A stretch of 64,000 bases of DNA from positions 32,001 to 96,000 of the forward strand of contig JBEIJY010000001.1 in the NCBI GenBank assembly GCA_040380025.1. Reading direction: 5' to 3'. A program made the position numbers and the translations under genes. The notes under the pieces were generated by a model. That model worked only from the letters and a program-made list of their open reading frames with translations, had not been told where the DNA came from and did not search any database. Of the stretch, positions 1 to 64,000 are shown one piece after another (the stretch's first letter is position 1; each line of letters begins with the position of its first letter). Source of the DNA: Bdellovibrionales bacterium. GTDB taxonomy: Bacteria; Bdellovibrionota; UBA1018; CAIMNF01.

Positions 1-1255
1 GATTCCGCTCGAAGCCGAGGCGTTGCTAGCAGAAGTGAGTCCGAAGCCCGCGATCGTGATCTCGGGCCCCCCGAAACCGGAACTCCCGGCGAACGAAATC
101 GCACAATCCCTCCGGATGCAGTTTCCTGACCTTCCCCTGTTTCTTTGCTGCACGACCAAAGAGGGCTTCGAGCGAAAAACCCTGATCAAAAACGGCTTCA
201 CCGATGCGTTTTTGCTTCCGATGGATCTCTCGAGCCTGAGAGGCGCCTTGAATCAGGCCCTGGCACAGGCAAGCGAAGGACAAATCCGCGTGTACCGCCC
301 GGTCAAAATCATCGACCTGGAGCCCGGCGCGGAGCTCGGATTCGAGACGAGCATTTTTCTTCCGGCGAACAAAAAATATGTGAAACTGAGCGCCGCGGGC
401 GATTCACTCGAAGCCGACCGGATCGAGAAGATCAAAAAAAGCAAATTCAACACGATCCAGGTCCCGGCCGAGCAGATGACCGAATTCTACACGTACTCGG
501 CAAAACGCCTTCGCGACATGGGCGGTGGCGGAGGAGCACTGAGCGCGACCGAACGCCGCGAGAAGCTCTCAGGTGCGGTACGGGACCTGATCAGCGGACT
601 CTTCAGCGAACAAACCGCCTCGTTCGAGGAGGGCCAGGCCCTCATGAAGGACTGCGGCGAAATCGTGAAGACCTACATCCTCGAGGGGCCCGACTCGGAG
701 TGGTACGCCCGGATCCAGACAGTCCTTGGCGAAATGGGCGACGGGTACTCCCACACCGGAAACACCTCCACTCTGGCCGCCCTCTTTGCAATGGGACTCG
801 GCATCGGAAAACCCGAGGATCTCGCCCTTGCTGGGCTTCTGCATGACATCGGAGTCGCGGAACTCCCGGCCGAGATCCAGCTTCTCGAACCCGAACAAAT
901 GACACCCGCGCAGCTCGATCAATACAAGAAACACCCAGAACTCTCCGTGAATCTGATCAAATCAAGGAAGCTCATCGTGCCCGATCCGGTCACGAAGGCG
1001 ATCCTCCAGCACCACGAGCTCTTCAATGGTTCGGGCTATCCGGACGGGCTGTTCGGCGATCGGATCTCAAAAGAAGCGCAAATCCTGGCCCTTGCCGACC
1101 GGTTTGATTACCTGACCCGGGTCAAAGAAGGCCAGCCCCTGATGACACCGGCCCAAGCCGTCGAGCACCTTCGATCGCTTCAGGCGAATGATCCGTCGCG
1201 GATTCATTACGATCCCGAGCTTCTGAAAAAGTTACTCGCACTTTTTCCTGCCTGA
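1..1255 (+). CDS. HD-GYP domain protein (cyclic-di-GMP phosphodiesterase-like) with a receiver-like N-terminal region; 5' end lies outside the window
   Basis: Frame is open from position 2. Motifs GLLHDIG, KKHP, HHELFNGSGYPDGL and ADRFD. Confidence 0.85.
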   Translation, partial: IPLEAEALLAEVSPKPAIVISGPPKPELPANEIAQSLRMQFPDLPLFLCCTTKEGFERKTLIKNGFTDAFLLPMDLSSLRGALNQALAQASEGQIRVYRPVKIIDLEPGAELGFETSIFLPANKKYVKLSAAGDSLEADRIEKIKKSKFNTIQVPAEQMTEFYTYSAKRLRDMGGGGGALSATERREKLSGAVRDLISGLFSEQTASFEEGQALMKDCGEIVKTYILEGPDSEWYARIQTVLGEMGDGYSHTGNTSTLAALFAMGLGIGKPEDLALAGLLHDIGVAELPAEIQLLEPEQMTPAQLDQYKKHPELSVNLIKSRKLIVPDPVTKAILQHHELFNGSGYPDGLFGDRISKEAQILALADRFDYLTRVKEGQPLMTPAQAVEHLRSLQANDPSRIHYDPELLKKLLALFPA

Positions 1256-1264
1256 GAATTCCCC

Positions 1265-3076
1265 TCAACGCCGGAAGGGCTTTTTCGGAAGATCATTCCA
1301 CTCTTCCATGCGGGCCAGAATCCCGTCCACGGGGAGGGTTTCGGAGTCTTTCGCGCCGTAGCTCCGGACTGCAAACAAGCCGTCGGCAACTTCACGATCG
1401 CCGGCCACAAGCATGAGCGGAATCTTCGCGATTTGTGCCTCGCGGGTTTTCAGTCCCATTTTTTCGTTCCGGGAATCGATCTCGTACCGAATGCCCCGGG
1501 CGCGGAGTTTTTTCCCCATCTCCTCGCAGTATGGAAGATGCGCATCCGTGATCGGAATGAGGCGGCACTGCACGGGCGCAAGCCAGAACGGGAAAGCCCC
1601 CGCCACGTGTTCGATGTACACGCCCAAAAACCGCTCGAGCGAGCCCAAAACGGCCTTATGGATCACCACCGGCCGGTGGGCCGCATTGTCGGCACCGATG
1701 AAGGAGCAGTCAAAGTTCTCCGGGAGCATGAAGTCGAGCTGGACCGTCGCAAGCTGCCACTTGCGCTTCAGGGCATCTTTGACCTTGATGTCGATCTTCG
1801 GCCCGTAAAACGCGCCGCCGCCGGCATCAATCGCATATTTGCGTCCAGTTCCATCGAGAATCGTCTTGAGCGAGGCTTCGGCGCGATCCCATACTTCATC
1901 CGCGCCCATTCTTTGCTCGGGTCTCGTCGACAAAAAGAGCTCGAGATCGGCAATGTCAAAGCCGAACAGGGTGTAGGTTTTCACGACCATGTCCATGATC
2001 TTCCCGATCTCGGCTTCGACCTGATCGAGGGTGCAATACACGTGGGCATCATCCTGGCAAAAGGTGCGAACGCGCGTGAGCCCCGCCGTTACTCCCGAAA
2101 GCTCGTTCCGGTGGAGTCTTCCGAAATCCGCCAGCCGGAGCGGAAGATCGCGATACGAGCGTTTGTGCGCCGAGAAAATATAAGTCGAAGCCGGGCAATT
2201 CATGGGCTTCACGGCATGTTCGCGGCCATCACCCTTCCCCGCCACACCCTCTTGCACGATGTACATGTTGTCTTTGTAGTGTTCGTAGTGGCCGGATTTC
2301 TTCCAGAGCTCGGTATCGAACACCTGCGGAGTGATCACCTCGTCGTACTCATAGTACTGATACATGTCGCGCACGTATTGGATCAGCCGGTTGTACACGA
2401 TGGCGCCCTTCGGATGAAAAAACGGGCTTGCCGGAGCGATCGCATGGAAGGCGAACAGATCGAGTTCTTTTCCGAGCTTCCGGTGATCGCGCCGCTTCGC
2501 CTCTTCGAGCAGATTCAAATGCTCGTCGAGTTCGACCTGGGTCAGGAATGCCGTCCCGTAGATGCGCTGGAGCATCGGATTCTTCTCGCTCCCCCTCCAA
2601 TACGCCCCCGCAAGCGACATCAGCCGAAAGGCCTTGATCTTCGACGCCCGTTCCAGGTGCGGGCCGCGACAAAGATCGACAAAATCGCCCTCGGTGTAGG
2701 TGCTGACCGAAGTCGCACCGAACTGGCTCCGGAGGGTCTCGATGATCTCGACCTTGTAGGGCTGGTTCATCGAACGAAACTTCTCGATCGCCTCGTCGAC
2801 GGAATGCTCGGCACGCACGAACTTCTCGCCCGCGCCGATGATCCGGTGCATTTCTTTTTCGATCTTTTTCAGGTCATCCGTGGTGAGCTTCACCGGAAGA
2901 TCCACGTCGTAATAAAAGCCATCCTCGACCGTGGGCCCGATTCCGAACTTCGCCTCGGGCCAGAGCTTCCGGATCGCATGGGCCATCACGTGAGCGCAAG
3001 AATGCCTCAAGGTCTCCAGCTCGTTCAACTCGGTCGGTTCGGTGATCTCGTTCAATGCCACATCTTTTTCACTCAT
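1265..3076 (-). CDS. thrS: Threonine--tRNA ligase (short form without the N-terminal TGS domain)
   Basis: LRHSCAH and DLCRGPH editing motifs, RDHRKLG, KPMNCP, GAFYGPKID. ATG at 3076 with AAGGAG upstream. Confidence 0.97.
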   Translation of the reverse strand: MSEKDVALNEITEPTELNELETLRHSCAHVMAHAIRKLWPEAKFGIGPTVEDGFYYDVDLPVKLTTDDLKKIEKEMHRIIGAGEKFVRAEHSVDEAIEKFRSMNQPYKVEIIETLRSQFGATSVSTYTEGDFVDLCRGPHLERASKIKAFRLMSLAGAYWRGSEKNPMLQRIYGTAFLTQVELDEHLNLLEEAKRRDHRKLGKELDLFAFHAIAPASPFFHPKGAIVYNRLIQYVRDMYQYYEYDEVITPQVFDTELWKKSGHYEHYKDNMYIVQEGVAGKGDGREHAVKPMNCPASTYIFSAHKRSYRDLPLRLADFGRLHRNELSGVTAGLTRVRTFCQDDAHVYCTLDQVEAEIGKIMDMVVKTYTLFGFDIADLELFLSTRPEQRMGADEVWDRAEASLKTILDGTGRKYAIDAGGGAFYGPKIDIKVKDALKRKWQLATVQLDFMLPENFDCSFIGADNAAHRPVVIHKAVLGSLERFLGVYIEHVAGAFPFWLAPVQCRLIPITDAHLPYCEEMGKKLRARGIRYEIDSRNEKMGLKTREAQIAKIPLMLVAGDREVADGLFAVRSYGAKDSETLPVDGILARMEEWNDLPKKPFRR

Positions 3077-4745
3077 AAAACAGCTCCTTTGCCAGGTACG
3101 TGCCATAGGGTTGGATCCATCGCGGCGATTTGATGCGCGAATGGATTGCGGCCAGTACAAAATCCCGTTCAAATAAAAAGACATACGGAAGATCCTGATT
3201 CAGAAGATCGCCGATCTCCCGCAAGATCGCCTCGCGCTTCGGATGATTGAATTCCAAATTCGCTTTTTCGATCAGGGCATCCACCTTCGGATTCGCATAC
3301 CCCGTGAAATTCGACCCGCCCTTGCTCGAGGAAGAATGCCAGAGTTGTTTGGGATCCGGCCGGACGTCCCCGCCCGACCACCCCATGAGGGCCAGATCGA
3401 ATTCCTTCCGCTCCAGATCCTGAAACAGGGCCGAACCTTCCAGTGCCCGAAGCTCGAGGTCCACGCCGTTCTTACGGAAGGACTCCTTCAGGATTTGCGC
3501 GGTCCGGGACTGTGCGGGAAGTGCGCCCGCAAATCGAAACGTAAAGCGCGCCGGGATCTTTTTTCCGTTCACGGTTTTGACAAAAAACGGATTTCCGGGC
3601 TCCTGCACAAAACCATCCTCAAGAAGCAGCTTCCGGGCGGTCTTCGGGTCGAACTTCCGCCAGCGAGCGGGATCCTTCAGTTCTTTCGAAACAAGCTTCG
3701 AGGAGGTACCGAAGGGAGAAACACACCGGCTCGCCGTCCCCATGAAGCCCTTCAGGATGACCTCGTCGTAATCCACGAGGAGTGCCAGCGCCTCTCGGGT
3801 TTTCTTCGAAGCAAGAAGCGGATGCGCGAGGTTCATCGCGATTCCGGCCCACGAGAGGGGGCGCGAGGTACGAAACGCATCCGCCCAGACTTTTTTTCCG
3901 GAATCGGGAGAGGTGCCGAATTTGTCGCGATCCACCCCCTTCACCTGATTCACATACTGTTCCGAATTGAGCGGAGCCGAATCGAGTTGTCCTTGGATGA
4001 GCTTCTCATACCGGAGTGCGCCGTCCGGAATGATCCGGTACACGACTGTGTCAAAATTCGCGGTCGGGCGGAACCACGGAAGATCCACCCCCCACCATGT
4101 CTTGTTCCGCTCAAGCGTAATCATCTGGTCCCGGGAATGGCTCTTCAGAAGGTACGCCGAGTTCCCGACCGGCTTCATGCCCTCCTTCGAGGTATTGATA
4201 TCGGCTTCGTTTTGAAACTGCTTTTTTTGGACAGGGACAAAATCGCCGATCTGAAGAAGCGAATTATACCGAGGATTCTCGATGCGAAAGACGAATCTGG
4301 CCGGGTCGATCTTCCGGAACGTGAATCCTTCCAAGGCACCGCGAACAACCGCCGCATTTGTTTTCGGGTCCATGATCTTCTGGAACGTGAACTCGATGTC
4401 ATCGCTCGTCACCGGAGTCTGATCGGACCATCGCGCCTTCGGATTCAACTCGAATGCGTATTCTTTTTTGTCCTTCGACACCTTAACTCCGGTCGCGAGT
4501 GCGGGCATGAGTTCCCAGGTGCCGGGATCGATCGCAAGGAGGGGCAGATAAAACTGTCCCGCGAGTTCGTTTGAAATCGTGTCAGTGGCGAGAAACGGAA
4601 CAAAAGTCACGGGTGAGCCGATGATCGAATCGGTGTACACGCCTTTCTTCGGCACCGCCGGAAACTGCTCGTACGAGAACTTCGCCCAGGCCGGGAGGGC
4701 AAGGAGGAATGAAAACGGAATCAGCAGGAATTGCGCGGATTTCAT
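3069..4745 (-). CDS. ABC transporter peptide/oligopeptide-binding protein (family 5 SBP)
   Basis: Signal peptide MKSAQFLLIPFSFLLALPAWA; PALA..., WSDQTPVTSDDIEFTF, NFTGYANPKVDALIE. Overlaps the thrS start by 8 nt. Confidence 0.88.
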   Translation of the reverse strand: MKSAQFLLIPFSFLLALPAWAKFSYEQFPAVPKKGVYTDSIIGSPVTFVPFLATDTISNELAGQFYLPLLAIDPGTWELMPALATGVKVSKDKKEYAFELNPKARWSDQTPVTSDDIEFTFQKIMDPKTNAAVVRGALEGFTFRKIDPARFVFRIENPRYNSLLQIGDFVPVQKKQFQNEADINTSKEGMKPVGNSAYLLKSHSRDQMITLERNKTWWGVDLPWFRPTANFDTVVYRIIPDGALRYEKLIQGQLDSAPLNSEQYVNQVKGVDRDKFGTSPDSGKKVWADAFRTSRPLSWAGIAMNLAHPLLASKKTREALALLVDYDEVILKGFMGTASRCVSPFGTSSKLVSKELKDPARWRKFDPKTARKLLLEDGFVQEPGNPFFVKTVNGKKIPARFTFRFAGALPAQSRTAQILKESFRKNGVDLELRALEGSALFQDLERKEFDLALMGWSGGDVRPDPKQLWHSSSSKGGSNFTGYANPKVDALIEKANLEFNHPKREAILREIGDLLNQDLPYVFLFERDFVLAAIHSRIKSPRWIQPYGTYLAKELFYE

Positions 4746-4751
4746 GGCCTG

Positions 4752-4781
4752 ATTAAATCCGAGTCGCGGCTTTCTTGTCAA
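4752..4781 (-). promoter_or_regulatory. Sigma70-type promoter, likely leaderless transcript of the SBP gene
   Basis: TTGACA-N18-TTTAAT ending 6 nt before the ATG at 4745; no Shine-Dalgarno. Confidence 0.6.
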
Positions 4782-5647
4782 AATGTATCGCGATCCAACC
4801 GCAGAAGACTCCACTCCCGCTCCACCGCCCAGGGCTCGAGCTTTTCGCCCTGTTTCGCGAAGGTGATCCTTCGTGCTTCTTCGGTGGACCAGGTCACGCG
4901 GGTCGGATCCAAGATGACCTCGCTCTGGCCTGGAGCAAAGCGCTCAAGCCAGTCCCAGGCAAGCTCCATATCAGGGGTCGAATAGCGGATCCCCTCCTGC
5001 TCGTCTTTCGCCCAAGATTTTCCGGCAAAAAGAACTCGCACAATTCCGACTTTCTTTCCGGTCAGGGGACCACCCACGAGTTCCCTCGGAGCGACCACCG
5101 AGCGGATCCACTCGGAAGGCGTCGCCTTCCGTCCGAGCGCAAGATTCAAAAAATGCGCCCCCATCTCGGCACATCCCGCGCCCTCGCCCTTCAAGATGCG
5201 ATGTCCGCCTCCGTAATGGCGGTGACTGCCATGCAGAATCCACTCATTCAGCTCATCGAACAAAAGATGCGCACGCTCCGGGGTGAGATCCACCCGCAGG
5301 GATTTCAGCCGCCCTCTGCTCCGCGCGTCCTTCAGCTTCCTCAGCGCAGGGATTCCCTCGTCCAATTTGCCCGGAAAATCATGAAAAAACGCCCCGAGTC
5401 CGACCCGCTCCGAGATCACCTTCAGCGTCGAAAGATTCGGACTCCGGCGCGACATGCCCGTAAGGATGTGGCTTGCGCCGTTCTTCCAGGGCGTTTCGGA
5501 CTTCAATTCGATGTAAAAATGCCCGATCGGAGCGGAGTCGCGGATGAGATGGTGCCAAAGCGTATCCTGGAGAAGCCTCGAGGGACTCTCCCAGCCGAGC
5601 GGACGGGGCGGAGGAATCACATGAAGCTTGAACCAGGTTCCGCTCAT
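4778..5647 (-). CDS. Hypothetical protein, possible circularly permuted papain-like (His-before-Cys) enzyme
   Basis: ATGA overlap with the prmA stop; motifs IGHFYIEL and GEGAGCAE. Confidence 0.7.
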   Translation of the reverse strand: MSGTWFKLHVIPPPRPLGWESPSRLLQDTLWHHLIRDSAPIGHFYIELKSETPWKNGASHILTGMSRRSPNLSTLKVISERVGLGAFFHDFPGKLDEGIPALRKLKDARSRGRLKSLRVDLTPERAHLLFDELNEWILHGSHRHYGGGHRILKGEGAGCAEMGAHFLNLALGRKATPSEWIRSVVAPRELVGGPLTGKKVGIVRVLFAGKSWAKDEQEGIRYSTPDMELAWDWLERFAPGQSEVILDPTRVTWSTEEARRITFAKQGEKLEPWAVEREWSLLRLDRDTF

Positions 5648-6666
5648 GGCGCGCTTCTTTCGAGCTTGAGCGCGCGCCACTCATTCTTCTCGAGCCGGGT
5701 GATCCGGAAAGGCGCACCGCCTTCCTGATACGCGGCAATGACCGGCTCAAGATCGCTTTCGATCAAACCGGACAACACCAGCGTCGCGCCGGGAGCAAGA
5801 CACCTTTTGATCTCTTCCGAGAACCGGATCAGAATCGGACGAAGGATGTTCGCCACGAGCACATCGACCGTTCCGGTTTTGAGTTCCCCCGGAATCATTT
5901 CGTGGAATCGGATTCGATTTTCCACCGAATTCAGAAGCGCGTTCTCGCGGGCATTGTCGTTCGCAAGCGGATCGACCTCCACGCACACCACTGATGCGCC
6001 CTGCAAGGCCGCCGCAATGCCGAGGATCCCCGAGCCCGAGCCGAAATCCAGAACCGTCTTGCCACTCAAATCGCCCGTCTCCGAGAGAATCCGCAGACAC
6101 AGCTGGGTGGTCTCATGGGTTCCGGTCCCGAACCCGGCACCGGGATTGATCGCAATGATTCCCTTGGTGGAGCCGGACTCGCAGGCGCGCTGCCACTCCT
6201 CGCTCCACGGCGGGAGCACCTTCAGACGCGGGCCGACCTCGATGCCGGTGAACGCCGCCTTCCAGGTCGCATTCCAATCCTGCTCTTCGACCGGAATCAC
6301 CTGCGGAGCCGGCTGAAGCCGGTACTCCGAAGAAAGCCAGTCGCGCGCGCGGACTGCCGAAGCTTCATCGGCAAAATACGCCAGCATCGTCAAGGAGCGC
6401 TCCTGCGAGATCCAGTCGCGCTCATGCGGGGCCACGCCTTCGTCCAGCACCCACGACTCGGTCTCGTAACCGCGCTCGTGGGCCTCTTCGGCCAGAAGAA
6501 CCCCCTCGGTCAGGCCGAAAAACGAGGGATTTCCATCCGGATCCACCAGATCACCGCAAAAATCATTGAACCGCGCCACCGCATCCTCGCGGGAGTGGGA
6601 CGCATCCCCCCCGCCTTTCGCAAGGATCACTTGCGATGCAAGCTCGAACGACAGGGCTTGCATCAT
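5644..6666 (-). CDS. prmA: Ribosomal protein L11 methyltransferase
   Basis: DWNATWK, INPGAGFGTGTHETTQLCL, VLDFGSGSGILGI, LVANIL, LVLSGLI. Confidence 0.93.
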   Translation of the reverse strand: MMQALSFELASQVILAKGGGDASHSREDAVARFNDFCGDLVDPDGNPSFFGLTEGVLLAEEAHERGYETESWVLDEGVAPHERDWISQERSLTMLAYFADEASAVRARDWLSSEYRLQPAPQVIPVEEQDWNATWKAAFTGIEVGPRLKVLPPWSEEWQRACESGSTKGIIAINPGAGFGTGTHETTQLCLRILSETGDLSGKTVLDFGSGSGILGIAAALQGASVVCVEVDPLANDNARENALLNSVENRIRFHEMIPGELKTGTVDVLVANILRPILIRFSEEIKRCLAPGATLVLSGLIESDLEPVIAAYQEGGAPFRITRLEKNEWRALKLERSAP

Positions 6667-9611
6667 GACTCGGAACCGTCTCCGGAGCGGTTTCCGGAAT
6701 CATGATCCGGCACCACCACATTGTCCGACGATTCCGGACGAGGACGCGCGTCCATGAGCTGGGGAGCGCGATTTCCGTTCGGCTGGGGACGGTATCGACC
6801 ACCGCCGCCACCTCTTTGATTTTGATTCTGATTCCGGTTCTGCTGGCCGTGTTGGTGCCGGTTGCGCCCCTGGTGCTGATGGCGCCCGTTCCGGCCACCG
6901 CCCTGGTTTTGCTGGTTCTTCTGCTGTTGACCGCCGCCACGGCCCCCTTGGCGGTGGGCCGAAAGCGAGGATCCCGCCGGAGTTCCCATTCCTGCGATCG
7001 CAGCATCCTGCGCCGCTTGCGCCCTCATGTACGCGAGCTGATCCTCGTCATCCATCTCGCTGAAGTCCTCGATGGACTCCGGAGCCGAAGGGACAGCGGG
7101 AATCGCGGCCGCGATTTTCGAGAAATCGGGCTGACGATCCTCCTCCTCCACCACGGGCTTCCGTGGAGCCTGATCGGTCGCAGGGCGGGGCGCGGCAATG
7201 AACGATCCCGCAGGCCGAACCTTCGGTGCCTCGGGCACCACCGGTGCATCGGAGTTCCGTGAATCAGCATTCCGTGCATCAGCGCTCCGGGCTTCTGCAT
7301 TGCGTCCGCCGTGCCTCTCGGCATGACGCTCGCTATGTCGATCTGCGTGTCGATCTGCATGTCGATCCCCGTTCCGGTCCTGGCGTTGCTGTCTGCCGCG
7401 ATCCTTGCGCTCGCTCCGCTCGGAGCGTTCGCGCTCGACCCGAAGCTGGCGGGCGAGATCGACGTTCTGCTTCTTACCCTGCATCCGGTCGGTCACGACC
7501 TCGAATTGTTCGCCATGGAAATCCATGACCGCTTGCAGGTACACGGATTTGTTGTAGCGGCGCTCGCTCTGATCGAGCGCATCGCGGAGCTCGATGGCGA
7601 GCACGTTGATCACCGCTTCATGAGCCGAAACAAGGATCTTCTTCGCTTCGCGATCGACGCTCAGCCGTTCGATCTCGCGAAGGATCTCGTAGGCCACGGT
7701 CGAATGGGTCTTCGTGTATCCGCGCCCCTCACAATGGGAACAAGGCTCGCAGAGACTCCGCACAAGAGTGTCGCGCGTACGCTTCCGGGTCATTTCGACC
7801 AGACCGAGCTCCGAGATCTTCTGGATGGTCGGGCGTGCCCGGTCTTTCTTCAACGCCTCGTCGAGCGCGCGATAAACCCGCATCTTGTTTTCATCGCGTT
7901 CCATATCAATGAAATCGACAATGATGATCCCGCCACAGTTCCGGAGCCGCAGCTGGTAGGCGATTTCCTCGGCGGCCTCGAGATTGGTCTTCAGGATCGT
8001 GTCTTCCAGATTCTTCTTTCCGACGAAGCGACCGGTGTTCACATCGACCGCAACCAGTGCTTCTGCCTGGTCGATCACGATGTATCCGCCGCTTTTCAGC
8101 CACACCTTCCGCTCCATCGAACGATGAAGCTCGCTCGAAAGCCCGTAGGCATCGAAGATCGGGATATCGCCCTGATACAGCTCGATTTTCTCGATCAGGG
8201 TCGGCATGAACCGCTCGGCGAATCCCATCAACTCATTGTAGTGATACCGGGTATCGACCACGATGCGGTCGATGTCCTCGTTCACCCAATCCCGGATTGC
8301 GCGGAGAATCGAGGTGAGGTCCTCGTACACGAGCGCCGGAGCCTGGGCTTCCTCGGCTTTCGTGCGAATCCCGGTCCAGAGTTTCGAAAGATAATCGATG
8401 TCCTGCTTGATCCACGATTCAGGATCCTTCCCGCCGCTCGCGGTCCGGACAATGAACCCCATCTTCCGCGGACGGTTGCGCTCGACGAAATCCCGGAGAC
8501 GTCTCCGTTCGTCGTCGCGCTCGATCCGGCGGCTCACGCCCACATGATCGATCGAGGGCATGCACACCAGGTGACGGCCCGGAAGACTCACATGACAGGT
8601 CAGACGCGCGCCTTTGGTCGCGATCGGGTCCTTGGCCACCTGAACGATGACTTCCTGGCCTTCTTTCAGCAAATCAGCAATATTGGCCTGAGCCCTCGGA
8701 CGGATGGATTTCGCCTTGATCCGGCGGTCGCGGCCCCGCTGCTCGCGGAATTCCGGACGCGCACGTTTTCCCTTGGGGGATCCGCCCTGGATTCCACCCG
8801 TTTCGCCGGCCACGGCGGCACGGTCGCTTTCGACCGATCCGCTGTCATTCAAACTTTCATTCACGGCCTGCGGAATCAGACTCGGATCTTCATGGGATTC
8901 CCCGCCCGCGAACTGATGCCGGGGCTCTCCGCCGCGACGGCGGCGGCGATTGCGGTTTCTTCCGCGCCGGCCCCGTTTCTGGTCTTGAAGGCCCTGAAGA
9001 CTAGCATTCTCTTCTGCCGATCCGGCAGGAGCTCCGGACTCGGATGAATCCGATTGAACCGCGAGCTCTTCTTGTCCGTTCCCGTCCACCAGTTCGGAGT
9101 CGTCAGACTCGTCCGCATCCTCGGACTGTGTGGATTCGTCCGAAGGCTCCTCCGACTCATCCGACTCATCCGACTCATCCAACTCATCCAAATCATCCGA
9201 TTCGTCCGATTCCTCCGACTCATCTGATTCTTCGAATTCTCCTGCATCGTCTCCCGCTTCGGATGCTTCGGGCTCGGACTGAAACTCCGCAGGAGCGTCC
9301 GAAAGCGACTCTGATTCTGGTTCCATTGCGGAATCAGCGGAATCATCCGAAGAAAACTCGTTTTCTTCGCCCATGACTTGCGGGTGCACGTAAATGTCGT
9401 CGACATAAAGGAAGGCGGCCTTGTCGAGGCCCACGTCCACAAATGCGGCCTGCATTCCGGGGAGAACCCGGGTCACACGCCCTTTGTAGATGTTTCCTAC
9501 GATTCCTTTTTCGCTGTCCCGCTCGATGAGCAGTTCTTGAATTTGTCCGTCGTCCATGAGTGCGATCCGCACTTCTGGAAGAGTTGCATTGATGATGAGT
9601 TCTTTTGCCAT
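6663..9611 (-). CDS. rne: Ribonuclease E/G family protein with a large S1 insertion and a disordered C-terminus
   Basis: GNIYKGRVTRVLPGMQAAFVD, VQVAKDPIATKGARLT, VDVNTG, IIVDFIDM, GLVEMTRKR, CSHCEGRG. Confidence 0.95.
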   Translation of the reverse strand: MAKELIINATLPEVRIALMDDGQIQELLIERDSEKGIVGNIYKGRVTRVLPGMQAAFVDVGLDKAAFLYVDDIYVHPQVMGEENEFSSDDSADSAMEPESESLSDAPAEFQSEPEASEAGDDAGEFEESDESEESDESDDLDELDESDESDESEEPSDESTQSEDADESDDSELVDGNGQEELAVQSDSSESGAPAGSAEENASLQGLQDQKRGRRGRNRNRRRRRGGEPRHQFAGGESHEDPSLIPQAVNESLNDSGSVESDRAAVAGETGGIQGGSPKGKRARPEFREQRGRDRRIKAKSIRPRAQANIADLLKEGQEVIVQVAKDPIATKGARLTCHVSLPGRHLVCMPSIDHVGVSRRIERDDERRRLRDFVERNRPRKMGFIVRTASGGKDPESWIKQDIDYLSKLWTGIRTKAEEAQAPALVYEDLTSILRAIRDWVNEDIDRIVVDTRYHYNELMGFAERFMPTLIEKIELYQGDIPIFDAYGLSSELHRSMERKVWLKSGGYIVIDQAEALVAVDVNTGRFVGKKNLEDTILKTNLEAAEEIAYQLRLRNCGGIIIVDFIDMERDENKMRVYRALDEALKKDRARPTIQKISELGLVEMTRKRTRDTLVRSLCEPCSHCEGRGYTKTHSTVAYEILREIERLSVDREAKKILVSAHEAVINVLAIELRDALDQSERRYNKSVYLQAVMDFHGEQFEVVTDRMQGKKQNVDLARQLRVERERSERSERKDRGRQQRQDRNGDRHADRHADRHSERHAERHGGRNAEARSADARNADSRNSDAPVVPEAPKVRPAGSFIAAPRPATDQAPRKPVVEEEDRQPDFSKIAAAIPAVPSAPESIEDFSEMDDEDQLAYMRAQAAQDAAIAGMGTPAGSSLSAHRQGGRGGGQQQKNQQNQGGGRNGRHQHQGRNRHQHGQQNRNQNQNQRGGGGGRYRPQPNGNRAPQLMDARPRPESSDNVVVPDHDSGNRSGDGSES
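7310..7370 (-). repeat. Degenerate 12-bp coding repeat (DRHA/DRHA/DRHS/ERHA) in the rne C-terminus
   Basis: tgtcgatctgcg-like units; protein reads GDRHADRHADRHSERHAERH. Confidence 0.7.
9151..9230 (-). repeat. Degenerate 9-bp tandem coding repeat (DES/EES) in the rne S1 insertion
   Basis: tccgactca three times followed by degenerate copies. Confidence 0.75.
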
Positions 9612-9990
9612 ACGCTCCCCGCGTCTACCACCCTTCCTAAGGGGTGGATTTGGAGCAGGCTTCGAAGAAGGACCGGATGGGTCCCGGGGATTTCAGAGAG
9701 TCAGGCCCGTTTCACTCAAGAAGTGAACATCGAGGAACAGAGCGGGATCGAACCGCCGGTTCCGGCGGGATTCTTTGTTCGATTCTCTTATGATTTCAAG
9801 CTCTGTCTTCATTGAGGTGACTTTGTACTGGTCCCGAATCTTTCCGTCTTGGGTTACGATAACTCCACCGAAGATTCTTCTTTTCCTGCTGTTGGTTTAC
9901 ACACAGTGCCCGGGCTGAAGGGTCATTTCATCACGTTTCCGCTTCCTGCCCCGAACACGACCGAATAAAAACTTTCCGCCTATTCTTCAC
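9612..9990 (-). promoter_or_regulatory. Long structured region upstream of rne (putative 5' leader)
   Basis: Largest intergenic gap in the window. Several inverted repeats: ccaccc...gggtgg, ttcact...agtgaa, and gaacagag...ctttgttc enclosing ccgccgg-tt-ccggcgg. Confidence 0.5.
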
Positions 9991-10046
9991 TTAGGCTCGA
10001 CTCCAGAGTATAGCAGGTGCTGAAGAACGGCAACTTTAAAAAAACC

Positions 10047-10745
10047 ATGAATGACCAGACTCTGTCCCGAGACCGGCTCGCCGGCGCCATCGACCATACT
10101 TTGCTGAAGCCGACCATGACGATGGCCGAGCTCGAAAAGCTCTGTGCAGAGGCGGTTGCCTGTCGCTTCAAAACCGTTTGCATTCCGCCGACTTGGGTTC
10201 CCGATGGGGTACGGCTTCTTGACGGTTCCGGCGTGGGAACCATCACCGTGGTGGGTTTTCCGCTCGGATACGCCACTGCTGAATCCAAGGCTCTGGAAGC
10301 GCGTCAAGCGATCGACCATGGCGCAAGCGAGATCGACATGGTCATCAATGTAAGTTATTTAAAAAACAACCGCTGGAGCGAAGCCGAAGCGGATGTCGCG
10401 CGGGTGGCCTGGGAGTGCGGCGCCATTCCCCTGAAAGTGATTCTCGAAACCGCCTACCTCACCCAGGCCGAAAAAGTCCGGGCGGCTCTTTTGTCCGAGA
10501 CGGCGGGCGCGGCGTTCATCAAGACCTCGACGGGGTTCGCCACGGGTACCCCGATTACGGGTGCGACCCTTGAAGACATCCGACTTTTGCGCCAGACTCT
10601 GGCTCCGGGAACCCGGATCAAGGCCTCCGGTGGAATCCGGGATGCGGCGACCGCCGTGGCCATGCTGCAGGCGGGGGCGGACCGGTTGGGAACCTCGAAC
10701 GGAGTTTCCATTCTGGACGGTCTTCCCGGAGAAGGAGTGTATTGA
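10047..10745 (+). CDS. deoC: Deoxyribose-phosphate aldolase
   Basis: [50 protein letters not shown]. Confidence 0.96.
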
Positions 10746-11959
10746 TGAATCCGATGCCGCTGAAACGTGTGTTCTGGATCGTGTTGGACGGTGTGGGAGT
10801 CGGCGAATCGCCGGATGCCCGTGAATTCGGAGACGCGGGCGCGAACACGCTCTCGAATCTCTCCCGGGCGATCCTGAAGAAACGCGGCACTCCGCTCGTC
10901 ATCCCGAATCTCATGAAACTCGGAATCCACCTGGTCACGCCGGTCGAAGGTGCCCCCCTTCCTTCACGGATTCTTGGCGCGTACGGAAAAGCACAAGAAG
11001 AGTCACAAGGAAAAGACACCACCTCCGGCCACTGGGAAATGGCGGGCCTTCCCGTTCGGGAGGCGTTTCCGGTCTATGAAAACGGCTTTCCCGCGCATCT
11101 AGTCGATCATTGGGTGCGCGAAAACGGTCTGCCCGGGGTTCTCGGAAACTGCGCCGCAAGCGGAACCGAGATCCTCGAAAAACTCGGCCCCGAGCACATG
11201 GCCACCGGAAAACCGATCTTGTACACCTCGGCCGACAGCGTCTGGCAGGTGGCGGCTCACGAAGAAACCTTCGGTCTGGAACGGTTGTATCAGATTTGCA
11301 AATCCGCGCGCACCCTCGTCGATGGGATCAACCTCGGCCGCGTGATCGCCCGCCCCTTTGTCGGAGACCCAAAAAAAGGCATTCCCTTCCAACGCACCTA
11401 CAACCGGAAAGACTACTCCATGCTCCCCTCCGCGCCCACCGTGCTTGATGCGCTCTCTGCGCAATCCATTCCGGTCTTGGGCGTGGGAAAGATCTCGAAC
11501 ATCTTTGCCGGCCGGGGTGTGCCCGAAAACATCGACACTGCCGGCAACACCGATGCCCTGCGCGTGATGAAAGAGTGCTTGAGAAACCGCGAAACCGGAC
11601 TCATCTTCGTGAATCTGATCGATTTTGACATGCTCTACGGCCATCGCCGCGACGTCTCGGGATTCGCATCGGCCCTTGAGGAGTTCGACCAAAGCCTCGG
11701 AGAGTTTTTTTCGGAATGCGTTCCGGGCGATCTGGTGCTCCTGACGGCCGACCACGGAAATGACCCGACCTTCCCGGGCACCGACCACACGCGCGAGTTC
11801 GTGCCGGTCCTGGCGTTCACCCCCGGCGGAACCGGCGAAGTCGACCTCGGGATCCGAAAAACCTTTGCCGATCTCGGCGCCACCGTCCACCATGCGCTCA
11901 CGGGCGCACCGCACCCCTGCGGCAAGTCTTTTCTCGCGGAACTTCTCAACCCCTCCTGA
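10745..11959 (+). CDS. deoB: Phosphopentomutase
   Basis: [59 protein letters not shown]. Confidence 0.96.
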
Positions 11960-11968
11960 AGGAGCACC

Positions 11969-13306
11969 ATGGAAACCATCTCCGTACCCCGGATCATTCA
12001 AAAAAAACGCGACCGGGTTCCGCTTTCCTCCGAAGAAATCGACCGGATTGTCCGGGGGGCGGTCGACGGAAGTGTTCCGGAATACCAACTCTCGTCCTTC
12101 CTGATGGCCACCTTCTTCACCGGGATGAGCTTCGAAGAAACCGCGAATCTCACGCGGTCCATGATCGAATCCGGCGAACAATACAACCTCTCGGGAATTC
12201 CCGGCCCCAAGGTCGACAAGCACTCCACGGGCGGGCTCGGAGACAAGGTCTCCATCATCCTCGCCCCTCTGGCTGCGGCCTGCGGACTCAAGGTGCCCAT
12301 GATGGCCGGACGCGGCCTCGGCCACACCGGGGGAACGATCGACAAACTCGAATCGATTCCCGGATTCCGGGTGGTTCTGGAAAAGAAAAAATTCACGGAG
12401 ATCATCGAGAAGACCGGATGCGCGATCATCTCGCAGAGTGCGACCATCGCTCCCGCGGACCGGATTCTGTATGCCCTTCGCGATGTCACCGCGACCATCG
12501 AGTGCATTCCCCTCATCACCGCCTCGATCCTGTCGAAGAAAATCGCCGAAGGCGCGAACAGCCTCGTCATGGACATCAAGGTCGGAAACGGGGCTTTTTT
12601 GAAGCGAAAAACCGATGCCATGGCACTTGCGAAAACCATGCGGGCCGTGGCGAAGCTCTCGAACATGGAACTCCGGGCGACCCTGAGCAACATGGATCAG
12701 CCCCTCGGATACGCGGTCGGAAACGCGCTCGAGATTCTGGAGTGCGTGGAGGTCCTGCGCGATCAGGATCTGAATCCGCAAGGACTGCCCTCGCCCGACC
12801 TGAAGGAACTCACGATCCATCTCTGTGCACAGATGCTGGAGGCGGGAAAGCTTGTCCGGAGCCTTCCGGAGGGCCGAAAACTTGCCCTTTCGAAACTCCA
12901 TGACGGGTCGGCCTGGCGAAAGTTCCTCGAGATGGTCGCCGCCCAGGGAGGAAATTCTTCGTTCTTTGACGACCCCCTGCGACTGATGCGCTCCGAACGC
13001 ACTTGGGAAATCAAGGCGGTACGGAAAGGCTATGTGAGCGGCTTCGAGTGCGAGGAACTCGGAAGACTTCTGATCAGCATGGGAGGGGGCCGGAACCGCG
13101 TGAATGATCCGATCGATCATTCCGTCGGATTTTTCGTCCACAAGAAGCTCGGCTCCACCGTGAAGAAGGGCGAGGTCCTCGTGACGGCGTTCGGAAACGA
13201 AAAAACGGATTTCCGGTTGATCGAAGAGCGGATCCATTCCATCATCACCATCACCACTGCGAAGAAGTCCGCACCGAAACTGATCCTGGAGGCGAATGCG
13301 AAATGA
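11969..13306 (+). CDS. pdp: Pyrimidine-nucleoside/thymidine phosphorylase
   Basis: VDKHSTGGLGDK, GRGLGHTGGTIDKLESIPG, YALRDVTAT, SILSKK; RBS AAGGAG. Confidence 0.93.
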   Translation: METISVPRIIQKKRDRVPLSSEEIDRIVRGAVDGSVPEYQLSSFLMATFFTGMSFEETANLTRSMIESGEQYNLSGIPGPKVDKHSTGGLGDKVSIILAPLAAACGLKVPMMAGRGLGHTGGTIDKLESIPGFRVVLEKKKFTEIIEKTGCAIISQSATIAPADRILYALRDVTATIECIPLITASILSKKIAEGANSLVMDIKVGNGAFLKRKTDAMALAKTMRAVAKLSNMELRATLSNMDQPLGYAVGNALEILECVEVLRDQDLNPQGLPSPDLKELTIHLCAQMLEAGKLVRSLPEGRKLALSKLHDGSAWRKFLEMVAAQGGNSSFFDDPLRLMRSERTWEIKAVRKGYVSGFECEELGRLLISMGGGRNRVNDPIDHSVGFFVHKKLGSTVKKGEVLVTAFGNEKTDFRLIEERIHSIITITTAKKSAPKLILEANAK

Positions 13307-13710
13307 GTTCTTCCCCGCTCTGTGATGATGCGATCAATGCCATGGACCGCTCCTACTCGCCCTACAGCAAGAAACGCGTCGGCGCGGCCATCGAGCTCGA
13401 CAACGGAAAGACCTTCACCGGCTGCAATGTCGAGAACTCCTCATACGGCGGCACCGTGTGTGCTGAGCGGGTTGCGGTCTGGAAGGCTGTGAGCGAAGAG
13501 GGGCCGGGCGTGCGGATCCGCAGGGTTGCCGTCGCAACCGAAGCCTCTCCGCCGTGGTTTCCCTGCGGACTCTGTCGGCAGGTGATCAACGAGTTCGCGA
13601 CGGACGATTGCGAGATTCTTCTGGTGAATCCGTCGGGAACCGTCAACACTTTCACGCATCGCGAACTTCTTCCGCACGGATTCGATCGTTCGGCGCTTGA
13701 ATCGCCATGA
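13303..13710 (+). CDS. cdd: Cytidine deaminase (homotetrameric type)
   Basis: YSPYS, GCNVEN, CAER, PCGLCRQ. Confidence 0.95.
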   Translation: MSSSPLCDDAINAMDRSYSPYSKKRVGAAIELDNGKTFTGCNVENSSYGGTVCAERVAVWKAVSEEGPGVRIRRVAVATEASPPWFPCGLCRQVINEFATDDCEILLVNPSGTVNTFTHRELLPHGFDRSALESP

Positions 13711-13746
13711 TTCCGTCGGGGGACTGACCCCGTCGGAAATTTTTTC
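13710..13746 (+). terminator. Probable intrinsic terminator of the deo-cdd operon
   Basis: Imperfect hairpin ttccgtcgggg...ccccgtcggaa followed by a T run. Confidence 0.5.
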
Positions 13747-13865
13747 CTGATCCATGATTGCCCATCGCCGCGCCCGCGTGGGATCATGGTTCAAATCCAT
13801 GTTTTTCTCCGGCTCATGAGGAGCCGGGCCCACGGAGCAACCAAGAATTCAACGGAGGAATTCTC

Positions 13866-15080
13866 ATGCGTTCTGTCGTTTTCCTGCTCGCCGCACTGGC
13901 CCTCTGGCAGGGTTTCGCCCCTGTCGCCAAAGCCGAGACCACAGCCGAAACCACGGCCGAAACAACAGCCCAGCCCAAGGAATGGACCTTTCTGATCTTC
14001 CTGAACGGGAACAACAATCTCGATTCCTTCGGAACCCTGAACCTGAACCAGATGGAAAAAGTGGGCTCGAATGCGCGGATCAACATCGTGGTCCAGTGGG
14101 CCAGCCTGAGAACCCGCACCGTGAAGCGCATGCTGATCCAAAAGGACAACGATCCCGCACGGGTGACCTCGCCCGTGATCGAGGATCTCGGCCGGGTCGA
14201 CATGGGCGACTGGAGATCCCTCGTGAACTTCGTCAAGTGGGGCACGGAACGCTTTCCGGCCACGAAATACTTTCTCGACATCTGGGATCACGGAAGCGGC
14301 TGGCACGCCAAAAACTACGGCATCGGAAACCCCGCTCCGATGGACATCAGCTGGGATGATCTCACGGGGAATCACATCACCACCGCCCAACTCGCACAGG
14401 CCCTCGAGGAATCGGCCAGGATCATCGGGCACAAAATCGACATCTACGGATCGGACGCCTGCCTGATGGCCATGATCGAGATCGCGACCGAAGTGCGCGG
14501 CTCGGTGGGAATCTATGCTGGCTCCGAAGAAAACGAACCCGGCGCCGGATGGCCCTACGATGCCTTCCTGACCCGCTGGAACAATCTGCCGGACGCGACA
14601 CCCGCTCTCGTTGCGAAAGTCCTTTCGGAGGAATATGCGAAGAGTTACCGGACCACGAATGATGCGGTGACCTTCTCGGTGTTCGATCTCGAGCGCCTTC
14701 CCTCGGTGAACGGGGAAATCCGGAGATTCACCGATGCGGTCCGGAACCTCGACGGGGCATCGGTGCGGAAGTTTCTCGATGCGGCCAAACAATCCCAGAG
14801 CTTCGCGGTGACGGACTATGTGGATTTCCTCGATTTTCTGGCGAATCTGAAGGCTTCCCGGATCCCGGGCCTCGAGCCGGCCTCGATCGACCGGCTCCTG
14901 CGCGCGGTGCGATCGCTCGTGATCGCTAACGACACCGTCCGGTTTCCCCGCGCGAACGGGGTTTCGGTTTGGATTCCGACCGCCATTCAAACCTATTCGC
15001 GCCACGCGGATCTATACTCGAGAATGCAGTTCGACCACGAGACCCGCTGGGGGGATCTGCTCGCCTCGATGCTGAAGTGA
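13866..15080 (+). CDS. Secreted clostripain-like cysteine peptidase (family C11)
   Basis: RBS GGAGG; signal peptide; WTFLIFLNGNNNL, WDHGSGW (His) and DACLM (Cys). AETT three times after the signal peptide. Confidence 0.9.
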   Translation: MRSVVFLLAALALWQGFAPVAKAETTAETTAETTAQPKEWTFLIFLNGNNNLDSFGTLNLNQMEKVGSNARINIVVQWASLRTRTVKRMLIQKDNDPARVTSPVIEDLGRVDMGDWRSLVNFVKWGTERFPATKYFLDIWDHGSGWHAKNYGIGNPAPMDISWDDLTGNHITTAQLAQALEESARIIGHKIDIYGSDACLMAMIEIATEVRGSVGIYAGSEENEPGAGWPYDAFLTRWNNLPDATPALVAKVLSEEYAKSYRTTNDAVTFSVFDLERLPSVNGEIRRFTDAVRNLDGASVRKFLDAAKQSQSFAVTDYVDFLDFLANLKASRIPGLEPASIDRLLRAVRSLVIANDTVRFPRANGVSVWIPTAIQTYSRHADLYSRMQFDHETRWGDLLASMLK

Positions 15081-15104
15081 TCCGATCATCAAATGAATCG
15101 ACAG

Positions 15105-15140
15105 AAAAGCCCCGGAGGGAACGCTCCCTCCGGGGCTTTT
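15105..15140. terminator. Bidirectional intrinsic terminator
   Basis: Perfect hairpin aaaagccccggaggga-acgc-tccctccggggctttt between convergent genes. Confidence 0.88.
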
Positions 15141-15141
15141 C

Positions 15142-15480
15142 TCATTCTTCTTCCCCGTCTTCTTCTCCATCCGGAGATTCGCTCCGGATCTGGAAAAGCC
15201 AGCCCTCGTCCAAGGGATCCCCCTGCAAGGACTCCAAATCCTGATTCAAACTCTCATTCACCGAAACGATTCCCCCGTCGAGCGGCGCAACCACCTCGAA
15301 ATTCTGCTTCGCCCCCTCGATCTCGACGACGACATCATCCTGCAAAACCTCGTCACCCTCGACCGGCAACTGGATTCCCTGGACTGTTCCGATTTCTTCG
15401 AGGGCTTTTTCGGTGAGACCCACGGTGATCACCGCACCTTTTTTTTTGAACCAGATCCTGCCCTCGTCGTACTCGTTCAT
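15142..15480 (-). CDS. Stand-alone glycine cleavage H-like lipoyl-carrier protein
   Basis: ITVGLT...EIEGAK...APLDG...VNE...DPLDEGWLF; RBS GGGAG. Confidence 0.85.
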   Translation of the reverse strand: MNEYDEGRIWFKKKGAVITVGLTEKALEEIGTVQGIQLPVEGDEVLQDDVVVEIEGAKQNFEVVAPLDGGIVSVNESLNQDLESLQGDPLDEGWLFQIRSESPDGEEDGEEE

Positions 15481-15507
15481 GAAGTCTCCCGATGTTTGCG
15501 AACCGTC

Positions 15508-16356
15508 TCAGTTGCGCTCTTTTTTGCCGAGAAAAACGGCATCGTCTTTCTTGCTTCTCAGCTCGATCCACCGGAGACGCGCCGAACGGAACGGAATCAC
15601 CTCCAGGTTCTCTGTGTTTATCCCGACTTTGCCCGGCTTTGAAAGCTTGAATTCGGCCTTCCACGCGGTTCCCTTACGGGACAATACGGCCCGGCACCGG
15701 ATCGTTTTTCCTGCGGTCATCAGAACTCCCGACCACTCTCCCGAAAGATCCTCTTCCTTGGTCTCCGACTTTGCGGAATCCGGTCCCGGAGAACCGATCA
15801 ACCGGATCAATCGACCGCCGGGCATCCGGGGCGGCGGACTCGCCGGGGACTTCGCCCACTCCTCTTTCACCCATGGTTCTTTCTCGGCGTCGGCGAACCT
15901 CAGCAAGCGCTCCGAGGCTTTCCCTGAACTCATGTGTTCCTTCATCCCCTTCGCCACCGCGAGGCGGACATGGGGATCCGCATCCGCCAGATACGGTTCG
16001 ACGAAGTCGTATGAGGCATCGCCCTGGGAGCGGATCAACGAAGACAGCATCTTCTTCTGAAAGACCGCATTGCCCGATTCCTTGATCTCTTTTTCTAGAA
16101 TCGCCGCCACCGAAGAGTCGTCGAAATGGCCCAGACCATCGATCAACCAAGAGCGCTGTACCGCACTCCCGCCCTCCGACAACATCTGCCGGATCACCGG
16201 CAGGGCCTCCGGGCCGAGGCTCTCCCAGAAATCCGCAGGCGGGGTCGGATGCCGGTCCGTCACCTGCTCCCGTATTTTTTCCCGGATTTCGGACGGAGTC
16301 AGCGCGTAAGCGAAAAAAGGAAACAAAAGCAACAATCCGGGAAGAGCGATTTTCAT
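15508..16356 (-). CDS. Secreted HEAT-repeat protein
   Basis: Signal peptide MKIALPGLLLLFPFFAYA; HEAT-like units, e.g. LADADPHVRLAVAKGM. Confidence 0.72.
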   Translation of the reverse strand: MKIALPGLLLLFPFFAYALTPSEIREKIREQVTDRHPTPPADFWESLGPEALPVIRQMLSEGGSAVQRSWLIDGLGHFDDSSVAAILEKEIKESGNAVFQKKMLSSLIRSQGDASYDFVEPYLADADPHVRLAVAKGMKEHMSSGKASERLLRFADAEKEPWVKEEWAKSPASPPPRMPGGRLIRLIGSPGPDSAKSETKEEDLSGEWSGVLMTAGKTIRCRAVLSRKGTAWKAEFKLSKPGKVGINTENLEVIPFRSARLRWIELRSKKDDAVFLGKKERN

Positions 16357-16375
16357 GGCGGAGACCTTCATCCTT

Positions 16376-18133
16376 TCAACGAAGAAACGGATCCCACTGG
16401 ATCACGGCCGAGGATTGGGACGAAAACAAGTTCCCGTCCTCCCTCCAACCTCCTGCGACGAATTTGCGGTTTTTTGTCGTGTACCACATGACGTGATTGA
16501 ACTGGCACTCCTGAACTGCGGGGCAAAACACATCCGATTTCGAGAACGCAAGACCCTGGTAATACGGAGTGACTCCGGTTACGGAATTGCAGGCGGCAAA
16601 GCAACTTTGCGTAAGAGGCGCTTCGGAACCGATGCCCGTCCCCAGCGGATCAAAATACACCGATTTTTGATCGAAAAGAATGGTGGTCCCCGATGTCCGG
16701 GCAGGGGCCTTCGGTGTGTCGTTCAGAGCATCGTGCGTGTACGATGCGGCGAGATTGGGGGAAGTTGAGGGCTTTTCGGTCGGATGATTGAGACCGAGAT
16801 AGTGGCCGAGCTCATGCGCGATGGTACCCGCCATTTCGAGAAAATCATCGTTCTGGGAATTCCGCGGACAACTCGAGGTTACACAAGAGGGATTGAAATA
16901 CGTCAGGGAATCGAAGGTCGAGAAGGCAAGTCCGCTCGACGGAGTTCCGTTCAAGGGTGGCCCGAGAATCGCACCGGAGATTCCGAGGATCGTGAAGTTC
17001 GCCCCCGGGTACACGATATCGCTCACCAAAAACACATTGATCTTCCGCAACTGATCGGCAGAATCCACACCCTTCGAACCGGCGTCGAAAAGGTCCCCGA
17101 GGGCATCCAGCGACAGTTGGGAATAGCGACTCCCCCCGTCCGCATTCCACCACTCGTAAACATTCAGTTCATCGAGCCCGACATTCGCACCACTCTCGCT
17201 CTGAAACAGGCGATTCAGTTCCTTCAGCAGAAGGTCAAGGTTCCTCGCCCCGGCAGTGGTTCTCGAATCCTGGATGTTCTTGTCCCCCACCAGAATCAAA
17301 TTCAATCCGATCCCGCCATTCGATGCCTGTGAGTTCCTGGCCGCGGAGTCTTTTTTGATTACCGTGGTGACCTTGAGCCCCGCGGTGCGGCCGGCAACCG
17401 AGGCCCCGGAATCCGACACCAGAACGTAATTCGCATAATAGTGCCCCGAGACCAACCCTCCCGTGAACGGGCAATTCCACGAGTTCACCGAGGAATCACA
17501 ACGCGGGAACAGATTGGTCGAGACATAACCGGACGGAGGGAACTGATGCTGATCCCAATCCTCCCGCCCCCCGAACGCACTTCCCGCCTGCACTGTGCAG
17601 TTCGGATTTGCGGAACAGACTCCACTCGCATTGCAGGACCACATTCCCTGGGTCCGGCAACCGCCGGAAATCTTGACGTAGTCCACTGTCGTGCCATTCA
17701 CAACGAAGAATCCGGTCAAAACAGGGTACGCGCCGCCTTGCCACACATAGCCCGTGGTTTCGGCAACCAAGGTCATCGAGCCGTTCGGACCGAAATGGGT
17801 GGTTGCATCGAAATCTCCGAGGTCGACCGTGAACTCGGCTCCACCCGTAGCCTCGTATCCATTCGCAGCAAGACCGCCCCCCCATGGATCATGGAAGCGG
17901 ACCATGGGTTTTCCGGCCAGAATCTGTTCAGAGGAAGTGACCGTGACCGTGCCCTTGGAGACCGGAACTCCGATCGCGGCTCGGTCCGGCACATAACCTC
18001 CCGGCAAGAGACGCGCCGGAGCTAGCTCCGTACGGGCCACCAGGGGAGGTTCCTCTGATTTTTGAGAACAAGCGACAACCGAAACCAACACGCCCAGAAG
18101 AACCGGAATCTGCCTGCACAAGATGGACTTCAT
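16376..18133 (-). CDS. Cys-rich lipoprotein with a metzincin zinc-metalloprotease domain
   Basis: Lipobox-like VSVVAC; HELGHYLGLNH (HExxHxxGxxH); NHVMW Met-turn candidate. Confidence 0.85.
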   Translation of the reverse strand: MKSILCRQIPVLLGVLVSVVACSQKSEEPPLVARTELAPARLLPGGYVPDRAAIGVPVSKGTVTVTSSEQILAGKPMVRFHDPWGGGLAANGYEATGGAEFTVDLGDFDATTHFGPNGSMTLVAETTGYVWQGGAYPVLTGFFVVNGTTVDYVKISGGCRTQGMWSCNASGVCSANPNCTVQAGSAFGGREDWDQHQFPPSGYVSTNLFPRCDSSVNSWNCPFTGGLVSGHYYANYVLVSDSGASVAGRTAGLKVTTVIKKDSAARNSQASNGGIGLNLILVGDKNIQDSRTTAGARNLDLLLKELNRLFQSESGANVGLDELNVYEWWNADGGSRYSQLSLDALGDLFDAGSKGVDSADQLRKINVFLVSDIVYPGANFTILGISGAILGPPLNGTPSSGLAFSTFDSLTYFNPSCVTSSCPRNSQNDDFLEMAGTIAHELGHYLGLNHPTEKPSTSPNLAASYTHDALNDTPKAPARTSGTTILFDQKSVYFDPLGTGIGSEAPLTQSCFAACNSVTGVTPYYQGLAFSKSDVFCPAVQECQFNHVMWYTTKNRKFVAGGWREDGNLFSSQSSAVIQWDPFLR

Positions 18134-18230
18134 CTGTTCCGCTCCGTTGAGAGCCGTTCGAACCGAAAAGCCCTCCCCACCTCTTCAGGATACGCCTCAC
18201 GCAGAAAGTTGATCCATTCATTTTTTTCAA

Positions 18231-18246
18231 TGCAAAACATTGACCA
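18231..18246 (-). promoter_or_regulatory. Possible sigma54 (-24/-12) promoter
   Basis: Minus strand reads TGGTCAATGTTTTGCA (GG-N10-GC), about 100 nt upstream of the metalloprotease start. Confidence 0.4.
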
Positions 18247-18295
18247 GGTGAATCCGGACACGCTCCTCGAATGCCGCACCATGGATCCCATCCCC

Positions 18296-19414
18296 CTAAG
18301 AGCACGCTTGATAAGGCATTCTCACGCCCGCCCATTGATTCAATTCCGCTTTGACCTCTCCGTTCCGGATCGTCACCAGAACGAACGTGCGGTGCATGGG
18401 CTCACCCAGATATTTCCAGTCCAGATGCACCATTTTCGTCCAGGTGCCGGAGTTCAGGTACTGCCGCCCATTCGCATAAACCCGGTGCATCGGAAGATGA
18501 GTGTGGCCCATGACCACCGTGTGCAGACGCGGATTCCGGACGAGCATCTCAAAGGCCTGATCCTCGAGATCCAAAAAGTACGATCGATCCTGGAACACGG
18601 TCTGCAAGGTGCGGCGGAATCCGAACAAGGTGGACGATCTGCCCATCACCCGGGTTTTCACGAAGTAATAAAAAGAAAGCATGATAAACCGGAGTGTGAA
18701 CACGGGATCAAAAATGAGTCCGAGGAGTGCGAATACTTTCACGGGCCGGATCTTGTCGAGATGTGCACGCTCCCACTTCATCCGGTTGATGATTTTCAGG
18801 ATATAAATGCTCCCCCACGGAATGTTCAGGATCGTTCTTCCGTCCCCGATTTTGAGGAAGGGATTCGAGAAATCAAGCTGGTTGCTCGCCTCGAATTGGT
18901 TGCCATGGCGGATTTCGAGTCCTTCTTCGAACTCAATCCGGTCGCGGTCCGCAATGACCTTGATTTTACTGCTGACCGGCTTCCCCTCCGGATCCCACTC
19001 ACGAACGATCCGCTCTCGCACCGCAGGGAAAAACAACTCCGCATCGTGGTTACCGACCAGGTAGGTGACGGTTTTGTTGGGTTTCGATGCGAACTTCCGG
19101 AGACCCGCCATGACTTTCGGGTGGGCAGCCATGGCAGCCTCAAGCTTGGCGAGGGCGATCTCCTCCGTGATGTCCTCGGGAAACTCCCCCCGGAAAGGCA
19201 CGTTCAGGAAATCAAAAAAATCCCCGTTCAAGATCAACTCGACACGGACCGGACCGAACGGCCCCTCTCCGTACGGTCCCGTCGAAAAATACTCGAAAAA
19301 CTCGACCATCTCCTGATCAAAAACGAAGTCCTCGTGGGGATTGAACCGCCCCTCGAAGAACCTTCCGGCCGAAAGATGGCAGTCGCTGATGATCAACTTG
19401 AAGTGCTCGTTCAA
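18296..19414 (-). CDS. Calcineurin-like metallophosphoesterase (LpxH-like family); start at TTG 19414 or ATG 19438
   Basis: ISDCH, LNGDFFD, GNHD, HGN, GHTH, NSGTW. Confidence 0.88.
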   Translation of the reverse strand: MNEHFKLIISDCHLSAGRFFEGRFNPHEDFVFDQEMVEFFEYFSTGPYGEGPFGPVRVELILNGDFFDFLNVPFRGEFPEDITEEIALAKLEAAMAAHPKVMAGLRKFASKPNKTVTYLVGNHDAELFFPAVRERIVREWDPEGKPVSSKIKVIADRDRIEFEEGLEIRHGNQFEASNQLDFSNPFLKIGDGRTILNIPWGSIYILKIINRMKWERAHLDKIRPVKVFALLGLIFDPVFTLRFIMLSFYYFVKTRVMGRSSTLFGFRRTLQTVFQDRSYFLDLEDQAFEMLVRNPRLHTVVMGHTHLPMHRVYANGRQYLNSGTWTKMVHLDWKYLGEPMHRTFVLVTIRNGEVKAELNQWAGVRMPYQACS

Positions 19415-19437
19415 AACCGCCCCCCGCCCCCCGAACA

Positions 19438-19466
19438 TTGACTTACCTGAAGTTTCGCGATAGGAT
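19438..19466 (+). promoter_or_regulatory. Sigma70 promoter, likely leaderless ferredoxin mRNA
   Basis: TTGACT-N17-TAGGAT, 7 nt before the ATG at 19474; no SD. Confidence 0.65.
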
Positions 19467-19473
19467 CCCCGCC

Positions 19474-19707
19474 ATGGCAGATCCGAAAAAGAAGTGGGCA
19501 GACAACGCCAAAGGCAATTTTTACGTGGACGACCAGTGCATCGATTGCGACGCATGCCGTTCCGAGGCGCCTGACAACTTCACCCGCAACGACGAACACG
19601 GCTATTCGTACGTGTTCAAACAACCCGTCACTCCGGATGAAATCGCCCGTGCCCAAGCCGCTCTGGAAGCATGCCCGGTCGAAGCAATCGGCAAAGACGG
19701 CGCCTGA
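19474..19707 (+). CDS. Single-cluster 4Fe-4S ferredoxin
   Basis: CIDCDAC...ACPVEAI. Confidence 0.92.
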   Translation: MADPKKKWADNAKGNFYVDDQCIDCDACRSEAPDNFTRNDEHGYSYVFKQPVTPDEIARAQAALEACPVEAIGKDGA

Positions 19708-19720
19708 TCCGGATCCCGTT

Positions 19721-20452
19721 TCAGTACCCAAGACGTTTCAGATAGTCATTCACGGAATGGTCGGTCTTTGACAGCTCGTGGATCGTATGCGTTTCCACGC
19801 TTCGATGGTCGGCCTCTCTTGCACCCCTGTCCTCCCCGGCCCCCGCGGGATCATCCTTCCGCGGATGCAGGATTCCCATCATGCGTGCCCGGACCTCCGA
19901 GAACTCCTGTTCGAGCTTCTCCACGCGTGCGTCGGCATCCACTTTTCTTTGCGTCATCTCGGCAAGCTGGGCGCCCAAATTTTCCTGAATCCTCTTCTCC
20001 CGCGCCAGGGCCTCTTGATGCCGCTTCTCGAAAAGCGCCTCCTGTTCGGCAAGGATCGCGGCGTGGCGGCTCTCCTGCTGATCCCGGAGTCTTTCGAGAT
20101 TTCCGATTTCTTTTCTTTGCGCTTCGATCAGAAGATCTTTTTCCGCGCAACTGCCTCGCAGTTCCTCGAGCTCGAACTTCATCACCTGCAAGCGGTCGGT
20201 CAGACTCTCGACCTGCTCCTGATGGATCCTGCCTTGCCGTTCCACCTCACGCCTCGCGTCCTCGTGTTGCTGAAGCATGCGATTCCGGTCTTCCTCAATT
20301 TTCGCAATGTCGTACGAAAACGAGTCCAGACGGATCATCGCCTCGGTCTTCTGGTTCTGCCAATCCTCAAGGGTTCTGCGCGCCTCTGAAATCGAATCGA
20401 TCAGATCGTTCAGGCGTGCCGATGAGATGGTGGAATAAGATGCATCCTGCAT
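19721..20452 (-). CDS. Coiled-coil hypothetical protein
   Basis: E/Q/R/L-rich heptads; GGGAG upstream of ATG 20452 (alternative start 20473). Confidence 0.75.
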   Translation of the reverse strand: MQDASYSTISSARLNDLIDSISEARRTLEDWQNQKTEAMIRLDSFSYDIAKIEEDRNRMLQQHEDARREVERQGRIHQEQVESLTDRLQVMKFELEELRGSCAEKDLLIEAQRKEIGNLERLRDQQESRHAAILAEQEALFEKRHQEALAREKRIQENLGAQLAEMTQRKVDADARVEKLEQEFSEVRARMMGILHPRKDDPAGAGEDRGAREADHRSVETHTIHELSKTDHSVNDYLKRLGY

Positions 20453-20564
20453 AAGATTCTCCCTGTTCTCCATTGTGCGGAATTTTCGCGGGAATGGAAA
20501 GAAAAAGCGCGTTGTCAGGGCATTGACTCTATGACCGGGCCATTTTGAACGATATGATCGGGGA

Positions 20565-21128
20565 ATGATCCGCATCGCGGCTCTCTTTGCATTGTTTTGT
20601 TCCGGGACTGCGGATGCGGCCGATCTGATTCTTTCGGGCGGACTCGATTATTCCGCACCGAGCGACATCCGCAGCGGTGGAAACCAGCACTGGACGGGCG
20701 CGGCGGGAGGCGTTGCCGGACTGACCATCGACGCTCCCTTTTCAGAAATCCCTTTCAGCTTCGAGACGGGATTTTTTTTAAGAAACTCCCGGAGCGAACG
20801 GTCAGCAGAAGGATCCGTTACCACGAGCGAAGGATCCTGGACCGACATCCCGCTTCTCGTCCATTATCACTTCGATGAACACGTCAGCGTCGGGACCGGC
20901 GGATACTTCAGCTTTTTTCGCTCCGGAAACGCCGTCTCCGGCTCGGAGTCCCCCGATGCGGGAATGATCCTCGATCTTCGTGCCGTCTTGCGGGCCTTCG
21001 ACCCGCTCTCCCTCGTCGTCGATGCGCGCTATCTGCACGGGTTGAGCAATCTGTCCTCCACTCCGGGCGACACTTACAACTCCCGCTCCATCCAGATTTT
21101 GTTCGGCGTTTCGTATCCGCTGCTTTAG
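20565..21128 (+). CDS. Small outer-membrane beta-barrel protein
   Basis: Signal peptide; alternating beta-strands (DIPLLVHYHF, VDARYLHGL); C-terminal IQILFGVSYPL. Confidence 0.8.
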   Translation: MIRIAALFALFCSGTADAADLILSGGLDYSAPSDIRSGGNQHWTGAAGGVAGLTIDAPFSEIPFSFETGFFLRNSRSERSAEGSVTTSEGSWTDIPLLVHYHFDEHVSVGTGGYFSFFRSGNAVSGSESPDAGMILDLRAVLRAFDPLSLVVDARYLHGLSNLSSTPGDTYNSRSIQILFGVSYPLL

Positions 21129-21134
21129 CGCGCT

Positions 21135-21800
21135 TCAGCGGAACTGCAGTTCCCGCCAATCCCGGATTACCATCAGAGCACCCGGATCCGGCTCTCCCGC
21201 GTGAGACTCATGGGCGATCTGGATCCACTGGAGCCCGGCCCTCCGAGCCGACTCCATGCCCGCGCTCGAATCCTCGAACACCAGCACATCGGCCGGATCA
21301 AACCCGTGCTCACTCAGGGCGGTAAGATAGGGTGCCGGATGCGGCTTACTCTCGGAATAATCCCCGAAGCCCCAGATCTGATCGAAGTGCGAGCGCAATC
21401 CGTGGGCAGAAAGGATCTCTTCCACCTCGTCGCGCTCTGACCCGGTGACAATCCCGAGAAATCGGGCTTTTTTTCGCGCGATCGGGAGAATCTCAGAAAC
21501 CCCCGGAATCAGCGGAACGCCGCCACCGCATCGCTTGCGATACCGATCCCGGAACTCGCGAAGCAGAACCTTCCGATCCCCGAGATCCACTCCCCGCGCC
21601 AGCGCCGCATCGCTCATCATGTCGACCGCAAGCTTCCAGGTTCTTCCGATGATCATGCGGGCGAAGGCATCTCCGTCAGGAAAGCCCCGCTCCCGGAAAA
21701 ATCCGCGAACGACCTCCCGAGCGAGAATCTCGGTTTCGACCAGTGTACCGTCGAAATCGAACAAAAGGACTTTTCCCTCAATCTTGAGTGTGTTCTGCAT
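21135..21800 (-). CDS. HAD-superfamily phosphatase (subfamily IA)
   Basis: FDFDGTLVET, VTGS, KPHPAPY, FEDSSAG. Confidence 0.92.
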   Translation of the reverse strand: MQNTLKIEGKVLLFDFDGTLVETEILAREVVRGFFRERGFPDGDAFARMIIGRTWKLAVDMMSDAALARGVDLGDRKVLLREFRDRYRKRCGGGVPLIPGVSEILPIARKKARFLGIVTGSERDEVEEILSAHGLRSHFDQIWGFGDYSESKPHPAPYLTALSEHGFDPADVLVFEDSSAGMESARRAGLQWIQIAHESHAGEPDPGALMVIRDWRELQFR

Positions 21801-21899
21801 GGATTCGCATCCAGTGTGACAAATTCAGGCCTGTTTTACGAATTTTTTCTTGCCGAACTCGGTCCTGTTTTTTAAGACTGAATGAATAAGGAGGAATTT

Positions 21900-22259
21900 A
21901 TGGCTAAAAAAACTGCAAAAAAGAAGTATTCTTTCATCAACGAACTGTACGAAGGCGTGGTCGGAATCACGGAAGTGAGCAAATCCGGCGCGATCAAGAT
22001 CAAACGCTCGGACCTGAAAAACGTGATTGAAACCACCTTCACCCGCGGAGCGAAGCTCGCTGCGGGCGGAGAGCGGATCCGTTTTCCCGTGATCGGCGCA
22101 CTGGTCCGCCGTGAAGTGAAGCCCCGCAAAGCCGGAAAAGGCGTGAATCCTTTTACCGGTGAGACGATCGATGTGAAGGCCCGCCCGGCTTCGAAGAAGC
22201 CCCGCTGGTCCTTCCCGAAGTCCCTGAAAGACACGTTCGCGGACAAGAAGAACTGGTAA
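21900..22259 (+). CDS. HU/IHF-family DNA-binding protein
   Basis: RBS AAGGAGG; RKAGKGVNPFTGETIDVKARPASKKPRW arm motif. Confidence 0.88.
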   Translation: MAKKTAKKKYSFINELYEGVVGITEVSKSGAIKIKRSDLKNVIETTFTRGAKLAAGGERIRFPVIGALVRREVKPRKAGKGVNPFTGETIDVKARPASKKPRWSFPKSLKDTFADKKNW

Positions 22260-22305
22260 AAGAACGGCATCCCGTTTTTGGACGGGATCAGGAAAAAAGT
22301 AAGGG

Positions 22306-22340
22306 AAAAGGAGCGGATTCCATCCGCTCCTTTTTTCTTT
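22306..22340 (+). terminator. Intrinsic terminator after the HU-like gene
   Basis: aaaaggagcgga-ttcca-tccgctcctttt plus T tract. Confidence 0.85.
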
Positions 22341-22368
22341 TGCCGAGCGGAATCCAGGAGGGTAGGAT
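22340..22368 (+). promoter_or_regulatory. Sigma70 promoter, likely leaderless FAH mRNA
   Basis: TTGCCG-N17-TAGGAT, 8 nt before the ATG at 22377. Confidence 0.6.
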
Positions 22369-22376
22369 TCCCGCAT

Positions 22377-23357
22377 ATGAAACTTGTCAGTCTCCATTCG
22401 GGCGACCGCTCCCTTCATGTGGGCGCCCTGATCGAAGGTTCCACCCCCGCCCAAAACCGGATTCTCGATTTTCACGTCCTCGAACCATGTGCGCGCCATG
22501 CGAACATGCTCGAGTTCATCGAGCAACAGGCCGAATCCCTTCCTTGGGCCGAGGCAATGATCAAAAAGGCCCAGGCCGGTCTTGTTCCGGCAAACGCGTT
22601 GATCCCCGAGGCCGACGCCCTTCTCGCCTCCCCCGTTCCCCATCCGGTTTCGTGCCGCGACGGATACGCGTTTCGGCAACACGTCGAAAGCGCCCGAAAA
22701 GGCCGTGGGCTTCCGATGATTCCGGAATTCGATGAGTTTCCCGTTTTTTATTTCACGAACCACCTGGCGATCACCGGCCCGGGCGAGATCTTCGTCATGG
22801 ACAAGGCGCTCGAGCGTCTCGACTTCGAACTCGAAGTCGCCATCGTGATCGGCAAGGAAGGGCGCAACATTCCCGCATCGAGAGCGGACGAGCACATCTT
22901 CGGCTACATGATCATGAACGACTGGTCGGCGCGCGAGCTCCAGACGCAAGAAATGAAGCTGAATCTCGGTCCCGCCAAGGGCAAGGATTTCGCGACGAGT
23001 CTCGGACCCTATCTGGTGACCCGGAACGAGCTCGAATCGCGCGTTCTGCGCGGTCCCGCAGGCGAGCAGCATGACCTGCGCATGAAAGCCTTCCACAACG
23101 GAAAGCAGGTTTCGGATGGAAACCTGAAGGACATGAACTGGACGTTCGCCCAGATCATCGAGCGCGCCTCTTACGGCGTGACCCTGCGCCCGGGCGAAGT
23201 GATCGGATCCGGAACCGTTGGGACCGGATGTTACATGGAACTGAATCTGACCACCCTGAAGGACAATCCGGTCTGGATCAAGCCCGGCGATTCCTTCACT
23301 CTGGAGGTCGAGCATCTGGGCCGCCTTGACAACGAAATCCGCAGGGAGACCTTGTGA
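22377..23357 (+). CDS. Fumarylacetoacetate hydrolase family protein
   Basis: LDFELEVAIVIG, MNDWSARELQ, KGKDFA, GSGTVGTG; adjacent to maiA. Confidence 0.92.
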   Translation: MKLVSLHSGDRSLHVGALIEGSTPAQNRILDFHVLEPCARHANMLEFIEQQAESLPWAEAMIKKAQAGLVPANALIPEADALLASPVPHPVSCRDGYAFRQHVESARKGRGLPMIPEFDEFPVFYFTNHLAITGPGEIFVMDKALERLDFELEVAIVIGKEGRNIPASRADEHIFGYMIMNDWSARELQTQEMKLNLGPAKGKDFATSLGPYLVTRNELESRVLRGPAGEQHDLRMKAFHNGKQVSDGNLKDMNWTFAQIIERASYGVTLRPGEVIGSGTVGTGCYMELNLTTLKDNPVWIKPGDSFTLEVEHLGRLDNEIRRETL

Positions 23358-24022
23358 GCGGAAGGCCTCCGTACCGCCTGTTCCATTACTGGCGCTCGTC
23401 CAGCTCGTGGCGGGTGCGCCTGGCCCTCGACTGGAAGACGCTTCCGTATGAACCCGTTGCGGTGAATCTGCTGAACGGCGAATCCGAAAGTCCGGAGCAC
23501 CTGAAGCGAAGCCCCGCGGGATTCGTCCCGGTTCTTGAGATTCCTGGCGAAACCAGCCCCTATCTTTGTGAAAGCCTTGCGATCATCGAGTATCTCGAGT
23601 CCGTCCATCCGGATCGACGATCGTTGATTCCGGGCACGCCGATCGAACAGGCCCGAATCCGGGCTCTCGCCGAGATCATCAATGCGGGCACCCAGCCTGT
23701 GCAGAACATCCCCGTTCTGGAAAGACATTCCTCCGATCCCGCAGAACAAAAAGCCTGGGCGCGGGAATTCATCGCGCGCGGTCTCGCCGTATACGAAAAA
23801 ACCTGCGTCGCAACGGCCGGGAGATTCTCGGTCGGTGACCGTTTCACCCTCGCCGATGTCTGCCTGATTCCGCAAATCTACAATGCGGAACGATACCAGG
23901 TCGATCTCGCGGCGTTTCCGACGATCCTGCGGGTGCACGGGGAATGCACGAAGCTGGTCGAATTCCAGAGTTCCCATCCGGATCGTTTCGCGCCGGATTC
24001 CGCAGCTCCGGTGCTCCGATGA
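23354..24022 (+). CDS. maiA: Maleylacetoacetate isomerase (zeta-class GST)
   Basis: YWRSSSSWRVRLAL, ESLAIIEYL, GTQPVQN, TLADVCLIPQIYNA. Confidence 0.92.
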   Translation: MSGRPPYRLFHYWRSSSSWRVRLALDWKTLPYEPVAVNLLNGESESPEHLKRSPAGFVPVLEIPGETSPYLCESLAIIEYLESVHPDRRSLIPGTPIEQARIRALAEIINAGTQPVQNIPVLERHSSDPAEQKAWAREFIARGLAVYEKTCVATAGRFSVGDRFTLADVCLIPQIYNAERYQVDLAAFPTILRVHGECTKLVEFQSSHPDRFAPDSAAPVLR

Positions 24023-25515
24023 GGCTTGGTGCCTTGCTGTTCCTGCTCGGGGGTTTCCTTCTCGCCTCGGCGGCAAGCGCGGCCCCGTCCGCCGAACTCC
24101 GTTTTGCCGCAGATGCGAAATCCGGAGCACCCTATGTGTTCGTCGACCCGAAGGACCCGCAGAACCTCCTGGGGTTCGAATACGACATCATCACGAGAAT
24201 CGCGGAGATTCTCGGACGAAAACCCGTTTTCGTGCAAAACGAGTGGGATTCCCTGATTCCCGGCCTCGATCGCGGCGACTATGATGTCGCCATCAACGGA
24301 ATCGAAATCACGCCCGAGCGGAGCGAACAGGTCCTGTTCAGCAATCCGTACTATGCCACCTTCGAGCAACTCGTAGTCAGAAGCGATGATTCGCGCATCC
24401 GGAGCCTGAAAGACATGGATGGCGAACGGATCGGTACCCTGAAGGCCTCGCTGGCCCATGCGCTGCTCGAAAAAAATTCGCGGGCGGAAATCGTTTTTTA
24501 CGAGGAAGAGTCATCCGGATACCAGGATGTCGAGCGCGGACGGATCCGCGGTTTTTTCATCGATTATCCGATCGCGCTCTACTATGCGTTCCCGAATCCG
24601 AATCTGAAGGCGGTCGGAGATCCCGTCGGGAAAATGCGGTATGGAATCGCGGTTTCCAGAACCAATCCCGCACTCCGCGATGAGCTGGACCGTGCGCTCT
24701 CGCTGATGCTCAAAAACGGAGAGCTCGAGCGGATCCTCTCGAAATGGAACCTGATCCATCCGTTCGTGGTCACCGAGCTCGGCCTCCACGCCTCCCTCGA
24801 GAACGACACCACCGAGCACGGAAAGGTCGCCGCGATTGCAGGATCCGCACCGGGACTCCGGGAGCGCATGCAGCGGTACTGGAACCTGCTCCCCCTCCTG
24901 CTCAGGGGCGCGCTCACCTCCCTGCAAATCTCGATTCTCGCCATGGTCGTGGCCGTGGCCTTCGGTCTTCTGCTGTCGCTTTCCCGTCTTTACGGAAACA
25001 AACCCGCATCCCTTGCGGCGCAAACCACAATCGAAATTCTTCGCGGCACTCCGCTGCTGATCCAGCTTTACCTGATTTTCTTCGGTCTGCCCCACCTCGG
25101 AATCAAACTCGAACCCTTCTGGGCCGCCATTCTCGGTCTGGGCCTGAACTATGGCGCGTACGAGGCCGAGAACTATCGTGCCGGCATCGAATCGGTGCCA
25201 AGAAGCCAGATCGAGGCCGCGAACGCCCTGGCCTTGAGTTCCCGGCAACGGTTTGTCCATGTGATCTTCCCTCAGGCATGGCGCGTGATCCTCCCCCCCA
25301 TGACGAATGACTTCATCTCGCTGATCAAGGATTCCTCCCTTGTCTCGGTGATCACGATGGTGGAGCTCACCACGGTCTACTCCCAGCTCGCGTCGACCTA
25401 CTTCGATCACCTCGGACTCGGAATCGTGGTGGCGGTGCTGTACTTTGCCCTCGGGTATCCGTTCGTCCGGCTCGCCCGGAAACTCGAAACCAACCTGAAA
25501 AGAAAAATCCCATGA
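24019..25515 (+). CDS. Polar amino-acid ABC transporter, fused substrate-binding + permease protein
   Basis: GFEYDI...WDSLIPGL...FSNPY (family 3 SBP); RGTPLLIQL, AYEAENYRAGI, LIKDSSL (permease). Confidence 0.93.
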   Translation: MRLGALLFLLGGFLLASAASAAPSAELRFAADAKSGAPYVFVDPKDPQNLLGFEYDIITRIAEILGRKPVFVQNEWDSLIPGLDRGDYDVAINGIEITPERSEQVLFSNPYYATFEQLVVRSDDSRIRSLKDMDGERIGTLKASLAHALLEKNSRAEIVFYEEESSGYQDVERGRIRGFFIDYPIALYYAFPNPNLKAVGDPVGKMRYGIAVSRTNPALRDELDRALSLMLKNGELERILSKWNLIHPFVVTELGLHASLENDTTEHGKVAAIAGSAPGLRERMQRYWNLLPLLLRGALTSLQISILAMVVAVAFGLLLSLSRLYGNKPASLAAQTTIEILRGTPLLIQLYLIFFGLPHLGIKLEPFWAAILGLGLNYGAYEAENYRAGIESVPRSQIEAANALALSSRQRFVHVIFPQAWRVILPPMTNDFISLIKDSSLVSVITMVELTTVYSQLASTYFDHLGLGIVVAVLYFALGYPFVRLARKLETNLKRKIP

Positions 25516-26795
25516 TGCGTCTTGGAATCAGCGTTCTTGCCCTGTACTCGATTCTCTCCCTGTCCTCGATGGCGGGCATGAACATCGCTTTTGGCCTCGT
25601 GTTCTTGGTATTCCTGATCGCCGTGGTGCCGCATCGATCCCGGGCGTTCTCCGCCGTTTCCTCGGTGCCGGAATTCCGAGACTATCGAATCACGGCGGGA
25701 GCCCTCTTCGTCACCTGCCTGCTCAGTCTCACCCTGGCGAAGTTTTTCCCCTTCTCCTATGCGGGCCACGCTCCCGAGATCACCACCCATGGATTCCTGA
25801 AGATCTGGTATCTGATCTGCCCGTTCCTTCTGGCCTGCACCTTCGCCTCCCAGGCCTTCGATCCCCGTGAAAACCTGAAATTCATTCTGCGCGCCTGGTG
25901 GACTGCCACCGCTCTTTTGCTCGGAGTGGCGCTCGTGCAGTTCGAGACCGGATGGATCCACCCGCAGTCGATCCCCACGAACCCGGGAAAATACCACGTG
26001 ACGTTGTTCCTCGGGCACCACCTGTCGACTTCGAGCGTCTTTCTCTTTCCTGCTTTCACCGCACTTGCGGTGGTCATGGGTCGACTCCGGCGCGGACTCT
26101 CCCTCCCGCGTCTCGAGACGGCCGCCGCGGTCTCTGGCCTTGTGATCTTGTTTTTGAGCTATGCGCGAACCGCATGGCTTGCGATTCCGATCGGACTGAT
26201 CCTCGTGCTCGCGCGGAACCTGAAACCCCGTCATCTGGCTCTGGCTTTATTAGGTCTCACTCTGGCGATTGGTGTCGGATCGCAAACCCCGGCGATGAAG
26301 GAGCGGATTCGCAATTCCATGGGAATCCAGGACCGTTTCCGTCTTTGGGAAGCGAATCTGGATTTCTTCCGGAATCGTCCGATCACAGGAATCGGCTGGC
26401 TCAAGACCGGCGAGATGTCTGAGTTCTACTTCAAAGAAAAAGACCCGGAAAACTACAAGTCGTACTTCTGGGGCCACGCCCACAACAATCTATTTGAAAT
26501 GCTCGGAGGCACGGGGATCCTGGGAACGATCGCGTTCCTCTTCTGGAGCGGCTTCACCTTCCGCTTCGCACTTCGGACCCGATCCCGGGCTGAAGCCTGC
26601 AAAGAGGACTTCCTCGAGGATGTCGCGCACGGGATCTTCGTCGCGCTCCTCTTGCTCCATTTTAACGGCATGACGAACGTGACCTTCTGGGAAGGCAAGG
26701 TCATGCATCAGCAGATGTTCGGGATCGGAATCCTCTTCATGATCCGGATCGCCTTGAACCGGATTCATGGCCAAGGAACCCCTTCGGGATCCTAG
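25512..26795 (+). CDS. O-antigen ligase family membrane protein
   Basis: Multiple TM segments; SYARTAW, R..LW...PITGIG, HAHNNLFE. Confidence 0.88.
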   Translation: MMRLGISVLALYSILSLSSMAGMNIAFGLVFLVFLIAVVPHRSRAFSAVSSVPEFRDYRITAGALFVTCLLSLTLAKFFPFSYAGHAPEITTHGFLKIWYLICPFLLACTFASQAFDPRENLKFILRAWWTATALLLGVALVQFETGWIHPQSIPTNPGKYHVTLFLGHHLSTSSVFLFPAFTALAVVMGRLRRGLSLPRLETAAAVSGLVILFLSYARTAWLAIPIGLILVLARNLKPRHLALALLGLTLAIGVGSQTPAMKERIRNSMGIQDRFRLWEANLDFFRNRPITGIGWLKTGEMSEFYFKEKDPENYKSYFWGHAHNNLFEMLGGTGILGTIAFLFWSGFTFRFALRTRSRAEACKEDFLEDVAHGIFVALLLLHFNGMTNVTFWEGKVMHQQMFGIGILFMIRIALNRIHGQGTPSGS

Positions 26796-27277
26796 TGGTG
26801 ATGTCCGCCGGGGCCGTGCACGTGCCCGTGGGCGATTTCTTCGGCGGTCGCCTCGCGGATCGCGATCATCTCGACATCGAAGGTGAGGTCTTCACCGGCA
26901 AGGGGATGGTTCCCGTCGAGAGTGATCTCGCTGCCTTCGATCTGAATCACACGGAACAAGAGCACTTCGCCGTTCGGGCCGGAAGCCTGGAACTGGTCGC
27001 CTTCGCTCAACTCGCTGTCGGCAGGAAGTTTTTCGCGGGGAACCTTGATGACCAGCTGGTCGTCCGCAACACCGTAGGCATCCGCCGCGGCAACATTGAT
27101 TTTACGTTGGTCGCCGATGCTCAAAAGAGAAAGCGCGCGCTCGAGACCGGGAATGATCTGTCCCGAGTTCTCGATGTACGAGAACGGAACATTCTGGTCG
27201 CGGGAAGTATCGAGTACTTCACCGGAAGAGTCTGTCAGAGTATAATGGAACGAAATCACCCGCTTTTGGTTGGTCAT
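26792..27277 (-). CDS. slyD: FKBP-type peptidyl-prolyl isomerase (SlyD-like)
   Basis: IIPGLERAL, DAYG, LDGNHPLAGEDLTFDVE, His-rich tail. Confidence 0.92.
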   Translation of the reverse strand: MTNQKRVISFHYTLTDSSGEVLDTSRDQNVPFSYIENSGQIIPGLERALSLLSIGDQRKINVAAADAYGVADDQLVIKVPREKLPADSELSEGDQFQASGPNGEVLLFRVIQIEGSEITLDGNHPLAGEDLTFDVEMIAIREATAEEIAHGHVHGPGGHHH

Positions 27278-27357
27278 GGCTTCTGCCTTTCTTGGTTCAA
27301 TCCGCGGGAGTAGAGCACAAAAGCCAGAGAAAGTCAGCATATTTCATGGAACCCCTG

Positions 27358-28425
27358 ATGAAACCCAGAAAAATCCTCGTTCTCTACACCGGTGGCACCT
27401 TCGGAATGTCCGAGACCCTCGAGATTCCGGACCTCTCCGCCTCCGCCCTGAAAAAACGTCTCGAATCCTCCGTCCCGGAAATGCGCCAGATCGCTCGCTG
27501 TACGGTCAAAGTGCTGTTCAACACCGACAGTTGTCAGATGGGACTCTCCCACTGGATTCGAATGGCGGAAGTGATCCGTGACCATGAAAACGAGTTCGAC
27601 GGGGTGGTGATCCTCCACGGCACCGACACGCTCGCGTATTCTGCGGCCGCCCTCTCCTGCCTTCTTTCGCCGGCTCCGGTTCCGGTGGTCTTGACCGGCG
27701 CCCAGAAGCCCTTGAGCGCCCTCCGCAATGATGCCCGCACGAACCTGATCACCGCGCTCGAGGTCGCCGCCCGGGCTCCGAAGGAGCTGCAAAACCGGGT
27801 GCTCGTGGCCTTCCATGACGAGGTGTTCTTGGGATCGAGAATCCGGAAACTCGGGGCTCTTCGGTTTGATGCGTTCGAGAGCCCGAGGTTTCCGATTCTT
27901 GCCCGGGTGGGAAGCACCATCCGGTATGAGAACGCCATTCATCATCTGCCAAAAATCCGGACGGATTCGAAACCATTCGTTTCATCGGCACCGCTGAAGG
28001 CGCCCTCCATCCTGAAGCTCGAAGTGACCCCGGAGTTCCCAGGCCACCTCTTCACCCGCGATCTGCTGGCCGGCATCGACGGAATTCTGCTGACCCTGTA
28101 CACCTCGGGCACGGCACCCACCGAAAATCCGTCTTTTTTGCGATTTCTGGAATCGGCGAAAGAAACCCTGACCCCCGTCTGGGCGATCACCGAGCGGGGA
28201 GAGGCCCCGCTCCGGCTCTCTTCGTATGCGGCCGGAAAACAGCTGGAACGCCTGGGTGTGCTCTGGTGCCCGGACCTCACCCCCGAAGCGGCCATGGTGA
28301 AGGCCCAGCTTCTTCATGTCCGCGCGGGTACGCTCCACGGGAACACCCGCAAAAAGCACTACGAATGGCTCAAGAAGAATTGGGCGAAGGCTCTGGGCGA
28401 CGAGACCAGCCCGCAACGCCCTTGA
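27358..28425 (+). CDS. ansA: L-asparaginase type I (alternative start 27346)
   Basis: YTGGTFGM, DSCQM, HGTDTLAY, LTGAQKP. Confidence 0.88.
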   Translation: MKPRKILVLYTGGTFGMSETLEIPDLSASALKKRLESSVPEMRQIARCTVKVLFNTDSCQMGLSHWIRMAEVIRDHENEFDGVVILHGTDTLAYSAAALSCLLSPAPVPVVLTGAQKPLSALRNDARTNLITALEVAARAPKELQNRVLVAFHDEVFLGSRIRKLGALRFDAFESPRFPILARVGSTIRYENAIHHLPKIRTDSKPFVSSAPLKAPSILKLEVTPEFPGHLFTRDLLAGIDGILLTLYTSGTAPTENPSFLRFLESAKETLTPVWAITERGEAPLRLSSYAAGKQLERLGVLWCPDLTPEAAMVKAQLLHVRAGTLHGNTRKKHYEWLKKNWAKALGDETSPQRP

Positions 28426-29104
28426 ATCCCGACCGGTGGATGCAGGTCACTCCCAGTTCCCGGATTTTTTCTTGATGAAACGGGGTAGGATACCCCTTGT
28501 GTTGCCGGAATCCGTAGCCGGGAAATCGCTCCTCGCATTGCTCCATCAAAGCATCCCGATGGACTTTCGCCGCCACGGAGGCGCATGCGATCGAGAGCGA
28601 TTTTGAATCCCCCTTCACAATGGCCCGTCCGCGATCCTTGAGCCCTGCGGGAACCATGTTTCCGTCGACCAGAACCAGATCGGCTTTTCTTCCCAGGACC
28701 TCTTCCAGGCGGCTCACCGCGCGCTCCATGGCCAAGTGGGAAGCGCGAAGGATGTTCCGCTCGTTGATCTCCTCGACCGAGGCTTCGGCCACCGAAAGAC
28801 GGACTCCGCATTCGACGAGAGCCCGGGCCAGCGGCTCCCGGTTTTTTTCAGGAATGAGCTTGGAATCCCTGACCTCGAAAAGCACATGATCAGAAGGAGA
28901 AGAGGGTCTTGCGCCGTCCTCTCCGAATCCGAGGGTCCGGACATGAACAGGGTCAAGAACTGCGGCACCGGCGACGACCGGGCCGGCAAGGCATCCCCTT
29001 CCCGCCTCATCCACTCCGATGATCAGACGACCTGAAATAAAAAACCCAAGGGCCGTTTCTTCCTTCAAATCAGGAAAAAGACCCTTGGGTTTTTTTGGAT
29101 TCAT
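28370..29104 (-). CDS. rnhB: Ribonuclease HII
   Basis: GVDEAGRGCLAGPV, DSK, VDGN, KGD...IACASVAAK, HKGYPT. Confidence 0.95.
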   Translation of the reverse strand: MNPKKPKGLFPDLKEETALGFFISGRLIIGVDEAGRGCLAGPVVAGAAVLDPVHVRTLGFGEDGARPSSPSDHVLFEVRDSKLIPEKNREPLARALVECGVRLSVAEASVEEINERNILRASHLAMERAVSRLEEVLGRKADLVLVDGNMVPAGLKDRGRAIVKGDSKSLSIACASVAAKVHRDALMEQCEERFPGYGFRQHKGYPTPFHQEKIRELGVTCIHRSGFKGVAGWSRRPEPSPNSS

Positions 29105-29116
29105 TTCAAAAGAGAA

Positions 29117-29572
29117 TCAGTTCTTCGCTTTTGCTGCGGCCGAAGCGGCTGCGGATTCGCGGGACTGGACATCGGATTCGATGCGAGCCGCTTTTCCTTC
29201 GAGGCCGCGAACATAGTACAGCTTCGAACGGCGGACTTTACCGCGAGCGATCACTTCGATCTCCGCAACGGTGGGAGAAGTCTCGAGGAAGATCCGCTCG
29301 ACGCCCACGCCGTGGGAGATCTTGCGAACGATGAAAGACTTGCCACCGCCGTGGTTTCCGCGCTTGATCACGGTTCCTTCGAACAGCTGGATCCGTTCTT
29401 TCTCGCCCTCTTTGATTTTTACGTGAACTTTCACGGTGTCTCCCGCGTTGAATTCAGGGAGATTGCTCCGGGCAATGCCCGCATCGACTTGAGCGACCGC
29501 GTTCGACAGGCCATGCGAGTTGTCGTACTGCGCTTTTCTGCGGGATTTCCGTTTGATTACTTTCTGTGCCAT
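29117..29572 (-). CDS. rplS: 50S ribosomal protein L19
   Basis: [40 protein letters not shown]. Confidence 0.97.
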
Positions 29573-29598
29573 GGTCTTAACTCCAAAACCGGGGATTA

Positions 29599-29628
29599 AT
29601 TAAACTGCCAATGAATTTAGAACGTCAA
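29599..29628 (-). promoter_or_regulatory. Internal sigma70 promoter for rplS
   Basis: TTGACG-N18-TTTAAT in an AT-rich gap, upstream of a GGAG RBS. Confidence 0.55.
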
Positions 29629-29681
29629 TTCTTATCAGGGCTTAAGGGATAAGACAACGCTTTTTTCGGTCGAATCCGGGA

Positions 29682-30263
29682 TCAGGTACCGAAAAGACGG
29701 TCCAGAATGATCGCTCCGGCCGCACGGACCGAAAGATGGTTGTACCCGTCCTTGCCCAAGGGACCGTAAATCGGTGCAAGAAAAGTATCCACCTCCGCAA
29801 AAAACGGCTCGTCGATCCCCCACCCCGTACCCAGAACAATCACCTTGATTCCCGGGGATTCCGCCTCCCACCGGGCCCGTACCTCACGGTAAGGCCTCTG
29901 ATCGGCCAAAGGCCGAGCATCCGGCATGACCACCTCAAGCGGAAGCCCGGGGTACTGATCGCGAAGATGAGCCTTCACCGCGGCGAAATCCGGAACACAC
30001 CGTACCCGTGACAAGGCCTCGGCGCGATCGGGATGCCATTCGCGACTCAAGCCCCGCCCCCAATGGCCGAGAATCCGGCTCACCAGCGCGGATTGCTCCA
30101 CCACGGGCGTCACCAAAAAATAATGATCGAGTTCGAAGGTGCGCGCACTCCGGGACAGATCATGGATATCGAGATTCGTGACCGAGGTGACCACCCGCTC
30201 ACCCTTGCGATTCGTGACCGGATCATGCAGAAGCACCAAAGCGGTACGATGGACAGCTTTCAT
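29682..30263 (-). CDS. SPOUT-type RNA methyltransferase (family usually linked or fused to trmD)
   Basis: TSVTNLDIHDLSRSARTF, LGTGWG, YNHLSVRAAGAIILDRL; ATGA overlap with trmD. Confidence 0.88.
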   Translation of the reverse strand: MKAVHRTALVLLHDPVTNRKGERVVTSVTNLDIHDLSRSARTFELDHYFLVTPVVEQSALVSRILGHWGRGLSREWHPDRAEALSRVRCVPDFAAVKAHLRDQYPGLPLEVVMPDARPLADQRPYREVRARWEAESPGIKVIVLGTGWGIDEPFFAEVDTFLAPIYGPLGKDGYNHLSVRAAGAIILDRLFGT

Positions 30264-31012
30264 TTTTTTTCCTGTCCGGGATGCTTCTGGCTCTGCCCGG
30301 GAGATTCGCAAACCAGATCAGGTCGCTTTCGATGCGTTCGCTCGAGACTCTGCGCCTTCCGCCATTCCGCGATTTTTGCGTGATTTCCGCTCAAAAGAAC
30401 TTCAGGGACCTTCCGCCCCAGAAACTCCGGGGGACGGGTGTACTGGGGGGCCTTGAGCAGTCCGCCCTCGAGGCTATCAGACGAAACCGACTCCTCGTTT
30501 CCCACCACGCCCGGAACGAGCCGGATCAGAACATCGCTCGCCACCACTGCGGCGAACTCTCCTCCGGTCAGAACGTAATTGCCGATCGAAAGCTCTTCAT
30601 CCACGCAGGCATCGATGAACCGCTCGTCGACGCCCTCATAATGACCGCAGACAAAAACGATGTGCTCATAGCGTTTCACCCAGTCCTTTGCGAGGTCTTG
30701 GGTCAGAAGCCGACCCTGCGGAGAGAGCAAGACCGTGAAGGGCCGCGAAGGGGAATCGCTGTTCTTCTCTTCGAGCGAGGTCACGGAACTCCACGCCTCG
30801 AACAATACGTCTGCACGCAGGAGCATGCCAGCTCCCCCGCCGTAGCAAGTGTCGTCCACGGTGCGATGCTTGTTTTTGGCGAAATCCCGGATCTGAATGA
30901 ATTCGAGCTCGAACTGATTCGAGGCACGGGCTTTTCCCACGAGACTGTGGGAAAGGCCTTGATCAATCATCCCGGGAAAGAGACTCAGATACGAGATCTT
31001 CTTCAATGCCAT
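30260..31012 (-). CDS. trmD: tRNA (guanine-N1)-methyltransferase
   Basis: VDDTCYGGGAGML, LSPQG, CGHYEGVDER, SIGNYVLTGGE, PQYTRP, LLSGNH. Confidence 0.97.
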   Translation of the reverse strand: MALKKISYLSLFPGMIDQGLSHSLVGKARASNQFELEFIQIRDFAKNKHRTVDDTCYGGGAGMLLRADVLFEAWSSVTSLEEKNSDSPSRPFTVLLSPQGRLLTQDLAKDWVKRYEHIVFVCGHYEGVDERFIDACVDEELSIGNYVLTGGEFAAVVASDVLIRLVPGVVGNEESVSSDSLEGGLLKAPQYTRPPEFLGRKVPEVLLSGNHAKIAEWRKAQSLERTHRKRPDLVCESPGQSQKHPGQEKK

Positions 31013-31067
31013 GATCACGCCATTGCCCGCGGGTGCGCTTCACCCCTAGACCGTGAGCCCTACGGCC

Positions 31068-31331
31068 TCATTCCACGATTTCCAGCACCGTACGGCGCTT
31101 GATCTTCGTGGCGGCGCCAAGAAGAATCGTGCGAATGGCTTTGGCAGTATTGCCTTGCTTCCCGATGATCTTGCCGATGTCGCTCTTGGCGACCCGGAGC
31201 TCGATCACAGTGGTGTTTTCTCCCGCCACTTCTTTCACACTCACTTGTTCCGGCGAGTCCACGAGGGCTTTTGCCATCACTTCGATCATGTGCGCGAGTT
31301 CTGCGGTGGATGGGGTCGGTGCCGTAGCCAT
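31068..31331 (-). CDS. khpA: Single KH-domain RNA-binding protein
   Basis: [18 protein letters not shown]; position after rpsP. Confidence 0.92.
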
Positions 31332-31354
31332 GCGATCTCCGCTGATAGGGACTG

Positions 31355-31594
31355 TTACTTCGCAGCCTTGACGATTTGTTCGACCGTCAGGGTGAGCTGG
31401 GCGCCCTTGGCGATCCAAGCGTCGAATTTGGCTTGATCCAGCTTGAGCTTGTCTTTGCTGTTCTCGGCCTTCGGGTAATAGAACCCGAGTTTCTCAAAAA
31501 ACTTTCCGTTGCGGGCCGCGGTCTCGTTCGCCGCGACGATCAAATACTGGGGGCATTTCTTTGCGCCTTGGCGCTGAAGTCTGATCTTCACCAT
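31355..31594 (-). CDS. rpsP: 30S ribosomal protein S16
   Basis: [35 protein letters not shown]. Confidence 0.95.
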
Positions 31595-31642
31595 AAATAA
31601 ATTATCCTTTCGAAAGAGCTGAAGTTACCAATGGACAGGTGT

Positions 31643-32257
31643 TCAAGTCAACCGTTCTTCTCGGGTCTTCTCGCGGAAGGTCCCGAAAACATGATCCCAA
31701 AGTGGAGAACTCACGCCCCACTTCCCGCCTTTTTTGAGGTAGTGGTGCTTCATGTGGTTCTCCTTGAGTGCACGCCCCCAGGCCGTCTTGGGGCGGAAGT
31801 GGTGGGTCGCGAAATGAATATAGTCGTATACGAGGTAGCCCGACATGAACCCGGCAAAGAAGGGCCTGCACAGCTCACCCCCGAGAACTGCCGCAAAAAG
31901 CACATAAAACAGCGACGCTAGGGTGATCGAGACCACGGGCGGCATCACGAGCCGGGTCGGATCCTCGGGATCGTCGTGGTGGATGCCGTGGAACAGAAAC
32001 ACCAAGTATTGGCCGGCTTTTGACGTAGCCGGAAAATGAAACACGTACCGGTGCATGGCATATTCGGTCAGGGTCCAGAACAATGCCCCGAGCACGAACC
32101 AGAACAGGAGCACTGCCGCCGGAAGCGCATCGAAGGCCCGGCCCAGCTGATAAAACACTACAGGAACCCACACCAAAAAAGGAACCGAGGGGTGGACGTG
32201 AGTCAGCGCCTCGAGGACAGGGCTTTTGAACAGTCGGATGGATTGATGGGTCTTCAT
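31643..32257 (-). CDS. Fatty-acid hydroxylase / sterol desaturase family (FA2H-like)
   Basis: His boxes HRYVFH, HGIHH, HFATHH, HMKHH; RLVMPP; GVSSPLWDHVFGT. Confidence 0.9.
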   Translation of the reverse strand: MKTHQSIRLFKSPVLEALTHVHPSVPFLVWVPVVFYQLGRAFDALPAAVLLFWFVLGALFWTLTEYAMHRYVFHFPATSKAGQYLVFLFHGIHHDDPEDPTRLVMPPVVSITLASLFYVLFAAVLGGELCRPFFAGFMSGYLVYDYIHFATHHFRPKTAWGRALKENHMKHHYLKKGGKWGVSSPLWDHVFGTFREKTREERLT

Positions 32258-32345
32258 AGAATGGGGTTGATTTCTAACGAAATCCGGACCATTTTACAAT
32301 CTTTTTCAGGAGAGGGCGCGAGCCCCTCCGCCCCAAGGAGACCCC

Positions 32346-32987
32346 GTGGCCGAAACCGATCGCCTCCGCATCCGACTGAATGCCAGCTACTGGAAGCACC
32401 TGAACGCCGTTCCCTTTTCCGAAGACATGGTTCCTTCGAGTCTTTTCTTGAGGAATCAGCACTACCTCGTGGTGGATCTCGAGACCCAGAACCTTGTCCA
32501 GGATGTCGGGGGATGGGGCCATGTGGATCAACTGAAAATATCGATCGCCTGTGCCTGGGACTCGAAAACCGGGAAAATGCTTTCCTTCCGCGAGAACGAA
32601 ATCCCGAAGCTGAACGAGCTCTGCGAGGAACGCCTCGTGGTCGGGTACAACATTCGGGGCTTCGACCTTGTGATTCTGAAGGCCTACGGGCTCAACCTCG
32701 AAAAACTCGATGTGTTCGACATCATGTATGACGTGCAGACCCTGACCCGGCAGAAGTTCCTGAAGCTCGAGACTCTGGCTCAAGGAACCCTGAATGCCGG
32801 CAAATCCGCCGACGGACTCATGGCCGTGGAATGGTGGAAGAAGGGCGAGGTCGACAAGATCATCCAGTACTGTCAGCAGGACGTGCAGGTGACGCGTGAT
32901 ATTTTCGAGTATGGACGGAGGAACGGCCTCGTGAAGCTCCGCCGCGCGGATGGCAGCGACACGGAAGTCAAGGTCAGCTGGAACTGA
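32346..32987 (+). CDS. Stand-alone RNase H-like DEDD exonuclease (YprB/MrfB-like)
   Basis: AAGGAG before the GTG; VVDLET, VGYNIRGFDL, YCQQDV. Confidence 0.85.
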   Translation: MAETDRLRIRLNASYWKHLNAVPFSEDMVPSSLFLRNQHYLVVDLETQNLVQDVGGWGHVDQLKISIACAWDSKTGKMLSFRENEIPKLNELCEERLVVGYNIRGFDLVILKAYGLNLEKLDVFDIMYDVQTLTRQKFLKLETLAQGTLNAGKSADGLMAVEWWKKGEVDKIIQYCQQDVQVTRDIFEYGRRNGLVKLRRADGSDTEVKVSWN

Positions 32988-33948
32988 GCGCCCTTACCGT
33001 CTCCCGTACGCCGGACTCAAGATCGGTGAATCCGCCCGCATACCCCTCCGCCGCGAGCTTCTCCATCACGGCTTCGGTGAAGTACTGGTACCGTTCCCGA
33101 ATGGCAATCGGAGTATCGATATACTCGATGCTCTCGGGAACACCCATGGCCGAAAAGGTCGCCCGCGCCAGGTCCAAAAACGAGCGCGCTTGTCCGGTTC
33201 CGAGATTGAAGATCCCCCGCCGGATCGGTTTTTCGAAGGCAAAACAGAGCACATCCACGACATCATTCACCCAGATGAAATCGCGCTTTTGCTCGCCATC
33301 CGCGATTCCGTCCCGATGGCTCCGGAACAAACGAATCGTGCCGTTCGAACGAATTTGATCGAATCCCTGGAGTACGACCGATGACTGTCGCCCCTTGTGA
33401 CGTTCGCCGAATCCGTACACATTAAAAAACTTGAAACCGCTCCAGGCGGGAGGAGCGAATCCCCGCTTTGATTGCTCGATCACCCAAAGATCGAATTCGA
33501 GTTTCGAGGCCCCGTACGGGTTCAAAGGCCGGAGCCCCTGCATGGACGCCTCGTCATCGCGATACCCCTGCTCACCCCCGCCATAGGTTGCGGCCGAAGA
33601 CGCATAAACAAAGGGAATCCCGTACTTCACACACAATGAATACAGGCGCTGTGAGTATTCGACATTCACGCGTTTCAGATAATCGACGCGCATCTCGGTC
33701 GTGTCCGAACTCGCCCCCATGTGGAACACGGCCTTCACGGGAGTGCCCGCCGAAATCAACTCCTCGAAAAACGATTCGTCGAGAACCTCCGCGGGCGCAC
33801 ATTTTCGATCGAGTGCGAGATCCGCGTGCTCCGCACGGCTCTCGAAGAACAGCAGTTCATCGACACCGATGACTCCAAATCCCTTTTTTTTCAGGGTTTT
33901 TGCAAGCTGATAGCCGATGAAGCCGGCGGCGCCGGTCACGATCATCAT
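32974..33948 (-). CDS. hldD: ADP-L-glycero-D-manno-heptose 6-epimerase
   Basis: VTGAAGFIG, YASSAATYG, PLNPYGASK, FFNVYG..E.HKG, RDFIWV. Confidence 0.92.
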   Translation of the reverse strand: MMIVTGAAGFIGYQLAKTLKKKGFGVIGVDELLFFESRAEHADLALDRKCAPAEVLDESFFEELISAGTPVKAVFHMGASSDTTEMRVDYLKRVNVEYSQRLYSLCVKYGIPFVYASSAATYGGGEQGYRDDEASMQGLRPLNPYGASKLEFDLWVIEQSKRGFAPPAWSGFKFFNVYGFGERHKGRQSSVVLQGFDQIRSNGTIRLFRSHRDGIADGEQKRDFIWVNDVVDVLCFAFEKPIRRGIFNLGTGQARSFLDLARATFSAMGVPESIEYIDTPIAIRERYQYFTEAVMEKLAAEGYAGGFTDLESGVRETVRALSSS

Positions 33949-33951
33949 GGA

Positions 33952-35073
33952 TCACGAATTCCCGAACGCGCCGATTTCAAGGGAGGGCGCAGCGGCAGTT
34001 TTGGACGAGCGGATCGCCACTTCTTGGGCCACGGACCGGGCAAGGCCGCGGAACAGTTGGGCGCTCTCGCTCGCGGGATCTTTCACGACGATGGGCTTTC
34101 CGAGATCACCCCCTTCGCGGACGGCCTGAACGAGCGGCATCTGCGCCAGCAGCCGCGTGTTGAACTTGCGTGCGAGGCTCTCGCCCCCGCCTTCGCCGAA
34201 GATCTTGTATTTCTTGCCATCATCTCCGGTGAAGTGGCTCATGTTCTCGACCACGCCGAGCGCGGGCACCTTCACCTTTTCCCACATGTTCAGGGCTTTT
34301 CTGACGTCCTGAAGCGAAATTTCCTGCGGAGTGGTCACGATGACCGCACCCGTGAGCGGAAGCATCTGGGCAAGCGAAAGCTGCACATCGCCGGTACCCG
34401 GAGGCAGATCAAGAACCAGATAATCGAGCTCGCCCCAGTTCACCTTGGTACAGAATTGATTCAAAATATTATGGAGCATCGGCCCGCGCCAGATCACAGG
34501 CTGATCGCCCTGGATCAAAAACCCCATCGACATGACCTTCACGCCATGACTCGAAGGCGGCGCAAACATCTCGCCTTTTTCGGAATCGACATACAGCTTC
34601 GGGTTTTCGGTGACCCCCATCATGGTCGGAATGTTCGGACCGTAAATATCGGCATCAAGGAGCCCGACGCGCGCACCCTCGAGCGCAAGCGAGGTAGCGA
34701 GATTCACCGACACGGTGGACTTACCCACCCCGCCCTTGCCGCTCGAAACGGCAATCACATGGGCGACTCCCGGAATCCCGTTCGAAAGCCCCGCCCCCCC
34801 GACCGATCCGGATGCTTTTTTCACCTCGGCATCCATCACGGCATCGACCGCCGCGACTCCCGGAACCTTGCTCACCGCAGTGACCGCCTCGCTTCGGATT
34901 TGCTCCTTCATCGGACACGCAGGTGTGGTGAGGACCACGCGGAAGGAGACCTTCCCGTCGTCATGGACGCGGAGATCACGGACCATTCCAAGCGTGACGA
35001 GATCACGCTTCAAATCAGGATCATTCACGGTCCGGAGAGCCGCAAGAACTGCGTCAAAATCAGGCTTTTTCAT
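33952..35073 (-). CDS. mrp: Mrp/ApbC/NBP35 Fe-S cluster carrier ATPase
   Basis: TTPACP, SGKGGVGKST, DADIYGP, WRGPM, DLPPGTGD, VENMS. Confidence 0.94.
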   Translation of the reverse strand: MKKPDFDAVLAALRTVNDPDLKRDLVTLGMVRDLRVHDDGKVSFRVVLTTPACPMKEQIRSEAVTAVSKVPGVAAVDAVMDAEVKKASGSVGGAGLSNGIPGVAHVIAVSSGKGGVGKSTVSVNLATSLALEGARVGLLDADIYGPNIPTMMGVTENPKLYVDSEKGEMFAPPSSHGVKVMSMGFLIQGDQPVIWRGPMLHNILNQFCTKVNWGELDYLVLDLPPGTGDVQLSLAQMLPLTGAVIVTTPQEISLQDVRKALNMWEKVKVPALGVVENMSHFTGDDGKKYKIFGEGGGESLARKFNTRLLAQMPLVQAVREGGDLGKPIVVKDPASESAQLFRGLARSVAQEVAIRSSKTAAAPSLEIGAFGNS

Positions 35074-35112
35074 AGGGCCCTACTCTAGCAGAGCGGGAAC
35101 CCGCGAAGCAAG

Positions 35113-35664
35113 TCAGTTCGGCTGGAGCGTGCTCGTGAGCTGAAGCCTCGAGACGTCGAACAACTGCCCGGCAGCGGCATTCACGAGCTGGTCATACCGG
35201 GACTTCGGAATCGACGGGGTCCGGGCAAGGAACCAAAGGAACTTCCGGTCGGGCGAACCCACCACGGCGGTTTGATAATTCGGATCGAGATCGAGGATCC
35301 AATAATCTCCGGCCGGAGCAAACCAGAAGAACTTCACCTTGAGCTTCGCATTCGAATCGAAGTCCACCACTCGGGCCGTGCCGGTGATCGAGCGGTACTT
35401 TCCCTTCGGAGTCCGGCACTCGTTCAACACGCTCACCCGGCCATCCGGAAGCAATCCATAGGTGGCCGTGGTGTCAATCGTGCACTTCCCCTGAAAAAAA
35501 GTTGGGAAGAATGCGATCTGATACCACTTACCGGCATACCGGTTCAGATCAACATATTCGACCGTCCGAACCTCTTTCGGGCCGGGAGCGTCCGTCTCGG
35601 CCTCCACCCGGAAAGGAGCCATCAAAAGAACCCACACCATCAAAAAAACAGACCCGTGCCTCAT
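35113..35664 (-). CDS. Bacterial lipocalin (Blc-like)
   Basis: VDLNRYAGKWYQIA, GDYWILDLD, LWFLARTP; signal peptide without a lipobox. Confidence 0.9.
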   Translation of the reverse strand: MRHGSVFLMVWVLLMAPFRVEAETDAPGPKEVRTVEYVDLNRYAGKWYQIAFFPTFFQGKCTIDTTATYGLLPDGRVSVLNECRTPKGKYRSITGTARVVDFDSNAKLKVKFFWFAPAGDYWILDLDPNYQTAVVGSPDRKFLWFLARTPSIPKSRYDQLVNAAAGQLFDVSRLQLTSTLQPN

Positions 35665-35709
35665 CGAGGAACGGGTCTATCACAAAGGTTTACTGATTAA
35701 AATGACCGT

Positions 35710-36777
35710 TTACGGCTTTTCTTGGACGATTTCGCGACACGCGTTCGCAATGTCCGCCATCTGCGGCACCGATGCGCTCTCGAGGTTGTCGGCAAGACCG
35801 ATCCCCGGAACATGCGCTCCGGCAAGAAGCCTCGGGCGGGCATGGAGCGAATAAAAATGCTCCTCGATGGTACGACGAAGAAGGTGCTCGCCGAAGTTCG
35901 TCACCTCGGTGTCCTCGTTCACGAAGATCACCCGCTTGGTCTTTTGAATCGAGGCAGAGATCATCTTCCAGTCATACGGCCAGAGGGTTCTCATGTCGAT
36001 CACCTCGACCGAGATGCCTTCCTGACGGAGCTGGTCGGCAACATCACGCGCGATCAGCACGTGGCGCCCGTAGGTCACCACGGTGACCTGCGAGCCTTCC
36101 CGGACGATTTTTCCCTCGCCGATCGGCACGGTGTAATCCTGGAGCTCGGGCCATTTCGGCTTCCATTTCGAGCGATCCCCGAGCGGAGCATCGATCATTT
36201 CCTTCAGTTGTTTCTTGCCTTCGGCGGTCAGAGGCGGCTCGCCCGGAATCGCCTCCTCGCCCTCGACCCGAAGAAGCGCCTTCGGCTTCAGATACATGGT
36301 CGGGTTCTGATCCTTCAGGCACGCCAGCATCAACCCGTACGCATCGAGCGGATTCGAAGGCATGACGATCTTGAAGCCCGGAATGTGGGTCATCATCGCA
36401 TCGAACGAATGCGAGTGATAAATCGAACCGCGGATTCCCGCGCCCACCGGAGTCATGATCGTAAACGGACTGGGCCAATCGCCGTTCGAAGCCCAAGTCG
36501 ACATTCCGCCGAGCTTCAACAAGTCGATCGTGTTGTAAATATAATCGCAGAACTGGATCTCCGCGACCGAGCGGACATTCGCGAAGCCGAGGCCGATTGC
36601 GGCTCCCACGATCCCGCGCTCATCGAGCGGAGAGTTCCAGGTCGTGGTGAGACCTTGGGTGCAAGTGAACACACCTCCGAGTGGAGGACCGACGTCCTCT
36701 CCGAATACATGTTCGAGTCCGAGATTCTTCTCGCCATAATGAAGGGCCATACGGATGGCCTGTGCCATGTTTGCCAT
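35710..36777 (-). CDS. 2-oxoacid dehydrogenase E1 beta subunit
   Basis: FGEDVG..GGVF, PLDERGIVG, AEIQFCDY, YHSHS, EVIDMRTL. Confidence 0.92.
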   Translation of the reverse strand: MANMAQAIRMALHYGEKNLGLEHVFGEDVGPPLGGVFTCTQGLTTTWNSPLDERGIVGAAIGLGFANVRSVAEIQFCDYIYNTIDLLKLGGMSTWASNGDWPSPFTIMTPVGAGIRGSIYHSHSFDAMMTHIPGFKIVMPSNPLDAYGLMLACLKDQNPTMYLKPKALLRVEGEEAIPGEPPLTAEGKKQLKEMIDAPLGDRSKWKPKWPELQDYTVPIGEGKIVREGSQVTVVTYGRHVLIARDVADQLRQEGISVEVIDMRTLWPYDWKMISASIQKTKRVIFVNEDTEVTNFGEHLLRRTIEEHFYSLHARPRLLAGAHVPGIGLADNLESASVPQMADIANACREIVQEKP

Positions 36778-37763
36778 TACCAGTACCTCCCTTTCTGACC
36801 ATAGTAGACATGGTCATAGATGGTATCGCCGCTCGGAGCGGGTTCGGTTTTCACCTGTTTGCTCTGCTCGAGCATGGTGGTGTTGTACTCCTCGCGGATT
36901 TTTTCCATCTCCGCGCGCTTCAGAATGCCGGCCTTGTCGAGTTTCTTCTCGAATTCGACCAGACAGTCTTCCTCGCCGGGCACGAAGTTCGCGCCGCTTG
37001 CCGAGGAATGGCCGTACAGGCGGGATACTTTGGCCTCGAGCAGGAAGGGCTTTCGCTCTTCCCGCACATAGCGGATCGCCTCTTCGAGGGCAAACCAGCT
37101 CTCTTCGACATCATTGCCGTTGATCACCCGGTTCTTGATTCCGAATGCGTTTCCGCGGGCGGCAATGGAGTCTCCGCCGAACTGGTTGCAGTGCGGGGTC
37201 GAGATTCCGACGCCGTTGTTGGTCACGATCATGAGCATCGGAAGCGGAAGCACCGGACGCGATGCCCACACCAGCGCCGAAGCGAAATCGCCTTCGGCAG
37301 TGCCGGAATCGCCGCCGTTCACGATCGTGATTCCCTTGCAGCCCTTGCGCGTTTGCGCGACTGCGGTTCCGATCGCGGTCAGGTACTGGGTCTCGATGGT
37401 CGAAGACACGGGAACCACGTTCCAGTCCCGCTTGGAGTAATGGTTGCCGAAGTTCCTTCCGCCCGAATACGGATCGGTGGCGGTGTTCTTCATTTGTCTC
37501 ATGGAGTCGATCGGCTCGGCGCCCATCGCGAGCAGGATCGGGCTCGACCGGTAATGCAGATGAAGATAATCGTGGTCCAGACCGGACCCTTTCCGGACCT
37601 GTAGCCCGAGAGGGACGCTGAACGCCTCTTCTCCCGGCCCTCCAATCCAGAAATAGCCGTCATTTTGTTTGTACATTCGGATCAGGCGCTCCTCCAGAAC
37701 CCGCGATTTCACCATCAAATCGTGGATCTGAACGAGCTTCTTGCGCTCGAGCTTGAATTTCAT
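36777..37763 (-). CDS. 2-oxoacid dehydrogenase E1 alpha subunit (branched-chain-like)
   Basis: GEEA, HYRS, GDSGTAEGD...NN ThDP motif, RLYGHSS. Confidence 0.92.
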   Translation of the reverse strand: MKFKLERKKLVQIHDLMVKSRVLEERLIRMYKQNDGYFWIGGPGEEAFSVPLGLQVRKGSGLDHDYLHLHYRSSPILLAMGAEPIDSMRQMKNTATDPYSGGRNFGNHYSKRDWNVVPVSSTIETQYLTAIGTAVAQTRKGCKGITIVNGGDSGTAEGDFASALVWASRPVLPLPMLMIVTNNGVGISTPHCNQFGGDSIAARGNAFGIKNRVINGNDVEESWFALEEAIRYVREERKPFLLEAKVSRLYGHSSASGANFVPGEEDCLVEFEKKLDKAGILKRAEMEKIREEYNTTMLEQSKQVKTEPAPSGDTIYDHVYYGQKGRYW

Positions 37764-37854
37764 AGGCGCGCAGAATAGCGGAAAGGGGCAAACGGCACAA
37801 TTCAAAACCTCTTGAAGGATTTCAAAAACCGGATTCGTTGATGGCGGCCGGAAC

Positions 37855-39012
37855 TCACCCGAGCAAACCCTTCAACCGAAACAGGAGCTTCCGCTCGAAC
37901 TCTCCTTCAGACTGCAGAAGAAGCGTCTTCAGGCCCGAGCCCGTGAGATCCTTCTGGATGGCCGGCGGAACCGCATCCAGAAGCCCCTCCCGCCCGAGAA
38001 CCGCCCCCATTCCGGCAAGCGCTCGCGCATACCCTTGCGAGGTGTAGATCGAAACCGGATTGAGCTTCTTCCAGCCCGAAACCAGCGCCTCGATGATCTC
38101 GCGCAGTTCGCGGTCATCCAGAAGCCCGCCCCGAAACCCGCCAGTCACGATCCCCGCGCCCCAGGAATCGAGCATCGGGCCATAGGGAATCAGGAAATCC
38201 GCCGATTTTCGAAGCCCTTTCGGCGCACGCAGAGCGAAGTTCCGATGATTCTCGGCGGCGAGCATGGCCTGATAGACCTTGCCCGCTTCGATAAATGGAG
38301 TCCGGGGATTCCGTGCATCCTCGTGCCCCGAGCGGTAGACCCTGCGCTTCAAGACGTCATTCTCGTCGATTCCGAACGCATCGAACATCCGGTCCAAGTC
38401 GCCCAGATTGTGGGCGATGGCGGCAACACCGAACAGATACTTCTTCATCGTTCCGGTGTCGGGCTCGTTCAAAAATCGCTCACGGAGTTCGCACAGAACC
38501 CGCTCCTCGCGCGCCACCTCAGCCTCGATCTCTTCTCGAATCCGCGCGAGCTCTCCGGAATGAATCCGCTTTGCCGTCGCATATGCACCCATGGCGACCG
38601 TAAGCCACTCCCCTTGATGCCCCGAAAGCCGCTCCGTTCCGGACCCGACATACCGCCGCGAAACCGGCGCCTCGTCCCAATGCAGAAGCTCGAGAGTCCG
38701 CTCCAGCATGGGCAAGAATTCGTCCTCGGAATGCACGAACGACCAGAGTTTTTCGCGAATCGCAAGATCGACATCGGTCGGAACAAAGGTCCCCACCGTG
38801 GCATAGTGGGCCGAAACGCATAGATCGAAATACCCCCACAAATCAGACTCGTCCGGAAGGTGTGCCGCGGCTTTACGCAGAATTCCGACATACGGAGGCG
38901 CCGGATCATCCGGGCCCCCCGAAAAAAGGAAGGGCGCGGTGTTTCGGACCAATCCAAGAAGCGTCTCGCTCCGGATTCCCGGGTTTTTAATGAAAGGTCT
39001 TTTGTCGCTCAT
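37855..39012 (-). CDS. Hypothetical protein with His/acidic motifs
   Basis: 385-aa ORF directly downstream of polA; SAHY, SGHQGEW, AHNLGDLD, ENHR. Confidence 0.75.
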   Translation of the reverse strand: MSDKRPFIKNPGIRSETLLGLVRNTAPFLFSGGPDDPAPPYVGILRKAAAHLPDESDLWGYFDLCVSAHYATVGTFVPTDVDLAIREKLWSFVHSEDEFLPMLERTLELLHWDEAPVSRRYVGSGTERLSGHQGEWLTVAMGAYATAKRIHSGELARIREEIEAEVAREERVLCELRERFLNEPDTGTMKKYLFGVAAIAHNLGDLDRMFDAFGIDENDVLKRRVYRSGHEDARNPRTPFIEAGKVYQAMLAAENHRNFALRAPKGLRKSADFLIPYGPMLDSWGAGIVTGGFRGGLLDDRELREIIEALVSGWKKLNPVSIYTSQGYARALAGMGAVLGREGLLDAVPPAIQKDLTGSGLKTLLLQSEGEFERKLLFRLKGLLG

Positions 39013-39034
39013 CCCGCCGACTCCGCAAGAAGAT

Positions 39035-41755
39035 CTATAACTCGGCCCAATTTCGTCCGATCCCGACATTCACAACGAGCGGCACCCGGAGCGAGATCGC
39101 GCTTTCCATGACCGAGGTCACCAGTTGCTTCACCCGCTCCGCCTCTTCGCGGGGACACTCCAGAACCAGCTCATCGTGCACCTGCAGAAGGATCTTCGAG
39201 CGCAGGCCTTGCGCTTTCAGCTCGCGATGGAGCCGCACCATCGCCACCTTGATCAGGTCGGAGGCACTGCCCTGGATCGGACTGTTCATCGCCATGCGCT
39301 CAGCATTGCTCCGGATGGCGGGATTCGAGGATCGAATCTCGGGAAGCGCACGCTTCCGCCCGAGCAGCGTCGTCACGAATCCGTTCTCGCGGGCGTGCGC
39401 CACTTGCTCGTCCAAAAACGCCTTCACACGCGAATAGCGGTGGAAGTACTGATCGATCATTTTTTTCGATTCGCCGCGCGAGATGTGCAGCTCTTCGGCC
39501 AGACCGAAGGCGGTTTTTCCGTACATGAGTCCGAAGTTGATCGCCTTCGCCGAGGAACGCTCGGCATCGGTGACCTCGGCCGGATTCTTGTGGAAGATCT
39601 CCCCTGCGGTCCGACGGTGCACATCCTCGCCTTTTTGAAAGGACTCCATCAGAACCGGATCTTCGCTCATGTGAGCCAGGATCCGGAGCTCGATCTGCGA
39701 GTAATCGGCCGAAAGAAGCACATTTCCCTCGTCGGCGATGAACGCCTCACGGATCTTTTGTCCGCGCGCGGTGCGCACCGGAATGTTCTGGAGGTTCGGT
39801 TCGGAGCTCGAGAGCCGTCCCGTCGCGGTGCCAGTCAGATGAAAACTCGTGCGCACCCGCGAATCCGCGTGATCCCGGAGTTCCTGGAGCGGAATCACAT
39901 AGGTGCCTTTCAGCTTTGCGATTTCGCGGTACTCCAGAATGAGTTTCGGTGCGGGATGAAGCCCGATCAAGGCCTCCAGGACCGAGGCATCGGTCGAGAA
40001 CCCCGACTTGGTTTTTCCTTGCGGCGGAAGTGAGAGTTCCTCGAAAAGAAAACCCGCGAGTTGCTTCGGCGAGTTCAGATTCAAAGAGGGATTTTTCGAA
40101 AATCCGCGGATCTTGGCCTCGATTGCCGAAATCTCCTCCTGAAAAGCACCCTCGAGTCTCTTCAGGAAATCCACATTGACTTTGATTCCGGCGTCTTCCA
40201 TGTCGGCCACGACCTCGACCATGGGCAGATCCACCTCGCGAAACAGCGACTCCACGCCCGAAATCCGGAGCTCGAGCTCGAGTTTTTCCCAGAGCGCATA
40301 GGCGCACCATGCGTCCTCGGCCGAGTAGTTGGTCGCGGCTTCGATCGAGACCTCGGCGAAGCTGATCTGGGCGGCGCCCTTCCCGGTCACCTCCTCGTAC
40401 GTCTTCACGTCGTAGTTCAGATATTTCTTCGAGAGATAATCCAGATTGTGCCGGCCGCTCGAATCGATCGCGTAGGCGGCAACCATGGTGTCGGCGCGGA
40501 TCCCCCGAAGAGGAATCCCCTGCGCACGCATCACCCGGAGATCATACTTCAGATTCTGCCCGATTTTGCCGTACTCCGGGGATTCCAGAAAGGGCGCGAG
40601 TTCCCGGAGGACCAGCCCGGCATCGAGCTGCGAACCGGGTCCGGCCTCGTGACCCACCGGAATATAAAACGCCCCCCGGGAATCCGTGGCGATCGCGATT
40701 CCGACAAGTTTGGCCTGACGGGGGTCGAGCGAAGTCGTCTCGGTGTCGAAGGCGAATTCCTTCTTCTCGCGGATCGAACCAAGAAGCGAGTCGAGCTCCG
40801 TCTTCGTGCTCACGGTGCGGAATTCGAGAGAGCGTTTGGGCGAAACCGGCGACTCGTCGATCGCGGGCGCGTCCTGGGCGGCCCCCATCGCGGAATATTT
40901 CGAAAAAAGGGATTTGAAATTGAGCCGTTTGCAGAACTCAAGAAGTCCCGCGTGCACGCGGAACTCGAATGCCGCCCGATCGGTGGTGATCGCAAGATCG
41001 ATGTCTTCCTTCAGCGTGGCGAGCTCCTGCGAGAGCAGGGCGAGTTCTTCGCCCTCGACGATCATGTCGCCCTTTTTTCCTTTGATTTTACCCGTTTTTG
41101 CCGCGTCGATCACCGACGAAAGCGTGCCGAACTCGTTCAAGAGGACCGAGGCGCCCTTCGGGCCGATCCCCGTGATTCCGGGGATGTTGTCCGAGGAATC
41201 GCCGACCATCGCGAGATAATCCCGCACCTGCGAGGGCTTCACTCCGAACTTCTCGATGACCTCGTGCTCGGTGTAGTGCAGATCCTTCATCGTATCCCAG
41301 AGCTGGGTCTTCGAATCGACAAGCGCCATGAGGTCCTTGTCGCCGCTGACGATCACGCACCGGTGGCGAGGATCCTCCCGGATCCAGGTCTTGTCGAGCG
41401 TTGCGATCAGGTCATCGGCTTCGACCCCGCTCTGCCGGAACGAGGGGATCCCCATCTCGCGCACCAGCTCCTCGATGAGATCGAACTGGGGAAGAAGCAT
41501 CTCGGGCGGGGCCGCACGGTTCGCCTTGTATGCGGGATAGCGGAGCTTCCGGAAAGAGGGCTCCTTCGAGTCGTAGACCACCGCAAGAAACTTCGGATCG
41601 ACCTCGTCGATGAGCCGCCCGAGCATGGAGGCGACGCCATAAACGGCGTTCACGGGGGTTCCGTCGGGTGCGGTCAACTCGCGCACGGCATAGAACGCGC
41701 GAAAGATGAAAGAGCTGATGTCGATCAGATAAAGCGTATTGTACGAGGATTTCAT
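39035..41755 (-). CDS. polA: DNA polymerase I
   Basis: 5' nuclease (VEADD, SGDKD, GDSSDNIPG), 3'-5' exonuclease (DTET, NLKYD, YSAED), polymerase (DYSQIELR, KAINFG, QVHDEL). Confidence 0.98.
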   Translation of the reverse strand: MKSSYNTLYLIDISSFIFRAFYAVRELTAPDGTPVNAVYGVASMLGRLIDEVDPKFLAVVYDSKEPSFRKLRYPAYKANRAAPPEMLLPQFDLIEELVREMGIPSFRQSGVEADDLIATLDKTWIREDPRHRCVIVSGDKDLMALVDSKTQLWDTMKDLHYTEHEVIEKFGVKPSQVRDYLAMVGDSSDNIPGITGIGPKGASVLLNEFGTLSSVIDAAKTGKIKGKKGDMIVEGEELALLSQELATLKEDIDLAITTDRAAFEFRVHAGLLEFCKRLNFKSLFSKYSAMGAAQDAPAIDESPVSPKRSLEFRTVSTKTELDSLLGSIREKKEFAFDTETTSLDPRQAKLVGIAIATDSRGAFYIPVGHEAGPGSQLDAGLVLRELAPFLESPEYGKIGQNLKYDLRVMRAQGIPLRGIRADTMVAAYAIDSSGRHNLDYLSKKYLNYDVKTYEEVTGKGAAQISFAEVSIEAATNYSAEDAWCAYALWEKLELELRISGVESLFREVDLPMVEVVADMEDAGIKVNVDFLKRLEGAFQEEISAIEAKIRGFSKNPSLNLNSPKQLAGFLFEELSLPPQGKTKSGFSTDASVLEALIGLHPAPKLILEYREIAKLKGTYVIPLQELRDHADSRVRTSFHLTGTATGRLSSSEPNLQNIPVRTARGQKIREAFIADEGNVLLSADYSQIELRILAHMSEDPVLMESFQKGEDVHRRTAGEIFHKNPAEVTDAERSSAKAINFGLMYGKTAFGLAEELHISRGESKKMIDQYFHRYSRVKAFLDEQVAHARENGFVTTLLGRKRALPEIRSSNPAIRSNAERMAMNSPIQGSASDLIKVAMVRLHRELKAQGLRSKILLQVHDELVLECPREEAERVKQLVTSVMESAISLRVPLVVNVGIGRNWAEL

Positions 41756-42177
41756 GATTTCGATTCCCGGATGACAAAACTGCCGGCGAGCACGTCGCCC
41801 AATCGTTGCTTACCCGGAGCACGGGCGATGAGACTGAGCTCGATCAGACCGAAAGGGAGGGCGGTCAACAGCGCCAGAATCCAGCCCCAGAAGGGAATTA
41901 CCATCAAAAAGGTAACGATTCCGACCGGAATATTGCGAATGACGGAGAGCTTGATTCCGATCGGCCTGCCGCTCTCATCGACGACCCGGATCCCGAGAAG
42001 TTTTTTTCCGGGACTTTGCCCGGCCAGCGCTCGGATCGGCAATCCGTCAGCTACAAGAGAATAGAAGAACCCGATCAGGGCACCCGCCCCGCCCTTGATC
42101 AAAAGCCCGAGAGCAAGGGCGATCAGGAGATCCGTGAATTTCGCGAAAAGCCGGGATTGGAGGCTCGCGTGATCCAG
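41752..42177 (-). CDS. RDD family membrane protein; start probably non-canonical (CTG 42177 or ATT 42180)
   Basis: ASLQSRLFAKFTDLL lies upstream of the track's TTG; GQSPGKKLLGIRVV and QRLGDVLAGS. Confidence 0.8.
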   Translation of the reverse strand: MDHASLQSRLFAKFTDLLIALALGLLIKGGAGALIGFFYSLVADGLPIRALAGQSPGKKLLGIRVVDESGRPIGIKLSVIRNIPVGIVTFLMVIPFWGWILALLTALPFGLIELSLIARAPGKQRLGDVLAGSFVIRESKS

Positions 42178-42181
42178 AATC

Positions 42182-42766
42182 TCACCCTTTCAGAAAAAAA
42201 CGGTCCATGAGGTCCACCAGCGAGTGGACGATGAAAATATGGGTCTCCTGGATCCGGCTGGAATTCTTCCCGCCCGCAACATTCAGATTCACATCCGAGA
42301 GCTCCCGGAGGGCGCCTCCGCTCCCTCCGGTCATCGACACCACGCGGATCCCTTTTTCACGGGCGGCCTCGACCGCCCGGAGCACGTTTTTGGAATTCCC
42401 CGAGGTCGAGATGGCCAGCAGGACATCTCCCGGAAGACCGAGTCCGCGAACCTGCTTTTCGTAAATAACATCGAATGAATAATCGTTCGCGATCGCAGTC
42501 AGATTCGATGTATCGGTGGTAAGGGCCAGGGCGGGAAGCGGATTCCGTTCGATCAGCATCCGGCCCACCATCTCGGCGGCCATGTGTTGGGCATCCGCGG
42601 CCGAGCCGCCGTTTCCGCAAATCATCAATTTGTGACCGGAGCGGATGGAGGACGAAATGATCTCGCAGGCCCGGATCAGAAGATCCTGGTTCTCATCGAA
42701 GAACTTTTTTTTCGCAGACAACGACTCCTCAAAGGTGTCTTTCAGATAAGTACGAACGGGATCCAT
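42182..42766 (-). CDS. gmhA: Sedoheptulose-7-phosphate isomerase (alternative start 42787)
   Basis: CGNGGSAADAQH, TAIAND, ISTSGNS, RIQETH. Confidence 0.95.
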   Translation of the reverse strand: MDPVRTYLKDTFEESLSAKKKFFDENQDLLIRACEIISSSIRSGHKLMICGNGGSAADAQHMAAEMVGRMLIERNPLPALALTTDTSNLTAIANDYSFDVIYEKQVRGLGLPGDVLLAISTSGNSKNVLRAVEAAREKGIRVVSMTGGSGGALRELSDVNLNVAGGKNSSRIQETHIFIVHSLVDLMDRFFLKG

Positions 42767-42799
42767 CGGATTTGTCAAAGCCTCCATCAAGCCTGTCTA

Positions 42800-42828
42800 T
42801 TGGAACTCGGGTCAGTTAGTGGTACGAT
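42800..42828 (+). promoter_or_regulatory. Sigma70 promoter, likely leaderless trxA mRNA
   Basis: TTGGAA-N17-TACGAT with TG extension, 6 nt before the ATG. Confidence 0.6.
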
Positions 42829-42834
42829 AAATCC

Positions 42835-43167
42835 ATGGCGAATTCAAAAAATGTTTTGCAAGCGACCGATTCGAACCTCGAAACCGAGGTCATGAAAAAC
42901 CCCGGGCTCACCCTCGTCGATTTTTGGGCGGAATGGTGCGGCCCCTGCCGCGCCCTGGGACCCACCATTGATGCTCTCGCGGACCAGTACGCGGGACGGG
43001 TGAAGGTCTTCAAGTTGAACGTCGACGAGAATCCGTCTTCGGCCACGCGATTCAATGTCCGCGGCATCCCCACCGTTCTGATCCTGAAGAACGGCCAAGT
43101 GCTGGAGCAACTCGTGGGCAACCAGCCGAAGGACTCCTACGTTTCCGCGATCGACAAGAATCTCTGA
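42835..43167 (+). CDS. trxA: Thioredoxin
   Basis: DFWAEWCGPC, VRGIPT. Confidence 0.97.
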   Translation: MANSKNVLQATDSNLETEVMKNPGLTLVDFWAEWCGPCRALGPTIDALADQYAGRVKVFKLNVDENPSSATRFNVRGIPTVLILKNGQVLEQLVGNQPKDSYVSAIDKNL

Positions 43168-43198
43168 AATCCTGCTCCTGATGCCGGTCAATCTCTGA

Positions 43199-43236
43199 AA
43201 AAAACCGGAATCTCCCGACGGAGGTTCCGGTTTTTT
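43199..43236 (+). terminator. Intrinsic terminator after trxA
   Basis: aaaaccggaatctcc-cgac-ggaggttccggtttttt. Confidence 0.82.
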
Positions 43237-43309
43237 CCGTTGATCTTTTGACCGGACCTCTCCTAGACTTTTGCTCTGGACCGGAACCGGTTTTCAACGG
43301 AGGAAAGAC

Positions 43310-43972
43310 ATGGACCCTCAGGCATCCCAGCTGGGAATGATCACAGCCCTCCAACAAGGGGGATTTTCGACCGGATTGATCGCGCTCACCATGGCCGTGT
43401 CGGTGGCCTTCATATTGGAGCGGACGATCCGGCTGTTCCTGCAACTCAGCATCAACGGCCGCTCCTTTATGGCCGAGATCCAGACTTATCTTTTGAACAA
43501 CGATCTCGACGGCGCGCTTCGCGTCTGCAATGGCGCCGGGAATGCGGCCCTCCCGCGGGTCATCAAAGCGGGGCTCATGCGGGCCTCCCGAAAAGAGGAA
43601 CAGATCCAGAACGCGATCGATGCCGCGGCTCTCGAGGTGATCCCCCAGCTCGAACGCAACCTTCCCTATCTTGCGCTGATCGCGAACGTCGCAACCCTCC
43701 TCGGACTCCTCGGGACGATTTCCGGGCTCATCCGTTCGTTCGCCGCCATCTCCACCGCCGACCCCGCCCAGCGACAGGCGCTTCTTTCGGCGGGGATTTC
43801 GGAGGCGATGTTCGCGACCGCCTTCGGACTCGTGGTGGCCATCGCGACCATGATCGCGCACTCGATTCTGTCGTCGAAAGCCTCCCGCATCGTCTCGGAC
43901 ATCGACGAGCATAGCGTGAAGCTCCTTGATTTGCTTTCGGCCCGGAAAGTCCAGCATTCCTCCGAGAGATAG
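43310..43972 (+). CDS. MotA/TolQ/ExbB proton-channel protein (AglR-like)
   Basis: RBS GGAGG; NVATLLGLLGTISGLI, GISEAMFATAFGLVVAI. Confidence 0.92.
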   Translation: MDPQASQLGMITALQQGGFSTGLIALTMAVSVAFILERTIRLFLQLSINGRSFMAEIQTYLLNNDLDGALRVCNGAGNAALPRVIKAGLMRASRKEEQIQNAIDAAALEVIPQLERNLPYLALIANVATLLGLLGTISGLIRSFAAISTADPAQRQALLSAGISEAMFATAFGLVVAIATMIAHSILSSKASRIVSDIDEHSVKLLDLLSARKVQHSSER

Positions 43973-43984
43973 CGCGGAACCCCC

Positions 43985-44533
43985 ATGCTGAAACGCCCCT
44001 CATCCCGCCGGCACTCTTCCCCGCAGGAGATTCAGATCAATCTGATTCCCATGCTGGACGCGCTCGTGACGATGATCTCGTTTTTGATGTACACGATGGC
44101 GTTTCTCTCGCTCTCGATGATCGAGAGCCCCCTTCCGATCGTCAGCACCGAAGAAAACGAGGTTCAACTGAAGGACAAACCCCTTCAGCTCACCCTCACG
44201 CTCCGCGAGCAGGATGTGCTGGTGTGGAGCCCCTTCGAGCTGATTCCGCAAACCGCGCTACCGAACCGCCCCGATGGTTCGATCGACATCCTGCGGCTTC
44301 ATGAGCGGCTCATCGAGATCAAGCAAAAATTCATGGCCGAAAAAAAACTCATTCTCGTGCCCCGTGCCGACACCTCGTACGAAACCATCGTAGCGGTGCT
44401 GGATGCCGCACGAAGCCTCGACCGGACGGACCCCGTCCTGTCGATCCTGAACGAGAAAACCGGTGTCCGCGAGCAAGTGAAACAGCTTTTTCCCGAGACC
44501 GTCTTCGGAAACCTGCTCGGAGGAACCGACTGA
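43985..44533 (+). CDS. ExbD/TolR family protein (AglQ-like)
   Basis: INLIPMLD TM segment; YETIVAVLDAAR. Confidence 0.87.
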   Translation: MLKRPSSRRHSSPQEIQINLIPMLDALVTMISFLMYTMAFLSLSMIESPLPIVSTEENEVQLKDKPLQLTLTLREQDVLVWSPFELIPQTALPNRPDGSIDILRLHERLIEIKQKFMAEKKLILVPRADTSYETIVAVLDAARSLDRTDPVLSILNEKTGVREQVKQLFPETVFGNLLGGTD

Positions 44534-45105
44534 TGGCTCCGGCACGATCGATCCGGCAACGCAGGGTCCGTCGAAAAATCCACAAGGATTTCGACCTTCA
44601 GCTGACCTCGATGATGGACATCCTGGTCATCATCCTCGTGTTTCTTTTGAAGAGCTATTCCGCGAGCACGAACTCCTTTTCTTCGGTGCCGGGCCTCGCA
44701 ATGCCGGCGTCCAAGAGCGAGCAACTACCGCCGGACTCCCTGCATCTGATCGTCACACCCGAAGCGATCACCTTCGAGGGCGTGCGTGTGATCGAGTTCG
44801 CGCAGTCTGCAGAATCGCTTTCTTCCGGGCAGGCCTCCTACTCGTTCAAGACGGAGGACCTCGACGAGGGCGGAATGCGCATCGCTCATTTGTACGATGC
44901 GCTCACCAAAGCGCGCGAAAAGGCCGAGCTCTTGCGAGCGAAGTCCTCGGCCCGGGATGAAAAGGGAAACCCGCTGCCGTTTGATGGCATTCTTGCCATT
45001 CAAGCCGACAAACGGGTCAAATACGACACTTTACGAAAAATCATGTACACCGCCGGAGCGGCACGGTTCCACACCTTCCGGCTCCTCGCCACCCGGATCG
45101 AGTGA
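44533..45105 (+). CDS. ExbD/TolR family protein (AglS-like)
   Basis: LQLTSMMDILVIILVFLLKS; IQADKRVKY..LRKIMYTA. Confidence 0.87.
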   Translation: MAPARSIRQRRVRRKIHKDFDLQLTSMMDILVIILVFLLKSYSASTNSFSSVPGLAMPASKSEQLPPDSLHLIVTPEAITFEGVRVIEFAQSAESLSSGQASYSFKTEDLDEGGMRIAHLYDALTKAREKAELLRAKSSARDEKGNPLPFDGILAIQADKRVKYDTLRKIMYTAGAARFHTFRLLATRIE

Positions 45106-45118
45106 CTGGCGCACGCCT

Positions 45119-45637
45119 TCAGGCGACACTTTCGCTCGCGGCCCCTCCGGCCACGATCTCGACAAAAATTTTTCCTGCGGAACTCTCGAACGGAATCACC
45201 ACGCATTTCCCCTGCCCCAAGTCCCGCGCATCGTGTTCGGTTCCCCAAACGGCGACCGGTAGTGCCATCCCGACGGGCTTTCCGAGGTTGCCGAGTTCCA
45301 CCTTGGCCTGGCCCAGGATCATGTTCGCGAGCTCCGCGGCCAGATCGGCGTTCTCGGCCGAAACCGCAGAGACCTCCTCGCCGAAGAGGCTCTTCACGAG
45401 GGCGAAAAAAACCGAATCCTCCATGCTGATCGCCAAGGAGCCCGAAAACGACTTCGAGTCGATCGGGATCAGCCCGCTGATCTTGCCCATGAGCCGGCCC
45501 CCGCCCCCTTCTTTCATATAGGGCTTCCCGGCCTTCAGCTCGAGCGAGCATTGCACCTGAAACACCCGTATGGCGGCCCTAAGGAAGGGCGCCATGAACT
45601 GGGGGTCGATGTCGCGGTAGTTCGTTCCGGGACTCAT
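45119..45637 (-). CDS. cheX: CheX-like chemotaxis phosphatase
   Basis: RBS GGAGG; ISGLI...GSLAI...ELANMILGQAK (ExxN)...LP. Confidence 0.85.
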   Translation of the reverse strand: MSPGTNYRDIDPQFMAPFLRAAIRVFQVQCSLELKAGKPYMKEGGGGRLMGKISGLIPIDSKSFSGSLAISMEDSVFFALVKSLFGEEVSAVSAENADLAAELANMILGQAKVELGNLGKPVGMALPVAVWGTEHDARDLGQGKCVVIPFESSAGKIFVEIVAGGAASESVA

Positions 45638-45725
45638 CCTCCTCCCTTCGGTCATCCCGCCTCATTTCTTGAGCCGGAACTACCCCCTTCTAAGTCTCGG
45701 CATTTTTTGCCATACTGGGCCCCTT

Positions 45726-46460
45726 ATGGGAGCACAATGGAAAGCACCGCTTAAAGCGGCGGCCGCCGCAAAAAAGGGCGCCATCATCAGCAAATTGACG
45801 AAAGAACTCATCGTCGCCGCAAAACTCGGCGGGCCGGACCCGGCCTCGAATTTTCGCCTGCGGGGCGCGATCGAGGATGCACGAAAAGCCTCCGTTCCCC
45901 GCGATACGATCGAACGCGCCATCAAGCGCGGCGCGGGTCTTCTCGATGACCCGATCGTATACGAAACCATTTTGTACGAGGGCTTTGCACCCCATCAGGT
46001 TCCCGTAATCGTGGAGTGCCTGACCGAGAACCGGAACCGTACCGCTGCCGACATCCGCGTTGCCTTCCGGAAGGGGCAACTGGGCTCTTCGGGTTCGGTC
46101 GCCTGGATGTTCGACCGCAAGGGAGTGGTCGAAGCCCATCACGGCGATGCCTCGGCCGATCTCGAGGGTGCCGCGATCGAAGCCGGCGCCGATGAAGTGA
46201 CCACCATTCCCGCATCCGAGGGGCAACCCTCGGGCGGCGTGATTGCGCGATTCTTATGCTCCCCGACCGAGTTCGATGCCGTGAACAAGAACCTCTCGGC
46301 CGCGGGCTGGAATGTGCTCAATTCGGAACTGAGCTACCTTGCCAAGAATTTTGTCGATCTTTCTTCGGAGCAGTCGAAAGAAGTCGCGGACTTTTTGAGC
46401 GAAATTGACGACTCCGATGATGTGCACCGGATCTACGTCGCGCTGAAGCCGGGCAACTGA
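45726..46460 (+). CDS. yebC: YebC/PmpR family protein
   Basis: GGPDPASNFRL, IERAIKRG, YEGF, CLTENRNRT, WMFDRKG. Confidence 0.93.
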   Translation: MGAQWKAPLKAAAAAKKGAIISKLTKELIVAAKLGGPDPASNFRLRGAIEDARKASVPRDTIERAIKRGAGLLDDPIVYETILYEGFAPHQVPVIVECLTENRNRTAADIRVAFRKGQLGSSGSVAWMFDRKGVVEAHHGDASADLEGAAIEAGADEVTTIPASEGQPSGGVIARFLCSPTEFDAVNKNLSAAGWNVLNSELSYLAKNFVDLSSEQSKEVADFLSEIDDSDDVHRIYVALKPGN

Positions 46461-48463
46461 CGGGCGATCTCCGGCACGGCTTCGTTCATGAATACCGCCG
46501 TCCACGCCGAACCTGCGGTTTCGGCGGGAGTGGTCGCAAGATAGTTTCTTCCGAACCGTTCCAGAAAGCGCTGATCCAGCTCTGCGAAATTCCGGGCGTG
46601 GAATGCGGCGAGATCTTTCGGACCGAAAAACACCCAGATCCCCTGCCTCATTCCGCGGTTTCGTACGCAGGCCTTCTCGATCTCGTGGGCGACCCGCCCC
46701 ATGGTGTGGCGCACATTCACTTCGATCACGGGCACCACAAAGAGCATTCCGTCCTGATTCCGGGCCACCATCGAATCGATTCCGAATGGTCCGCGGTAGC
46801 CAAGCTCGAACAGGTGCGAAGAAACCCGTTCGTGCACCGGACCCCACTCCCCTTCCTGCTCGCGGATGACTTTTGCCGCCGCATGCAATGATCCTGCGCG
46901 GGCGGGATCTCCCAAAAAAGCACCCTGGTACTGATGCAAATCATCGGTCACAAAAACACGGGGCTCGAAGCGGATCAACTTCCCGACCGCGGTCCACTCG
47001 TACTGGACCGAGAAATCGCATTTCTTTTGATAAAACGGCTCCAGAACGAGCGCGTCCCCCCGAAGGAGGCGTTTTTCGAGTTTTTGAATCGTGGCCGGGT
47101 CCTCGAGCATCGCACGCTCGAGATGCAAATGACCTCTTCCGCTCGTGCCGACCGAGGATTTCACCAAGACCTCTTCCGCTCCGGGGAGCGCATCCGACGC
47201 ACGAGCAAGATCCTCCCGCGTCCGGAGCACGACTCCGGGAGTGCCCAGGAATTCCTTCCAGTACGCTTTCGAATGGAGTTTCTCTGCGGGAAGAGAACGC
47301 GAAAACGTGGGAGGATTCCTTAGTTTCGGGGCAATCGCGTCCAGGCGTTTCCAAGCACCCGGCGAAAACCCCCAGGGCTTGAATTCTCCGAATGCCGGAT
47401 AACGCCGCAATTCCTCGGGCCCCGTGATGATCTCGGGAAGCGCTCCTCGCACCTCGTGAATCCGCCCGGAAAACAAAGCGGATGGCCTTCTCGAAAGTTC
47501 AAGAACATCCTCCTCGCGGGAAAGAAAAATCATCAGCGGCTCCAGATCCACGATCTTTTCGCGAAGGGAGGCCGGAAGCGTCGGCAGGGATGCTTCGATC
47601 TCGCACTGGGGATTGAACCACAAGAAATCAGGAAACCGCCCCCGAGAGCCGCCTGCGACTTTCACTTCTTGAATGAACTCGGCAGAAAGCCCCGCCTCCC
47701 GCCTCGACTCCGCGGCAAACAGGCGCGCTCCTCGTGCGCGCCTGGCCGAGAGCGGAAACGGCAGGGCGGCACGGTAGGCCTCGAAGTCAGATTCGAACCC
47801 GGGATCGCGCCAATGCTGAAACCACTTCCATCCATGCCCCACATGCCGGACTTCGTCGTCATGCACGGCACGGAGGATTCCGGCCGTTTTCGGATCGCCG
47901 ATGCCGCTCTCGAAAAGCGCGGCGTACTCGAGCGCGAAATCGAGATTCGCCTGCTCGAAGGTGAGGCTCATCCGCGCCACAAAATCAAACGGACTTCGAA
48001 TGTCGCGCAGATGGCTCCAAAAGTAGTGATTCAGGGGAACCGCCCCGAAAGGCACCCCGCATTCTTCCATTCTCCCAAGATAACTTCGAAGATGCCTTTG
48101 CTCTTCTTGAAGGATTCCGAATACGCCCTTTTTGAATGCTTCCGGCGCATCCGGAAACCGCAAAAGCACATAGGCCATGGTCTCGATCGCGAGAAGCTCG
48201 TGATTCGCAAAAAAATGAAGAAGTCTTCCCCTCGCCCGCTCATCGCGAAGAAGCTCTGATTTTTTCGGAAACGCCGGGGATGCGCCTTCGATCGCACCAT
48301 GGAACGTGCGCAAAGCGCCGTCACGGCCGGGGGATTCCAGAACATCGATCGGGGAACGTCGATCGAACTCGAGGAATTGATAGGACGCACCCGATCCAGC
48401 CAGCTTGTGACTGAGCGTTCCCCCGAGGAGAATCTCGCGCAAGATCTCGTCACCGGAACCCAT
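46433..48463 (-). CDS. Ferritin-like di-iron (DUF455-like) domain fused to an ATP-grasp domain
   Basis: NHELLAIE, EEQRH, FEQANLD, DEVRH; then VKSSVGTSGRG, VLEPF, GPFGIDSM, EVNVRHTMG. Confidence 0.85.
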   Translation of the reverse strand: MGSGDEILREILLGGTLSHKLAGSGASYQFLEFDRRSPIDVLESPGRDGALRTFHGAIEGASPAFPKKSELLRDERARGRLLHFFANHELLAIETMAYVLLRFPDAPEAFKKGVFGILQEEQRHLRSYLGRMEECGVPFGAVPLNHYFWSHLRDIRSPFDFVARMSLTFEQANLDFALEYAALFESGIGDPKTAGILRAVHDDEVRHVGHGWKWFQHWRDPGFESDFEAYRAALPFPLSARRARGARLFAAESRREAGLSAEFIQEVKVAGGSRGRFPDFLWFNPQCEIEASLPTLPASLREKIVDLEPLMIFLSREEDVLELSRRPSALFSGRIHEVRGALPEIITGPEELRRYPAFGEFKPWGFSPGAWKRLDAIAPKLRNPPTFSRSLPAEKLHSKAYWKEFLGTPGVVLRTREDLARASDALPGAEEVLVKSSVGTSGRGHLHLERAMLEDPATIQKLEKRLLRGDALVLEPFYQKKCDFSVQYEWTAVGKLIRFEPRVFVTDDLHQYQGAFLGDPARAGSLHAAAKVIREQEGEWGPVHERVSSHLFELGYRGPFGIDSMVARNQDGMLFVVPVIEVNVRHTMGRVAHEIEKACVRNRGMRQGIWVFFGPKDLAAFHARNFAELDQRFLERFGRNYLATTPAETAGSAWTAVFMNEAVPEIARQLPGFSAT

Positions 48464-48478
48464 GAGCCGGTCCCGCCC

Positions 48479-48637
48479 TCAGCTGAACCGCGCCTGGTAC
48501 AGCAGGTACAACATGATCACCATGAAGATGACGATCGGAATCTGAAGGATCGCGAACAAAAAGAGCGGGCTTTTTCGCACCGGGACCTGAAAGGAGTCCT
48601 TGGACTTGGTTTCGGGACTTTGCGGGGAATCGCTCAC
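48479..48637 (-). CDS. 52-aa single-pass membrane protein (not in the ORF track)
   Basis: GTG overlaps the permease TGA (GTGA); MSDSPQSPETKSKDSFQVPVRKSPLFLFAILQIPIVIFMVIMLYLLYQARFS; fills the gap between the two genes. Confidence 0.75.
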   Translation of the reverse strand: MSDSPQSPETKSKDSFQVPVRKSPLFLFAILQIPIVIFMVIMLYLLYQARFS

Positions 48638-50433
48638 GCTGCCTGCTTTCTGAGCCGCGAATGGCGGACTCCGTACAGAAAGTATACCGCAAGGCCGGCA
48701 ACAAGCCAGATCCCGAAGCGATACCAGTTCACGATTCCGAGCTCGGTCATGAGGTAAGCGCAGGTCGAGAGCCCGAGAAGCGGAATGAGCGAGAATTCGC
48801 GCAAAAATGCCGCCGCGCCGAGATACACCATCATGAACAAAAAGATCGTGAGCGGAATCCGATGCTTGAAAACTTCAAACCCCGTGGCGCCCGGATTCGC
48901 GGGATCGAAGTTCCCGAGATAATTCAAAAGACTCTCGTACCCGAACTGATGCCAGCAAATCGCAGAAATCAGAACAAGCGCCGGAAAAATCCACTTCGCA
49001 TTGATATAAGGCACATAGAACCGTCCCGGCACACGCTCGCGTCTCGGGTCCTGGCTCAGCACTCCGGCGCAAACGATGGCGAACGCAAAAAGAGTCCCGA
49101 TCGAGGTCAGATCGGTGACCTCCGTCAGGTTCATGAACATGCACGGCACTCCGACGATGAATCCCGCAACAAGCGTCGAGAACCACGGTGTCTTGTACTT
49201 CGGATGGATCGCCGCAAATACGGGCGGCAGGAGCCCGTCCCGGCTCATCGCCATCCAGATCCGCGGCTGACCGAGCTGGAACACCAGGAGCACCGTGAAG
49301 AGCGCAATCACGGCACTGATCGCGATCACGCCCGAAATCCAGTTCACATTCGCGCCTTCAGGTCCGAACACATAGGCGAGCGGATCGCCCACCGAAAGAT
49401 GATCATAACGGACCACGCCGGTCAGAACGAGCGTCACGAGCACATACAGAACCGTGCAAATCAGAAGCGAGTAAATCATGGCCCTAGGCAGGTCTTTTTG
49501 CGGATTCCGGCACTCTTCGGCCGTGGTCGAAATCGCATCAAAGCCAATGTATGCGAAGAAAATCGCCGAGACCCCCTTCATCACCCCCGTGATGCCGTTC
49601 GGGGCGAAGGGAGACCAGTTCTCGGGCTTGACGTACAAGGCCCCGAGCCCTACCACCAAAAGGAGCACAAGAATCTTGAGGGCGACCATCGCATTCGCAA
49701 CGCGCTTTGATTCCTGGATGCCGACATACACGATTGCGGTGACGAGAATGGTCGCGATCACGGCCGGAAAATGAAAAATCAGATGCAACCCGAAGATCTG
49801 GGGAGAACCGGTCCAGGCCTCATAGCCGTGAACCGAGGCGAGGGACAGACCTGTTGCTTGCAGATCGGTAAAGGCGACTCCCGAGTCGAGCGCGGCTTTC
49901 ACTTGCTCATATCCGCGCGAAGCCGAGAGGAGATCCATCGTAAGCCAGGAGGGCATGTGGATTCCGTACCCCGAAAGAAGCGAGTTCAGATAATCGCCCC
50001 AAGAGATCGCCACCGCGATGTTTCCGATCGCGTACTCCATGAGCAAATCCCAACCGATGATCCAGGCCAGAAGCTCGCCCAAAGAGGCATAGGCGTACGT
50101 GTAGGCCGATCCCGCCACCGGAATGCGCGAGGCGAATTCGGCGTAACAGAGTGCCGAGAACGCGCAGGCGATCGCGGTGAACAAGAACAAAAAAACCGTG
50201 GCGGGTCCGCCATTCGAGGCGGCGGTTCCCACGGTCGAGAAGATTCCTGCCCCGATCACGGCGGCGATTCCGAGCGAAGTCAGATCCCAAACCCCGAGAG
50301 TCCGTTTCAGTCCTTCGGGAAGCGAGCCTCCGTGCGCAGAACTGTGTGCCGGACTGTGTGCCGAACCCTCCACCGTGGCCTCGACTAAAATCTGCGGAAT
50401 CGGCTTCGTACGGAACAAAGATTTCCATGACAT
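48634..50433 (-). CDS. APC-family (cationic amino acid transporter-like) permease
   Basis: GAGIF, CYAEFASRIPVAGSAY, AWIIGWDL, FFAYIGFDAIST, GQPRIWMAMSRDGLLP. Confidence 0.94.
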   Translation of the reverse strand: MSWKSLFRTKPIPQILVEATVEGSAHSPAHSSAHGGSLPEGLKRTLGVWDLTSLGIAAVIGAGIFSTVGTAASNGGPATVFLFLFTAIACAFSALCYAEFASRIPVAGSAYTYAYASLGELLAWIIGWDLLMEYAIGNIAVAISWGDYLNSLLSGYGIHMPSWLTMDLLSASRGYEQVKAALDSGVAFTDLQATGLSLASVHGYEAWTGSPQIFGLHLIFHFPAVIATILVTAIVYVGIQESKRVANAMVALKILVLLLVVGLGALYVKPENWSPFAPNGITGVMKGVSAIFFAYIGFDAISTTAEECRNPQKDLPRAMIYSLLICTVLYVLVTLVLTGVVRYDHLSVGDPLAYVFGPEGANVNWISGVIAISAVIALFTVLLVFQLGQPRIWMAMSRDGLLPPVFAAIHPKYKTPWFSTLVAGFIVGVPCMFMNLTEVTDLTSIGTLFAFAIVCAGVLSQDPRRERVPGRFYVPYINAKWIFPALVLISAICWHQFGYESLLNYLGNFDPANPGATGFEVFKHRIPLTIFLFMMVYLGAAAFLREFSLIPLLGLSTCAYLMTELGIVNWYRFGIWLVAGLAVYFLYGVRHSRLRKQAA

Positions 50434-50504
50434 TGGCTTGACGCCCTCCCTGAAAACAGTATGATTGCGAGTCGGGATTGAACACCAATCGGGAGATTTT
50501 CACA

Positions 50505-52097
50505 ATGGCAAATCTGTTCCAAAAAAAGGACCTCGCAAAACTGATTTCAGATGCGGGAGATCCGAACGCGTCCGAACACGCTCAAGGTGCGGGAACCTTG
50601 AAGCGGCACCTGACCGCACTGAACCTGACCCTGCTCGGCGTGGGCGGCATCATCGGAGCCGGGATTTTCTCGCTGACCGGCATCGCGGCGGCGAACTACG
50701 CCGGCCCCGGAATCGTGTTCAGCTTCATCATCGGAGGCATTCTTTGCGCCTTCGCAGGGCTTTGTTATGCCGAAATGGCGGCCATGGTGCCTGTCTCGGG
50801 CTCGGCTTACGCCTACTCCTACGCGACCCTCGGCGAACTCGTGGCGTGGATCATCGGCTGGGACCTGATTCTCGAATACGCATTCGGCTCGGTGACTGTT
50901 GCGGCGGCCTGGTCCGGATATTTCGTCTCGCTCTTCCAGAAAACCCTCGGAATCGAAATCACCGATTCCATGCTCCGGCTCACCAAGGGGCCCTGGGAAA
51001 TGGTCACGCTTGCCGACGGAAGCATGGTTCACGGAATCTGGAACCTTCCGGCCAGCGTAGTTGCCATCATTGCCGGCCTGATTCTGTACAAGGGCATCCG
51101 CGAGAGCGCGACCGTGAACAATCTGGTCGTGGCGATCAAACTTGCGATCATCCTCTCGTTCATTGCGATCGGCTGGGGCGTGATTGATTCGATGAACTGG
51201 CAGGCGAACCCGAACGCGACGGGGCTCATGGGGTTTGTTCCCGAAGTCGCCGAATCCATGCGGAACGGCGAATCGATTCTGAGCTTCGGCTGGCCGGGAG
51301 TCCTGACCGGCGCGGGAGTCGTGTTCTTTGCTTACATCGGCTTCGATGCCGTTTCGACCACCGCCCAAGAGGCGAAGAATCCGCAGAGGGATCTGCCGAT
51401 CGGAATTCTCGCATCGCTCTTCATCTGCACTGCGATTTACATCCTGATGGCGCTCGTGATGACCGGCGTGGTTCCGTATCGCGAACTCGGGGTACCCGAT
51501 CCGGTTGCGGTCGGAGTGGATCGGATCGTGAGCCTGCGCGGCTGGAGCCCGGGAGCCCAGCACACCCTCTCGTTTGCGGTGAAGCTCGGGGCCCTCATGG
51601 GACTCACCTCGGTGATCCTCGTGCTCATGCTCGGACAAACGCGGATTTTTTACGCCATGGCGAAAGACGGGCTTCTTCCCTGGTTTGATCAGGTTCATAA
51701 GGTGTTCCACACTCCGCACAAGGCCACGACGATCACGGCCTTGTTTGTCGCGGTTTGTGCGGGCTGCATGCCCATGAGCCTTGTCGGGGAGCTGGTTTCG
51801 ATCGGCACCCTGCTCGCCTTCGTTCTGGTGTGCGTGGGCGTGGTGATTCTCAGAATCAAGTCACCCGAAACCCCGAGACCCTTCAAAACCCCGCTCTTCT
51901 GGTTTGTCGGTCCCGCAGGCGCACTCTCGTGCCTCTGGGTGATGTCGAGCCTGCCGCGCGACACGTGGATCCGTCTTGCTGTGTGGCTTGTGATCGGATT
52001 CGTGGTTTATTTTGCCTACGGCATCCACCATTCCAAGCTCAGAAAGAATTCCGGACATGGCCTCCCGTCTTACCCCGAAGCAAAAGCAGACACTTGA
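50505..52097 (+). CDS. APC-family (cationic amino acid transporter-like) permease, divergent paralogue
   Basis: RBS GGGAG; GAGIF, CYAEMAAMVPVSGSAY, FFAYIGFDAVST, GQTRIFYAMAKDGLLP; upstream TTGACG-N16-TATGAT. Confidence 0.94.
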   Translation: MANLFQKKDLAKLISDAGDPNASEHAQGAGTLKRHLTALNLTLLGVGGIIGAGIFSLTGIAAANYAGPGIVFSFIIGGILCAFAGLCYAEMAAMVPVSGSAYAYSYATLGELVAWIIGWDLILEYAFGSVTVAAAWSGYFVSLFQKTLGIEITDSMLRLTKGPWEMVTLADGSMVHGIWNLPASVVAIIAGLILYKGIRESATVNNLVVAIKLAIILSFIAIGWGVIDSMNWQANPNATGLMGFVPEVAESMRNGESILSFGWPGVLTGAGVVFFAYIGFDAVSTTAQEAKNPQRDLPIGILASLFICTAIYILMALVMTGVVPYRELGVPDPVAVGVDRIVSLRGWSPGAQHTLSFAVKLGALMGLTSVILVLMLGQTRIFYAMAKDGLLPWFDQVHKVFHTPHKATTITALFVAVCAGCMPMSLVGELVSIGTLLAFVLVCVGVVILRIKSPETPRPFKTPLFWFVGPAGALSCLWVMSSLPRDTWIRLAVWLVIGFVVYFAYGIHHSKLRKNSGHGLPSYPEAKADT

Positions 52098-52710
52098 TTG
52101 GATCGAGGAGTTTTCACGGACCCGGGGCACGTTTCCCTCTCGCAGGGAAATCGCCTCGGGTCTCGGACTCTCCTCGCCCGCCACCATCCAACAACACATC
52201 GAGGCCCTCGAAAAGAAGGGCTTCCTGAAGCGCGGAGAAGCCCACGAAAGTCGCGGACTCGAATGGACCGCACGCTCCAGACGACTGTTCCAGGAGCAAC
52301 CCGATCTCGAGACCGTCCCCCTGATCGGGACGATTGCGGCAGGGTTTCCGATCGAGGTGTTCCCGGAGCCCGAACAAAAACAAATTCCGCTTCAAGCGTT
52401 TTTGAGAAACGAACGAGGAGGCGTCTCCCGCGAGGGAATCTTCATGCTCGCCGTTCGGGGGGATTCGATGATCGAAGACGGAATCCTACCCGGGGACTGG
52501 GTGATCCTGAGAAAATCCTCGTCCGCACGACCGGGCGAGACCGTGGCGGCGCTCTTGAACGGCGAAGCAACACTGAAACGATTTCAAAAAACCCCGCGTG
52601 GTCCCGAGCTTCACCCGGCGAATCTGCGCTACCCGGTCCTTTCGATCCGGGAGGGCGACCGCTTTCAAATTCAAGGAATTCTGATCGGACTTCTTCGTCA
52701 ATATTCTTGA
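52057..52710 (+). CDS. lexA: SOS repressor LexA
   Basis: LTPKQ...PSRREIA wHTH; IAAG cleavage site; GDSM (Ser); EATLKR (Lys). Confidence 0.93.
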   Translation: MASRLTPKQKQTLDWIEEFSRTRGTFPSRREIASGLGLSSPATIQQHIEALEKKGFLKRGEAHESRGLEWTARSRRLFQEQPDLETVPLIGTIAAGFPIEVFPEPEQKQIPLQAFLRNERGGVSREGIFMLAVRGDSMIEDGILPGDWVILRKSSSARPGETVAALLNGEATLKRFQKTPRGPELHPANLRYPVLSIREGDRFQIQGILIGLLRQYS

Positions 52711-52735
52711 ACTCTCGCCTCGAAGCGACCATACT
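52707..52735 (+). promoter_or_regulatory. Sigma70 promoter, likely leaderless MFS mRNA
   Basis: TTGAAC-N17-CATACT, 6 nt before the GTG at 52742. Confidence 0.55.
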
Positions 52736-52741
52736 CTGCCC

Positions 52742-53965
52742 GTGTCATTCCGCGAATCCAAACCTCTTTTTGCGATCTTCTTCATTGTTTTCGTGGATAT
52801 CCTCGCATTCACCCTGATTCTTCCGTATTTGCCGTTCTACGCCGAGCGTTTCGGCGCGACCCCGACCCAGGTGGGACTGATTGTCACGAGCTTCTCGCTT
52901 TGCCAGTTTTTGGCAGGACCGGTGCTCGGTCATCTTTCGGACCGAGTCGGACGAAAACCGATTCTGATCACAAGTCAGATCGGGACTTGCGTGGGCTTTG
53001 TGATCCTCGCGCTTTCGAACAACCTTTGGATGGTGTACCTCTCGCGAATCCTGGACGGAATCACCGCCGGAAACCTCACGGTCGCGCAGGCCGCGATCTC
53101 GGACATCACCAAACCCGCCGATCGGGCGCGGGCGTTCTCGTGGATCGGTGTCGCCTTCGGGACGGGTTTTTTCATCGGTCCCGCGATCTCAGGACTCCTC
53201 TCGCACTTCGGGCCAGAGGCTCCGGCATGGGGAGCGGCATTCATCTCGCTTTGCTCGATCTTCTCGACCGCCGTTTTGTTCCGGGATTCGGGCCCGATGC
53301 TCGAGACCAAAAAACCGTTCCGGGTATCGCGATCCGACCTTCTTCGCGCCCTTGATCTGCGGCCCTTGGCGCATTATCTACGCCATCCGGGGCTGAAGCC
53401 GATCTTGCGCCAGTTCTTTTTCTTCAACGTGTCGTTTTCGGCGCACATTTCGTGCTTCGCCCTTTTTGCCGAGCGCGTGCTGACCTGGAATGGAAAGCCC
53501 TTCGGGCCCACGGAGGTCAGTTACCTCTACGCGTATCTCGGGTTCCTCGGAATCGCCGTGCGCAGCTGGCTCATCGGTCTTTTGATTCGCAGATTCGGCG
53601 AGCGCGGCACCTCCAAAATCGGCTTCCTCGCCCAAGGCCTAGGATTCGGCGCCTACGCCTTCGTGACCGATATTCCCGGGGCTCTGATTGCCTCGACGCT
53701 CTCGAGCATCGGTTCGGGACTGATCCGGCCCTCGCTGAGCGCGCGAATGTCGCATGAGGTGAGCCCGAAAGAGCAAGGCGCGATCTTCGGGGTGAGCCAG
53801 AGTCTGGCCTCGATCGCCTCGATCCTTGCGCCTGTGATTGCGGGATTCATCCTGGGCTCGGTTTCGGTCCGTGCCTGGGCCGTGTTCTCGGGCGGAATGA
53901 TGCTGATTGCGTTCGTATTCCGGGATCGGGAGGCATCTCCCGCCACCCAAGAAGCGCGGCCCTGA
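52742..53965 (+). CDS. MFS drug:H+ antiporter (TetA/DHA1-like)
   Basis: GHLSDRVGRKP (motif A), RILDGITAG, GFFIGPAISG. Confidence 0.92.
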   Translation: MSFRESKPLFAIFFIVFVDILAFTLILPYLPFYAERFGATPTQVGLIVTSFSLCQFLAGPVLGHLSDRVGRKPILITSQIGTCVGFVILALSNNLWMVYLSRILDGITAGNLTVAQAAISDITKPADRARAFSWIGVAFGTGFFIGPAISGLLSHFGPEAPAWGAAFISLCSIFSTAVLFRDSGPMLETKKPFRVSRSDLLRALDLRPLAHYLRHPGLKPILRQFFFFNVSFSAHISCFALFAERVLTWNGKPFGPTEVSYLYAYLGFLGIAVRSWLIGLLIRRFGERGTSKIGFLAQGLGFGAYAFVTDIPGALIASTLSSIGSGLIRPSLSARMSHEVSPKEQGAIFGVSQSLASIASILAPVIAGFILGSVSVRAWAVFSGGMMLIAFVFRDREASPATQEARP

Positions 53966-54039
53966 GGGCTCTCCCGGAAGAACTCACGATGAAACTTCCG
54001 CTCCGTTTTTGCCGCGCGTTATGCTAGAACCCGCACACC

Positions 54040-55050
54040 ATGACTCTTCCCGGGACTTCCACCCCCTTTCGTTTTGTCGTTTTGGTTTTGATCTTTTCGG
54101 CGACGCTCCCTTCGGGAATCGCCCGAGCCGACGACATTTCTTGCAATGAACTCCTTACCGGCCTGAAGAACAAGATCATCGGGTTTTTCGGTCCGGAACG
54201 GCCTCCCGAGCCGGTCCCGACCATGACAGAGCTTCTGGCATCCCGACTCCCCGCGGATCCGGAGGTGATCCGCCTTTTCGTGCGCGATCCGAAGATCCCC
54301 ACCATGCCCCATTATACGAACAACATGATCGGTTCGATTCAAGATGCCTTCGCTCCGTGGTTTCGGAGGGAGCACACCGAATCCTATGCGGAGATGCTCC
54401 GCAAACAACACCGGCTTTTGACCGGGGGAGAAACCGGGGAACAGACGTATCTCTCGACCTCCGTCTCCCGGCCCTTGGAGCCCGGGGAAATCGGAAAATT
54501 CCGTCATGAATTGCCCCCCACGATCGACCGGGCGATGCTCCAATTCCGGTTTGCCGAAAGTCTCGGGAGCCTGGGCAAGCATCCCGCGCCGGTGGCGGAG
54601 TTCCTGAAATCGATCAAATCAGGCGAAATCCGCTGGATCTCGATCACCGAAGTGCCTCGCAAGGCGCACCCGAAGTCATCGGTCCTGCCCAAGGTGTTCT
54701 TTGATGAAACGATCGAGGTGATTTTCACGCAAGTGTACCCGGAACGGGCGCATGCCGGGCATTACGTGGAAGCCCTCGAAAAAACCATGGAAACCCTCCG
54801 CGCGCTCCCCCGCCCCGCGGAGCTCGAAACCCTCATTCCGCCCTTGGCCGCCACGATCAAGTTGTTCGCCGCGGGTCTGCCTTTCGAAAAAGTGAACTTT
54901 TCAATTGCGATGTCCCATGTGAACTTCATTTTGATGGAGCATGGTTACCGCGGGATCGAGAATGGATTTTTTGATGTCTACTCGATGCTTCTTCCCGAGG
55001 AGACCTTCCATTCCCTTCTTCTGGAGACGATTCGGAAGGCACAACCATAG
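54040..55050 (+). CDS. Secreted hypothetical protein with a degenerate Fic-like C-terminal motif
   Basis: Signal peptide; LPFEKVNFSIAMSHVNFILMEHG. Confidence 0.65.
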   Translation: MTLPGTSTPFRFVVLVLIFSATLPSGIARADDISCNELLTGLKNKIIGFFGPERPPEPVPTMTELLASRLPADPEVIRLFVRDPKIPTMPHYTNNMIGSIQDAFAPWFRREHTESYAEMLRKQHRLLTGGETGEQTYLSTSVSRPLEPGEIGKFRHELPPTIDRAMLQFRFAESLGSLGKHPAPVAEFLKSIKSGEIRWISITEVPRKAHPKSSVLPKVFFDETIEVIFTQVYPERAHAGHYVEALEKTMETLRALPRPAELETLIPPLAATIKLFAAGLPFEKVNFSIAMSHVNFILMEHGYRGIENGFFDVYSMLLPEETFHSLLLETIRKAQP

Positions 55051-55083
55051 AGAATGCGCGAGAGAATGCGCAGGAGCACAAGC

Positions 55084-55473
55084 ATGAGTGATTTGAGCTT
55101 TGATCGAAAAATCCCCCTTTCTTTTGATGCCGCGATCGAGCGGGTCACCGAGGCGCTGAAGCAGAACGGCTTCGGCGTGCTCACACGGATTGATTTCGAC
55201 CAAAAGATTCGCGAGAAACTGGGCCATGAGCTTCCGAGAACCGCGATTCTCGGCGCCTGCAATCCGGGCTTCGCCCATGCGGGTTATCAGCAAGATCGCG
55301 ACATGCTTCTTTTGATTCCCTGCAATGTCGTGGTCGAAGAGATCGCTCCCTCGGAAGTGTCGGTACGGATGGTGAAGCCGAGCGCGATGATGGGGGCCCT
55401 GAACTCGCCTGCGCTCGAGGAACTCGCTTCGAAAGTCGACGAAAGCCTCTTGCTTGCTCTCCGAAGCCTCTGA
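55084..55473 (+). CDS. DUF302 domain protein
   Basis: ALKQNGFGVLTRID, ILGACNP, LLIPCNVVV; RBS AGGAG. Confidence 0.9.
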   Translation: MSDLSFDRKIPLSFDAAIERVTEALKQNGFGVLTRIDFDQKIREKLGHELPRTAILGACNPGFAHAGYQQDRDMLLLIPCNVVVEEIAPSEVSVRMVKPSAMMGALNSPALEELASKVDESLLLALRSL

Positions 55474-55486
55474 TTGACCTTTCTTC

Positions 55487-55507
55487 CCTGACGGAATCCT
55501 GACGGAA
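55487..55507. promoter_or_regulatory. Direct repeat with 11-bp period (OmpR/PhoB-type box candidate)
   Basis: CCTGACGGAA at 55487 and 55498, upstream of ATGATT-N17-TACCAT (55524-55552). Confidence 0.45.
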
Positions 55508-55560
55508 GCCTTTCCGGATCACAATGATTCTGCTTTCGGGTTCCGATACCATCGGAGCAT

Positions 55561-56352
55561 ATGCAAGCACTCGAATCCCGTCCCGGTCCCATCCGGATTT
55601 ACAGGCGCATGGAGCCGTTTGTCCCGATGTCGGTCGAAAACTCGCGTTACCTTCTGAAGACCGTCGACCAGACCTCCGAGCTGAAAGAAGTCATGCAGCT
55701 CCGTGCCCGGGTGTTTTCGGCCGAATACGGCGCAAAAAGCGCCTCAGGCGGGCTCGACATCGATCCCTTCGACTTTCACTGCGATCATCTGGTGATCGTC
55801 GAAAAATCTTCGGGCACCATCATCGGAACCTATCGGGTTTTGTGCTCGCGGTTCACCGCGAACTTCTACTCCGAGACGGAATTCGAACTGGGAGATTTTT
55901 TGCGCGCTCCCGGCACCAAGATCGAACTGGGGCGGGCCTGCATCGAACCCGCCCATCGACGGGGAATCGTACTCAGCCTTCTTTGGCGGGGAATCCTGCG
56001 CTATGCGCTCGAGACCCGCGCGGATTATCTCTTCGGATGCTCGAGCATCAAGACCATCGACCCGGCGGAAGCGAGGCTCCTTCACGATCAGCTCGCCGGC
56101 GCCGGATCCGTTTCGACAGAGTGGAAGGTCGATCCGGTCGAAAAACACCGAATCAACGGGTTCGCCTCGATTCGTCCGAAAGAGGGCGTTCCCACCGCCG
56201 AGATCCCGCCTCTTTTGCAAAGCTACCTGAATGCCGGAGCGAAGATCCTGGGCGAGCCCGCGCTCGATCTTGATTTCCGGTGCGTAGACCTCCTGACCGT
56301 CCTGAAACTGACCGACTTGAACCGGACCCATGAGAAATTCCATCAGATTTGA
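55561..56352 (+). CDS. GNAT-fold N-acyltransferase, OlsB-like
   Basis: LRARVF..E, DIDPFD..CDHLV, GTYR, FYSETEF, ELGRACI, LLW, IPPLLQSYL..GAK..GEPALD.DF. Confidence 0.88.
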   Translation: MQALESRPGPIRIYRRMEPFVPMSVENSRYLLKTVDQTSELKEVMQLRARVFSAEYGAKSASGGLDIDPFDFHCDHLVIVEKSSGTIIGTYRVLCSRFTANFYSETEFELGDFLRAPGTKIELGRACIEPAHRRGIVLSLLWRGILRYALETRADYLFGCSSIKTIDPAEARLLHDQLAGAGSVSTEWKVDPVEKHRINGFASIRPKEGVPTAEIPPLLQSYLNAGAKILGEPALDLDFRCVDLLTVLKLTDLNRTHEKFHQI

Positions 56353-57148
56353 CCAGACGATCCGGTTTTCGAGGATGGCGGTGCTCGTTCTGGAGTTTTT
56401 CGTCACGGCCTCGGTCGAACATCTCATGCTCGGACTCAGCCGGAGCGGTCGCGAACAGCTCCCGCGCAAAAAAGCGCTCCGAATCGGCCGCTACTCGAAG
56501 CGCGCTCTTGCCATTCTCGGAGTTCGCGTCGACTACGACCGGAACACCCGCCCCTTTCCGGGCGGAGGCATGATGGTCTGCAATCATGTTTCGTACCTCG
56601 ATATTCTGGTGCTCTCTTCGCAGATTCCGGCGCTTTACATCACCTCAGTCGAGACCGGATCGGCCGGCTGGATCGGGGCCTTGTGCCGGCTTGCCGGATG
56701 CCTTTTTGTCGAACGACGAAAAGTGACCGCGCTCAAGAAAGAAGTCTCCGAGATCGACTCGGCTCTGAAAAACGGGGTGCCGGTGGTCTTGTTCCCCGAG
56801 GCGACTTCATCGGATGGCCGGGATGTGCTGCCCTTCCGATCTTCTCTTTATGAGTGCGCTCTGCAAGCCCGGGCGCCGATTCACTCCTTTTGCATTCACT
56901 ACACTCCCGAAGACAACGGAGTTCCCTATTACGGCGAGATGACGATCCTGCCGCATCTGTTCGCCATTTGCGACGGACGCTCGAGAACGGCGCATCTCGA
57001 ATTCCTTGACACGATCGAGCCCTCCGATACCCTTGAACGGAAGGCGGCCGCGCGAACCACCCGCTTTCAGATCCGGCAGGCATATGTTTCGAGAATGGGA
57101 AGAGCTCCAGAAGATCAAGTCCGGCCTGAGTCCGCACTGCAGGCGTGA
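56330..57148 (+). CDS. Lysophospholipid acyltransferase family protein (OlsA/PlsC-like)
   Basis: NHVSYLD (HX4D), FVER, FPEATSSDG..VLPF. Confidence 0.9.
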   Translation: MRNSIRFDQTIRFSRMAVLVLEFFVTASVEHLMLGLSRSGREQLPRKKALRIGRYSKRALAILGVRVDYDRNTRPFPGGGMMVCNHVSYLDILVLSSQIPALYITSVETGSAGWIGALCRLAGCLFVERRKVTALKKEVSEIDSALKNGVPVVLFPEATSSDGRDVLPFRSSLYECALQARAPIHSFCIHYTPEDNGVPYYGEMTILPHLFAICDGRSRTAHLEFLDTIEPSDTLERKAAARTTRFQIRQAYVSRMGRAPEDQVRPESALQA

Positions 57149-58091
57149 AACCCTGACCGTCCTGAATCATCGGGAGCAAGCCTTCCCGGTAGAAGCCTTT
57201 GTTTTCGGGAATCCCTCGCCCACCGTGCCGGTGCTCGGAATCACGGGCGGAATTCACGGGCTCGAGCGGATCGGCACCTGGGTCGCGCTTTCCTTCTTGC
57301 AGTATCTGGACTCGAGGATTCCGTGGGATCCGAGCCTCGAGTTCCAGCTCGATCGGATGCGAGTCTTCATCGTGCCGCTCGTGAATCCGGTCGGCATGGA
57401 GCGCTTCACCCGTTGCAACGGGAACGGCGTGGACCTCATGCGGAATGCTCCGGTCGAGGCGGACCACGCATCGCCGCTGGTCGGGGGCCAGCGCTTCTCG
57501 CGTGCGCTCCCTTGGTATCGCGGGAATCCTGAACAGACTTTTGAAGGCATGGAGCCCGAGGCGCGAGCGCTTCTTCGATTTTGCGAGCATCAACTCGAAC
57601 GCGCGCCCCGCTCGATCCTTCTCGATTTGCACTCGGGATTCGGACTTCAGGATCAGCTCTGGTACCCGTATGCGAAATCGAAAGAGCCGTTTCCGGACCT
57701 GAAAGAAGTCCTGGAGCTGAAGGCGCTCCTCGATCGGGTTCTGCCCCATCACATTTACCGCTTCGAGCCGCAGAGCAAGCACTACACGACCCACGGCGAT
57801 CTTTGGGATTATCTATACGACTCGCGAAGAAGAGCATCTCCGGAGGCGGGAACCTTGATTCCGATCACCTTGGAAATGGGATCATGGAATTGGGTGAAGA
57901 AAAATCCGGTACAACTTTTGAGTTATCTCGGGCCGTACAATCCGATCAAGCCCCACCGACTGAAACGGACCCTGCGACGGCATCTGCCCTTGCTCGACTT
58001 CTTGATGCGCGTTCTTACCCGTCATCCTCCGCACCATCCGCACCACCCACCGCACATGGCCCCTGATTCGCAACCCCGGCAACTCCCGTGA
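57084..58091 (+). CDS. M14 zinc carboxypeptidase/deacylase-like protein (DUF2817-like)
   Basis: GGIHGLE, VNPVG, RCNGNGVDLMRN, DLHSG, TLEMG. Confidence 0.87.
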   Translation: MFREWEELQKIKSGLSPHCRRETLTVLNHREQAFPVEAFVFGNPSPTVPVLGITGGIHGLERIGTWVALSFLQYLDSRIPWDPSLEFQLDRMRVFIVPLVNPVGMERFTRCNGNGVDLMRNAPVEADHASPLVGGQRFSRALPWYRGNPEQTFEGMEPEARALLRFCEHQLERAPRSILLDLHSGFGLQDQLWYPYAKSKEPFPDLKEVLELKALLDRVLPHHIYRFEPQSKHYTTHGDLWDYLYDSRRRASPEAGTLIPITLEMGSWNWVKKNPVQLLSYLGPYNPIKPHRLKRTLRRHLPLLDFLMRVLTRHPPHHPHHPPHMAPDSQPRQLP

Positions 58092-58539
58092 AATCCACCA
58101 CCACCGCCTGTCCGGGCTGATTGTTCGAGCCCAGGTACCCGAGCGAGACATAGCCTATCAAGGGATCAGGAGAACAGTTCCGGTACCGGATCCGGACCGT
58201 GCACGAGCTCCCCGCACTCAACGTGGTTCCCGGGGTACAGGAGACATTCGTAAGCAAGAAGCCATTCGGGAGGGCATCGGTCACCGAAAGCATGCGCGCT
58301 TCCCGGGTCGCGGTGAACGTGACTGTCACATCGGGAGACAGGAGAGCAGAAGGAAACTGATGAGAAGAGATATCGGCGACCACCCAGGCTCCCGAAAACC
58401 CGCCGCCCGAAATCACATCGACCGGGGATCGTCCGCAGTTCTGAAACACGATCACGAGTGCGACCGCAGTGATTCCCACCGTGATTCCGAGCTGATTCCG
58501 CCGGAATTGAACCAAAAATCTGCGCCATCTCATTTTCAT
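58015..58539 (-). CDS. FQNC-type lipoprotein with an Ig-like beta-sandwich segment
   Basis: Basic n-region + VALVIVFQNC; CTPGTTLSAGSSCTVRIRY. Confidence 0.7.
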   Translation of the reverse strand: MKMRWRRFLVQFRRNQLGITVGITAVALVIVFQNCGRSPVDVISGGGFSGAWVVADISSHQFPSALLSPDVTVTFTATREARMLSVTDALPNGFLLTNVSCTPGTTLSAGSSCTVRIRYRNCSPDPLIGYVSLGYLGSNNQPGQAVVVDFTGVAGVANQGPCAVGGADGAEDDG

Positions 58540-58673
58540 CGCCCACGGGCCCCCTCATTCCCTGCTTCGGCAACACTCCGAGAAAACTTGAATCCATCGG
58601 CCCGGATCAACGAAAAAAATGGAACGAGTCAAAAACCCGTGATATACGGATTTCAAGCCGTCTCGGGGGGGAC

Positions 58674-60104
58674 ATGATCATGACACCGACTTTTTCTCTG
58701 ACTTTTTTTCTGCGCGGAACCGTTTCGTTTTTCGTGGCATTCGCCGCATTCACCGGCACCATCGCTTTCAGCACCATGATTGCTTCTGGCACGGCGGTCG
58801 CGTCTCCGGAGGGCTCCGGATTCCGGCCGAAGCCGTTCGTGTTTCGCGACGGACAAGCGGTATTCGCCGACTTTACCGAGGCCCGCTACGAGATCACCTA
58901 CGACCTGAACCGCTCGATCGCACGGGCCAAAGCGCGAATCGCATTCGAGCTTGGGGAAGAGGGCTACCCGGTCTTTGATTCCGTCACCGCCCCGGATTCG
59001 ATTGTGCTCGACGGAACCCCGGTCCAAGCGATCGAGACCCGCACCCCCTCGAACGAGACCACCCTGCGGGTCATTGCAAAAAAGGCGAGTCCGGGCGCGC
59101 ACCGGCTCGAAATCGACCTGCCTCTTGTGAGCCTCGTGAAGTTCGGGCAGGACGGGGTCCGGAGCGCCTTCTGGACCTCCGACCTCGACGAGCGTAACTT
59201 TCTGGAGCGTTACCTGCCCTCGAATCTTGAATATGACCAGGTCAAAATGAACTTTGTTGTCCGGTTTGCGGGACTCAGGCAAGAGCAGTTGATTTACACG
59301 AACGGGCAGGTCCAGCGCATTGATGCCGGCACATACTCCATCGACTTTCCCGCACACTTCACTTCCTCGAGCATCTTCTTTCATACGACCCCGAAGGGCT
59401 CGACGCTCGAGCGCTCCTTCCAGATTCGCTCGATCGATGGGCGGGTGCTGCCGGTCATGATCTACTCGGCCTATTCGGCCTTGGGGTCCCCGCTCGATGG
59501 TCTGCAAAACCGGGTCACGAAGGTGATTGCCGAGCTCGAAGCGGCTTACGGCCCCTTTCCGCATCCTTCCGTTCTGGTTCTGAACGCCGGCATGGGCGGC
59601 ATGGAATACTGCGGAGCCACGATGACCGATGTGAGCTCGGTCGGGCATGAGCTGTTCCATTCGTACTTTGCTCGCGGGGTAATGCCCGCAAACGGCAATG
59701 CGGGATGGATTGATGAGGCCCTCGCTTCTTGGCGCGACAACGGCTACCCGAGTTCTTCTTCGTTCTCGGGCGGGTCTTCGATGTCGTCCCACCCCTACTA
59801 CACGCGAATCACCGATCGCGCGGCCTACAGCTTCGGCGCGCGCTTCATGAGCTACCTCGACTGGAAAACCCGCGACAAAGGCGGACTGAAGCCGTTCTTG
59901 AAGTTCATGGTTCAAACCCAAACCTTCCGACCATTTCTGATCGAGGAATTCATCGCAGAAATGAGCCGTTTCTACGGTGTTGGTTTCGACGGGGACTTCC
60001 AGCGCCACACCTTCAGCACCGGACGCTCGCTCCAGGAAATGGCACGCGACGAAGAGGCCCCGCACCCGAAGATGAGCCTCGAAGAGCTCGAACGGCTCCT
60101 TTAG
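58674..60104 (+). CDS. Secreted M1-family (gluzincin) aminopeptidase
   Basis: Hydrophobic N-terminus; GGMEY; HELFH-X18-E. Confidence 0.88.
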   Translation: MIMTPTFSLTFFLRGTVSFFVAFAAFTGTIAFSTMIASGTAVASPEGSGFRPKPFVFRDGQAVFADFTEARYEITYDLNRSIARAKARIAFELGEEGYPVFDSVTAPDSIVLDGTPVQAIETRTPSNETTLRVIAKKASPGAHRLEIDLPLVSLVKFGQDGVRSAFWTSDLDERNFLERYLPSNLEYDQVKMNFVVRFAGLRQEQLIYTNGQVQRIDAGTYSIDFPAHFTSSSIFFHTTPKGSTLERSFQIRSIDGRVLPVMIYSAYSALGSPLDGLQNRVTKVIAELEAAYGPFPHPSVLVLNAGMGGMEYCGATMTDVSSVGHELFHSYFARGVMPANGNAGWIDEALASWRDNGYPSSSSFSGGSSMSSHPYYTRITDRAAYSFGARFMSYLDWKTRDKGGLKPFLKFMVQTQTFRPFLIEEFIAEMSRFYGVGFDGDFQRHTFSTGRSLQEMARDEEAPHPKMSLEELERLL

Positions 60105-62038
60105 TTCGAGTCTGCGACCGCGGGAAAGTACTCGAGCTTTTCGCCGATGGCATGCCCGGCGGGGATCGGAACGCCGAGCTCGTCAATGCGAAACACACTC
60201 ACCGGAAGATTCAAGGTTCTTCTGAGCTTCTCCATCGTTTCGGGTACGAAGGGGTGCAGAAAAATCATGAGGTTCTTCAGGACATAAAAGCTCGTGAACA
60301 AGGCATCCCGTCTTGCATCCTCGGGAAAGCGATCATCATGCGGCTTGAACTGGGTGAACAAACTGTTGATCTGGCGGGCGTAGTTCTCGATCAAGTTCAA
60401 AAGCGTCCCATACTCAGCGCGCTCCATCGAGTAGAGGTACTTCTTCACGAGCTTCGCCGTCTCGATCTCGACCTTCTCGATCAGCTTCCCTTCGGGCACC
60501 TGCCCGCCGAATTTCGAATGACAGGCCGATACGGGTTTTTCGAAGGCCGCATTCATGGGTCCGGCAAGGAATCGATTCCGCTCCTCGAGGGTTGAGAAAT
60601 CAAAATTCGAGGACTTCTCGGGCAAACTCAGCATGGCAAGAAAATACCGAATCTGATCGGGAGAATACCCCTTGTCGTCGATGAGCTCGTCGGCCGAATA
60701 AAAATTGCCCGTGGACTTGCTCATTTTCTCGCCGCCGACCATGAGGTGAAAGCAGCTGAACACATCGGTGAGCTGGAACTCCCCTTCGATCGGAAGCCGG
60801 GTCAGGTCCTTCTGACTGCCGATCCACATCGCGCCCTGCATGAGCACATAAAAATATACATTGTCCTGCCCGAGGAACTGCGCGATGCGTGCATTCGGGT
60901 TCTTCCAGAAATCGGCATATTCGGCAGGATTCCGCCCCTTCGCCTTCAGGGCGACCTTCGAGAACGAGATCGGCGCAATGAGCGAATCCGGCCACACGTA
61001 CAGGGTCTTGCCCTTCATCTCGGGGTCCGCATCCTCGGGCATGGGAATTCCCCAGGGAACATCGCGGCTGATCGAGCGATGGGCCCACGAATCGAGGAAC
61101 TGGGAGGGGATCCCGCAGGATTCGAGAAAAACCCGTCCAGCCTCGAGGTCGGCCTTGGTGGCGAAGGTGACTGCGATTTTCTTGCCAGGCGCGTAGCGGC
61201 TCTTGTGCGCGGGAAGCTCGGCTTTCCGCTCTTTGTAGGCTGGCTCATGGACATTATCGAAGATGAGCGCCGGCATGACCGTTCCGTGCACCTCGTTGTA
61301 AACGCCCGCCCGCCACTTCTTCGCCTTGCCTTCGATCCAGATCCGCAAGGGCTCGGACACCTTCCAGAGATCAAGCCACCAGTGCACGGTCTCGCGAAGC
61401 TCGGGAACCCCGTCACTCACCGCCGATCGCGGATTTTGAAGCTCGGCCGGAAGATGGGCCGTTCCGCATTTTTCGCATTCGTCGCTGTAGGCGTTGTCAT
61501 TGCCGCATTTCGGGTTCGGACAGGTCCCGCGCACCAGACGGTCTTGCAAGAACCTTCCGATCTTCGGATCGTACCACTGCCGGCTCGTGCGTTTTTCGAG
61601 CATGCCGTTTTGGTGGAGCTTTCTTAAAAACTCCTGCGAGAGCTCCTTGTGGACCGGAAAGCACTCGGGGCTCGAGGTGCCGGTATATTTTTCGATGCTG
61701 ATCGAATAGCGGTTCAGGGTTTTTTCTTGCAGCGCATGGATGCCGTCGATGAACTCGCGCACAGGCTTCCCCGCTTGGATCGCGGCAAGCTCGGAGGTCG
61801 AGCCATGGTCGTCGGTCCCGCACACGAACAGCACGTTTTCTTCGCCGATCAGCATGCGCATGTACCGCGCGTAAATGTCGGGCGGAACCAGGGCTCCCGC
61901 AAGATGCCCGAGATGAAGCGGCCCATTCGCATAGGGCATCCCCCCCGTCACCACCATGCGTGCGGGACGGAACGTTTGGCGCTTGATCCACTCAATGTCG
62001 TTCGGATTGACGGGGGCTCGTTCAGGCTGTGTGCTCAT
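60101..62038 (-). CDS. metG: Methionine--tRNA ligase (no C-terminal tRNA-binding domain)
   Basis: PYANGPLHLGH, GTDDHG, SISRDVPWG, YVWPD, KMSKS. Confidence 0.96.
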   Translation of the reverse strand: MSTQPERAPVNPNDIEWIKRQTFRPARMVVTGGMPYANGPLHLGHLAGALVPPDIYARYMRMLIGEENVLFVCGTDDHGSTSELAAIQAGKPVREFIDGIHALQEKTLNRYSISIEKYTGTSSPECFPVHKELSQEFLRKLHQNGMLEKRTSRQWYDPKIGRFLQDRLVRGTCPNPKCGNDNAYSDECEKCGTAHLPAELQNPRSAVSDGVPELRETVHWWLDLWKVSEPLRIWIEGKAKKWRAGVYNEVHGTVMPALIFDNVHEPAYKERKAELPAHKSRYAPGKKIAVTFATKADLEAGRVFLESCGIPSQFLDSWAHRSISRDVPWGIPMPEDADPEMKGKTLYVWPDSLIAPISFSKVALKAKGRNPAEYADFWKNPNARIAQFLGQDNVYFYVLMQGAMWIGSQKDLTRLPIEGEFQLTDVFSCFHLMVGGEKMSKSTGNFYSADELIDDKGYSPDQIRYFLAMLSLPEKSSNFDFSTLEERNRFLAGPMNAAFEKPVSACHSKFGGQVPEGKLIEKVEIETAKLVKKYLYSMERAEYGTLLNLIENYARQINSLFTQFKPHDDRFPEDARRDALFTSFYVLKNLMIFLHPFVPETMEKLRRTLNLPVSVFRIDELGVPIPAGHAIGEKLEYFPAVADSN

Positions 62039-62163
62039 CCCGATTTTATATCCTCACGAGGAGCAAAACCTCAACCCGCCACTTTTAAATCGAAGCGGTC
62101 GAATGTCCGCTTGCCAAATCAGAACGAACCCGATAACGACTTCGTACCGCCTTGGGAGGCTGC

Positions 62164-62182
62164 GTCAACCCAAAAGGTTGAC
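62164..62182. promoter_or_regulatory. Inverted repeat (operator candidate) between metG and the AAA+ gene
   Basis: GTCAACC-N5-GGTTGAC overlapping a TTGACA. Confidence 0.4.
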
Positions 62183-62216
62183 AAGGTTTGGCGGAACATC
62201 ATTCGGGAGGAACAGC

Positions 62217-64000
62217 ATGCGCAAGCATTTTGTTGTGTTGGGTTTGGTCGTTTCTTTTTTCGTTTCATTCCAGGCGGAATCGGCTCCGCCTGAATTCAAA
62301 ATCTACGAGTACATCACTCAGCTGGTCTACCCCGAGGGCAGGGTCGATCTTCGCATCGAGATGCGAATCAGCACGGGCCGCGAGGATTTCGCGGACGAGT
62401 GCACGCTGTCGATCAAGAATAGTGCTTCGAACGAGTGGCTTCCGATCCACGACGAGAAGCTGATCCGGTTCTCGAAGGTCACCTACACGCGCGATCTCTC
62501 TCCCGGGGTGAAAGTCCGCGAATGGCTCATCGCGAGCCCCGCGGACGGAAACCCGAAAAACGTGCGGAATGATCTCGGAATCGCGTTCCAGGATTCCGAT
62601 CTCCGGCAGACCCAGCTTTATCGCCAGTCGCTGAAGTCCCGCATCGAAGATGAGTTCTCGGCCATCGCAAAAGGCGCAACGGCCCTTCCCGAGTCACCGC
62701 GGGCGACGGCGAAGGCTCCGGTCAAGACGAAGAACAGCATCCTTTTTTACGAAGGCGATCGCGAGTTCGCACTGACCTTCGAGAAAAACGACGCGGTTCT
62801 GTCTTCGTCGGACGGCAAGTCTGTCCGCTTTGCCAAAGAGGGCGTCTCGCTGAACTCCCTGCACCACATCGAAGATGGCATTTTGTATCTGACCGGCACC
62901 GCCCGGATTTTCGACCTGCGGATGTTCGATGCCGAGGTTTCGTTCATCGGAAACACCACACTCACGAATTCGGTGCAACGGGCCGATGGCGGCATGGCCG
63001 AACCCGAAACGGAATTCAACCGTTTGTATCCGGACCTCGTGAAGAAGGAACGCGAACTGATCGAGAAGAAGCTTGCGGCTCCCATGACCGAGGAGGCGAG
63101 CGAGACCGTGCTCCGGATTGCGCGCTCCCTTCGATTGAACAAGAGCGTGAAGCTTTTGGGCCCTGCCGGAAGCGGCAAGACCTCCGAGATGAAGGCCCTC
63201 GCGCGCCTGATCGCGGCCGGGAAAATCCCCTCGATTCCGCGGACGGCGCAGATCCGCGTGATCTCGTTGAACTCCCTTGCCTCGGGCACGAAGTACGTGG
63301 GCGAAATCGAGCAAAAAATCGCCGTGATTCTGGAATACGCGAGCACTGCCCGGCCGATCCTCCTGATCGACGAGTTCCATGTCGCTTCGGGGGTCGGCGT
63401 GAGCCAGGGGAACCCGAACAACATCGCGCAGGCCCTGAAGCCGTATCTCGAGGACGGCTCGCTCCGCATGGTCGGGATCTCGACGAATCAGGAGTGGGAC
63501 AATGCGTTTGCGAACGACGCAGCCTTCGACCAGCGTTTTGAGGAAGTCACCCATGCCGAACCGAAGGGCGAAGAACTCCGCCAGAAGGTGCGGAACTCGT
63601 TTGTGCTCCGGGGCCTCCCCGTTCCGGGCCCTGATGCCATCGAGCGCGCGATTGTGCTTTCGGATCGCTTTGCGATCAGCGGCGCACAACCCAGAAAAGC
63701 CGTGAACTTGCTCATCAAAGCGACCGGCATCATGGACGAGATGGGACAAGTGGGCGCGCCCGCGAATGTTCAGTCGGTCGAGAGTGCCGCCGTCGAGAGC
63801 TACCAGATCGATCCGACCGCGTTCGACCGCGCGAAAATCCAGGAGCGACTCGCGAACATGCGCCAGGTGCTCGAAAGCCAGATCGTGGGCCAGCGCGAAG
63901 CGATCGAAAAGATGAGCCAGGTGTGGTTCCGGAAGCTCACCGGCGTGGGCTCGAGCCAGACCGCGAATGCGATTCTGTTCTTCGGCCCCCCCGGCACCGG
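62217..64000 (+). CDS. Signal-peptide-bearing ClpA/ClpB-like double AAA+ ATPase (3'-truncated; not in the ORF track)
   Basis: RBS GGGAGG; frame open to the window end; MRKHFVVLGLVVSFFVSFQAESA; GPAGSGKT, SGTKYVGE, LIDEFH, LKPYL, QRF, IVGQREAI, FFGPPGTG. Confidence 0.88.
   Translation, partial: MRKHFVVLGLVVSFFVSFQAESAPPEFKIYEYITQLVYPEGRVDLRIEMRISTGREDFADECTLSIKNSASNEWLPIHDEKLIRFSKVTYTRDLSPGVKVREWLIASPADGNPKNVRNDLGIAFQDSDLRQTQLYRQSLKSRIEDEFSAIAKGATALPESPRATAKAPVKTKNSILFYEGDREFALTFEKNDAVLSSSDGKSVRFAKEGVSLNSLHHIEDGILYLTGTARIFDLRMFDAEVSFIGNTTLTNSVQRADGGMAEPETEFNRLYPDLVKKERELIEKKLAAPMTEEASETVLRIARSLRLNKSVKLLGPAGSGKTSEMKALARLIAAGKIPSIPRTAQIRVISLNSLASGTKYVGEIEQKIAVILEYASTARPILLIDEFHVASGVGVSQGNPNNIAQALKPYLEDGSLRMVGISTNQEWDNAFANDAAFDQRFEEVTHAEPKGEELRQKVRNSFVLRGLPVPGPDAIERAIVLSDRFAISGAQPRKAVNLLIKATGIMDEMGQVGAPANVQSVESAAVESYQIDPTAFDRAKIQERLANMRQVLESQIVGQREAIEKMSQVWFRKLTGVGSSQTANAILFFGPPGT

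What the first reader, a model, noticed from the sequence alone, without database searches (positions are those of the whole stretch)
46433..50433. Di-iron oxygenase/ATP-grasp fusion in an operon with an amino-acid permease and a microprotein
Seen: one 676-aa protein joins a complete ferritin-like ligand set (E...ExxH...E...ExxH in HELLAIE, EEQRH, EQANLD, DEVRH) to an ATP-grasp domain (K-x-S-x-G-x-SGRG, EPF, GIDS, EVNxR). It follows a CAT-type permease and a 52-aa membrane protein, with GTGA coupling and a 15-nt gap. Known: ferritin-like di-iron enzymes (MiaE, AurF) hydroxylate or N-oxidise substrates, and ATP-grasp enzymes form amide bonds. Inference: a two-step oxidise-and-ligate enzyme acting on an amino acid, peptide, protein or tRNA, possibly fed by the permease. 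I know of no characterised member, although similar fusions may exist in databases.
Basis: partly seen in the sequence, partly recalled or inferred. Interest (0 to 1): 0.7.

Follow-up and report, generated by a model that had tools for sequence, protein, structure and literature searches.

The report
Iron oxygenase fused to amide ligase
One gene joins an iron-binding domain of unknown function to an ATP-driven amide-bond ligase; the two halves stay together in several bacterial groups, fused or as neighbouring genes, so they probably work on one still unknown substrate, while the transporter next door is only a local neighbour.

Summary
The 676-aa ORF is real: an N-terminal DUF455 ferritin-like di-iron domain and a C-terminal PGM1/BesA/LdmS-type ATP-grasp ligase (fold Z 29.1). 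Metal ligands and ligase residues are invariant in 52 of 52 fused homologues. The first Glu ligand is E89, not E94. The fusion occurs in Bdellovibrionota, Verrucomicrobiota and Deltaproteobacteria, usually once per genome, with no neighbour shared across lineages. The permease link is genus-level synteny, and relatives carry two extra genes between. The 52-aa protein is real but family-restricted and occurs without the fusion. Added here: the ligase-paired DUF455s form their own clade (ANHE motif); one family split the gene yet kept the halves adjacent in 37 of 39 genomes; anaerobic Bacteroidales carry the ligase with no DUF455 found. So the ligase looks like the core step and oxidation like optional tailoring. 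The substrate is unknown: tRNA or protein (about 40%) or a small amino-acid conjugate (about 30%). I found no paper on it. This scan reported the same fusion five times before on other genomes.

The parts
46433..48463 (-). Fusion gene, 676 aa (P0001): DUF455 di-iron domain plus PGM1-type ATP-grasp ligase
47645..48463 (-). N-terminal DUF455 ferritin-like domain (aa 1-273), ANHE clade; predicted ligands E89, E121, H124, E170, E204, H207; invariant H83 and H88
46433..47641 (-). C-terminal ATP-grasp ligase (aa 275-676); invariant K399, K435, G442, E475, D563, E581, N583, R585
48479..48637 (-). 52-aa protein with one hydrophobic stretch; real and family-restricted; not a required part of the enzyme system
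48634..50433 (-). CAT/BcaP-like APC amino-acid permease (599 aa); local neighbour only
   Evidence: linkage
45669..46460 (+). yebC (TACO1/YebC family), tail-to-tail with the fusion, 28-nt overlap; context and lead only
50478..52097 (+). Second, divergent APC permease (539 aa); context only

Best explanation
A stand-alone, single-copy modification enzyme with two coupled steps on one substrate that the cell makes itself. Step 1 (inferred from fold and residues): the ATP-grasp domain turns a carboxylate, probably of an amino acid, into an acyl-phosphate and joins it to an amine. Step 2 (inferred): the di-iron domain uses O2 and outside electrons to hydroxylate or otherwise oxidise the product. 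The ligase is the core step and oxidation is aerobic tailoring, the pattern of EpmA/EpmC and MiaAB/MiaE (recalled). The most likely acceptor is part of the translation machinery, a tRNA nucleoside or a protein. Shown here: domain identity, conservation, persistent pairing, no need for the permease. Not shown: iron binding, activity, order of steps, substrate. I put the coupling of the two domains at about 85%; the confidence below is for the whole statement.
For: Ligands and ligase residues invariant in 52 of 52 fused proteins; five ligands 114/114 and H124 113/114 across fused, split and free forms. One compact model, pLDDT 94.4, pTM 0.92. Paired DUF455s are one clade, 100/99; the split genes of family f20 nest inside fused ones, a secondary split, and stayed adjacent in 37 of 39 genomes. 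Ligase without DUF455 in three Bacteroidales records, grouping with the fused ligases in a quick tree, SH-aLRT 99. No recurrent carrier protein, precursor peptide or exporter among the neighbour clusters. RNA or translation genes recur as neighbours in separate lineages: Suv3-type helicase upstream in 20 of 20 split loci, yebC, deaD, trpS, tyrS. A sister DUF455 clade is head-to-head with yebC in 10 of 13 loci, near a pseudouridine synthase and a QueD-like gene. Nine basic positions are at least 85% K/R in the DUF455 domain.
Against: All four closest solved ligases are small-molecule or short-peptide ligases (LdmS and PGM1 from passages; BesA recalled). Distribution is patchy: fused in 18 of 201 Bdellovibrionota genomes and 5 of 151 Verrucomicrobiota genomes. 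The translation neighbours are common genes, each confined to one or two lineages, and many other neighbours are unrelated; the f20 helicase had no match in the window's genome. 4 of 6 fused f16 genomes also have MiaE, so it is not simply a MiaE substitute. Peptidases also recur as neighbours. The ligase tree is an unfinished quick tree and places the f20 ligases away from the fused ones.
Confidence: 0.4

Rival explanations
1. The pair makes a small amino-acid conjugate or dipeptide, as LdmS does (L-Asp-L-Met), with one residue hydroxylated or oxidised; a peptidase may release or recycle it.
For: Closest folds are 3wvr, 8ynd, BesA and LdmS. LdmS is a core-genome dipeptide ligase in an operon with hmrA (passages). 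An M28 aminopeptidase lies two genes upstream in 14 of 20 split loci; an M24 peptidase follows the fusion in L074; amide-hydrolase-like genes directly precede the lone ligase in L173, L183 and L186.
Against: These hydrolase neighbours are 3 of the 30 upstream genes I scanned. No exporter or other tailoring gene recurs.
Confidence: 0.3
2. The pair tailors an amino-acid-containing membrane lipid: the ligase adds an amino acid to a lipid carboxylate and the di-iron domain hydroxylates it.
For: Amino-acid lipids are typical of Bacteroidota and Planctomycetota (recalled), where lone ligases occur. The window holds a GNAT plus acyltransferase pair 7 kb away.
Against: No membrane segment is evident in the model. 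No acyltransferase cluster recurs near the gene.
Confidence: 0.1
3. One reading: the permease imports the substrate, which is oxidised and then ligated, with the microprotein as an accessory part.
For: GTGA coupling and 15-nt gap in the window. The microprotein directly precedes the fusion in one more genome, L273.
Against: Permease near the gene in 2 of 80 loci, 5 of 17 further fused loci, one genus, and 0 of 20 split loci. AAA follows the microprotein in 13 of 16 loci. G138, G166 and G032 have the microprotein but no fusion hit.
Confidence: 0.07
4. The two domains have unrelated jobs (for example iron or peroxide handling, and a separate ligation), and the fusion is a frozen accident.
For: Each half exists alone: other DUF455 clades without a ligase hit (f19: 20 of 22 with DUF455, 0 of 22 with ligase) and ligases without a DUF455 neighbour in 73 of 80 metagenome loci, many of them short.
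Against: The paired DUF455s form their own clade, and adjacency survived a split across a whole family; another adjacent pair, L219, branches at the base.
Confidence: 0.13

Closest known systems
PGM1 (pheganomycin peptide ligase; PDB 3wvq/3wvr are titled 'ATP grasp protein', the name PGM1 for them is recalled) and Streptomyces ATP-grasp peptide ligase 8ynd
   Same: Whole three-part ligase fold: Z 29.1, rmsd 3.1 over 358 residues; 8ynd Z 26.8; profile hit to 8ynd E 5.7e-5; weak PreAtp-grasp hits in 12 of 52 members.
   Different: 18% identity; fused to DUF455; stand-alone, whereas PGM1 sits in an antibiotic cluster and joins a non-proteinogenic amino acid to a short peptide (PMC8939145, passages).
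BesA with BesC (ATP-grasp ligase plus di-iron oxidase in alkyne amino-acid biosynthesis; pathway recalled)
   Same: BesA fold Z 24.7; same logic of a di-iron oxidase working with an ATP-grasp ligase.
   Different: BesC is a heme-oxygenase-like oxidase on a separate gene in a cluster (recalled); here a ferritin-like DUF455 is fused and no cluster recurs.
LdmS (SAOUHSC_02373), L-Asp-L-Met ligase
   Same: Fold Z 23.8; core-genome ligase outside a product cluster (PMC9486568, passages).
   Different: 13% identity, limited to Firmicutes, no oxygenase domain.
DUF455 (PF04305) and ferritin-like oxygenases MiaE, ADO, AurF
   Same: Pfam member; four-helix bundle with E/ExxH/E/ExxH; Z 13.3-14.3, tied among Dps-like, MiaE-labelled 8fhc and ADO entries.
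   Different: A distinct ANHE clade; no MiaE Pfam hit; co-occurs with MiaE in 4 genomes; I found no function in print for DUF455.

Membership tests
DUF455 (PF04305) | Score above the Pfam gathering cut-off | tested here: met
   137.5 bits vs 34.3; 52 of 52 members match
Ferritin-like di-iron carboxylate enzymes | Four-helix bundle with E / ExxH / E / ExxH | tested here: met
   Helices 75-102, 108-134, 158-188, 191-218; E89, E121, E170, E204, H207 114/114, H124 113/114; fold matches
Ferritin-like di-iron carboxylate enzymes | Binds two irons and activates O2 | not testable with these tools
   Needs metal analysis and spectroscopy
MiaE (PF06175) | Match to the MiaE family model | tested here: not met
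   No PF06175 hit at E up to 1 for P0001 or the 52 members; 8fhc only at E 0.47
MiaE (PF06175) | Hydroxylates ms2i6A37 in tRNA | not testable with these tools
   Indirect only: MiaE not found in the own genome but present beside the fusion in 4 of 6 f16 genomes
AurF/CmlI arylamine N-oxygenases | Extra His ligand one turn before the last ExxH (position recalled) | tested here: not met
   V200 at -4; H201 is not among the positions conserved at 90%. An invariant H88 beside E89 could be a third His elsewhere; untested
ATP-grasp superfamily | ATP-grasp fold | tested here: met
   Foldseek E 4.6e-12; Z 29.1
ATP-grasp superfamily | Two ATP-binding Lys, Gly loop, hinge Glu, Asp and ExNxR | tested here: met
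   K399, K435, G442, E475, D563, E581, N583, R585 invariant in 52 of 52; roles assigned by analogy with LdmS and from recall
PGM1-type peptide ligases | Match to PreAtp-grasp or PGM1_C above cut-off | tested here: inconclusive
   No hit for P0001; 12 of 52 members hit PF18604, best E 7.7e-5; best fold match is 3wvr
PGM1-type peptide ligases | Lies in a product cluster with a precursor peptide | tested here: not met
   No such neighbours recur in 80 + 38 loci; very short precursor genes below my ORF cut-off (60-70 aa) were not looked for
PGM1-type peptide ligases | Uses a peptide N-terminus as nucleophile | not testable with these tools
   Needs an assay

The most novel reading that the evidence does not exclude
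The ligase family installs an undescribed amino-acid-linked modification on a tRNA or a translation protein in Bacteroidota, Planctomycetota, Verrucomicrobiota, Bdellovibrionota and relatives, and the ANHE-clade DUF455 hydroxylates it in aerobes. That would be a new RNA or protein modification made by an ATP-grasp enzyme, and the first function for DUF455.
Probability: 0.25. Interest if true: 0.85.

Novelty: new variant of a known kind. Interest (0 to 1): 0.58.

Why it matters
DUF455 had no function in the papers I could search. A clade of it that stays tied to one ligase family gives an assay: find what the ligase makes, then what the iron domain does to it. The ligase alone is present in gut Bacteroidales (Parabacteroides distasonis WP_122246558.1), so a clean knockout and mass-spectrometry test is possible. 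The result would be a new tRNA or protein modification, or a new widespread amino-acid conjugate.

Tried and rejected
Frameshift artefact: rejected. Permease operon as a conserved unit: rejected. Plain MiaE substitute: MiaE and DUF455 are nearly exclusive by family in the 201-genome sample, but this follows lineage, and 4 of 6 fused f16 genomes have both. Stand-in for EF-P modification: the genome has an EpmA-like motif, a KamA/EpmB-family gene and efp, so nothing is missing there. Suv3-type helicase as obligatory partner: no tblastn match at 1e-4 in the window's genome. Viral copies: 89 pattern matches, none a relative. Single-sequence fold of the N-domain failed, pLDDT 45, and was not searched. 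The Atlas name 'rhamnosyl transferase' is automatic and had no support. Promoter and terminator scans were at chance level. Complex prediction of the split pair was not available. The 2009 amidoligase survey (recalled) could not be opened with the ids I tried; it, subscription papers and supplements I did not see may mention this architecture. Literature searches with no relevant hit: (20 of 21 listed; passages of 3 read).

Full report
Observation. The ORF at 46433-48463(-) encodes 676 residues without a stop. Residues 67-265 match Pfam DUF455 at 137.5 bits, cut-off 34.3. An AlphaFold2 model from a 52-sequence alignment has pLDDT 94.4 and pTM 0.92. Residues 276-671 match ATP-grasp peptide ligases: 3wvr Z 29.1 (rmsd 3.1, 358 aligned), 8ynd 26.8, BesA 24.7, LdmS 23.8, then PurK at about 20. 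The N-domain is a ferritin-like bundle with tied matches (Z 13.3-14.3) to Dps-like, MiaE-labelled and aldehyde-deformylating oxygenase entries; these do not pick a function.

Conservation. 1500 proteins passed E 0.001 among 7999 candidates scored, and 112 of the best 120 hold both motif sets. In 52 aligned fusions, E89, E121, H124, E170, E204, H207 and the ligase residues K399, K435, G442, E475, D563, E581, N583, R585 are invariant. By spacing and alignment E89 is the first ligand. The extra His of AurF-type enzymes (position recalled) is not conserved, but H83 and H88 are invariant in 114 of 114 sequences.

Range. A genome scan gave 584 relatives; the 80 kept are titled mostly Verrucomicrobiota and Bdellovibrionota, and 73 of these 80 hold the full ligase in the same frame. 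Protein names add Deltaproteobacteria and the Atlas adds Myxococcota. The spread is patchy: fused in 18 of 201 genomes of the window's phylum and 5 of 151 around Haloferula. No viral copy was found.

The permease and the microprotein. A permease lies within about 8 kb in 2 of 80 loci, in 5 of 17 further fused loci, all from the window's genus, and in 0 of 20 split loci; the first two sets overlap among close kin. In these relatives the order is permease, microprotein, MoxR-like AAA, vWA, then the fusion; the window lacks the AAA and vWA genes. The microprotein is real: it is found in 16 of 116 genomes of the order, all in one family. A permease precedes it in 13 of 16 loci, the AAA gene follows it in 13 of 16, and the fusion follows it directly in 2 of 16. 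Three genomes have it without a fusion hit. The 'operon' is local synteny.

Three states of the pair. (a) Fused. (b) Adjacent: in family f20, 39 genomes have a strong DUF455 hit on a roughly 275-aa gene. In 37 a ligase gene follows within about 1 kb on the same strand (33 from the coordinates, 4 more); in one the ligase lies at the start of another contig, and one was not examined. The split halves are homologous to the fused halves (hhalign E 1.7e-87 and 5.7e-33). In a 47-row tree the paired DUF455s form one clade (100/99) with the motif ANHE, against ANIE/AHIE in lone DUF455s. The f20 genes nest among fused ones, so the gene split later and the halves stayed together; another adjacent pair, L219, branches at the base. 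(c) Apart: free ANHE-type genes carry Planctomycetota names, and lone ligases are common in Planctomycetota and Bacteroidota. 73 of 80 metagenome ligase loci show no DUF455 in the DNA held, though many are short. I could not show both genes in one planctomycete genome. Three Bacteroidales records carry the ligase and gave no DUF455 match; they are partial genomes of 0.16-1.77 Mb. The 14 control genomes, which include Bacteroides thetaiotaomicron (named), had no DUF455 over cut-off. These ligases group with the fused ones in a quick, unfinished tree (SH-aLRT 99), which however places the f20 ligases elsewhere, possibly through biased composition.

What it probably does. The ligase should form an acyl-phosphate and then an amide, as LdmS does (PMC9486568, passages). 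The iron domain should be an O2-using oxidase (inference from ligands and fold). In the genomes I examined, the ANHE domain came with the ligase, while the ligase also occurs without it in anaerobes. The gene is single-copy, and no neighbour is shared across lineages. Two weak themes recur. Translation and RNA: a Suv3-type helicase upstream in 20 of 20 split loci; yebC tail-to-tail in the window and three kin, and directly upstream in L060 and L064; yebC head-to-head with the sister DUF455 clade in 10 of 13 loci (Pfam-checked for L237 only); deaD, trpS and tyrS next to single loci. YebC is reported as a translation factor (listing and abstract starts). Amide hydrolases: an M28 peptidase in 14 of 20 split loci, an M24 peptidase in L074, and 3 of 30 upstream genes of lone ligases. 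Both themes involve common genes and few independent lineages. I put a tRNA or protein acceptor at 0.4, a small conjugate at 0.3, unrelated jobs at 0.13, a lipid at 0.1 and the permease model at 0.07. MiaE is present in 55 of 201 genomes and absent from the window's lineage and f20, but 4 of 6 fused f16 genomes have it, so the enzyme is not simply a second MiaE.

Known or new. The parts are known families, and databases already label the protein 'DUF455 family protein'. Di-iron oxidase plus ATP-grasp pairs are known from product clusters (BesC/BesA, recalled; PGM1 from PMC8939145 passages). I found no paper on this fusion or on a DUF455 function in searches; subscription papers and supplements were not seen. 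This scan noted the same fusion five times on other genomes, after I had formed my reading. Verdict: a real, unstudied, widespread two-step enzyme; new variant of a known kind; interest 0.58.

Noticed in passing
window 48479-48637(-); L259-L274: The 52-aa single-helix protein overlaps the stop of a CAT-type permease whose best solved match is 5oqt/6f34. The GkApcT transporter crystallised with a single-helix partner, MgtS (PMC5803215, passages); linking these PDB ids to GkApcT is recalled. It may be a native accessory subunit, or belong to the AAA/vWA pair (13 of 16 loci each).
   Followed up: partly
L082:1462-1986(-) and 1959-2585(-) (own genome, contig C18): A second, short (174 aa) DUF455-like protein lies directly downstream of an EVE-domain gene. 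Short DUF455 forms occur in most genomes of the window's class, where MiaE was not found; a possible MiaE stand-in.
   Followed up: partly
L237-L249: Lone DUF455 genes (ANIE motif) lie head-to-head with yebC in 10 of 13 loci, often beside an RNA pseudouridine synthase, QueD-like and SufE genes; a lead that DUF455 acts on RNA.
   Followed up: partly
L131-L150: A roughly 890-aa Suv3-type DEXQ helicase (PF22527) precedes the split pair in 20 of 20 loci of family f20.
   Followed up: partly
L254:2619-3953, L255:2611-3930, L256:2317-3975: 440-550-aa proteins with a C-terminal DUF455-like domain and an N-terminal half without a Pfam match; another uncharacterised DUF455 architecture.
   Followed up: no
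L154 (Clostridium acetobutylicum pSOL1) and L130:3257-4615: Cluster-type PGM1-like ligases; on pSOL1 next to an acyl carrier protein, radical SAM, oxidoreductase and MFS genes, apparently a small biosynthetic cluster.
   Followed up: no
window 55561-57148(+): GNAT (Acetyltransf_5/FeeM) plus acyltransferase pair, the layout of ornithine-lipid olsBA genes (recalled).
   Followed up: no
window 48634-52097: Two CAT/BcaP-like permease genes lie back to back with a very short intergenic region; kept in the genus.
   Followed up: no

Follow-up and report, generated by a model that had tools for sequence, protein, structure and literature searches.

A ClpA/ClpC-type Hsp100 branch with signal-peptide-like N-termini and a shortened second AAA+ module in Bdellovibrio-like bacteria

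The last gene in the stretch of DNA analyzed here (64,000 nucleotides in full, hereafter the window) encodes a Clp-type protein, P0001, which joins a signal-peptide-like N-terminus to two AAA+ modules. We consider it rather probable that P0001 is exported by Sec and belongs to a branch of ClpA/ClpC-type Hsp100 proteins that has a single origin and no earlier description, so far seen in Bdellovibrio-like (predatory-type) bacteria. A signal-bearing unfoldase comes as a surprise, since ATP is generally held to be missing beyond the bacterial cytoplasm. We found no description of the family in the literature as searched: a search for exported, periplasmic or secreted AAA+ proteins and for signal-bearing Hsp100 proteins in bacteria, with subscription journals outside its reach, returned none, and the main text of PMC11656739 mentions neither AAA, Clp, ATPase nor signal peptide. 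The family is hidden from view because databases carry its members under the names 'AAA family ATPase', 'ClpA' and in some cases 'RarA'.

The reading frame opens with an in-frame ATG at window position 62217 on the forward strand and, as an earlier note on this DNA had reported, has no stop within the window. Its 3' end has since been obtained from the genome, where the protein is 876 residues long and the stop lies at position 4847 of locus L002 (G000:C1:96847); the window spans G000:C1:32001-96000, and L002 coordinates equal window coordinates minus 60000. The strong ribosome-binding site described earlier is also present, and the 5' end of the gene is as follows.

62205..62210, + strand: Shine-Dalgarno-like GGGAGG, read directly, with the start codon six bases downstream
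62217..62282, + strand: start codon and signal-peptide-like segment, residues 1-22, with basic MRKH, a hydrophobic core of 14-15 residues and QAES/A (the slash marks the putative cleavage point)

In-frame GTG and TTG codons occur at residues 7, 8 and 10, within the hydrophobic run, where no Shine-Dalgarno site precedes any of them. Five of the six orthologues of P0001 share its aligned start, M-R/G-K/I/A followed by a hydrophobic run; in the sixth, P0004, the start was called further upstream and the same hydrophobic run is present. Invariant columns in the alignment of P0001 with its orthologues begin at F5, G9 and K28, the next methionine being only at M49, and translation from an internal methionine is not compatible with these columns and the shared start. 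The GC3 of P0001 (0.77) is similar to that of neighbouring genes, so the gene looks native and not freshly acquired. A promoter and terminator scan at the locus gave no signal above chance. Synteny comparison with two genomes of the same genus showed metG alone in common, neither flank of P0001 being conserved. A look through sequencing runs listed one DNA run, possibly of the source sample, that contains the whole stretch, and no RNA run.

The N-terminus of P0001 consists of MRKH, FVVLGLVVSFFVSF and QAESA, and direct reading thus reproduces the MRKH, hydrophobic core and AESA of the earlier note. A Sec-type (SPase I) signal was taken to have a basic n-region, then a hydrophobic core some 7-15 residues long, a -3/-1 site with small residues, and an early mature part of net negative or neutral charge. 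According to our own heuristic, P0001 has the basic n-region, the core and the small -3/-1 residues, and cleavage is predicted before residue 22; A-E-S/A is the likeliest site because a proline comes after the later alanine. Residues 1-22 have pLDDT below 50 in the full-length model and lie outside the fold.

The same in-house heuristic (not SignalP) was applied to 127 relatives, counted as clusters at 50% identity, that have the D2 deletion described below and whose N-terminus is complete. By this measure signal-peptide-like N-termini are found in 99 of the 127 family clusters (86 scored as signal peptides and 13 with a hydrophobic run beginning at residue 1-2) versus one of 17 canonical long-gap Clp relatives. 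The remaining clusters were classed as 'none' (21/127) or 'other hydrophobic' (7/127), and some of these may be miscalled starts. Signal-type N-termini were also seen in all 17 genome-derived members inspected and in 8/8 of another inspected set. Judged from sequence, such recurrence is more than chance. The suggestion that a Clp/Hsp100 double AAA+ protein carries a Sec-type signal is therefore supported by its conservation in homologues, and a lack of the signal among homologues is not what the heuristic found.

A hydrophobic run could be delimited in 106 of the 127 members, with a median length of 14 residues and quartiles of 12-17. One alternative is that this segment is an uncleaved signal-anchor, so that P0001 would be tethered to the inner membrane, neither soluble nor secreted, and its ATPase rings would lie in the periplasm. 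In favour of it, the best -3/-1 site of P0001, A-E-S/A, is not the textbook A-x-A, with a proline after the later alanine, and 10 of the 106 members have cores of at least 20 residues; the median core, however, is short for a membrane span, and a small-residue -3/-1 site directly follows the core in the 99 positive members. Plausible lipoboxes in three family members mean processing, and the sequence of the segment is unconserved even among close orthologues, as expected if it is removed. Given the median core, an uncleaved anchor appears less likely than a cleaved signal, and for P0001 we regard it as unlikely.

The charges flanking the core (net +1.45 on the N-side and -0.64 on the C-side over the 106 members; N-side more positive in 85, equal in 13, less positive in 8) are equally compatible with a tethered topology and a cleaved signal. 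In either case this polarity is predicted to place the ATPase body outside the cytoplasm. It also bears on another alternative, in which P0001 is cytoplasmic: its N-terminal segment, either a peripheral helix or a membrane tether oriented the other way round, would keep a ClpA-like unfoldase on the cytoplasmic side of the inner membrane, supplied with ATP from the cytoplasm and perhaps working with the ClpP of the same cell. The ATP problem would then disappear, yet this placement conflicts with the positive-inside rule, since no more than the 8 members noted above have the reverse polarity, and with hydrophobic cores too short for a span. Further evidence on this alternative comes from the second AAA+ module and from ClpP, considered below.

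Between the signal and the first AAA+ module lies a region that the earlier note described as about 240 residues of unrecognised sequence. Not counting the signal, it is in fact about 270 residues long (from residue 23 to about 295) and contains two predicted beta domains with a disordered linker between them.

62295..62666, + strand: N1 domain, residues 27-150, beta-rich in the structure model, block pLDDT mostly 85-94
62736..62951, + strand: N2 domain, residues 174-245, a beta module seen in the model (pLDDT 85-95) and in family alignments

The N1 domain is confined to a close group formed by the six orthologues and, in part, P0013. Its fold has no convincing counterpart: Foldseek gave no match at E<=0.001, and the best VIA match had a Z of about 5. 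The N2 domain ends in a conserved R-x-x-D-L-x-x-F-D-A-E motif common to the wider family, whose alignments to P0001 start at about residue 195-217; among 26 sequences, D233 and E240 show no variation. Its best fold match (Z 6.1 over 65 residues) is a generic propeller-blade likeness. Clp_N is absent from P0001 among the 25 of 33 Pfam matches listed, its N-terminal 300 residues being taken up by the two beta domains, while canonical relatives in the match list have Clp_N starts of the EHLLLGLL type. These results agree with the earlier view that P0001 has no Clp N-domain.

Two tandem AAA+ modules, D1 and D2, follow, each with Walker A, Walker B, sensor-1 and an arginine finger, as in class-I Clp/Hsp100 proteins. 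The Pfam model AAA hits the protein twice, the model AAA_2 hits D2, and the fold corresponds to that of ClpA, ClpC and ClpB hexamer subunits. All the D1 motifs listed in the earlier note were recovered, as was the start of the second module, which can now be read completely beyond the window.

63102..63851, + strand: D1 AAA+ module, residues about 296-545, Pfam AAA, pLDDT above 90
63159-63182, + strand: D1 Walker A GPAGSGKT (from G315), read in sequence
63285-63305, + strand: D1 pore-1 loop GTKYVGE, residues 357-363, read in sequence
63366-63380, + strand: D1 Walker B IDEFH, residues 384-388, read in sequence
63534-63536, + strand: D1 arginine finger R440 (QRF, residues 439-441), read in sequence
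63852..64000, + strand: D1-D2 linker and start of D2 (IVGQREAI, residues 556-563, to GPPGT at the window end), read in sequence
Past the window: D2 Walker A K596, Walker B D646-E647, sensor-1 N696, LGY loop 711-713, arginine finger R749, sensor-2 R811 and conserved C859

The two Walker A motifs are 275 residues apart in P0001, compared with 291 in the genome's ClpA-like protein and 400 in its ClpB, which confirms the absence of a ClpB coiled coil. The second module is shortened: 50 residues separate the D2 Walker A lysine from the Walker B aspartate, versus 63 in the genome's ClpA and 66 in its ClpB. When P0001 is aligned with ClpA the gap falls exactly on the D2 GAPPGYVGF, and no G[YF]VG motif is present in P0001 D2. 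This short form of D2 was found in 136 of the 156 sequences examined. The pore-1 loop of P0001 is thus aromatic in D1 (GTKYVGE) and deleted in D2, and does not occur in both rings as the class-I Hsp100 definition (KYR in D1, GYVG in D2) has it. At D1 pore position 360, 92 of 136 members carry an aromatic residue (Y, F or W).

The nucleotide-handling residues are kept in both modules. K321, K596 and R749 are invariant across 82 family members, and D385, E386, T423, R440, D646, E647, N696 and R811 are at least 90% conserved; by these residues both ATPase sites of the family are intact. This conservation is relevant to a further possibility, that P0001 is exported and does not turn over ATP, serving as a holdase, scaffold or binding protein whose motifs are kept for folding or for binding scarce nucleotide. 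It would fit a review that describes the periplasm as having no ATP (PMC7391070), and also the neighbouring paralogue P0002, which itself lacks Walker B, sensor-1 and the arginine finger. Yet the conserved or invariant positions include residues whose only role is in hydrolysis and in activation between subunits, and not in nucleotide binding (the Walker B glutamate, sensor-1, both arginine fingers and sensor-2), in sequences only 21-39% identical to P0001, and P0002 exemplifies the decay that sets in once hydrolysis is not needed. A protein without ATP turnover therefore seems improbable to us.

The earlier note had asked about a ClpP-binding IGF loop. A loop is present at the ClpA position, and in P0001 it reads LGY and not IGF; the six orthologues have IGF or VGF and P0002 has VGF. 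The LGY loop is taken to be flexible because model confidence there is low. Retention of the loop in the orthologues, and of an IGF-type motif in 56 of 136 family members, would suit a cytoplasmic P0001, as would the one canonical ClpP of the genome, which is cytoplasmic and encoded in a clpP-clpX operon. The motif is lost, however, in the other 80 members, and the D2 pore loop, which feeds ClpP in ClpA, is deleted. No exported ClpP was found in the genome of P0001. A second ClpP-like match (C9, 31 bits) was rejected as a ClpP partner since it is a membrane-anchored SppA-type peptidase. Complex prediction with D2 residues 545-876 and two copies of the genome's ClpP, run without controls, scored 0.09 against a mark of 0.32, which speaks neither for binding nor against it. 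Taken together, the lost motif, the deleted D2 loop and the topology evidence above make a cytoplasmic location for P0001 in our estimate quite unlikely.

Export thus remains the preferred reading, and the gene that follows P0001 also encodes a signal-bearing protein.

L002 4844-5917: P0002, the next gene, in ATGA overlap with P0001, a degenerate, signal-bearing, D2-only paralogue

All that P0002 retains is the P-loop, the VGF loop and a cysteine at its C-terminus. With P0001 it brings the count of signal-bearing AAA+ proteins in the genome, which the earlier note had proposed to establish, to two. Among proteins of 196-625 residues (best 8,000 word-sharing candidates scored) no P0002 homologue other than itself was found, nor was a P0002-like gene found beside five more distant family members. 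P0002 probably joins or regulates the P0001 complex in this lineage.

The count across the phylum, likewise proposed earlier, gave a signal-bearing family member in about 29-31 of 301 sampled genomes (~10%) and in two of 16 other species of the same genus. This survey covered genomes within Bdellovibrionota, and of 30 family clusters looked up, 3 carry an organism name. Most genomes sampled from the phylum, fully assembled ones included, gave no hit for the family gene; the gene is accessory and therefore cannot be core predation machinery. The earlier idea of an effector acting in the prey cytoplasm is not supported. In a quick tree, built from 20 long-gap rows and a sample of 54 out of 126 short-gap rows, the short-gap family and canonical Clp proteins were split on one branch with moderate support (SH-aLRT 88).

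No conserved neighbour of family members was found that would hint at a partner, pore or secretion system; no T6SS genes recur adjacent to members, and no defence partner genes recur near them. PADLOC gave weak partial matches to the AAA core only (DolB 49.7 bits, IetA about 35 bits). Five secretin genes are present in the genome of P0001, so routes for crossing the outer membrane exist. The TLC/NTT nucleotide transporter model PF03219 had no match in this genome, with a control that matched nothing in any genome either. A metagenome scan gave one contig-end fragment covering residues 5-57, without downstream context, and the ESM Atlas gave generic AAA clusters of 600-690 residues only, without useful taxa. 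The one locus from a pattern scan of genome contigs, in a Clostridium MAG (37% identity over residues 308-454), was set aside as probably an ordinary Clp.

The closest relatives of P0001 are ClpA and ClpC, by sequence (best PDB match, 138 bits), by NCBIfam and by fold, the best fold matches being 7uiv ClpAP (E 3.7e-34, target-normalised TM 0.72) and 9gi1. NCBIfam scores stay well below the model cut-offs: 175.6 bits versus 993.15 for the ClpA model TIGR02639, 128.9 versus 1350 for NF008263, 139.7 versus 1232.1 for the ClpB model TIGR03346, and 144.9 versus 884.95 for the ClpV/TssH model TIGR03345. Like P0001, ClpA and ClpC lack the middle domain of ClpB and have two AAA+ modules, a KY-type pore loop in D1 and a flexible hydrophobic-Gly-aromatic loop about 12 residues past the D2 sensor-1, which reads VGF, IGF or LGF in the genome's own ClpA-like protein and ClpC-like relatives. 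Unlike them, P0001 has a signal peptide by our heuristic, two unrelated beta domains in place of Clp_N, a D2 without the GYVG pore-1 loop, a sensor-2 that reads DYR instead of GAR, and a conserved C-terminal cysteine.

In bacteria, as far as we found, Clp ATPases are indeed cytoplasmic, as the earlier note assumed; eukaryotes, however, have the exported HSP101 and the ER-resident torsinA. To our knowledge HSP101 is the only kind of exported Hsp100 motor that can be named. Plasmodium HSP101 is described as the motor of PTEX on a membrane pore in the parasitophorous vacuole, where it drives ATP-dependent unfolding and threading into the host cell (PMC6550532). As proposed for P0001, it is a class-I Hsp100 active outside the cytoplasm of its producer; unlike P0001, it is eukaryotic and of the ClpB type, canonical in architecture and equipped with a middle domain (PMC6550532). 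Its setting, a parasite within a host-derived compartment, may be seen as a parallel to a predator inside its prey. HSP101 works with defined partners (PTEX150, EXP2); for the P0001 family no conserved partner turned up. By sequence, at 105 bits (6e10/6e11) compared with 138 for ClpA, HSP101 stands no nearer to P0001 than other Hsp100s do.

Torsins lack aromatic pore loops, have functional cysteines near sensor-2 and are activated by catalytically dead AAA-like partners, traits that by analogy may resemble the pore-loop-less D2, C859 and degenerate P0002 described here. They are Clp-related AAA+ proteins in a compartment of extracytoplasmic type, torsinA being ER-localised (PMC4320221), as P0001 is proposed to be outside the cytoplasm. 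Torsins differ in having one AAA module, in being eukaryotic and in that the ER lumen imports ATP, and Torsin is not among the 25 of 33 Pfam matches listed for P0001.

AAA+ motors usually need ATP far above nanomolar levels, and an ATP source for P0001 must therefore be assumed. A preprint on Lig E reports extracellular ATP measured as nanomolar and presents a bacterial ATP-requiring enzyme in which a signal peptide is always present and the source of ATP is likewise in question (bioRxiv 10.64898/2026.03.22.713542). Lig E uses one ATP per ligation, with a Km that is sub-micromolar to micromolar (same preprint). Its fold and chemistry are unrelated to those of P0001, and an AAA+ motor would, unlike Lig E, consume ATP continuously.

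If P0001 is exported, its chain would cross by Sec unfolded, the signal would then be cut, and the mature protein would assemble outside the cytoplasm as a double-ring hexamer. The D1 ring would grip and pull polypeptide, and D2 could serve as a ring for assembly or power, driven by ATP and with no grip on substrate of its own. With no pore-1 loop in D2, threading is itself an assumption. Since selection acts on all its hydrolysis residues, P0001 would have to function at a site supplied with ATP, and for a predator the likeliest source would be prey-derived, at the predator-prey interface or within the prey. There P0001 might remodel or unfold proteins, for instance exposing them to secreted proteases.

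A more far-reaching idea, which we regard as doubtful, is that these proteins are exported Hsp100 predator motors running on prey ATP. In a PTEX-like version an engine at the interface would unfold predator proteins and push them across the prey inner membrane. In a 'Trojan' version an unfoldase inside the prey would strip prey proteins for digestion, and members that keep the IGF motif might dock onto the ClpP of the prey and make it an unregulated shredder. Either version, if true, would be the first ATP-driven protein-unfolding machine known outside a bacterial cytoplasm.

In the textbook view the periplasm is without ATP, and energy-dependent work beyond the inner membrane is powered from the cytoplasm. 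A large signal-bearing Clp-type family, maintained by selection and with all its hydrolysis residues intact, would either contradict this view or imply an ATP-rich destination such as prey. The family may also serve as a natural experiment in Hsp100 mechanics, in which the main ring, D2, has given up its gripping loop and kept its ATPase.

The gene of P0001, the ClpA-like double AAA+ protein with a signal-like N-terminus, lies in a plus-strand frame that is open from 61956 to the end of the window. Its start is defined by two features:

62205-62210, plus strand: GGGAGG ahead of the P0001 start, read in the sequence
62217, plus strand: ATG start codon of P0001, six bases 3' of GGGAGG

The earlier note had called for the missing 3' end, and reading onward in the genome (2.35 Mb, 53 contigs, 98% complete; the window is G000:C1:32001-96000) places it at position 4847 of L002, the locus spanning C1:92001-108000, for a product of 876 residues. 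The motifs first read in the window are all in place (GPAGSGKT from 63159, GTKYVGE, IDEFH, QRF, IVGQREAI and GPPGT). Gene GC is 0.60 and GC3 0.77, like those of the neighbours metG and clpB, so the gene does not look freshly imported. An antisense ORF opposite it (62694-63998, minus strand; 716 aa in the full genome, of which at least 434 aa fall inside the window) was not taken as a gene, since long antisense ORFs are typical of GC-rich coding DNA. Upstream of metG, a plus-strand ORF of 476 aa (58674-60104) with a long hydrophobic N-terminus and an HExxH-type motif (HELFH) probably encodes an exported or membrane zinc peptidase.

Pfam recognizes two AAA stretches in P0001, with AAA_2 on the second module (D2), and Clp_N was not seen among the 25 families listed of 33 matched. 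The top NCBIfam model is ClpA at 175.6 bits, far under its cut-off of 993, followed by ClpV and ClpB. The reported absence of a ClpB coiled coil holds: the two Walker A motifs are 275 residues apart, compared with 291 for the ClpA-like protein and 400 for the ClpB that this genome also encodes, and there is no middle domain. The best fold matches of the full-length model (mean pLDDT 87.2, pTM 0.76) are ClpA in ClpAP (7uiv, E 3.7e-34, target-normalised TM 0.72) and ClpC in ClpCP. The N-terminal part, previously described as unrecognised, still shows no convincing known fold or Clp_N, but the first 300 residues do resolve in the model into two beta-rich domains (27-150 and 174-245) with a disordered linker between them. 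Foldseek returned nothing for these domains at E<=0.001, and the best hit of a wide VIA search was Z 6.1 over 65 residues, which that tool rates as commonplace. The second domain carries a motif, R-x-x-D-L-x-x-F-D-A-E, common to the wider family, and the first is confined to close orthologues.

Two ways in which the N-terminal signal could be spurious, translation from an internal Met or loss of the signal in homologues, are not borne out. A search with residues 1-300 alone identified six orthologues (871-884 aa, 42-56% identity over that region). Five of the six share the P0001 start position in the alignment, where a Met and one or two basic residues lead into a hydrophobic run; in the sixth, P0004, the start is called further upstream and the same run is present. 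The hydrophobic segment itself varies in sequence, yet invariant columns appear already at F5, G9 and K28. Since the next Met in P0001 is residue 49, well after these columns, and the orthologue starts align, translation does not begin at an internal Met. The full-length model gives residues 1-22 a pLDDT below 50 and leaves them outside the fold.

Searching 1.84 billion representatives exhaustively yielded 16,285 matches at E<=0.001. We analyzed P0001 together with 155 of the listed best matches, all at least 149 bits; against P0001, the ClpA-like protein and the ClpB of the window genome reach 131 and 129 bits. The N-termini of all 156 sequences were recounted using our own heuristic.

N-termini of P0001 and 155 relatives, grouped by completeness and D2 length
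Complete, short D2 (n=127): signal peptide 86; hydrophobic run from residue 1-2 13; other hydrophobic 7; none 21
Complete, canonical long D2 (n=17): signal peptide 1; hydrophobic run from residue 1-2 0; other hydrophobic 1; none 15
Complete, odd D2 length (n=2): signal peptide 1; hydrophobic run from residue 1-2 0; other hydrophobic 0; none 1
N-terminally partial (n=10): signal peptide 0; hydrophobic run from residue 1-2 0; other hydrophobic 0; none 10

The short D2 and the signal-like N-terminus travel together among these relatives, and 106 of 127 family members have a hydrophobic run. Several of the 21 remaining cases look signal-like by eye (P0012, P0033) or appear truncated just ahead of the conserved F-x-F-x-N-G motif (P0014, P0022). 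Among the 106, the median length of the hydrophobic core is 14 residues (quartiles 12-17), and only 10 cores reach 20. Net charge is +1.45 before the run and -0.64 after it; the N-side flank is the more positive one in 85 members, the two flanks are equal in 13, and the N-side is less positive in 8. Judged from sequence, core length and flank charges match the signature of a Sec signal peptide, and this polarity would put the ATPase body outside the cytoplasm whether or not the signal is cleaved. Plausible lipoboxes occur in three members. Signal-type N-termini were also found in 17/17 and 8/8 members of two sets taken directly from genomes.

In a quick maximum-likelihood tree built for the AAA+ core from 20 long-gap rows and 54 of 126 short-gap rows (50 random, 4 picked from P0001's own orthologue group), a single branch of moderate support (SH-aLRT 88) sets the short-gap family apart. 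P0142 keeps a long D2 segment, sits basally in the canonical group of this tree and could represent an intermediate.

Across 82 aligned family members, whose identity to P0001 is only 21-39% outside its own orthologue group, K321, K596 and R749 never vary, and conservation is at least 90% at D385, E386, T423, R440, D646, E647, N696 and R811. These include residues required for hydrolysis and inter-subunit activation as well as for nucleotide binding. Of 136 members, 70 have Tyr, 15 Phe and 7 Trp at the pore-loop position of the first module (D1). The interval from Walker A to Walker B in D2 is 13-16 residues shorter and lacks the GAPPGYVG loop of ClpA, ClpB and ClpC; the alignment of P0001 with E. 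coli ClpA has its gap exactly there. Taking intact catalytic sites, aromatic D1 loop and missing D2 loop together, D1 resembles a functional ring that grips substrate, and D2 a functional ATPase ring without the usual means of gripping. One Cys located 5-20 residues before the C-terminus, often within C-x-x-L-F/L (C859 in P0001, L002 about 4791-4793), is the sole conserved Cys, present in 101/105 aligned members and in P0002, the product of the next gene. If the protein is exported, this residue might make a disulfide between subunits or serve as a redox switch. A few members (L025-L027) lack it and have YYNYYN-like tails.

The earlier note had also proposed checking for a ClpP-binding IGF loop. 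A low-confidence, flexible loop does lie at the right position in the model, about 12 residues past the D2 sensor-1 (TTNAG); P0001 itself has LGY there, four orthologues have IGF and two have VGF. The same position holds VGF in the ClpA-like protein of this genome and IGF, LGF or MGF in ClpC-like relatives. An IGF-type motif is present in 56/136 family members and absent from 80/136, so it goes back to a ClpP-coupled ancestor and has been retained in some lineages but lost in the majority. The window genome has a single canonical ClpP, signal-less and in a clpP-clpX operon; its only other ClpP-fold match is an SppA-type peptidase.

Named family records come from Bdellovibrionales and Bdellovibrionia MAGs and are all annotated only as 'AAA family ATPase'. 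The NCBI label 'Xanthomonadaceae bacterium' of the P0013 record (G027:C2, L018) is probably wrong; genome G027 is placed in the window genome's order. A family profile scores at least 468 bits in 21/301 sampled phylum genomes, the window genome (G000) included, compared with about 360-400 for ordinary ClpA. Eight matches examined from the tier under 468 bits were all signal-bearing relatives, two of them forms of about 1,450 aa with three P-loops. Such signal-bearing forms, about 1,440-1,460 aa long and with three P-loops (e.g. at 287, 549 and 904), are those at L040 (G111:C108) and L041 (G098:C5). The phylum count that had been wanted is thus about 29-31 carriers among 301 sampled genomes, the upper bound including two further genomes of the same genus as three of those eight. 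Within the window genome's genus only 2/16 other species have a member, several single-contig genomes that are 99-100% complete have a ClpA-level match only, and no neighbour gene recurs in three or more of 17 loci. With such patchy carriage and no recurring neighbour, the family is a stand-alone accessory gene, not core machinery.

Just past the window end, P0002 is encoded by a 357-aa ORF (L002 4844-5917; G000:C1:96844-97917) whose start overlaps the P0001 stop by ATGA. It has a textbook-type signal (…AVAVLIGALVLSQGALA/QTPEE) and aligns for 343 residues with the P0001 linker and D2, at 27% identity. The P-loop GPEGTGKT, an RTPVGFRT loop and the C-terminal Cys are retained; Walker B DE has become SG, sensor-1 TN has become HE, and the Arg finger is absent. 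Since a search scoring the 8,000 best word-sharing candidates among proteins of 196-625 aa found no homologue but itself and no similar gene adjoins five more distant family members, P0002 appears to be a local, degenerate duplicate of the D2 module. From overlap, shared signal and paralogy we infer that it co-assembles with P0001. A neighbouring ORF (L002 5929-6900) encodes 323 aa with a signal and had no family match. Beyond it, on the minus strand (L002 6995-7966; G000:C1:98995-99966), lies a gene for a 323-aa predicted lipoprotein (…MFMVSAC…) with no match in Pfam, NCBIfam or PADLOC; it looks foreign because its GC is 0.46 and GC3 0.54, compared with 0.58 for the genome.

Established for the family are the signal-type N-terminus and its polarity, domain order, intact catalytic sites, the missing D2 loop, ClpA/ClpC ancestry and patchy distribution. 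In the mechanism we propose, P0001 would be exported by Sec, its signal would be cleaved, and a hexamer would form outside the cytoplasm, where D1 would grip substrate and ATP would be used. The ATP source is the weak point of this exported-motor proposal; AAA+ motors usually need far more than nanomolar ATP. One review states that the periplasm has no ATP (PMC7391070). Lig E is presented in a preprint as a signal-bearing ATP-dependent enzyme of Gram-negative bacteria, with extracellular ATP measured as only nanomolar and treated there as an open problem (bioRxiv 10.64898/2026.03.22.713542). For a predator breaching prey, prey-derived ATP is the obvious candidate source. Five secretin genes are present in the window genome, so onward routes from the periplasm exist.

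We found no description of exported bacterial AAA+ or Clp proteins in the open-access or bioRxiv literature, including a comparative-genomics paper on Bdellovibrionota. The nearest functional parallel is Plasmodium HSP101, described as an Hsp100 on the PTEX pore of the parasitophorous vacuole that threads proteins into the host cell (PMC6550532). The HSP101 group is ClpB-type, and P0001 is no member of it. The P0001 family is a branch of Clp/Hsp100 whose predicted location and N-domains are both new and one of whose rings lacks its pore loop.
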